Made by a program: the position numbers and the translations under genes
Shown here: in pieces, positions 1 to 64,000 of the stretch
How positions within the stretch are numbered: position 1 is the first letter of the stretch
Layout: each line of letters begins with the position of its first letter
The notes under the pieces: model-generated
The model's input: the letters and a program-made list of their open reading frames with translations, nothing else
Database searches by the model: none
Told to the model about the DNA's origin: nothing
Source of the DNA: Escherichia coli
GTDB taxonomy: Bacteria > Pseudomonadota > Gammaproteobacteria > Enterobacterales > Enterobacteriaceae
NCBI RefSeq assembly: GCF_048403405.1
Contig: NZ_CP183129.1
DNA: 64,000 nucleotides
Direction: 5' to 3' (one strand)

Positions 1-13493: not shown

Positions 13494-15079
13494 TTCCCGG
13501 CTGGTTAATTCCAGGAATAAGCGCCGCTACGCTTGTGGTGGCGGTTGCGCTGGCGGCGTTTCTCGCCCTGTGGTGGAACGCGCCGCAGGGTGACTGGTCG
13601 GCAGTCTGGCAGGACAGCTATCTGTGGCATGTGGTGCGCTTCTCCTTCTGGCAGGCGTTTCTCTCTGCGCTGCTCTCTGTCGTGCCCGCGATATTCCTTG
13701 CCCGCGCCCTCTACCGCAGGCGCTTTCCAGGACGGCTGGCGCTGTTGCGTCTGTGTGCCATGACCTTGATCCTCCCGGTGCTGGTTGCTGTTTTCGGCAT
13801 TCTTAGCGTCTATGGTCGCCAGGGCTGGCTGGCATCGCTCTGCCAATCGCTCGGTCTGGAGTGGACCTTTTCGCCCTACGGCCTGCAAGGTATTTTGCTG
13901 GCCCATGTGTTTTTTAATCTGCCGATGGCGAGCCGTTTATTACTTCAGGCACTGGAAAACATTCCCGGCGAACAACGTCAGCTTGCCGCCCAGCTTGGGA
14001 TGCGCGGCTGGCATTTTTTCCGCTTCGTCGAATGGCCGTGGTTACGGCGACAAATCCCGCCAGTTGCTGCGCTTATCTTTATGCTCTGTTTCGCCAGCTT
14101 CGCCACCGTGCTGTCGCTGGGCGGCGGTCCGCAGGCGACCACTATCGAGCTGGCTATTTATCAGGCGCTGAGTTACGACTACGATCCTGCCCGCGCGGCG
14201 ATGCTGGCGTTGATCCAGATGGTGTGTTGCCTCGGGCTAGTGCTGTTGAGTCAGCGATTGAGTAAGGCCATTGCGCCCGGCACTACGCTGCTGCAAGGCT
14301 GGCGCGACCCGGACGATCGTCTGCATAGCCGCATTTGCGACACGGTGTTAATTGTGCTGGCGCTGTTGCTGTTGCTGCCACCGTTACTGGCGGTGCTCGT
14401 CGATGGGATAAATCGCCAGTTGCCGGAAGTGCTGGCGCAGCCGGTGCTGTGGCAGGCGCTGTGGACCTCGTTGCGTATTGCGCTGGCGGCAGGCGTATTA
14501 TGCGTAGTGCTGACCATGATGCTGCTATGGAGCAGTCGCGAACTGCGGGCGCGGCAAAAAATGCTGGCGGGTCAGGCGCTGGAGATGAGCGGTATGTTGA
14601 TCCTCGCCATGCCGGGGATTGTGCTGGCAACGGGCTTCTTTTTGCTGCTCAACAACACCATTGGCCTGCCACAATCTGCTGACGGCATTGTGATTTTCAC
14701 CAATGCGTTAATGGCGATCCCTTACGCGCTGAAAGTGCTGGAAAACCCGATGCGCGATATCACCGCCCGCTACAGCATGTTATGTCAGTCGCTGGGGATT
14801 GAAGGCTGGTCGCGCTTAAAAGTGGTGGAACTGCGCGCCCTGAAACGTCCGCTGGCGCAGGCGCTGGCTTTTGCTTGTGTGCTGTCGATTGGTGATTTTG
14901 GCGTGGTGGCGTTGTTCGGTAACGATGATTTCCGCACCCTGCCGTTTTATCTCTACCAGCAAATTGGCTCCTATCGCAGCCAGGACGGTGCGGTCACCGC
15001 GTTAATTCTGCTACTGCTCTGTTTTATGCTGTTTACCGTGATTGAAAAACTACCGGGGCGAAATGTTAAAACTGACTGA
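13469..15079 (+). CDS. thiP: Thiamine ABC transporter permease
   Basis: ORF 13469..15079, 536 aa, polytopic membrane protein; overlaps the thiB 3' end by 25 nt. Confidence 0.94.
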
Positions 15080-15761
15080 TATCACCTGGCTTTACCACCA
15101 TTTGCCGATGCGTTTTAGCTTAACGGTGGAACGCGGCGAGCAGGTGGCGATCCTCGGGCCAAGCGGCGCGGGTAAAAGTACCCTGCTGAATTTGATCGCC
15201 GGTTTTCTGACGCCAGCCAGCGGTTCGCTGACTATCGACGGCGTTGATTACACCACGACGCCGCCGTCACGCCGTCCGGTATCGATGCTGTTTCAGGAGA
15301 ACAACCTGTTCAGTCACCTGACGGTCGCGCAGAACATCGGGCTGGGGCTTAACCCTGGATTGAAGCTGAACGCGGCGCAGCAGGAGAAAATGCACGTGAT
15401 TGCCCGTCAGATGGGGATTGATAATTTAATGGCGCGGTTACCGGGCGAGCTTTCCGGCGGTCAGCGACAGCGCGTGGCGTTAGCGCGTTGTCTGGTACGC
15501 GAACAGCCGATTTTATTGCTCGATGAACCGTTCTCTGCGCTCGATCCGGCGTTACGTCAGGAGATGCTGACGCTAGTGAGCACGAGCTGCCAACAGCAAA
15601 AAATGACGCTATTGATGGTGTCGCACAGTGTGGAAGATGCGGCGCGGATCGCCACACGCTCGGTGGTGGTCGCCGACGGGCGCATCGCCTGGCAGGGTAA
15701 GACTGAAGAATTGTTGAGCGGTAAGGCGAGTGCTTCAGCGCTGTTGGGGATTACAGGTTAA
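15063..15761 (+). CDS. thiQ: Thiamine ABC transporter ATP-binding protein
   Basis: ORF 15042..15761; start trimmed to [13 protein letters not shown]... (232 aa); Walker [10 protein letters not shown] and ABC signature [13 protein letters not shown]. Confidence 0.93.
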
Positions 15762-15773
15762 AAGCACACGGAC

Positions 15774-15815
15774 AGCCCCCTCGCCCCTCCGGGGAGAGGG
15801 TTAGGGTGAGGGGAA
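15774..15815. repeat. GC-rich dispersed repeat (box C-like), copy 1
   Basis: ccccctcgcccctccggggagagggttagggtgaggggaac between convergent thiQ and yabI; near-identical to the element at 21230..21272. Confidence 0.55.
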
Positions 15816-15842
15816 CAAACCAGCGCCGATGCAAACTATCCC

Positions 15843-16607
15843 CTAAACCCCAACCACTTTACGCAAAATATCGATATACACCGGCATCAACGGGTGGCGA
15901 ATTAACACCACCAGCGCCACCACGCCGATGGCAGAAATCAACGGCGTCAACCACAACAAACGACCGTGCGACAAATAATGACTTAAACGATCGGTTGCTT
16001 TGCCGCTGCGCCATAACCGCCAGCACAGCCAGCCCCCAACCCACAAAAATACCGCCGTCGCCAGCAGCAACCATTTAAACTCACCACTCTGCATCCCGGC
16101 AGGAATATCGATCGCCGCGCCCGCCAGAATCCCTGGCAGGAAGTAAAACGGCGGCCACAGCAGGCAGCCTATAATATTCGGCGTAATGAATTTTGCCACC
16201 GGGAGATCCAGCATTCCCGCCACCATTGGCACCAGCGGACGCGTCGGGCCAACAAAGCGACCGACCAGAATGGTGAACATGCTGTGTTGATGCAACGCAT
16301 GTTCAGTTTTATCGAGTAATGCTTTGTTTTTCTTCAGAAATGACCAGCGATGCAATGGCTTTTTAAAACGCCAGCCCAGCCAGAAAGAGATCCAGTCGCC
16401 CAGCAGGCAACCGACGATCCCTGCCAGCCAGGCGTGCCAGAAACTTAACTCGCCACTGCCAATCAGCGCCCCCAGTCCCGCCATTAGCACCGTACCGGGT
16501 AAAATCAAACCGACCAGCGCCAGCGACTCCAGAAAGGCCACCAACACCACCGCCATCAATGAATACACGGTGGATTGGGTAATAAAGTGTTCCAGCAATG
16601 CTTGCAT
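15843..16607 (-). CDS. yabI: DedA-family inner membrane protein
   Basis: ORF 15843..16607, 254 aa, hydrophobic multi-pass protein. Confidence 0.9.
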   Translation of the reverse strand: MQALLEHFITQSTVYSLMAVVLVAFLESLALVGLILPGTVLMAGLGALIGSGELSFWHAWLAGIVGCLLGDWISFWLGWRFKKPLHRWSFLKKNKALLDKTEHALHQHSMFTILVGRFVGPTRPLVPMVAGMLDLPVAKFITPNIIGCLLWPPFYFLPGILAGAAIDIPAGMQSGEFKWLLLATAVFLWVGGWLCWRLWRSGKATDRLSHYLSHGRLLWLTPLISAIGVVALVVLIRHPLMPVYIDILRKVVGV

Positions 16608-16692
16608 AATGTGCCTGTCAAATGGACGAAGCAGGGATTCTGCAAACCCTATGCTACTCCGTCAAGCCGTCAATTGTCTGATTCGTTACCAA

Positions 16693-17571
16693 TTATGACA
16701 ACTTGACGGCTACATCATTCACTTTTTCTTCACAACCGGCACGGAATTCACTCGGGCTGGCCCCGGTGCATTTTTTAAATACTCGCGAGAAATAGAGTTG
16801 ATCGTCAAAACCAACATTGCGACCGACGGTAGCGATAGGCATCCGGGTGGTGCTCAAAAGCAGCTTCGCCTGACTAATGCGTTGGTCCTCGCGCCAGCTT
16901 AAGACGCTAATTCCTAACTGCTGGCGGAACAGATGCGACAGACGCGACGGCGACAGGCAAACATGCTGTGCGACGCTGGCGATATCAAAATTGCTGTCTG
17001 CCAGGTGATCGCTGATGTACTGACAAGCCTCGCGTACCCGATTATCCATCGGTGGATGGAGCGACTCGTTAATTGCTTCCATGCGCCGCAGTAACAATTG
17101 CTCAAGCAGATTTATCGCCAGCAGCTCCGAATAGCGCCCTTCCCCTTGCCCGGCGTTAATGATTTGCCCAAACAGGTCGCTGAAATGCGGCTGGTGCGCT
17201 TCATCCGGGCGAAAGAAACCCGTATTGGCAAATATTGACGGCCAGTTAAGCCATTCATGCCAGTAGGCGCGCGGACGAAAGTAAACCCACTGGTGATACC
17301 ATTCGCGAGCCTCCGGATGGCGACCGTAGTGATGAATCTCTCCTGGCGGGAACAGCAAAATATCACCCGGTCGGCAGACAAATTCTCGTCCCTGATTTTT
17401 CACCACCCCCTGGCCGCGTATGGTGAGATTGAGAATATAACCCTTCATTCCCAGTGGTCGGTCGATAAAAAAATCGAGATAACCGTTGGCCTCAATCGGC
17501 GTTAAACCCGCCACCAGATGGGCGTTAAACGAGTATCCCGGCAGCAGGGGATCATTTTGCGCTTCAGCCAT
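16693..17571 (-). CDS. araC: Arabinose operon regulator AraC
   Basis: ORF 16693..17622; start trimmed to [23 protein letters not shown]... (292 aa). Confidence 0.95.
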
Positions 17572-19610
<2,039 letters not shown>

Positions 19611-19620
19611 GGACACGACA

Positions 19621-21123
19621 ATGACGATTTTTGATAATTATGAAGTGTGGTTTGTAATTGGCAGCCAGCATCTGTATGGCCCGGAAACCCTGCGTCAGGT
19701 CACCCAACATGCCGAGCACGTCGTTAATGCGCTGAATACGGAAGCGAAACTGCCCTGCAAACTGGTGCTGAAACCGCTGGGCACCACGCCGGATGAAATC
19801 ACCGCTATTTGCCGTGACGCGAATTACGACGATCGTTGCGCCGGCCTGGTAGTGTGGCTACACACTTTCTCCCCGGCCAAAATGTGGATCAACGGCCTGA
19901 CCATGCTCAACAAACCGTTGCTGCAATTCCACACCCAGTTCAACGCGGCGCTGCCGTGGGATAGCATCGATATGGACTTTATGAACCTGAACCAGACTGC
20001 ACATGGCGGTCGCGAGTTCGGCTTCATTGGCGCGCGTATGCGTCAGCAACATGCCGTGGTTACCGGTCACTGGCAGGATAAACAAGCCCATGAGCGTATC
20101 GGCTCCTGGATGCGTCAGGCGGTATCTAAACAGGATACCCGTCATCTGAAAGTCTGCCGTTTTGGCGATAACATGCGTGAAGTAGCGGTCACCGATGGTG
20201 ATAAAGTTGCCGCACAGATCAAGTTCGGTTTCTCCGTCAATACCTGGGCGGTTGGCGATCTGGTGCAGGTGGTGAACTCCATCAGCGATGGCGATGTTAA
20301 CGCGCTGGTCGATGAGTATGAAAGCAGCTACACCATGACGCCTGCCACACAAATCCACGGCGAAAAACGCCAGAACGTGCTGGAAGCGGCGCGTATTGAG
20401 CTGGGGATGAAGCGTTTCCTGGAACAAGGTGGCTTCCACGCGTTCACCACCACCTTTGAAGATTTGCACGGTCTGAAACAGCTTCCTGGTCTGGCCGTAC
20501 AGCGTCTGATGCAGCAGGGTTACGGCTTTGCGGGCGAAGGCGACTGGAAAACTGCCGCCCTGCTTCGCATCATGAAGGTGATGTCAACCGGTCTGCAGGG
20601 CGGCACCTCCTTTATGGAGGACTACACCTACCACTTCGAGAAAGGTAATGACCTGGTGCTCGGCTCCCATATGCTGGAAGTCTGTCCGTCGATCGCTGTG
20701 GAAGAGAAACCGATCCTCGACGTTCAGCACCTCGGTATTGGCGGTAAAGATGATCCAGCGCGCCTGATCTTCAATACCCAAACCGGTCCAGCGATTGTCG
20801 CCAGCTTGATTGATCTCGGCGATCGTTATCGTCTGCTGGTTAACTGCATCGACACGGTGAAAACACCGCACTCCCTGCCGAAACTGCCGGTGGCGAATGC
20901 GCTGTGGAAAGCGCAACCGGATCTGCCAACTGCTTCCGAAGCGTGGATCCTCGCTGGTGGCGCGCACCATACCGTCTTCAGCCATGCGCTGAACCTCAAC
21001 GATATGCGCCAGTTCGCCGAGATGCACGACATTGAAATCACGGTGATTGATAACGACACCCGCCTGCCAGCGTTTAAAGACGCGCTGCGCTGGAACGAAG
21101 TGTATTACGGATTTCGTCGCTAA
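19621..21123 (+). CDS. araA: L-arabinose isomerase
   Basis: ORF 19621..21123, 500 aa. Confidence 0.96.
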
Positions 21124-21125
21124 GT

Positions 21126-21228
21126 AGCTGCATCAGGTGTGTAACGCCTGATGCGACGCTGGCGCGTCTTATCAGGCCTACACGCTGTGATTTTGTAGGC
21201 CGGATAAGCAAAGCGCATCCGGCATTGT
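21126..21228. repeat. REP (repetitive extragenic palindromic) element cluster
   Basis: Tandem palindromic units of the gcctgatgcgacgc / gcgtcttatcaggcctac / ggccggataag...gcatccggca type between araA and araD. Confidence 0.7.
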
Positions 21229-21229
21229 T

Positions 21230-21272
21230 TTCCCCCTCGCCCCTTTGGGGAGAGGGCCGGGGTGAGGGGAAA
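21230..21272. repeat. GC-rich dispersed repeat (box C-like), copy 2
   Basis: ccccctcgcccctttggggagagggccggggtgaggggaaac, directly upstream of the araD RBS; matches copy 1 at 15774..15815 with a few substitutions. Confidence 0.55.
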
Positions 21273-21291
21273 CGACCTCTCAGGAGTCAAC

Positions 21292-21987
21292 ATGTTAGAA
21301 GATCTCAAACGCCAGGTATTAGAAGCCAATTTGGCGCTGCCAAAACATAACCTGGTCACGCTCACATGGGGCAACGTCAGCGCCGTTGATCGCGAGCGCG
21401 GCGTCTTTGTGATCAAACCTTCCGGCGTCGATTACAACGTCATGACCGCTGACGATATGGTCGTGGTCAGCATCGAAACCGGTGAAGTGGTTGAAGGAAC
21501 GAAAAAGCCCTCCTCCGACACGCCAACTCATCGGCTGCTCTATCAGGCATTCCCGTCCATTGGCGGCATTGTGCATACGCACTCCCGCCACGCCACCATC
21601 TGGGCGCAGGCGGGCCAGTCAATTCCGGCAACCGGTACCACCCACGCCGACTATTTCTACGGCACCATTCCCTGCACCCGCAAAATGACCGACGCAGAAA
21701 TCAACGGTGAATATGAGTGGGAAACCGGTAACGTCATCGTAGAAACCTTCGAAAAACAGGGTATCGATGCGGCGCAAATGCCCGGCGTCCTGGTCCATTC
21801 TCACGGCCCATTTGCATGGGGCAAAAATGCCGAAGATGCGGTGCATAACGCCATCGTGCTGGAAGAGGTCGCTTATATGGGGATATTCTGCCGTCAGTTA
21901 GCGCCGCAGTTACCGGATATGCAGCAAACGCTGCTGAATAAACACTATCTGCGTAAGCATGGCGCGAAGGCATATTACGGGCAGTAA
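21292..21987 (+). CDS. araD: L-ribulose-5-phosphate 4-epimerase
   Basis: ORF 21262..21987; start trimmed to [19 protein letters not shown]... (231 aa). Confidence 0.95.
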
Positions 21988-22015
21988 TGACTGTATAAAA
22001 CCACAGCCAATCAAA

Positions 22016-22049
22016 CGAAACCAGGCTATAATCAAGCCTGGTTTTTTAT
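22016..22049 (+). terminator. Rho-independent terminator after araD
   Basis: gaaaccaggct-ataatca-agcctggttt hairpin followed by TTTTTATT. Confidence 0.7.
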
Positions 22050-22061
22050 TGGATTTTCAAC

Positions 22062-24413
22062 GTGGCGCAGGCAGGTTTTATCTTAACCCGACACTGGCGG
22101 GACACCCCGCAAGGGACAGAAGTCTCCTTCTGGCTGGCGACGGACAACGGGCCGTTGCAGGTTACGCTTGCGCCGCAAGAGTCCGTGGCCTTTATTCCCG
22201 CCGATCAGGTTCCCCGCGCTCAGCATATTTTGCAGGGTGAACAAGGCTTTCGCTTGACGCCGCTGGCGTTAAAAGATTTTCACCGCCAACCGGTGTATGG
22301 CCTTTACTGTCGCGCCCATCGCCAGTTGATGAATTACGAAAAGCGCCTGCGTGAAGGTGGCGTTACCGTCTACGAGGCCGATGTGCGCCCGCCAGAACGC
22401 TATCTGATGGAGCGGTTTATCACCTCTCCGGTGTGGGTCGAGGGTGATATGCGCAATGGCGCTATCGTTAATGCCCGTCTGAAACCGCATCCCGACTACC
22501 GTCCGCCGCTCAAGTGGGTTTCTATTGATATTGAAACCACCCGCCACGGTGAGCTGTACTGCATCGGCCTGGAAGGTTGCGGGCAGCGCATCGTTTATAT
22601 GCTGGGGCCAGAGAATGGCGACGCCTCCGCGCTCGATTTTGAACTGGAATACGTCGCCAGTCGCCCGCAGCTACTGGAAAAACTCAACGCCTGGTTTGCG
22701 ACTCACTATCCCGATGTGATCATCGGCTGGAACGTGGTGCAATTCGATCTACGAATGCTGCAAAAACATGCCGAGCGTTACCGTATTCCGCTGCGTCTTG
22801 GACGTGATAACAGCGAGCTGGAGTGGCGCGAGCACGGCTTTAAAAACGGCGTCTTTTTTGCCCAGGCCAAAGGGCGACTGATTATCGACGGTATCGAGGC
22901 GCTGAAATCCGCGTTCTGGAATTTCTCTTCATTCTCGCTGGAAACCGTCGCTCAGGAGTTATTAGGCGAAGGAAAATCTATCGATAACCCGTGGGATCGG
23001 ATGGACGAAATTGACCGCCGTTTCGCCGAAGATAAACCTGCGCTGGCAACTTATAACCTGAAAGATTGCGAGCTGGTGACGCAGATCTTCCACAAAACTG
23101 AAATCATGCCGTTTTTACTCGAACGAGCGACGGTGAACGGCCTGCCGGTGGATCGGCACGGCGGTTCGGTGGCAGCGTTTGGTCATCTCTATTTTCCCCG
23201 AATGCATCGCGCTGGTTATGTCGCGCCTAATCTCGGCGAAGTGCCGCCACACGCCAGCCCTGGCGGCTATGTGATGGATTCGCGGCCAGGGCTTTATGAT
23301 TCGGTGCTGGTGCTGGACTACAAAAGCCTGTACCCGTCGATCATCCGCACCTTTCTGATTGATCCCGTCGGACTGGTGGAAGGCATGGCGCAGCCTGATC
23401 CAGAGCATAGCACCGAAGGTTTTCTCGATGCCTGGTTCTCGCGGGAGAAACATTGCCTGCCGGAGATTGTGACTAACATCTGGCACGGGCGCGATGAAGC
23501 CAAACGTCAGGGTAATAAGCCGCTTTCGCAGGCGCTGAAGATCATTATGAATGCCTTTTATGGCGTGCTTGGCACCACCGCCTGCCGCTTCTTCGATCCG
23601 CGCCTGGCGTCGTCGATCACCATGCGTGGTCATCAGATCATGCGGCAAACCAAAGCGTTGATTGAAGCGCAGGGCTACGACGTGATCTACGGCGATACCG
23701 ACTCAACGTTTGTCTGGTTGAAAGGCGCACATTCGGAAGAAGAAGCGGCGAAAATCGGTCGTGCACTGGTGCAGCACGTTAACGCCTGGTGGGCAGAAAC
23801 GCTGCAAAAACAACGACTGACCAGCGCACTGGAACTGGAGTATGAAACCCATTTCTGCCGTTTTCTGATGCCAACCATTCGCGGAGCCGATACCGGTAGT
23901 AAAAAGCGTTATGCCGGGCTGATTCAGGAGGGCGATAAGCAGCGGATGGTGTTTAAAGGGCTGGAAACCGTACGCACCGACTGGACGCCGCTGGCCCAGC
24001 AGTTTCAGCAGGAGCTTTACCTGCGTATCTTCCGCAACGAGCCATATCAGGAGTACGTCCGCGAAACCATCGACAAACTGATGGCGGGTGAACTGGATGC
24101 GCGGCTGGTTTACCGTAAACGCCTTCGCCGTCCGCTGAGCGAATATCAGCGTAATGTTCCGCCTCATGTACGCGCCGCTCGCCTTGCCGATGAAGAAAAC
24201 CAAAAGCGCGGTCGCCCCTTGCAATATCAGAACCGCGGCTCCATTAAGTACGTATGGACCACCAACGGCCCGGAGCCGCTGGACTACCAACGTTCACCAC
24301 TGGATTACGAACACTATCTGACCCGCCAGCTACAACCCGTGGCGGAGGGAATACTCCCTTTTATTGAGGATAATTTTGCTACACTTATGACCGGGCAACT
24401 TGGGCTATTTTGA
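22062..24413 (+). CDS. polB: DNA polymerase II (B-family)
   Basis: ORF 22062..24413, 783 aa; exonuclease and polymerase motifs (YGDTDS) present. Confidence 0.96.
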
Positions 24414-24576
24414 GCAAAAAAAGAGTTCGCCAGATACCATTTTGATGCGTGACGAATGCTTTGCCATCCAGTACCATAGCGCCCTTTCCATTCCTGGACC
24501 TGAATAACACCACTACCTCATAAGCACGGTAGCGGGTGGTTATTGCCTGCAATTAAAGATATAGAGCCGAACACAT

Positions 24577-27483
24577 ATGCCTTTTACACTTGGTCAACGC
24601 TGGATCAGCGATACAGAAAGCGAATTGGGACTTGGAACCGTTGTCGCGGTGGATGCGCGAACTGTCACTTTACTTTTCCCATCTACTGGTGAAAACCGTC
24701 TGTACGCACGCAGTGATTCCCCCGTGACCCGCGTGATGTTCAACCCTGGTGATACCATTACCAGCCATGATGGCTGGCAGATGCAAGTCGAAGAAGTAAA
24801 AGAAGAAAATGGCTTGCTGACCTATATCGGTACTCGCCTGGATACTGAAGAGTCCGGCGTAGCCCTGCGTGAAGTTTTCCTTGATAGCAAACTGGTGTTC
24901 AGCAAACCGCAGGACCGTCTGTTTGCCGGGCAGATTGACCGTATGGACCGCTTTGCGCTGCGTTATCGCGCGCGTAAGTATTCCAGCGAACAGTTCCGTA
25001 TGCCGTACAGCGGCCTGCGCGGTCAGCGTACCAGCCTGATTCCGCACCAGCTCAACATCGCTCATGATGTTGGCCGCCGCCACGCGCCGCGCGTCCTGCT
25101 GGCTGACGAAGTGGGTTTAGGGAAAACCATTGAAGCCGGGATGATTCTGCATCAGCAACTGCTCTCTGGCGCTGCTGAACGTGTGCTGATTATCGTCCCG
25201 GAAACCTTACAGCATCAGTGGCTGGTAGAAATGCTGCGCCGTTTCAACCTGCGCTTTGCTCTGTTTGATGATGAGCGTTATGCCGAAGCTCAGCATGATG
25301 CTTACAACCCGTTCGACACCGAACAGCTGGTGATTTGCTCGCTGGATTTTGCCCGTCGTAGCAAACAGCGTCTGGAACATCTCTGTGAAGCCGAATGGGA
25401 TCTGCTGGTGGTCGATGAAGCCCATCACCTGGTGTGGAGCGAAGATGCGCCGAGCCGCGAATATCAGGCCATTGAACAACTGGCAGAGCACGTGCCCGGC
25501 GTTCTGCTGCTGACCGCAACCCCGGAACAACTGGGGATGGAAAGCCACTTCGCCCGTCTGCGTCTGCTGGACCCGAACCGTTTCCACGATTTCGCGCAAT
25601 TCGTTGAAGAGCAGAAAAATTATCGTCCGGTTGCGGACGCCGTTGCCATGCTGCTGGCAGGTAACAAACTGAGCAATGACGAACTGAACATGCTTGGCGA
25701 GATGATCGGCGAGCAGGATATCGAGCCGCTGTTACAAGCAGCAAACAGCGACAGCGAAGATGCCCAGAGCGCCCGTCAGGAGCTGGTTTCGATGCTGATG
25801 GATCGCCACGGCACCAGCCGCGTGCTGTTCCGTAACACCCGTAACGGTGTGAAAGGCTTCCCGAAACGCGAGCTGCACACCATTAAGCTGCCGCTGCCGA
25901 CGCAGTATCAGACGGCTATTAAAGTCTCCGGCATTATGGGCGCACGCAAAAGTGCGGAAGATCGCGCTCGCGATATGCTCTACCCGGAGCGTATTTATCA
26001 GGAATTTGAAGGTGATAACGCCACCTGGTGGAACTTCGATCCGCGCGTTGAGTGGCTGATGGGCTACCTGACCAGCCATCGCTCTCAGAAAGTGCTGGTG
26101 ATCTGCGCTAAAGCTGCCACTGCGCTGCAACTGGAGCAAGTACTGCGCGAACGTGAAGGTATCCGCGCCGCGGTGTTCCACGAAGGCATGTCGATTATTG
26201 AACGTGACCGCGCTGCCGCCTGGTTTGCTGAAGAAGACACCGGCGCACAGGTACTGCTGTGCTCGGAAATCGGTTCTGAAGGACGTAACTTCCAGTTCGC
26301 CAGCCACATGGTAATGTTTGACCTGCCATTCAACCCGGATCTGCTGGAGCAGCGTATTGGGCGTCTGGATCGTATCGGTCAGGCGCACGATATTCAGATC
26401 CATGTGCCTTATCTGGAGAAAACCGCTCAGTCGGTGCTGGTGCGCTGGTATCACGAAGGTCTGGATGCATTCGAACACACCTGCCCGACCGGACGCACTA
26501 TCTACGATAGCGTATACAACGATCTGATTAACTATCTGGCTTCACCGGATGAGACCGAAGGCTTTGACGATCTGATCAAAAACTGCCGCGAGCAACATGA
26601 AGCGCTGAAAGCACAGCTGGAACAAGGTCGTGACCGCCTGCTGGAAATCCATTCCAACGGTGGCGAAAAAGCCCAGGCACTGGCAGAAAGCATTGAAGAG
26701 CAGGATGACGATACCAACCTGATCGCCTTCGCCATGAACCTGTTCGATATTATCGGTATCAATCAGGACGATCGCGGCGACAACATGATCGTACTGACGC
26801 CGTCCGATCATATGCTGGTGCCGGACTTCCCTGGCTTGTCGGAAGATGGCATCACCATCACCTTCGACCGTGAAGTGGCGCTGGCGCGTGAAGATGCGCA
26901 GTTTATTACCTGGGAGCATCCGCTGATCCGCAACGGTCTGGATCTGATCCTTTCTGGCGACACCGGTAGCAGCACGATTTCACTGTTGAAAAACAAAGCG
27001 TTGCCGGTAGGTACGCTGTTGGTGGAACTGATTTACGTGGTTGAAGCCCAGGCTCCGAAGCAGTTGCAGCTCAACCGCTTCCTGCCGCCGACACCGGTAC
27101 GTATGCTGCTGGATAAAAACGGCAACAACCTGGCGGCGCAGGTGGAGTTTGAAACCTTTAACCGTCAGCTTAACGCGGTTAACCGTCACACCGGCAGCAA
27201 ACTGGTTAACGCCGTGCAGCAGGATGTTCACGCGATCCTTCAGTTGGGTGAAGCGCAGATCGAGAAATCTGCCCGTGCACTGATTGATGCCGCACGTAAC
27301 GAAGCCGACGAAAAACTGTCTGCCGAGCTGTCTCGTCTGGAAGCTCTGCGTGCAGTGAACCCGAACATTCGTGACGACGAACTGACCGCCATTGAGAGCA
27401 ACCGTCAGCAGGTAATGGAAAGCCTGGATCAGGCAGGCTGGCGTCTGGATGCCCTGCGTTTGATCGTTGTAACGCATCAGTAA
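24577..27483 (+). CDS. rapA: RNA polymerase-associated SWI/SNF-family ATPase RapA (HepA)
   Basis: ORF 24577..27483, 968 aa; helicase motifs [14 protein letters not shown] and DEAHH. Confidence 0.96.
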
Positions 27484-27494
27484 CGGAGCCGAAA

Positions 27495-28154
27495 ATGGGG
27501 ATGGAAAACTACAATCCACCGCAGGAACCCTGGTTGGTTATCCTGTATCAGGATGACCATATTATGGTGGTCAACAAGCCGAGCGGTTTGTTGTCTGTGC
27601 CGGGTCGTCTGGAAGAGCACAAAGACAGCGTGATGACGCGCATTCAGCGTGATTATCCGCAGGCAGAATCGGTGCATCGTCTGGATATGGCTACCAGTGG
27701 CGTGATTGTAGTGGCGCTGACCAAAGCCGCGGAGCGGGAGTTAAAACGCCAGTTCCGCGAGCGCGAGCCAAAAAAGCAGTATGTGGCCCGCGTCTGGGGG
27801 CATCCATCCCCCGCAGAAGGTCTGGTGGATTTGCCGCTGATTTGCGACTGGCCAAACCGCCCGAAACAGAAAGTCTGTTACGAAACGGGTAAACCTGCGC
27901 AGACGGAGTATGAAGTGGTGGAGTATGCGGCGGATAACACGGCAAGAGTGGTGTTAAAACCGATTACCGGGCGTTCGCATCAGCTGCGTGTGCATATGCT
28001 GGCGCTGGGTCATCCGATTCTCGGCGATCGTTTTTATGCATCACCAGAAGCGAGAGCGATGGCACCACGTTTATTGCTACATGCAGAGATGCTGACGATT
28101 ACCCATCCGGCGTATGGCAATAGCATGACGTTTAAAGCGCCAGCGGATTTTTAA
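27495..28154 (+). CDS. rluA: 23S rRNA / tRNA pseudouridine synthase A
   Basis: ORF 27495..28154, 219 aa; RluA-family motif HRLDMATSG. Confidence 0.94.
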   Translation: MGMENYNPPQEPWLVILYQDDHIMVVNKPSGLLSVPGRLEEHKDSVMTRIQRDYPQAESVHRLDMATSGVIVVALTKAAERELKRQFREREPKKQYVARVWGHPSPAEGLVDLPLICDWPNRPKQKVCYETGKPAQTEYEVVEYAADNTARVVLKPITGRSHQLRVHMLALGHPILGDRFYASPEARAMAPRLLLHAEMLTITHPAYGNSMTFKAPADF

Positions 28155-28159
28155 TAGTC

Positions 28160-28242
28160 ACGCTGGCGAAGTTCAGTAGGCCGGAGAAGGCGTTTACGCC
28201 GCATCCGGCAATTTTGCACCGATTGCCTGATGCGACGCGGGC
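28160..28242. repeat. REP element cluster, interrupted at its right edge by the IS element
   Basis: taggccggagaaggcgtttacgccgcatccggca...gcctgatgcgacgcgggc; the matching partner ggccgcgtcttatcaggcctat lies on the other side of the IS at 29676..29697. Confidence 0.65.
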
Positions 28243-28997
<755 letters not shown>

Positions 28998-29101
28998 ATC
29001 AGCATACTTGTCCTTAGCCTTCTGCAGTGACAGCTGGTAGTACAGCGTGCTTCTGGCCAGCCCTGCAGCCTTTAACAGGTCAGACTGGCAGTGTCCGCAC
29101 C

Positions 29102-29632
29102 TCAGGCTCCGGATGACTTTCGTTTTTTCTCCAGCTCCTGGCGCTTTTTTTCCAGGAGATGCTCCTGCATGGCTTTCAGATATGCATTTTCTGCGCGAAG
29201 ATAACGCAGCTCATTCTTCATCTCTTCCGGCGTCATGTTTGCTTCGTTTTCATGGGTATCATCAGAACGGGTCATGCTTTTCTCCTTCCTGCGCCTGATA
29301 AAGGCCTCATTACCAGATTTGCGGTAGCCTTTTATCCAGTTTTTAACCGTGTTGTGGCTGGGAATGTTAAACCGGGCAGCTACCCGGGGTAGAGACTCAG
29401 AATGCCCGAGAGCATAAAGAACCACGCAAAGTTTATCTTCAGGAGAATAGCTACGCCTGTGTCTGCAATCCAGTGCCCGAGGACCGTGAAGAAGAAAAAG
29501 ATTAATCCAGTGTGAGAGGCTGGTGTGAGAAAGTTGAAAGAGTTTTGCCGTAGAAATGATGCCTGCATGACCGGCCAGGTAATGATTTACAGCGGCAATT
29601 TTTACTTCAAATGAATGTTTCATAAACTGCAC
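29102..29632 (-). CDS. IS3-family transposase OrfA (HTH DNA-binding part)
   Basis: ORF 29102..29632, 176 aa, MKHSFEVKIAAVNHYLAGHAGIISTAKLFQLSHTSLSHWINLF...; an A6 run (gagAAAAAAcg) lies near its 3' end. Confidence 0.85.
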   Translation of the reverse strand: MQFMKHSFEVKIAAVNHYLAGHAGIISTAKLFQLSHTSLSHWINLFLLHGPRALDCRHRRSYSPEDKLCVVLYALGHSESLPRVAARFNIPSHNTVKNWIKGYRKSGNEAFIRRRKEKSMTRSDDTHENEANMTPEEMKNELRYLRAENAYLKAMQEHLLEKKRQELEKKRKSSGA

Positions 29633-29706
29633 CTTCAGATGTCAGATTATGTCCAACATTTGGGGTGCAGTTCAGGCCGCGTCTTATCAGGCCTATAGTT
29701 TGAAAC

Positions 29707-30522
29707 TTATTTAAACCCTTTCTGCTGCTTTATCAGCTCATAGGCCTGCTGAATTTCCTGCGCTTTTTGCTTCGCCATCTCCATCATCTCAGGCGGCAAA
29801 CCTTTCGCCACCAACTTATCGGGATGGTGTTCACTCATCAGCTTACGGTAGGCACGTTTGATGGTGGTCGCATCATCCGTCGGCTTCACGCCCAGCACAT
29901 TACAGGCATCTTCCAGCGTCGGGCCACGCTGCGCTTGCTGCCAGTTACCACCGCCAGATTGCTGCTGATAACCGCCGCCAAACTGCGCCCCGCCCTGCAT
30001 CATGCGCAAAAACTGGTCAAACTGGGCGCGGGAGATCCCTAATTCTTCAGCAATGACATACAGCACCGCCCGTTCATTCGGGTGCAGTGAACCATCAGCA
30101 AACGCCGCCTGAATCTGGATCTCCAGAAACATACGAATTAAGTCAAAACGACCAAAGCAGACACTGCGAAACTGGCGCATCTTTTCGCGCAGCGGGTAAT
30201 TGTCTGATTTTCCCACCCGGAACGCGTTTTGCGCCGCAGTACGGGAAGCGCCATGCAGGTTCATTCGGTCCATCAACTGGCTGGCGATATGAATATCAGC
30301 CTCCGTGACGCGACCTTTGGATTTGGTTAAATGCCCCATCACTTCAAAAGTGGTGGCAAAAAACAGCGCCTGACGCTCACGCTGGTTGGCGAACCACGCC
30401 ATTTTACGGCTACGGGCTTTATCAAACATATGGCCAATTAACAGGCCTAACACTACGCCCCAAAAGCCGCCGCCCATCAGTAAGGCCACGGCCACGCCAA
30501 TGATTTTTCCCCAATACTGCAT
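29707..30522 (-). CDS. djlA: Membrane-anchored DnaJ-like co-chaperone DjlA
   Basis: ORF 29707..30567; start trimmed to [22 protein letters not shown]... (271 aa); C-terminal J-domain with HPD. Confidence 0.93.
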
Positions 30523-30776
30523 ATATTCCCCAAATCGACACACGGATATCAGGGCTATCTCCCACAATATAAAGGTGCTTTTACCGTTTTCCGGCTGCGG
30601 TCAATTGTGGGACATCGCCTATAATTTGCATTATCATACCTGTCATTCAATGCCGTGCCTAACACCACTGACGCTATTCGGACAGGATTAACACTAGCGT
30701 AGAGATGACGAGTACGTTAGTCTCTGACCGTTTGTCACGCGCAACGTTACCGATGATGGAACAATAAAATCAACGT

Positions 30777-33130
30777 ATGAAAAAACGTATCCCCACTCTC
30801 CTGGCCACCATGATTGCCACCGCCCTTTATAGTCAACAGGGACTGGCAGCCGACCTCGCCTCACAGTGCATGTTGGGCGTGCCAAGCTATGACCGTCCTC
30901 TGGTACAGGGCGATACCAATGACTTACCCGTGACTATCAATGCTGACCACGCGAAAGGGGACTACCCGGATGACGCCGTGTTTACTGGCAGCGTGGATAT
31001 CATGCAGGGTAACAGCCGTCTGCAGGCCGACGAAGTGCAGCTCCATCAAAAGAGGCACCAGGACAACCGGAGCCGGTACGTACCGTTGATGCGCTCGGTA
31101 ATGTCCATTACGACGATAACCAGGTGATCCTCAAGGGGCCGAAAGGCTGGGCGAATCTGAACACCAAAGATACCAATGTCTGGGAAGGTGATTACCAGAT
31201 GGTGGGTCGTCAGGGCCGCGGTAAAGCGGACCTGATGAAACAACGTGGCGAAAACCGCTATACCATTCTGGATAACGGTAGCTTTACCTCCTGTCTGCCG
31301 GGTTCTGACACCTGGAGCGTGGTAGGTAGCGAAATTATTCATGACCGCGAAGAACAAGTTGCGGAGATCTGGAACGCCCGCTTTAAGGTGGGTCCGGTAC
31401 CGATCTTTTATAGCCCCTATTTGCAGTTGCCGGTGGGTGACAAACGTCGCTCTGGTTTCTTGATCCCGAACGCCAAGTACACCACCACCAACTACTTTGA
31501 GTTCTACCTGCCATATTACTGGAACATCGCGCCAAATATGGATGCCACCATCACGCCGCATTATATGCATCGTCGTGGCAATATCATGTGGGAGAACGAA
31601 TTCCGCTACCTCTCCCAGGCGGGCGCTGGCTTGATGGAACTGGACTATCTGCCTTCAGATAAAGTCTATGAAGATGAACACCCGAACGATGACAGTTCAC
31701 GTCGTTGGTTATTCTACTGGAACCACTCCGGGGTCATGGATCAGGTGTGGCGTTTCAACGTCGACTACACCAAGGTCAGCGATCCTAGCTACTTCAATGA
31801 TTTCGATAACAAGTACGGTTCCAGTACTGACGGCTACGCAACGCAAAAATTCAGCGTTGGCTATGCGGTGCAAAACTTCAATGCCACCGTTTCAACCAAG
31901 CAGTTCCAGGTCTTCAGTGAACAGAACACCAGTAGCTACTCGGCAGAGCCGCAGTTAGACGTTAACTACTACCAGAATGATGTTGGTCCGTTTGATACAC
32001 GCATTTACGGCCAGGCAGTGCACTTTGTAAACACCAGAGACGACATGCCTGAAGCAACCCGTGTTCACCTGGAACCGACCATCAATTTGCCGCTCTCTAA
32101 TAACTGGGGCAGCATCAATACCGAAGCGAAGTTGCTGGCAACCCATTATCAGCAAACTAATCTTGACTGGTATAACTCCAGAAACACAACCAAGCTGGAC
32201 GAATCCGTTAACCGCGTAATGCCGCAATTCAAAGTTGACGGCAAAATGGTCTTTGAACGCGATATGGAAATGCTGGCTCCGGGTTATACCCAAACGCTGG
32301 AACCGCGCGCGCAGTATTTGTACGTGCCGTATCGCGATCAGAGCGACATCTATAACTACGACTCGTCTCTGCTGCAATCTGACTACTCTGGCCTGTTCCG
32401 GGACCGGACTTACGGCGGTCTTGACCGTATTGCCTCCGCTAACCAGGTGACGACCGGTGTCACATCTCGCATATATGATGATGCTGCCGTTGAACGTTTT
32501 AATATTTCCGTTGGTCAAATCTACTATTTCACGGAGTCTCGTACTGGCGATGACAACATAACATGGGAGAATGACGACAAAACGGGCTCACTGGTGTGGG
32601 CAGGCGATACTTACTGGCGTATCTCCGAGCGTTGGGGATTGCGTGGCGGGATTCAGTACGATACACGTCTGGATAACGTAGCGACCAGTAACTCCAGCAT
32701 TGAATACCGTCGGGATGAAGACCGTCTGGTACAGCTGAACTACCGTTACGCCAGCCCGGAATATATTCAGGCTACGCTGCCTAAGTACTATTCCACGGCT
32801 GAGCAATATAAGAATGGTATTTCGCAGGTAGGTGCCGTCGCCAGCTGGCCAATTGCCGATCGTTGGTCAATTGTTGGGGCCTACTACTACGACACCAATG
32901 CGAACAAGCAAGCCGACTCTATGTTAGGTGTGCAATACAGCTCCTGCTGCTATGCAATTCGCGTCGGTTACGAGCGGAAGCTGAACGGTTGGGATAACGA
33001 TAAACAACATGCGGTATATGACAACGCAATCGGCTTTAACATCGAACTTCGCGGCCTGAGCTCCAACTACGGTCTGGGTACGCAAGAGATGCTGCGTTCG
33101 AACATTCTGCCGTATCAAAACACTTTGTGA
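30777..33130 (+). CDS. lptD: LPS-assembly outer membrane protein LptD (Imp/OstA); reading frame interrupted near codon 92 by an apparent 1-bp deletion in an A-run
   Basis: Track ORFs 30777..31127 (116 aa) and 31124..33130 (668 aa) are the two halves of one gene; the locus is 2354 nt, one short of a multiple of three; restoring one A in catcaaaag (around 31046..31052) reads ...[38 protein letters not shown]... straight through. Confidence 0.9.
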
Positions 33131-33182
33131 TTTGTTGATTTACCACGTAATCCGCAGTGCGGTTAATTGAAATGGAAAAAGT

Positions 33183-36276
<3,094 letters not shown>

Positions 36277-36278
36277 CG

Positions 36279-36656
36279 ATGATCAATTCGCCCCGAGTGT
36301 GTATTCAGGTTCAAAGCGTCTACATTGAGGCACAATCTTCACCTGATAATGAACGTTACGTTTTTGCTTATACCGTAACCATACGCAATCTGGGGCGAGC
36401 GCCAGTGCAGTTGTTGGGGCGTTACTGGCTGATCACCAATGGCAATGGCCGTGAAACCGAAGTCCAGGGCGAAGGAGTGGTTGGCGTCCAGCCACTTATC
36501 GCGCCTGGCGAAGAGTACCAGTACACCAGCGGTGCAATCATTGAAACCCCGCTGGGCACCATGCAGGGTCACTACGAAATGATCGATGAAAATGGCGTCC
36601 CTTTCAGCATCGACATTCCCGTATTCCGACTCGCCGTTCCCACACTCATTCATTAA
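36279..36656 (+). CDS. apaG: ApaG (DUF525) protein
   Basis: ORF 36225..36656; start trimmed to [17 protein letters not shown]... (125 aa). Confidence 0.9.
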
Positions 36657-36662
36657 AAGAAT

Positions 36663-37505
36663 ATGGCGACATACCTTATTGGCGACGTTCATGGTTGTTA
36701 CGATGAACTGATCGCATTGCTGCATAAAGTAGAATTTACCCCTGGGAAAGATACCCTCTGGCTGACGGGCGATCTGGTCGCGCGCGGCCCGGGTTCGCTG
36801 GATGTTCTGCGCTATGTGAAATCCTTAGGCGACAGCGTACGTCTGGTGCTGGGCAATCACGATCTGCATCTGCTGGCGGTATTTGCCGGGATCAGCCGCA
36901 ATAAACCGAAAGATCGCCTGACACCGCTGCTGGAAGCGCCGGATGCCGACGAGCTGCTTAACTGGCTGCGTCGCCAGCCTCTGCTGCAAATCGACGAAGA
37001 GAAAAAGCTGGTGATGGCCCACGCAGGGATCACGCCACAGTGGGATCTACAGACCGCCAAAGAGTGCGCGCGCGATGTAGAAGCGGTGCTGTCGAGTGAC
37101 TCCTATCCCTTCTTCCTTGATGCCATGTACGGCGATATGCCAAATAACTGGTCACCGGAATTGCGGGGGCTGGGAAGACTGCGGTTTATCACCAACGCCT
37201 TTACCCGTATGCGTTTTTGCTTCCCGAACGGGCAACTGGATATGTACAGCAAAGAATCGCCGGAAGAAGCCCCTGCCCCACTGAAACCGTGGTTTGCGAT
37301 TCCTGGCCCTGTCGCTGAAGAATACAGCATCGCCTTTGGTCACTGGGCATCGCTGGAAGGCAAAGGTACGCCGGAAGGTATTTACGCGCTGGATACTGGC
37401 TGCTGCTGGGGTGGTACATTAACCTGCCTGCGCTGGGAAGATAAACACTATTTTGTCCAGCCGTCGAACCGGCATAAGGATTTGGGCGAAGCGGCGGCGT
37501 CTTAA
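36663..37505 (+). CDS. apaH: Diadenosine tetraphosphatase (symmetrical Ap4A hydrolase)
   Basis: ORF 36663..37505, 280 aa; metallophosphatase motifs GDVHGC, GDLVARG, GNHD. Confidence 0.94.
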
Positions 37506-37509
37506 ACAC

Positions 37510-37562
37510 AGCCTGATACAGGAAGGCCGGATAAGACGCGACCGGCGTCGCATCCGGCACTA
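37510..37562. repeat. REP element
   Basis: gcctgatacaggaaggccggataagacgcgaccggcgtcgcatccggcac between convergent apaH and folA. Confidence 0.65.
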
Positions 37563-37582
37563 GCCGTAAATTCTATACAAAC

Positions 37583-40108
<2,526 letters not shown>

Positions 40109-40116
<8 letters not shown>

Positions 40117-40639
40117 GATGTGCCTCCTGCCATTCCAGCAGACGTTGCTTATAGTGCCGCGCCTGCCCTTCGAGGGTTTCGTCGTCACAAATAAAGGTGC
40201 AGTGCATGGCAAACGGTGGCAGCCAGTTCAGCCCGCAGTAGATTGCCGTCGCCTGTAGCGGCTGTGACAGCACATCAAAGCCCGGATGCGCACCAATCTC
40301 AAAATGGCTTTCCCCACCGCCGGTCGTCACCGCCCACAGTAAATGTTTGCCATGCAGCGCCGTGCCGCCGTGACCGTAAGCCCAGCCGTGCGAGAAGACT
40401 TTATCGATCCAAAGTTTAAGAAGCGGAGGAATGCTGTACCACTGCATCGGGTGCTGCCAGACGATCAGATCGGCGCGAGACAGCGCCTCCTGCTCGGCGG
40501 CAATATCGATATTGAAGTCAGGATAGAGTTGATAAAGAGAGCGAATTTCGACGCCTTCCAGCGTCCTTGCCTGTTCAAGCATCCGTTTATTCGCATGGGA
40601 ATGATGCGGATACGGATGCGCATAAATTATAAGAATCAT
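40109..40639 (-). CDS. kefF: KefC ancillary flavoprotein (quinone oxidoreductase) KefF
   Basis: ORF 40109..40639, 176 aa, [23 protein letters not shown]... Confidence 0.93.
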
Positions 40640-40746
40640 AGGTAGCCCGCGTGATTACGCCTTTGTTTTCCCACAAAGTGTAGTCATATATTCACGCGGC
40701 TTATAGTCAATAATATTGATTCAGAAAAGAGAGAAATCTGAACAAA

Positions 40747-42078
40747 TTACCCCATTCTCTGCCCGCGGATGGTCATATTGCTGGTCTGCGCCAGTGACAT
40801 CCCTCGAGTCTCCGGGGCAAACGCTACGGAAATCAACAAGCCAAACAGCGAGATACCCGCCCCCATTAGCATCGTGTTACTGATACCGTAATTGTTGATA
40901 AAGATCGGCAGTGCCCAGGTCGAAACAATAGTGCCAATACGACTTAAGGACATAATCACGCCCACGGCAGAGGCGCGGATATCTGTCGGGAAGAGTTCAT
41001 TAGGATAGAGCCACTGCAAATTACCTGGCCCGCCAGAGAAAAAGGCATACACCGCAAAGGCCATCACTACCAGCCAGATCCCCATATCCGGGATCAGCCC
41101 CAAAACCGCCAGCGCCAGCGTCATCATGGCAAAGCTGCCAATCAACAATGGACGCCGTCCGGCAGTGTTTAACCACAGCATCGGCGGAATACAGCCAAGC
41201 ATAAAGAACAGGCTAATCACCACATTCCCCAGTGCCGCGTTTTTGCCAACCCCCAACCCCAACAAACCAACGATTTGCGGGCCAAAGGTGTAAATGGCGA
41301 ACATTGGGATCACCTGGCAGGTCCAGATGGCGGCAACAAACAGAACAAAAGGAAAATGGCGGCGATTAAACAGATCGCGAAAACGGGTTTGCTGCGGCTG
41401 CTCTTCATCGAAAGCCACCGGTTCGCCAAACAGTTTGATCATCATCTCTTCGCACTCTTTTACTCGCCCTTTGCGTAACAACCAGCGGGGAGATTCAGGC
41501 AGTTCGAATCGACCAATCAAAATCAACAAACAGGGGATCGCTGCGCTACCCAGCATCCAGCGCCAACCACCTTCCACATCATAAAGCCAGTAACCGACCA
41601 GATCGGCGCAGGTCGCGCCGACATACCACATGGCGGCGATAAAGCTGATGGAAAATGCCCGCTGACGGGTACTGGAGAACTCGGTGATCATTGAGGTGGC
41701 AATGGGATAATCTGCACCGATGACAATGCCGATGAGTACCCGCATCACCAACAGTTCGACGGGGGATGAGACAAACATCGTCGCCACCGATATCACGCCG
41801 ATGGCGATGATATCAATGAGGAACATTTTGCGCCGTCCGACTTTATCGGAAATATAACCAAACAGCGATGTGCCAACGAACAGCCCGGCGAGCGTTCCCG
41901 CGCCCAGCAAGCCAATCCAGTCAGCGTCCAGTTTCAGCGCCGGGGTCAGTTGCTCCAGCGCCACGCCAATCATTACCAGTACATAACCATCCAGAAACGG
42001 ACCACCGCTTCCCCACAGCAAAATGCGGCGGTGAATAGAGGAGAATTTGAGATCGTCAAAGTTTCTGGACGGTTGCAT
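40747..42078 (-). CDS. yaaU: Putative MFS transporter YaaU
   Basis: ORF 40747..42078, 443 aa, 12-TM major facilitator-like sequence. Confidence 0.9.
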   Translation of the reverse strand: MQPSRNFDDLKFSSIHRRILLWGSGGPFLDGYVLVMIGVALEQLTPALKLDADWIGLLGAGTLAGLFVGTSLFGYISDKVGRRKMFLIDIIAIGVISVATMFVSSPVELLVMRVLIGIVIGADYPIATSMITEFSSTRQRAFSISFIAAMWYVGATCADLVGYWLYDVEGGWRWMLGSAAIPCLLILIGRFELPESPRWLLRKGRVKECEEMMIKLFGEPVAFDEEQPQQTRFRDLFNRRHFPFVLFVAAIWTCQVIPMFAIYTFGPQIVGLLGLGVGKNAALGNVVISLFFMLGCIPPMLWLNTAGRRPLLIGSFAMMTLALAVLGLIPDMGIWLVVMAFAVYAFFSGGPGNLQWLYPNELFPTDIRASAVGVIMSLSRIGTIVSTWALPIFINNYGISNTMLMGAGISLFGLLISVAFAPETRGMSLAQTSNMTIRGQRMG

Positions 42079-42136
42079 GGGTTATTCCTGTTTTTTTGCA
42101 ATGAGAGTCAGTACGGCGTTACGTATCAAACCAACA

Positions 42137-42424
42137 TCAGCCGTAACGAAACTCCACACCAAAGGTGCCGCGCGGGTATTCCCACTGTTCCAGCGCCGAC
42201 CCCAGCCCCAGAATGCGACAGGTGCCACACTCCAGACATCCGGCGTAATCGAAACGCACGCTTCCGTCATCCTGCTTCTTGTACAGACCTGCGGGGCACG
42301 CTTTCACCAGCAGCTCCAGCACCTGTTTATCAGCATCGGCCTTCACAACAATGTGCGGATGCTCTTCATCGACATTGAATTTATTGACGCCCAGTTTGAC
42401 GTCCACATTGACGGGAGAAGTCAT
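42137..42424 (-). CDS. fixX: Ferredoxin-like protein FixX
   Basis: ORF 42137..42424, 95 aa, Cys-rich (CLECGTCR). Confidence 0.92.
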   Translation of the reverse strand: MTSPVNVDVKLGVNKFNVDEEHPHIVVKADADKQVLELLVKACPAGLYKKQDDGSVRFDYAGCLECGTCRILGLGSALEQWEYPRGTFGVEFRYG

Positions 42425-43707
42425 AAAACGGTCACTCCTTTCATGCCATCCTTGATTAGATTGATGAAGCCCACTTTCTTACCGTGGCGGAGGATTTTCT
42501 TGCGCATCAGTTCCGGCACACTGCCGTCAATGGTGAACAGGTCACGCGCCACGCCCACCGCCAGTTCCGGGTAGCCGCTAAACATGCGTGGGTTATCAAG
42601 GAACGCCGGTAGTTTCTGATACATACGCATATCGCGCAGCGGACCACTCTCAAGATGCTGACGATATTCCGCCAGTTTTTGCTTACTGAAATCGTCGCTT
42701 TTCATCGCTGAAAGCACGGTTTTTGCTGCGGCTTCCCCGGCGGCAATCGCCAGATCCATACCGCGAATGGTAAAACCGAGGTTCATACACATTCCGGCGG
42801 CATCACCGGCAATCAGTACGCCGTCACCGACCAGCTCCGGCAGCATGTTGATGCCTGCTTCCGGCACTACGTGAGCGGAATATTCCACCAGCTTGCCGCC
42901 TGCGATCAGCGGTGCAACGGCCGGATGTTGTTTGAAATCTTCCAGCATTTGCGGCACCGATTTTTTCGCGTCATGTAGATGATGCAGACCACAAACCAAC
43001 CCCAGCGACAGAGTGTTTTCATTGGTATAAAGAAAGCCGCCGCCCATCAGGCCATCGGTGGGTGATCCCGCAAACAGGCAAGCCGCGCCCTGATTACCCT
43101 GCAACTGAAAACGGTCTTCGATTACCGACTTCGGTAACTCGATCAGTTCCTTCACGCCAACCGCCACATCCGTCGGTTTAACGCGTTTTGCCATCCCCAG
43201 CTTTTCGGCAAGGATGGAGTTCACCCCGTCAGCAAGGATCACCGTTTTCGCTTCAATCACATCGCCATCGGCTTCTACGCCGACAACTTTGCCATCGCGC
43301 TGTACGAGGTTATCGACACGAATCCCGGTAATTAACTGCGCGCCCGCTTCTTCGGCCTGCTCCATCAACCAGGCATCAAATTTACTGCGCAAAACGGAGT
43401 AAGAACGCTGGGATGGCGAGGTTTCGTCGCCATTGCAGTAGTCCATGGTCATCGCTGACTTTTCCGTCATAAACGCGAGTTTTTCATGGGTGATCAGGCG
43501 TTCTACGGGGGCGGATTCGGCGAAACCAGGAATAATGTGTTCCAGGCTGTGGGCATAGAGACGCCCGCCGGTGACGTTCTTGGCACCTGCGGAATTGCCA
43601 CGCTCGATAACTAACACTTGCGCACCTTCGCGGGCGAGCACCAGTGCGGCAACCGAACCGGCAAGCCCAGCACCGACGATGATGGCGTCAAAGATATCTT
43701 CGGACAT
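42421..43707 (-). CDS. fixC: FAD-dependent oxidoreductase FixC (ETF-quinone oxidoreductase-like)
   Basis: ORF 42421..43707, 428 aa; N-terminal FAD fold DAIIVGAGLAGSVAA. Confidence 0.93.
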   Translation of the reverse strand: MSEDIFDAIIVGAGLAGSVAALVLAREGAQVLVIERGNSAGAKNVTGGRLYAHSLEHIIPGFAESAPVERLITHEKLAFMTEKSAMTMDYCNGDETSPSQRSYSVLRSKFDAWLMEQAEEAGAQLITGIRVDNLVQRDGKVVGVEADGDVIEAKTVILADGVNSILAEKLGMAKRVKPTDVAVGVKELIELPKSVIEDRFQLQGNQGAACLFAGSPTDGLMGGGFLYTNENTLSLGLVCGLHHLHDAKKSVPQMLEDFKQHPAVAPLIAGGKLVEYSAHVVPEAGINMLPELVGDGVLIAGDAAGMCMNLGFTIRGMDLAIAAGEAAAKTVLSAMKSDDFSKQKLAEYRQHLESGPLRDMRMYQKLPAFLDNPRMFSGYPELAVGVARDLFTIDGSVPELMRKKILRHGKKVGFINLIKDGMKGVTVL

Positions 43708-43757
43708 AAGAACTCCCTGTCAGCGGCAGGGCCGTAATGCAGCCCTGCCAGAGTGGA

Positions 43758-44699
43758 TCAACGCGCTAAAGCTGCGGTCAGCGCCGGAAGGATCTTCACG
43801 GCGTCGCCAACAATGCCGTAATCCGCGTACTGGAAGATCGGCGCATTTTTATCTTTGTTGATGGCGAAAATGGTTTGCGACGCGTTAGCACCAACCATGT
43901 GCTGGATCTGCCCGGAGATCCCCACCGCCAGGTACAGTTCAGGTTTCAGCATCAGGTTGGAGATACCGACATAGCGTTCGTGCTCCATCCATTTTTCGTT
44001 TTCTGCCACCGGACGAGAACAGGCCAACTCCGCACCTATCGCCTTACAAAGCTGTTCTGCCAGCGCAATGTTATCTTTGCTGCCAATGCCGCGACCGACG
44101 CTGACCACCAGACGGGCTTTGTCGAGATCGACGCTGTTACTCTGGCGCGCCTGGGTTGCCGTGCGCGTAATCGCCACCGCCGGAGCCTGCCACTCCACGG
44201 TGTGCGTTTCGCCAGTGCGTGACGCGTCTGGCTGAGCCGCATCGAACGTGCCGCTGCTGATGGTCAGTACCGCATACGGCGTGGCAATGCGTTCTTCGCC
44301 AATCGCCAGACCACCGTAAACCATGTGTTTCACTGTCGCTTTACCGTCCTGTACGCTGACGGTGCTGGCATCGTTAGACACCGCCGCTTTAAGGCGATAA
44401 CCCAGTTTTGCCGCCAGTAATTTACCGCGACGGGTATTCGGCAACAGCACCAGGCCGTCTGCGCCGTGCTGGCGAATAGTGTCAGCCATGACACCGGCGT
44501 AATCTTCAATCATCCGATCATCTGGTTTGCCGTTTAATTTCCAGACATGATTAGCGCCGAGCTGGATTGCCTGTGCGCCGTCGGCATCATTGAGGACAAA
44601 GGTGTTGATTTGATTAGCTAAAGCCTGCGCACCGTTCATCAGTTCCGGCAGACGAGAAGGGGTATCGCTGAATACCCAGACTTGAGAAAACGTGTTCAT
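43758..44699 (-). CDS. fixB: Electron transfer flavoprotein alpha-subunit homologue FixB
   Basis: ORF 43758..44699, 313 aa. Confidence 0.93.
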
Positions 44700-44713
44700 A
44701 GCATCCCCTGTAA

Positions 44714-45484
44714 TTAAATGACTTTGCGAAGATTTTCAGCAAATGCGGCGATCTGTTCTTCGCCGTCGCCTTCAATCACGATGCGCTGACGCTCGCGCTG
44801 TTTCGGTGCGGCAACCTGTTGTTCAGACCAGGCTTCCACGGCGTTAAAGCCAATATCCGCCGCCGACCATACCTGGACTGGCTTTTTCGCCGCGCCGAGA
44901 ATGGCTTTCATCGAAGGAATTTGTGGGGAATTGATATCAGTGGAAACAGCAACAACCGCAGGCAGCGGAATGCTTAAGGTTTCTGTTTCATCTTCCAGTT
45001 CGCGCTCAACGGTGAGGGTATCTGCCGTCAGAGAGATAATTTTGCTGACGCCGTTAACTGCCGGAATATTGAGGATTTCGCCTACCAGCAAACCAACCTG
45101 CTGGGCATAAAGGTCGGAAGAACCATCGCCACAGAGGATCAAATCAAAGCCTGCTTTCTGGGCGGCGGCAGCCAGTGCGCTCGCCGTTTGTTGCGGCAGT
45201 GCCTGCTCGAACTGGTCATCAATCACCACAATCAGTTCATCCGGACCGCGCGATAGCACATCTTTACGCCCTTTGGCGTTGGTCAGGGCTTTACCGCCCA
45301 CACTTAAGGCCGTCACCTGCGCCTCTGCTGCCTGTTGCTTTAGCTGACAAGCCGCTTCAATAGCGTTGAGATCGTATTGGCTTATTTTGGCATCGGCTTT
45401 ACTGAAGTCTAACGAACCATCAGCATTATTGACCGCAATATCCTGTTCATCAGGCACGCACTTATAGCAAGTAATAATCTTCAT
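44714..45484 (-). CDS. fixA: Electron transfer flavoprotein beta-subunit homologue FixA
   Basis: ORF 44714..45547; start trimmed to [18 protein letters not shown]... (256 aa). Confidence 0.92.
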
Positions 45485-47471
<1,987 letters not shown>

Positions 47472-47501
47472 TTAACCCCCAAAATATCAAGAGGTTGAAA
47501 G

Positions 47502-48644
47502 ATGGATTTTAATTTAAATGATGAGCAGGAACTGTTTGTCGCCGGTATCCGCGAACTGATGGCCAGCGAAAACTGGGAGGCCTATTTTGCCGAGTGCGAC
47601 CGTGACAGCGTCTACCCGGAACGTTTTGTCAAAGCACTGGCGGATATGGGTATCGACAGTCTGCTGATCCCTGAAGAGCACGGTGGTCTGGACGCGGGGT
47701 TTGTTACTCTCGCCGCCGTGTGGATGGAGCTGGGACGTCTGGGGGCACCAACCTATGTGCTGTACCAGTTGCCGGGCGGGTTTAACACCTTCCTGCGTGA
47801 AGGTACGCAAGAGCAGATCGACAAAATTATGGCTTTCCGCGGCACCGGTAAGCAGATGTGGAACTCAGCGATTACCGAACCGGGCGCGGGCTCCGACGTG
47901 GGTAGCCTGAAAACGACTTATACCCGTAGAAATGGTAAGATTTATCTTAATGGTAGTAAGTGTTTTATTACCAGCAGCGCCTACACCCCGTACATCGTGG
48001 TGATGGCGCGCGACGGGGCTTCTCCGGACAAACCTGTCTACACCGAATGGTTTGTTGATATGAGCAAACCGGGCATCAAAGTGACCAAACTTGAAAAGCT
48101 CGGTCTGCGTATGGATAGCTGCTGTGAAATCACTTTTGACGACGTGGAACTGGACGAGAAAGACATGTTCGGTCGGGAAGGTAACGGCTTTAACCGCGTC
48201 AAAGAAGAGTTCGACCATGAACGTTTCCTGGTAGCCCTGACCAACTACGGTACGGCGATGTGCGCCTTTGAAGATGCGGCGCGCTACGCCAACCAGCGCG
48301 TGCAGTTTGGCGAGGCTATTGGTCGTTTCCAGTTGATTCAGGAAAAATTCGCCCACATGGCGATCAAATTAAACTCCATGAAAAACATGCTGTATGAAGC
48401 AGCGTGGAAAGCAGACAACGGCACCATCACCTCTGGCGATGCAGCGATGTGCAAATACTTCTGCGCCAATGCGGCATTTGAAGTGGTGGATAGCGCTATG
48501 CAGGTGCTGGGCGGTGTCGGGATTGCGGGCAACCACCGCATCAGCCGCTTCTGGCGTGACCTGCGTGTAGACCGCGTTTCCGGGGGATCTGACGAAATGC
48601 AGATCCTGACGCTGGGTCGCGCGGTGCTGAAGCAATACCGCTAA
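47502..48644 (+). CDS. caiA: Crotonobetainyl-CoA reductase (acyl-CoA dehydrogenase family)
   Basis: ORF 47502..48644, 380 aa. Confidence 0.95.
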
Positions 48645-48645
48645 G

Positions 48646-48740
48646 TCCGTGCGCTGCCTGATGCGACGCTGACGCGTCTTATCAGACCTACGGGAGCACG
48701 AATGTAGGCCGGATAAAGCGTTTACGCCGCATCCGGCAGT
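48646..48740. repeat. REP element cluster
   Basis: gcctgatgcgacgctgacgcgtcttatcagacctac...gtaggccggataaagcgtttacgccgcatccggca between caiA and caiB. Confidence 0.7.
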
Positions 48741-48754
48741 CATGCGCTACATAA

Positions 48755-49990
<1,236 letters not shown>

Positions 49991-50063
49991 ACGCGTGGCG
50001 TCAGTCGGCTTGCCTGACTAGCGCCCGCCCAATAACAAACGAACAACAATGGATAGAGGTGCA

Positions 50064-64000: not shown

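Follow-up and report, generated by a model that had tools for sequence, protein, structure and literature searches.

Two copies of one repeat in the window

The window analysed here, a stretch of 64,000 nucleotides (64 kb) of Escherichia coli DNA, carries two copies of a GC-rich repeat. Both are intergenic and lie in transcribed spacers, in sense orientation relative to the upstream gene. Copy A occupies the convergent thiQ/yabI spacer, between the thiQ stop codon (15759-15761) and the yabI stop codon (complement of 15836-15838). Copy B lies between araA (stop codon, 21121-21123) and araD (ATG at 21292), immediately 3' of a REP/BIME unit and 10 nt 5' of the araD Shine-Dalgarno sequence. An earlier, sequence-only reading of this DNA had placed the repeats in these same spacers, the second beside a REP cluster and just upstream of the araD ribosome-binding site, and this placement is correct. 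Both sequences are likewise present as it reported, but its intervals began 2 nt early, the 40-bp cores running from 15776 to 15815 (+) and from 21232 to 21271 (+).

The two cores are identical at 35 of 40 positions in an ungapped alignment, and all five differences are confined to two loops (TCC versus TTT and TTA versus CCG). A degenerate 40-mer, searched with up to three mismatches, matched the 64 kb twice, at copies A and B, with 0.00 matches expected from 100 dinucleotide-preserving shuffles of the window. The near-identity that had been claimed for the two copies is thus well beyond the level of chance. GC-richness alone could be taken to favour a fortuitous resemblance of two spacers, but the absence of any match in the 100 shuffles, the restriction of the differences to loops and the tens of thousands of family members described below refute that explanation. 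No third copy was found in the 64-kb window with a 35-nt consensus allowing up to seven substitutions.

In the element, a C-rich arm precedes two G-rich arms, both of which are complementary to it. The dyad symmetry noted previously is therefore real in that complementary arms are present, but the defining architecture has three arms where only two had been recognized. The full conserved unit is also longer than the 42 bp first noted, since alignment of copy A with the K-12 fimH-gntP copy revealed 56 bp in common. The features of both copies are collected in Table 1. Over the stretches tested, the window is 100% identical to strains GN02461 and TUM14771.

Table 1. Coordinates of the two repeat copies and of adjoining features in the window
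Feature	Coordinates	Strand	Basis or remark
BoxC/TMECO type A copy, full 56-bp unit	15769..15824	+	CGGACAG, 40-bp core and CAAACCAGC in common with fimH-gntP; outer flanks unrelated
Copy A arm 1, C-rich, CCCTCGCCCC (G at the 'mm' position)	15778..15787	+	TMECO regular expression; triplet table
Copy A arm 2, GGGGAGAGGG, after loop 1 (TCC)	15791..15800	+	9/10 Watson-Crick pairs with arm 1
Copy A arm 3, GGGTGAGGGG, after loop 2 (TTA, type A)	15804..15813	+	
Copy A arms 2 and 3, canonical G4 motif	15791-15813	+	21-nt core identical to HPG1
Strain-variable 57-bp block with copy B	21225..21281	+	TTGTTTT, core and ACGACCTCTC; alignment of five spacers
Copy B arm 1, CCCTCGCCCC, with type B-typical TTTT on its 5' side	21234..21243	+	
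Copy B arm 2, GGGGAGAGGG, after loop 1 (TTT)	21247..21256	+	
Copy B arm 3, GGGTGAGGGG, after loop 2 (CCG, type B)	21260..21269	+	
Copy B arms 2 and 3, G4 motif	21247-21269	+	Core identical to HPG2
REP/BIME unit adjoining copy B (context, outside BoxC)	21126..21224	+	One to three units depending on strain
araD Shine-Dalgarno (AGGAG) and ATG	21282..21294	+	13 nt downstream of copy B arm 3

Identity with the BoxC/PIT/TMECO/HPG family

Both sequences belong to an intergenic repeat family long known in E. coli and described as BoxC, PIT, TMECO and HPG. Descriptions of the family under one or other of these four names go back to the 1990s, and one of the two window copies is already catalogued. Earlier work on BoxC is said to include that of Bergler in 1992 and of Bachellier in the 1990s. 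The older definition of BoxC gave a unit of 56 bp and 32 copies.

The TMECO pattern is 5'-CCCTCNCCC-N3-6-GGGNGAGGG-N3-GGGNGAGGG-3' (Holder, Hartig et al., NAR 2015, PMC4666352). A search of both strands of the window with the corresponding regular expression returned only 15778-15812 and 21234-21268. According to Holder et al. (PMC4666352), TMECO is the element earlier named BoxC and re-described by the Maher laboratory as the PIT element (2000/2002); we accept the equivalence of BoxC and TMECO on the basis of that statement and of the matching unit length (56 bp). The same authors distinguish two types by the second loop, TTA in type A and CCG in type B (PMC4666352). Copy A accordingly belongs to type A and copy B to type B, and both carry the common G mismatch in arm 1 that marks the published 'mm' subtype.

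Kaplan et al. (NAR 2016, PMC5100583) described the same element as HPG1, GGGAGAGGGTTAGGGTGAGGG, and HPG2, GGGAGAGGGCCGGGGTGAGGG, noted a conserved C-rich flank on the 5' side, and read the G-rich half as a 'G-quadruplex-hairpin-duplex switch'. The HPG1 sequence occurs exactly in copy A and the HPG2 sequence exactly in copy B. In addition to these exact 21-mers, copy B shares with HPG2 a T-rich tract 5' of the C-rich arm. The HPG description differs in its name and in its structural reading of the same element, and the switch function is a proposal.

We aligned six E. coli copies, the copies used here being drawn from BLAST matches and published tables. The invariant portion comprises CCCTCnCCC, a 5-nt loop, GGGAGAGGG, a 3-nt loop and GGGTGAGGG, and the flanks are only semi-conserved. 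Among E. coli copies a compensatory change from CCCC..GGGG to CCCT..AGGG was observed in arms 1 and 2. It is because of the three-arm architecture that the literature treats the element as an intrastrand triplex or a G4-prone motif.

The araA-araD copy corresponds to entry 82 of Supplementary Table S8 of Holder et al. (NC_009801, strain E24377A, 68414-68379, CCCTCGCCCCTTTGGGGAGAGGGCCGGGGTGAGGGG), and its BLAST coordinates in E24377A agree with that entry. Copy A has the same core as MG1655 TMECO #23, located between fimH and gntP; a comparison of the thiQ-yabI locus with the 63 published loci found only identical core sequence at other loci. The 'box C-like' label attached to the repeats by the sequence-only reading was therefore apt, given the fit of both copies to the published pattern, the HPG1 and HPG2 21-mers and the catalogued araA-araD copy. 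With BoxC/PIT/TMECO the window copies share the pattern, the three arms, the loop types, the 'mm' G, the intergenic location, a copy number of about 20-30 per genome, the variability of loci and the 56-bp unit. They differ from it in nothing of kind, although both window loci are unoccupied in K-12 MG1655.

Identity with REP/BIME was also considered and rejected: the REP consensus palindrome (of the GCCGGATG...CATCCGGC type) is lacking, and the copies do not align with the adjacent REPs. REP/BIME units, and REPINs with their RAYT transposases, resemble BoxC as short, GC-rich, palindromic intergenic repeats that lie in transcribed spacers, often as inverted doublets, and REP/BIME units occupy both window spacers in other strains. 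BoxC differs from them in its unrelated sequence, its third arm, its far lower copy number and its lack of a known cognate enzyme. For annotation, the two spacers can now be labelled BoxC/TMECO type A (thiQ-yabI) and type B (araA-araD).

Copy number and strain polymorphism in E. coli

The element had been proposed to be a dispersed repeat with further copies to be sought genome-wide, and these are abundant. Of 5426 complete E. coli genomes, 5421 carry the element, at 94,442 places in total by BLAST. The number per genome has a median of 19 and reaches 36 at most, and only 48 of all these places are plasmid-borne. In MG1655, 23 copies were reported, all of them intergenic (Holder et al., PMC4666352).

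Comparison of strains for presence or absence, which had likewise been proposed, revealed that both window loci are polymorphic. Junction-spanning queries assign the BoxC form of araA-araD to 1565 of the 5426 genomes (29%; absent from about 71%) and that of thiQ-yabI, a minority allele, to 253 of the 5426 (4.7%). Neither spacer is occupied by BoxC in K-12, on which our own alignments and the table of 23 MG1655 sites of Kaplan et al. agree.

At thiQ-yabI, K-12-like strains and most others hold a REP/BIME pair, or its remnant, between the two stop codons. The K-12-like strains have the full REP pair, and ERL05-1306 has a truncated REP remnant. Across the spacer (15762-15835), only the two stop codons are conserved between the alternative forms. 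The coding flanks of thiQ and yabI in the window are 90-95% identical to those of most E. coli, and this modest identity suggests that the segment may be divergent or recombinant.

An alignment of five E. coli spacers was used for araA-araD. Strain 1162T7 has one BIME unit followed directly by CGA-AGGAG, O157:H7 has two BIME units, and the 284-bp spacer of K-12-like strains has three. In the window and in strain HS, one BIME unit is followed by the 57-bp BoxC block, at a position that in strains lacking BoxC holds just CGA or additional BIME units. The length of the spacer ranges from about 114 to 284 bp, with one, two or three REP/BIME units. The right junction of the single BIME in the BoxC allele (GGCATT) resembles one between two BIMEs inside an array, as though the units downstream had given way to BoxC.

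At neither locus did we find clean insertion or deletion junctions, an empty site or a target-site duplication; at each locus, one entire segment stands in place of another. This replacement agrees with the observation that 'intergenic changes' are far commoner at TMECO loci than in control spacers among 56 strains (Holder et al., PMC4666352). The araA-araD and thiQ-yabI spacers are thus examples of BoxC and REP/BIME replacing one another between strains, a variation relevant to the use of these spacers as typing or engineering sites and to araBAD constructs derived from non-K-12 strains. Since REP/BIME units are themselves variable and share or swap both spacers, BoxC may be a passenger of this variation and not its cause.

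RNA-level properties and araBAD expression

On the RNA level, hairpins of -24.5 and -26.5 kcal/mol are predicted for the plus strand, in line with the stable mRNA hairpin envisaged by the sequence-only reading, and of -21.6 and -24.1 kcal/mol for the reverse complement. In both copies, which are G variants, pairing of arm 1 with arm 3 (-20.3 and -24.2) is predicted to prevail over pairing with arm 2 (-16.7 and -16.4), and in a T-variant copy arm 1 is predicted to prefer arm 2. Purine-motif triplexes do not form in RNA (PMC4666352). A search of positions 15000-22500 with Rfam covariance models (E <= 10) gave no match to the element beyond chance level. Weak matches to naRNA4 cover the neighbouring REPs, with a marginal overrun into the element at E = 0.78.

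Two specific roles in gene expression were rejected. The element does not have the form of an intrinsic (Rho-independent) terminator, because the sequence 3' of the hairpin is GAACAAACC or GAAACGACC and not a U-tract; a terminator scan returned a single marginal site, on the minus strand and built on part of arm 1. Occlusion of the araD ribosome-binding site is not predicted either. In partition-function folding of five natural spacer alleles, accessibility from the Shine-Dalgarno sequence to the AUG was 0.61 with BoxC and 0.63-0.71 without it, which is about the same.

A broader proposal is that the hairpin, in the araBAD mRNA and in the thiQ/yabI 3' untranslated regions, blocks 3'-to-5' exonucleases or guides processing, in the manner of REP elements, and would thereby determine the segmental stability of the mRNA. 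Both copies do lie in transcribed spacers, sense to the upstream gene, and strong hairpins are predicted on both strands. REP/BIME units are mRNA stabilisers, and the fact that BoxC takes their place at both loci is compatible with interchangeable roles. However, the element is missing from araA-araD in most genomes, the predicted accessibility of the araD ribosome-binding site is unchanged, and no U-tract follows the hairpin. Moreover, there is no bias of strand or position relative to genes in MG1655 (PMC4666352, PMC5100583). As far as they are summarised in PMC4666352, the reporter tests of Hoyne & Maher (2002) likewise revealed no promoter, terminator or RNA polymerase effect, and no effect on conjugation. 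We therefore regard a role as an RNA element as very doubtful, and an effect on araBAD mRNA processing or stability is speculation.

Occurrence beyond E. coli and the question of mobility

The proteobacterial distribution of the family was described by Holder et al. (PMC4666352), who counted 3610 copies in 262 genomes, and occurrences in Synechocystis and Haemophilus are credited to Hoyne et al. in that article's account of their work. We scanned a collection of species-representative genomes, and IMG/VR viral contigs, with the pattern GGGAGAGGGNNNGGGTGAGGG, in which arms 2 and 3 are fixed. For a wider census we propose a relaxed-arm pattern, in which a complementary arm is followed by GGGNGNGGG-N2-5-GGGNGNGGG.

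Among the species-representative genomes, at least 120 stretches from at least about 16 metagenome-assembled genomes (MAGs) matched GGGAGAGGGNNNGGGTGAGGG. The matches listed include alpha-proteobacteria (Afipia, Pseudolabrys, Tardiphaga and Hyphomicrobiales), gamma-proteobacteria (Contendobacter and another MAG), delta-proteobacteria, Verrucomicrobia, Armatimonadota, Nitrospirales and Candidatus Gracilibacteria, the last with loci of 28% GC. Within these listed matches the core is multi-copy in Verrucomicrobia, Armatimonadota, Gracilibacteria and several proteobacterial classes. A perfect arm 1 lies just upstream in 102 of the 139 genome matches listed and an arm 1 with one mismatch in 15 more; most of the remaining listed matches have a longer loop. 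The viral contigs yielded at least 146 matches in at least 120 stretches, and arm 1 is perfect in 106 of the matches listed and has one mismatch in 29. Because the scans fixed arms 2 and 3, the sequence identity across phyla is partly a matter of construction.

The flanks differ by lineage, and the Gracilibacteria keep only a core of about 37 bp. One Candidatus Gracilibacteria MAG has at least 20 copies of this GC-rich core in its AT-rich CPR genome, with unconserved flanks, and at one Gracilibacteria locus the arrangement is tandem, with an extra pair of G-rich arms. In the MAG GL140_5_metabat_74_sub, the core is embedded in a repeat of about 107 bp, TTAGTGCCTTACGGCTTCGTAACAGTGATAAAAAGAACGTTGTTGCCCCCTCCCTCGCCCTCT-core-TTGCGGGCTCCGCCCGCGTTAG, with TTAG at both ends. 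This repeat forms two subfamilies of at least 14 and at least 9 near-identical copies, which suggests that it may have been amplified or spread recently.

Sequenced phages and plasmids gave a sparser picture. The element was present in 3 of 50,697 phage records and in 501 of 72,556 plasmid records, most of the latter being very large replicons from genera such as Rhizobium, Sinorhizobium and Klebsiella. The Campylobacter phages A18a (MG065686.1) and A11a (MG065691.1) each have 47-nt matches in two places, with 91.5% identity to the BoxC unit; in these AT-rich genomes the matches are surprising and may reflect contamination or chimeric assembly. Related predicted prophage contigs (IMG/VR UViGs) carry the element at a conserved syntenic position.

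These data bear on the suggestion that the BoxC/TMECO core is a pan-bacterial module, present in viral contigs as well, and not an enterobacterial or proteobacterial peculiarity. We consider this quite unlikely; were it true, it would imply a sequence-specific mechanism of propagation or selection, for example a REPIN-like one with an enzyme acting on single-stranded DNA, and copies A and B would be its decayed products. The spread beyond Proteobacteria is a difference of degree, since Holder et al. and Hoyne et al. had already reported wide occurrence.

A related explanation, which may coexist with the one that we favour below, is that BoxC is a REPIN-like non-autonomous mobile unit, often an inverted doublet of a type A and a type B element. 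A trans-acting enzyme would copy the unit as single-stranded DNA, and the single elements of the window would be decayed halves. Inverted adjacent pairs do occur in E. coli, in distant genomes and in viral contigs, and the sequence flanking copy A on the right is similar to the linker within the copy pairs at alx-sstT and ygfF-gcvP. The TTAG-bounded repeat, with at least 14 near-identical copies of 107 bp in a single MAG, and the multi-copy core across phyla and in at least 120 IMG/VR stretches also point in this direction. However, an all-against-all BLAST comparison of 2455 ORFs within 1.5 kb of copies, made in search of a linked enzyme, recovered only syntenic prophage relatives, so that no transposase or other family recurs beside the element at unrelated loci; the ORFs between paired copies at two MAG loci are ordinary genes. 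The lack of target-site duplications or clean empty sites at both polymorphic loci, the near absence from sequenced phages, the rarity on E. coli plasmids and the partly constructed identity across phyla also argue against mobility, and Holder et al. saw no link to mobile elements (PMC4666352). On balance, we judge the REPIN-like explanation to be unlikely.

DNA folding and the most likely reading

The arms of both copies are compatible with triplex formation. Nine of ten triplets are of a canonical class II kind (C.G*G or T.A*T), and the remaining one is the G.A*A mismatch of the 'mm' subtype. In single-stranded DNA, arm 1 would pair with arm 2 by Watson-Crick bonds, and arm 3 would fold back on arm 2 in reverse-Hoogsteen fashion, giving an intrastrand purine-motif (class II) triple helix. 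The single-stranded G-strand oligonucleotide was found by CD and NMR to form such an intrastrand triplex, with 18 sharp imino signals and a Tm of 70-82 C (PMC4666352). The oligonucleotides concerned had the same arms and loops as the window copies (PMC4666352). With the complementary strand present, the oligonucleotide was a duplex, and in vivo DMS footprinting revealed no triplex protection (Holder et al., PMC4666352). With H-DNA, the mirror-repeat triplex, the proposed fold has in common a triple helix of the purine motif, built from G*G.C, A*A.T and T*A.T triplets. It differs in that one strand of BoxC folds back on itself twice and must be single-stranded to do so, and in that there is no long homopurine mirror repeat extruding from supercoiled duplex.

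An alternative fold was put forward by Kaplan et al. (2016), in which a G4 of three tetrads, built from arms 2 and 3, is in competition with hairpin and duplex and modulates the transcription of neighbouring genes. Arms 2 and 3 of the two copies do account for two of only three canonical G4 motifs in the 64-kb window (four tracts of at least three G, loops of 1-7 nt). Calculations with DNA parameters slightly favour the G4 (-12.6 and -12.7 kcal/mol, versus -11.3 kcal/mol for the hairpin), and the published CD data are compatible with G4 and hairpin forms (PMC5100583). With RNA parameters, in contrast, the G4 is not competitive, and the 18 sharp imino signals in the NMR spectrum of the full element fit the triplex and not a G4 (PMC4666352). 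The position of the element relative to promoters is inconsistent (PMC4666352, PMC5100583), and the literature reports no regulatory phenotype. A regulatory G4 switch thus appears highly improbable.

Taken jointly, we put a probability of roughly 80% on the reading that the two copies are non-essential, structure-prone repeats in permissive spacers, not dedicated regulators, whose transient folding would promote local rearrangement. That the repeats are simply tolerated in such spacers is the most likely reading of the window. The tolerated sites would be the 3' ends of genes and the gaps between the genes of an operon. As the best of the mechanisms on offer, transient folding during replication or repair would hinder polymerases and promote local deletion or replacement, which would fit the strain variability of both sites and their alternation with REP/BIME units. 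PIT elements block DNA polymerase in vitro, according to the summary of Hoyne & Maher (2002) given in PMC4666352. The plus strand of the window shows a negative GC skew, and the G-rich strand would accordingly be, in all likelihood, the template for leading-strand synthesis. In addition, a MutL ChIP study of 2024 found the G4 set of Kaplan et al., 23 of whose 52 members are BoxC, enriched in MutL-bound hot spots of replication error. The link between the element and instability is a correlation, and we infer both the structure in vivo and any causal role in instability.

Against this reading stands the extreme conservation of the arms, distant phyla included, which is difficult to reconcile with a purely neutral and instability-prone sequence. 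How and why so short a three-armed sequence is so conserved and so widespread is a question at the level of the family. For the window itself the significance is low, the element having been characterized biophysically and comparatively before.

Other repeats and motifs in the window

The only other canonical G4 motif of the window, GGGGAGTTGGGGGAATAAGGGCGGAGGG at 34632-34659 (-), is located inside a 329-aa ORF (34469-35458, +), on its antisense strand, and has no relation to BoxC. An AT-rich intergenic region at 45580-45710 contains three copies of CACCAATATTGAAA and two of an overlapping inverted TTTCAATATTG, which gives it the appearance of arrayed palindromic sites for protein binding. Positions 54473-54553 and 56096-56176 form an 81-nt direct repeat (70% identity, 1623 bp apart), with a second repeat family of the same spacing nearby; the likely origin is an old duplication inside a single long gene. 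Further REP/BIME clusters, akin to that between araA and araD, are located at 28176-28260 and 48656-48745.

Follow-up and report, generated by a model that had tools for sequence, protein, structure and literature searches.

Structure of the araA–araD spacer

In the window, i.e. the whole 64-kb stretch of Escherichia coli DNA analyzed here, araA (a 500-amino acid open reading frame at positions 19621–21123, with the stop codon TAA at 21121–21123) is followed on the same, plus strand by araD (21292–21987, 231 amino acids from its ATG); both genes are named after the annotation of a 100%-identical E. coli record. The boundaries of the open reading frames delimit a spacer of 168 bp (21124–21291, up to the ATG at 21292), and all elements of the spacer described below are given on the plus strand. 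The initial annotation had placed at exactly these coordinates a REP cluster followed by a BoxC-like repeat, an arrangement that is borne out by the present analysis.

The spacer opens with a leader of 22 nt (21124–21145) that carries the REP remnant GTAGCTGCATCAGGTGTGTAAC. String matching and comparison with K-12 show that the leader resembles the tail of a z2 REP joined to the linker GCGCATCCGGCATTCAAC that is found between the K-12 units, and it can therefore be taken as a BIME-2 unit truncated to its 3′ tail, in accord with the 3.1 units counted by TRF in K-12. Next come a y-type REP in inverted orientation (21146–21181), which is a 36-nt imperfect palindrome (inverted repeat I2) with CTAC at its 3′ foot, a short (S) linker of 13 nt (21182–21194) and a z2-type REP (21195–21224), the 30-nt palindrome GTAGGCCGGATAAGCAAAGCGCATCCGGCA with GTAG at its 5′ foot, which occurs three times with the same sequence in K-12. 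The labels y and z2 are putative assignments based on the BIME-2 organization and on the consensus sequences of the two types in the Gilson/Bachellier nomenclature.

REPs are 30–40-nt imperfect palindromes with GTAG at the foot, and a BIME consists of REPs paired in inverse orientation; in BIME-2, z2 and y are combined with a short linker and occur in tandem copies, the number of which varies among strains (Ton-Hoang et al. 2012, PMC3333891). Both palindromes of the spacer fit this description, with complementary feet (y ends in CTAC, z2 begins with GTAG); they are opposed across the linker, and the pair is extragenic, lying between the araA stop and the araD start. The tandem arrangement is variable among strains as well, with alleles of one, two, three and five 85-bp units, of which the window holds one. 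Recognition by TnpA-REP, DNA gyrase or Pol I is a further, biochemical property of the family. Ahead of BoxC, the spacer thus consists of one BIME-2 unit, in which the y and z2 REPs are inverted relative to each other, and of a truncated unit tail that precedes it.

The 57 nt that follow the REP pair (21225–21281) are present only in the BoxC allele and, in the alignment of five E. coli alleles, stand in place of the CGA of BoxC-free alleles. This segment contains the BoxC element (also denoted PIT or TMECO; 21228–21272, with the core at 21234–21269), which is of type B with one mismatch and includes a T-rich and a GAAA inverted-repeat flank. The final 10 nt (21282–21291) comprise the araD Shine-Dalgarno sequence AGGAG and its 5-nt spacing (AGGAGTCAAC), all in columns that are invariant among the five aligned alleles. 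The description of the spacer as built entirely of repeats holds for the REP pair, BoxC and the truncated tail; about 19 nt, namely, CGACCTCTC and AGGAGTCAAC, are not recognizably repeat-derived.

An independent inverted-repeat search identified five inverted repeats (I1–I5) in the spacer. As RNA, the y REP forms a hairpin of −21.7 kcal/mol (z = −5.19 relative to shuffled sequences) that begins 22 nt past the araA stop codon, the z2 REP forms a hairpin of −14.3 kcal/mol (z = −2.97), and the folding of the entire spacer yields z = −4.15. The BoxC hairpin has a free energy of −26.5 kcal/mol, but z = −1.45, so that its stability does not significantly exceed that of shuffled sequences with the same extreme composition; hence, the significance of BoxC rests on the sequence match rather than on folding. 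An alternative hairpin is possible, in which the leader sequence GCATCAGGTGT pairs with ACGCCTGATGC from the y REP 5′ arm (21130–21154; inverted repeat I5, also seen in the fold). This hairpin starts at 21130, 6 nt past the araA stop, and is in competition with the regular fold of the REP. The fold of 21124–21184 that includes this pairing has a free energy of −28.2 kcal/mol.

A search against Rfam over 20500–22000 (E ≤ 10) detected no above-threshold family in or around the spacer. Matches to naRNA4, the nucleoid-associated RNA derived from REP325, were obtained for the y REP (37.3 bits), which aligns to the 3′ hairpin of the family, and for the z2 REP (23.4 bits). Given that the best score is below the gathering score of 59.5 bits, the presence of a naRNA4 gene was rejected, the similarity reflecting only the common REP hairpins. 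The other matches in the same interval, mir-142 and Antizyme_FSE, are obvious chance hits. A REP pattern with an assumed 5-nt loop missed the ara REPs, and its only match in the window was a REP-like palindrome elsewhere, GCCGGATGCGACGCCGGTCGCGTCTTATCCGGCCTTC, at 37522–37558 on the minus strand.

Identity of the BoxC element

The element was compared with the BoxC/PIT/TMECO consensus CCCTCNCCC-N3-6-GGGNGAGGG-N3-GGGNGAGGG[G/T/C/-] (Holder et al. 2015, PMC4666352), which is matched exactly at 21234–21268(9) by the sequence CCCTCGCCCCTTTGGGGAGAGGGCCGGGGTGAGGGG. The pattern occurs twice in the 64-kb window, compared to 0.00 matches expected from 100 shuffles. The 36-nt core is letter-for-letter identical to K-12 TMECO no. 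3, a one-mismatch member of type B (Holder et al. 2015, Table 1, PMC4666352), and the flanks TTTTCC…GAAA, which are common to other type-B copies, define the extent of the element given above; K-12 copies share both the core and the type-B flanks. Like the family as a whole, of which 23 TMECO copies are found in K-12 (PMC4666352), the element is multi-copy and intergenic, with a second copy in the window at 15778–15813. The repeat initially annotated as "box C-like" is a true BoxC. It is, moreover, already catalogued: row 198 of Supplementary Table S8 of Holder et al. is the araA–araD copy of strain IAI1 (67131–67096; PMC4666352), although this copy is not discussed there by gene name.

With regard to the properties of the family, an oligonucleotide of the class to which the spacer element belongs, TMECO type B with one mismatch, forms a stable intrastrand triplex of the purine motif, a property of the single-stranded DNA, in vitro, with a Tm of about 70 °C, whereas in vivo DMS footprinting gave no support for a stable TMECO triplex (PMC4666352, Discussion). 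TMECO loci exceed control sites in variability (PMC4666352), and, as far as earlier work is summarized in Holder et al. (PMC4666352), BoxC/PIT displayed no promoter, terminator or polymerase-blocking activity in vivo.

The second copy (15778–15813, plus strand; type A with one mismatch) fills the 81-bp spacer between thiQ and yabI (15762–15842). In K-12 and IAI1, the same place is occupied by a REP pair (BIME) within a 113-bp spacer and, therefore, this one site can be occupied by either of the two repeat families.

Allelic variation of the spacer

In K-12 MG1655, the araA–araD spacer (66551–66834) is 284 bp long and consists of 3.1 tandem 85-bp units, as determined with TRF, each comprising a y REP, linker, z2 REP and TTCAAC, without BoxC. 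The K-12 length of ~280 bp given in the initial annotation is, thus, close to the measured one, and the two spacers do differ in length when compared directly. The difference had been suggested to reflect the REP copy number, which accounts for it in part, with three units in K-12 versus one in the window; the BoxC insert contributes as well. Relative to K-12, the window lacks two BIME-2 units (−170 bp) but contains the BoxC insert, which is absent from K-12 (+54 bp net).

To sample the population, BLAST was run with the gene flanks only, and the span between them was read in 57 evenly spaced E. coli records. The most frequent spacer lengths were 284 bp (19 records), 168 bp (17) and 199 bp (12), followed by 114 bp (8) and 454 bp (one record). 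Every sampled length equals 114 + 85n bp or 168 bp, the latter being invariably the length of the BoxC allele; the spacer is a length-polymorphic site that behaves as a variable-number tandem repeat. The 114-bp form (one unit) is represented by strain CUPS SST 5/1 and, judging by the alignment span only, by an ST131 strain and LF82; the 199-bp form (two units) was found in O157:H7 and O103:H2 12009; the 284-bp and 454-bp forms contain three and five units, respectively. The single 454-bp record is XL10-Gold (NZ_CP081008.1), a K-12 laboratory derivative, in which the excess over the 284 bp of K-12 reflects either a recent BIME-2 expansion or an assembly artefact. In UM146, araD appeared not to lie next to araA, but this is an artefact of the joining of BLAST matches, and the spacer in this strain is a normal one of 284 bp.

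Of the 5,426 complete E. coli genomes, 1,568 (29%) match a query spanning the junction between BoxC and araD over its full length; in the remaining ones, the exact match resumes at the Shine-Dalgarno sequence, window position 21282. The 168-bp allele is present also in IAI1, SE11, 55989 and HS, from which the window differs by six substitutions, all in the leader or the BIME (21124–21224), the BoxC part being identical. An identity to the window of 99% or more across the region is reached by only 107 records. The idea that the BoxC allele strictly follows phylogroup B1 was rejected, given that BoxC is present in HS (group A) and missing from O103:H2 12009 (group B1). The distribution is patchy, with K-12 and HS, both of group A, differing in the presence of BoxC.

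Outgroups point to the polarity of the change. In Escherichia albertii, the spacer is the 114-bp, one-unit form ending in …GGCACGAAGGAGTCAAC, and the 284-bp form is seen in Escherichia sp. MOD1-EC7003; BoxC is absent from both, and hence the BoxC allele is derived within E. coli. The variation in length arises by gain and loss of 85-bp units, and an event within E. coli put 57 nt in place of CGA, producing the BoxC allele. As seen in the five-allele alignment, where 57 nt correspond to these three, this was not a clean insertion. BoxC may have replaced a second BIME-2 unit, given that the TT following GGCA matches the inter-unit linker TTCAAC.

Spacers in other Enterobacteriaceae

One genome per species was scanned for the araD start, yielding 75 loci, and the spacer was extracted from the 72 in which araA lies directly upstream. 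In these 72 other Enterobacteriaceae species, the spacer is between 47 and 284 nt long and without exception strongly structured, with a median folding z of −3.8 (79% of the values are below −2 and 97% below −1). All 72 spacers contain at least one stable palindromic element, and none is a bare ribosome-binding site. The nature of the elements differs, however. Enterobacter cloacae has a single REP of a local type, and the short spacers of Leclercia and Lelliottia nimipressuralis (47–51 nt), which were not read individually, are assumed to be similar to it; Citrobacter and Salmonella have REP pairs; inverted pairs of BoxC are found in Kluyvera, Phytobacter, Enterobacter sp. kpr-6 and Buttiauxella brennerae; Klebsiella has a degenerate BoxC; and Kluyvera ascorbata combines a BoxC pair with a REP. 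One locus, from a record labelled Chryseobacterium sp. 18061 (CACSKA010000010.1), is an enterobacterial araA–araD junction with REPs and probably results from contamination or mislabelling.

Possible roles of the spacer

The scan for intrinsic-terminator-like sites (20900–21500, either strand) and the scan for sigma-70-like promoter sites in or near the spacer both gave no candidates; the BoxC hairpin is followed by AAACGACC, where an intrinsic terminator requires a run of T. The spacer, therefore, should be transcribed within the araBAD mRNA, in which it would form three independent GC-rich hairpins, those of the y REP, the z2 REP and BoxC. By blocking 3′-to-5′ exonucleases, these hairpins would most likely extend the lifetime of the araB-araA portion of the message beyond that of the araD portion. 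The araD Shine-Dalgarno sequence is predicted to stay essentially free. The local fold of the araD ribosome-binding region amounts to only −3.1 kcal/mol, and AGGAG has similar pairing probabilities in the 114-, 168-, 199- and 284-bp alleles; the predictions thus do not support an occlusion of araD translation by BoxC, and this possibility was rejected.

The initial annotation had also stated that REP clusters within operons stabilize the upstream mRNA. As a general statement, this is established for other operons: stabilization of upstream genes by REP/BIME is cited in a passage of PMC9023263 (Newbury et al. 1987; Khemici & Carpousis 2004). Literature searches for araA/araD in combination with REP retrieved no study of the araA–araD spacer itself. 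The explanation that best unites these observations, and in which we place considerable confidence, is that the spacer of the window is the BIME-2 plus BoxC allele of a length-polymorphic site, the hairpins of which likely stabilize the upstream araBA message. The identity of the elements and the population picture are direct results of the present analysis; stabilization is the most likely role of the hairpins by analogy with the REP stabilizers of other operons.

It is also quite possible, if somewhat short of probable, that the site is simply permissive, with REP/BIME and BoxC turning over in it without any effect on ara expression, and the last ~10 nt, which include the Shine-Dalgarno sequence, being the only part under constraint. 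Alleles ranging in length from 114 to 454 bp, some of them with BoxC, are all appreciably frequent and are scattered patchily over the phylogroups, and the coexistence at high frequency of four or five very different alleles is what neutrality would produce. In the same vein, the invariant part of the five-allele alignment is limited to the Shine-Dalgarno sequence and its spacing, and a BIME and a BoxC have been swapped at a second site in the window, thiQ–yabI. The unusual variability reported for TMECO loci (PMC4666352) and the lack of a known function of BoxC/PIT in the earlier work, as summarized there, are consistent with such turnover. In contrast, the retention of at least one stable palindrome in 72 of the 72 species, with a minimal spacer length of 47 nt and z below −1 in 97% of the cases, hints at selection for a hairpin.

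That hint leads to a further possibility, which appears rather unlikely, namely, that selection maintains a stable RNA hairpin, whatever its origin, in the spacer and that the E. coli alleles are natural variants setting the AraA:AraD ratio or the lifetime of the araBA mRNA. If so, the repeats would turn over while the structural function that they serve is conserved, with REP, BIME, BoxC pairs and REP plus BoxC being interchangeable. The never-empty slot is the only hint of such selection and is equally expected of a permissive site in repeat-rich genomes.

Transcription attenuation, with the BIME, and possibly a BoxC triplex or hairpin, cutting read-through into araD in a Rho-dependent manner and the number of units tuning the araD dosage, seems distinctly unlikely. 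BIME-associated attenuation has reportedly been observed in E. coli (Espéli et al. 2001), up to 168–284 nt of untranslated RNA separate araA from araD, and a varying copy number could serve as a rheostat; however, the terminator scan detected no intrinsic-terminator-like site at 20900–21500. AraD is needed to prevent the build-up of toxic L-ribulose-5-phosphate, so that strong attenuation would be harmful. Furthermore, PIT/BoxC had no terminator activity in the earlier tests as summarized in PMC4666352.

About equally improbable is a translational brake on araA, whereby structure near the stop codon would stall terminating ribosomes and lower the amount of AraA. Ribosome stalling is associated with REPs within 15 nt of a stop codon, as cited in a passage of PMC12306157. 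The leader–y REP hairpin, starting 6 nt past the stop, is inside this limit, but it competes with the REP's own fold, and the canonical y REP, at 22 nt, is outside the limit. Finally, a role at the DNA level, in which the BIME-2 would be a site for gyrase or a nucleoid protein and the G-rich non-template strand of BoxC would form a triplex promoting local rearrangement, is very unlikely: notwithstanding the in vitro triplex of the same-class oligonucleotide (Tm about 70 °C), the elevated variability of TMECO loci compared to controls and the hypervariability of the araA–araD locus, in vivo DMS footprinting does not support a stable triplex (PMC4666352), BoxC-free alleles vary equally in unit number, so that the variability does not require BoxC, and the BoxC allele is always 168 bp in the sample (n = 57).

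By itself, the arrangement is of little significance beyond confirming that a feature read by hand is real and was correctly named. From a practical standpoint, the K-12 reference lacks the BoxC that is found next to araD in about 29% of complete E. coli genomes, and constructs or primers based on the K-12 araBAD operon will mismatch many strains across the spacer. The spacer length (114, 168, 199 or 284 bp) is a simple marker that distinguishes E. coli lineages. The natural allele series provides a ready-made set for asking whether the REP number or BoxC shifts relative expression within the operon.

Comparison with known systems

In the REP stabilizers of malE–malF and other operons, as in the ara spacer, REP hairpins are located between cistrons, downstream of the gene that is expected to be stabilized; the function of the former has been demonstrated, whereas for araBAD it is inferred. 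Compared to the BoxC/PIT/TMECO family (Bachellier et al.; Hoyne et al. 2000; Holder et al. 2015), the araA–araD copy is structurally identical and likewise intergenic, and the same copy is present in IAI1; it is distinguished by its position within an operon, where it directly adjoins a REP and lies 12 nt ahead of a Shine-Dalgarno sequence, at a site without a copy in K-12. The K-12 araA–araD array shares with the window the y REP, the linker, the z2 REP, the truncated leader and the araD ribosome-binding site, and differs from it in having three units rather than one, a length of 284 rather than 168 bp, and no BoxC. Polymorphism of this kind, with expansion and deletion of BIME-2 arrays and insertion of BoxC at intergenic BIME sites, has reportedly been described at six loci of natural E. 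coli isolates (Bachellier et al. 1997, Genetics 145:551), and the same pattern is seen here at araA–araD and at thiQ–yabI. Thus, the arrangement is a typical BIME-locus polymorphism involving two long-known repeat families, i.e. a common and ordinary natural variant of a kind that is already known.

Follow-up and report, generated by a model that had tools for sequence, protein, structure and literature searches.

A split lptD gene in an Escherichia coli chromosome sequence is very probably a recurrent long-read homopolymer under-call

LptD is essential in E. coli, and an lptD gene that is written as two separate reading frames raises the question of whether the chromosome itself is broken at this point or whether a base was lost in producing the sequence. 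We observe such a split in a 64,000-nt stretch of E. coli chromosome (hereafter the window), which spans cra/ilvIH, leu, ara, polB, rapA, djlA, lptD, surA, cai/car/dapB and ileS. The lptD gene measures 2354 nt at 30777..33130, which is 2 modulo 3, in agreement with a preliminary description of the locus as one nucleotide short of a multiple of three. The two ORFs of 116 and 668 aa that were part of this description are both present in the ORF list. The features of the locus used below are the following.

30777..33130, plus strand: lptD, encoding the LPS-assembly outer-membrane protein; 2354 nt compared with 2355 nt in relatives, and annotated as lptD in the closest genomes.
30777..31127, plus strand: upstream ORF of 116 aa, comprising the signal peptide and LptD residues 1-92, followed by 24 out-of-frame residues and a stop.
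31047..31052, plus strand: CAA_AAG at codons 91-92, an A_AAG-type −1 slippery motif made by the deletion, in the correct register.
31048..31051, plus strand: the A4 run (c-aaaa-g), with a single base missing relative to the A5 of relatives in a base-level comparison with NZ_CP103479.1.
31058..31062, plus strand: CCAGG, a Dcm methylation motif 6 nt downstream of the A-run and a possible contributor to miscalling.
31125..31127, plus strand: premature TGA in the shifted frame, which ends the 116-aa ORF.
31124..33130, plus strand: downstream ORF of 668 aa, whose GTG start overlaps the TGA; it encodes the remaining LptD in the original frame and has no signal peptide of its own.

The products of the two ORFs divide the parts of LptD between them. 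The preliminary description had the 116-aa ORF ending in an out-of-frame tail before the TGA, and we find both the tail and the TGA; however, the residue at which that tail was said to start, K92 (AAG), is still the wild-type residue in frame, and the aberrant residues begin at R93. The 668-aa ORF has the N-terminus MILKGPKG. Precomputed Pfam hits for identical products assign PF03968 (LptD_N) to the 116-aa ORF and PF03968 together with PF04453 to the 668-aa ORF, and the domain order expected of LptD, PF03968 (LptD_N/OstA-like) and then the barrel PF04453, is present. The gene order djlA / lptD-surA-pdxA-rsmA-apaGH is likewise kept, as seen from the annotation of the closest genomes and from a gene-by-gene comparison. 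As written, however, the signal peptide and all four cysteines (31, 173, 724 and 725) are not on one polypeptide, with the split after residue 92 assigning Cys31, together with the signal peptide, to the 116-aa ORF and Cys173, Cys724 and Cys725 to the 668-aa ORF. Inserting one A yields a continuous protein of 784 aa that is identical to the LptD of K-12 MG1655 and of strain 4621, which bears out the expectation that restoring one base would give a sensible product, and a single polypeptide with the signal peptide and four cysteines is regained. At the DNA level, the gene with one A added equals lptD of strain 4621 base for base. Because LptD is essential and because the split puts the barrel domain on a different fragment from the signal peptide and Cys31, the split allele should not be viable.

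Six complete genomes are near-identical to the window (4621, MS 69-1, GN02461, TUM14771, TUM1226 and OX030728), and all six have A5 in lptD. Alignment to reference alleles, a check that had been proposed for this locus, gives an A-run of 5 in strains 4621, TUM14771 and K-12, compared with 4 in the window and in all of the other carrier loci described below. Compared with strain 4621 (NZ_CP103479.1) across all 64 kb, the window has 4 SNPs and 1 indel, the lengths being 64,000 nt for the window and 64,001 nt for strain 4621. The SNPs are synonymous in leuC and carB, missense (L106F) in the accessory effector gene espY2, and intergenic between carA and dapB; the indel is the missing A in lptD, and it is the sole indel in the 64-kb window. 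We checked approximately 54 other genes in the window and found all of them intact. There are 244 homopolymer runs of at least 5 in the window, and the lptD A-run alone differs from strain 4621, the other 243 being in agreement. Longer homopolymers in the window are correct, with 56 runs of at least 6 and 17 runs of at least 7.

Judged by bit scores, none of the complete RefSeq genomes matches either flank of the window mismatch-free, and the EspY2 L106F variant protein has no record in a large protein collection. Since no complete genome gives a mismatch-free flank match, the window comes from a distinct isolate or assembly of the 4621 lineage. It passes unbroken through a 1.4-kb IS1397, an element of which the relatives carry 4-5 identical copies per genome. 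Multi-copy repeats of this kind usually interrupt short-read assemblies, and the uninterrupted crossing therefore implies that the window was derived from a long-read-based assembly.

The same allele is found well beyond the 4621 lineage. The exact 116-aa product was found in 374 blocks of a large assembly collection and on 303 contigs (NCBI, ENA and Logan), and every carrier locus that we fetched had the A4 allele in an identical 41-nt context. The carrier lineages differ from the window by 1.5-2.5%, and laboratory derivatives of K-12 are among them; one such derivative, a Logan contig found in 3 samples, shows 0 mismatches to MG1655 and 1 gap in an alignment of 17.6 kb. Using a 61-nt query, we found the exact A4 allele in 5 of 5,425 RefSeq complete genomes: YSP8-1 (NZ_CP037910.1; pig, China), C51 (NZ_CP127306.1; cattle, Russia), 98889 (NZ_CP173438.1; human, Egypt), HS-01 (NZ_CP172817.1; human, Indonesia) and UID2309220007 (NZ_CM142668.1; human, Thailand). 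PGAP labels lptD a 'frameshifted' pseudogene in all five. The sequencing run SRR28534803 also counts among the public carriers. The A4 carriers are scattered singletons whose close relatives have A5, and we observe no clade in which A4 is fixed. Each of the 5,425 genomes has one lptD-like place only. The preliminary description held a real null allele to be unexpected, and the recurrence of the same A4 across unrelated lineages, with a distribution that is linked to sequencing technology as set out below, agrees with this.

JGI metagenome contigs gave 0 matches for the A4 allele, but they also gave 0 for the A5 positive control, and this result carries no weight. On lptD frameshifts in nanopore studies, the literature that we searched gave nothing usable, and neither did a search on the sequencing platforms of the carrier genomes. 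A paper on phage resistance names a mutation in the lptD gene of an APEC strain, without detail relevant to the A-run site.

Many of the carriers are error-rich, with 5-92 gap columns per 10 kb that are mostly 1-nt homopolymer deletions. The deletions fall in A5-A7 or C4-C6 runs, and the same positions recur in different assemblies. Genes that are fragmented in the error-rich carriers include rapA, rluA, djlA, pdxA and rsmA, and in YSP8-1, 9 genes within 40 kb are frameshifted. Some of the intergenic gaps in carriers may be natural polymorphisms, but the fragmentation of genes is not. The cleaner carriers have extra errors at shared hotspots, such as a C6-to-C5 change in surA in C51 and GCA_030014555 and a C4-to-C3 change in pdxA in GCA_047157925. 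These same-hotspot errors in cleaner carriers suggest a hierarchy of systematic-error sites, with the lptD run among the most persistent. Altogether, homopolymer indels other than the one in lptD are seen at shared hotspots in most carriers; they are absent in the window (64 kb) and in 98889, HS-01 and UID2309220007 (40 kb each).

Deletions at the lptD run are also far more frequent than insertions. Counted by product, the A4 allele is found in 303 contigs, A3 in 15 and A6 in 1. Taking contig size class as a proxy for platform, with 50 kb-1 Mb being typical of short-read isolate assemblies, we found the A4 product in 37 blocks with >1 Mb contigs versus 2 blocks at 50 kb-1 Mb, compared with 4,625 and 16,508 blocks, respectively, for the intact K-12-type LptD. 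This is an enrichment of A4 in >1 Mb over 50 kb-1 Mb contigs with an odds ratio of 66 (p = 2e-22). Systematic errors in nanopore sequencing are mostly 1-base homopolymer deletions, in both the R9 and R10 chemistries (PMC11927395). Residual indels occur at ~0.2-0.6 per 100 kb in polished long-read or hybrid bacterial assemblies and at 0.02 in short-read assemblies, and E. coli was the hardest species tested for residual assembly indels (PMC9973852). One indel in the 64-kb window is of the order of this residual rate.

We conclude that the missing A very probably reflects an under-call of this homopolymer that recurs in long-read data, not a real mutation, and that lptD in the chromosome itself is almost certainly intact and functional, with AAAAA at this position. 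An artefact is almost certain because the same missing base is found in hundreds of unrelated, mostly long-read assemblies and rarely in short-read-sized ones. The public assemblies show that the change recurs, that it is biased toward deletion, that it goes with chromosome-scale contigs and that, in most carriers, further homopolymer deletions accompany it at shared hotspots; these observations favour the homopolymer sequencing or assembly error that the preliminary description had listed first among its explanations. The A5 run, in the context CATC-AAAAA-GAGGCACCAGG, would be under-counted by one base during long-read base-calling or consensus building, and this would happen recurrently, with nanopore-type sequencing as the most likely source of the error. 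The under-call would persist even in assemblies that are otherwise almost clean, and annotation pipelines would then report either two ORFs or a 'frameshifted' lptD pseudogene. We infer both the long-read platform of the window's source, for which the size of contigs, the spanning of a repeat and the kinds of error seen in the co-carriers serve as proxies, and the physical cause of the error-proneness of this A-run.

Some observations stand against an artefact. In contrast to the error-rich carriers, the window has its longer runs all correct and the A5 run alone shortened, which is not explained by a rule in which longer runs fail first. Additionally, 98889, HS-01, UID2309220007 and the K-12 derivative contig (3 samples) show the same isolated change. 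An isolated change in clean carriers fits a very site-specific artefact, and a real recurrent variant would fit too. With regard to what could make the site so specific, proximity to the Dcm methylation motif CCAGG at 31058..31062 is at most a possible contributor to the miscall. Dcm proximity was rejected as a sufficient cause of the hotspot, as 22 other runs of at least 5 in the window lie within 10 nt of CCWGG and all of them are correct. More speculatively, the purine-rich context AAAAAGAGG may matter for the miscalling of the A-run.

Among the alternatives, the one that survives best is a real A4 allele whose carriers live by −1 ribosomal frameshifting, which we nevertheless consider very unlikely. 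Ribosomes would slip at the new CAA_AAG, with tRNA-Lys re-pairing from AAG to the overlapping AAA and GAG then being read, and this 'compensatory' frameshifting would provide a small amount of exactly wild-type LptD. The candidate −1 shift site in the A4 gene is CATCAAAAGAGG, and the longer candidate stretch is CTCCATCAAAAGAGGCACC. The deletion does place A_AAG in the correct register at codons 91-92, the product of a −1 slip in silico is exactly the wild-type LptD, and several A4 carriers are otherwise clean. The next zero-frame codon is AGG, a rare codon that could favour ribosome pausing. In E. coli, A_AAG is the smallest site that supports −1 shifting, a nearby frameshift mutation has been reported to be compensated by low-level shifting at A_AAG, and 'compensatory' frameshifting at indels constitutes an established category; however, shifting of the A_AAG type occurs at a 'relatively low level' (PMC5009743). 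A frameshift-stimulating RNA structure downstream was rejected, as the 91 nt that follow the site show no folding advantage over shuffled versions (z = −1.29, with 21 of 200 shuffles folding as well), and no SD-like element is visible in the sequence just upstream of CAA_AAG. The scattering of A4 among relatives with A5, with fixation in no clade, also means that the frameshifted arrangement is not conserved. The 66-fold enrichment in chromosome-scale contigs and the large excess of A4 over A6 are signatures of technology, and selection offers no plausible account of why one deleterious change would have arisen, each time independently, in strains from clinical, animal and laboratory sources. 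Independent fixation of a split lptD in such strains is not credible.

Reinitiation at the GTG at 31124 was considered as another means of rescue and rejected, as the 668-aa product would have neither the signal peptide nor Cys31 and only a weak AGG precedes the GTG. A restricted form of the slippage explanation, in which A4 is real in at least some of the carriers and these subsist on the very small supply of exactly wild-type LptD that unstimulated −1 slippage at CAA_AAG would provide, has an extremely small chance of being correct. If it were true, it would be a case of natural 'corrective' frameshifting in an essential gene of outer-membrane biogenesis, and it would mean that E. coli tolerates a drastic cut in its supply of LptD.

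The remaining alternatives, transient slippage and deliberate alteration, had been named alongside sequencing error in the preliminary description and are much less likely than it, because the exact change is already present in many public assemblies. It is exceedingly improbable that a base was removed after assembly, whether deliberately or accidentally (an edited or spiked sequence), from a source record with A5. Such an edit would be in line with the finding that the window has no identical counterpart among the complete RefSeq genomes and that its EspY2 variant is without a record in the large protein collection. However, the other differences from strain 4621 look like ordinary strain variation (two synonymous, one missense in an accessory gene and one intergenic), as expected of a distinct natural isolate, and an edit that reproduced a change already carried by hundreds of public contigs, 5 RefSeq complete genomes among them, would have to have hit this site by coincidence among 244 runs of at least 5.

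Equally improbable is a genuine variant in part of the culture, arising by replication slippage or heterogeneity, or a true null allele made tolerable by a suppressor or by another copy of lptD. Slippage does occur naturally at homopolymer runs, and a consensus caller could in principle pick up a minority subpopulation; however, A5 is short for a contingency locus, A6 is essentially absent, and a null subclone of an essential gene could not reach consensus frequency. The single lptD-like place per genome speaks against a second copy, and the presence of the same allele in unrelated assemblies, with an enrichment that is linked to technology, speaks against the explanation as a whole. A phase-variable contingency locus was rejected on the near-absence of the expanded tract (1 contig with A6 compared with 303 with A4), the tract of only 5 nt and the essentiality of the gene.

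The recurrent under-call is thus our preferred reading, under which the split of lptD, real as an observation in the sequence, is almost certainly not a real biological feature. Its value lies in quality control. One A5 run in lptD is recurrently miscalled and yields a false 'frameshifted pseudogene' of an essential gene, which affects 5 RefSeq complete genomes and hundreds of other contigs. Such calls could mislead pseudogene counts, essentiality and pan-genome analyses, cgMLST allele calls, and screens for variation in outer-membrane proteins and antibiotic targets. The locus would be of biological interest only if A4 were real, as a case of compensatory frameshifting in an essential gene.

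Several known systems can be compared with the lptD site. A viable lptD allele, lptD4213 (imp4213), carries an in-frame internal deletion and resembles the A4 allele in being a protein-altering lptD change in E. coli; unlike the A4 allele, it keeps the frame and retains the signal peptide on one polypeptide, whereas the split in the window should abolish function. The A_AAG-type −1 and compensatory frameshifting systems, such as dnaX (A_AAA_AAG), IS1222 (G_CGA_AAG) and the G-run mutants of herpesvirus thymidine kinase, are similar in that a −1 slip at the in-register CAA_AAG of the A4 gene would restore the frame and the exact wild-type protein. They differ in that we found neither a stimulatory structure nor an internal Shine-Dalgarno at the lptD site, and in that the frameshifted arrangement is not conserved in any clade. 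The homopolymer-deletion errors of long-read (nanopore-type) sequencing, which survive into consensus assemblies as false frameshifted pseudogenes, share with the lptD site the loss of one base in a homopolymer, recurrence at the same site in unrelated genomes, a bias toward deletion, co-deletions at shared hotspots in most carriers and concentration in chromosome-scale contigs. The lptD run departs from these errors in being just 5 bases long and in failing while runs of 6-8 bases in the window are correct.

Recurrent single-base deletions in homopolymers extend beyond the lptD A-run, which has four As (A4) in the window and five in its relatives. Using the loci of the public assemblies that carry the same lptD A4 call (L004-L029), we were able to identify further 1-base deletion hotspots common to unrelated assemblies:

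24723, 27249, 30363, 33245, 34657 and 34908 (window-equivalent positions): deletion hotspots

The affected runs include rapA C5, djlA A6, surA C6, pdxA C4 and pdxA A6, and deletions at these hotspots yield false frameshifts in rapA, djlA, surA and pdxA. The surA run shares bases with a CCAGG. We found that the window is correct at every one of these other hotspots. Homopolymer length can also vary naturally. The polB-rapA intergenic A-run (window ~24416..24422) is A7 in the window's lineage versus A8 in K-12 and several others and is polymorphic across good assemblies; therefore, a between-lineage difference in homopolymer length is not always an error.

Comparison with strain 4621 (NZ_CP103479.1), the closest complete genome, revealed SNPs in or between the following genes:

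11570..12139, minus strand: espY2, a T3SS effector-like gene
57085..58233: carA
58689..59510: dapB

The SNP at 11824, absent from strain 4621, causes L106F in espY2, and this EspY2 variant had no exact match in a collection of 15 billion proteins. At 58482, in the carA-dapB intergenic region, the window has T versus G in strain 4621; this position lies inside the carAB control region, with the start of carA ~250 nt downstream, and might affect regulation. Additionally, each of six different window query stretches left exactly one of the 5,426 complete genomes labelled 'E. coli' in the searched collection without a match.

The window also contains an insertion sequence at a site whose content differs among lineages:

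28250..29650: IS1397, an IS3-family element between rluA and djlA

Each genome of the closest relatives contains 4-5 further copies, to which this one is 100% identical. The same site holds yabP/yabQ in place of IS1397 in K-12, and IS621, espY1 or nothing in other lineages.

The lptD A4 call was also observed in a Logan contig (SRR28534803) from a K-12 derivative, in K-12 sequence that is otherwise perfect. In this contig, cra immediately abuts the 3′ portion of rapA (junction ~4384/4385 of locus L014), indicating that the ilv-leu-ara-polB region has been deleted, a deletion that resembles the Δ(ara-leu) of common cloning strains.
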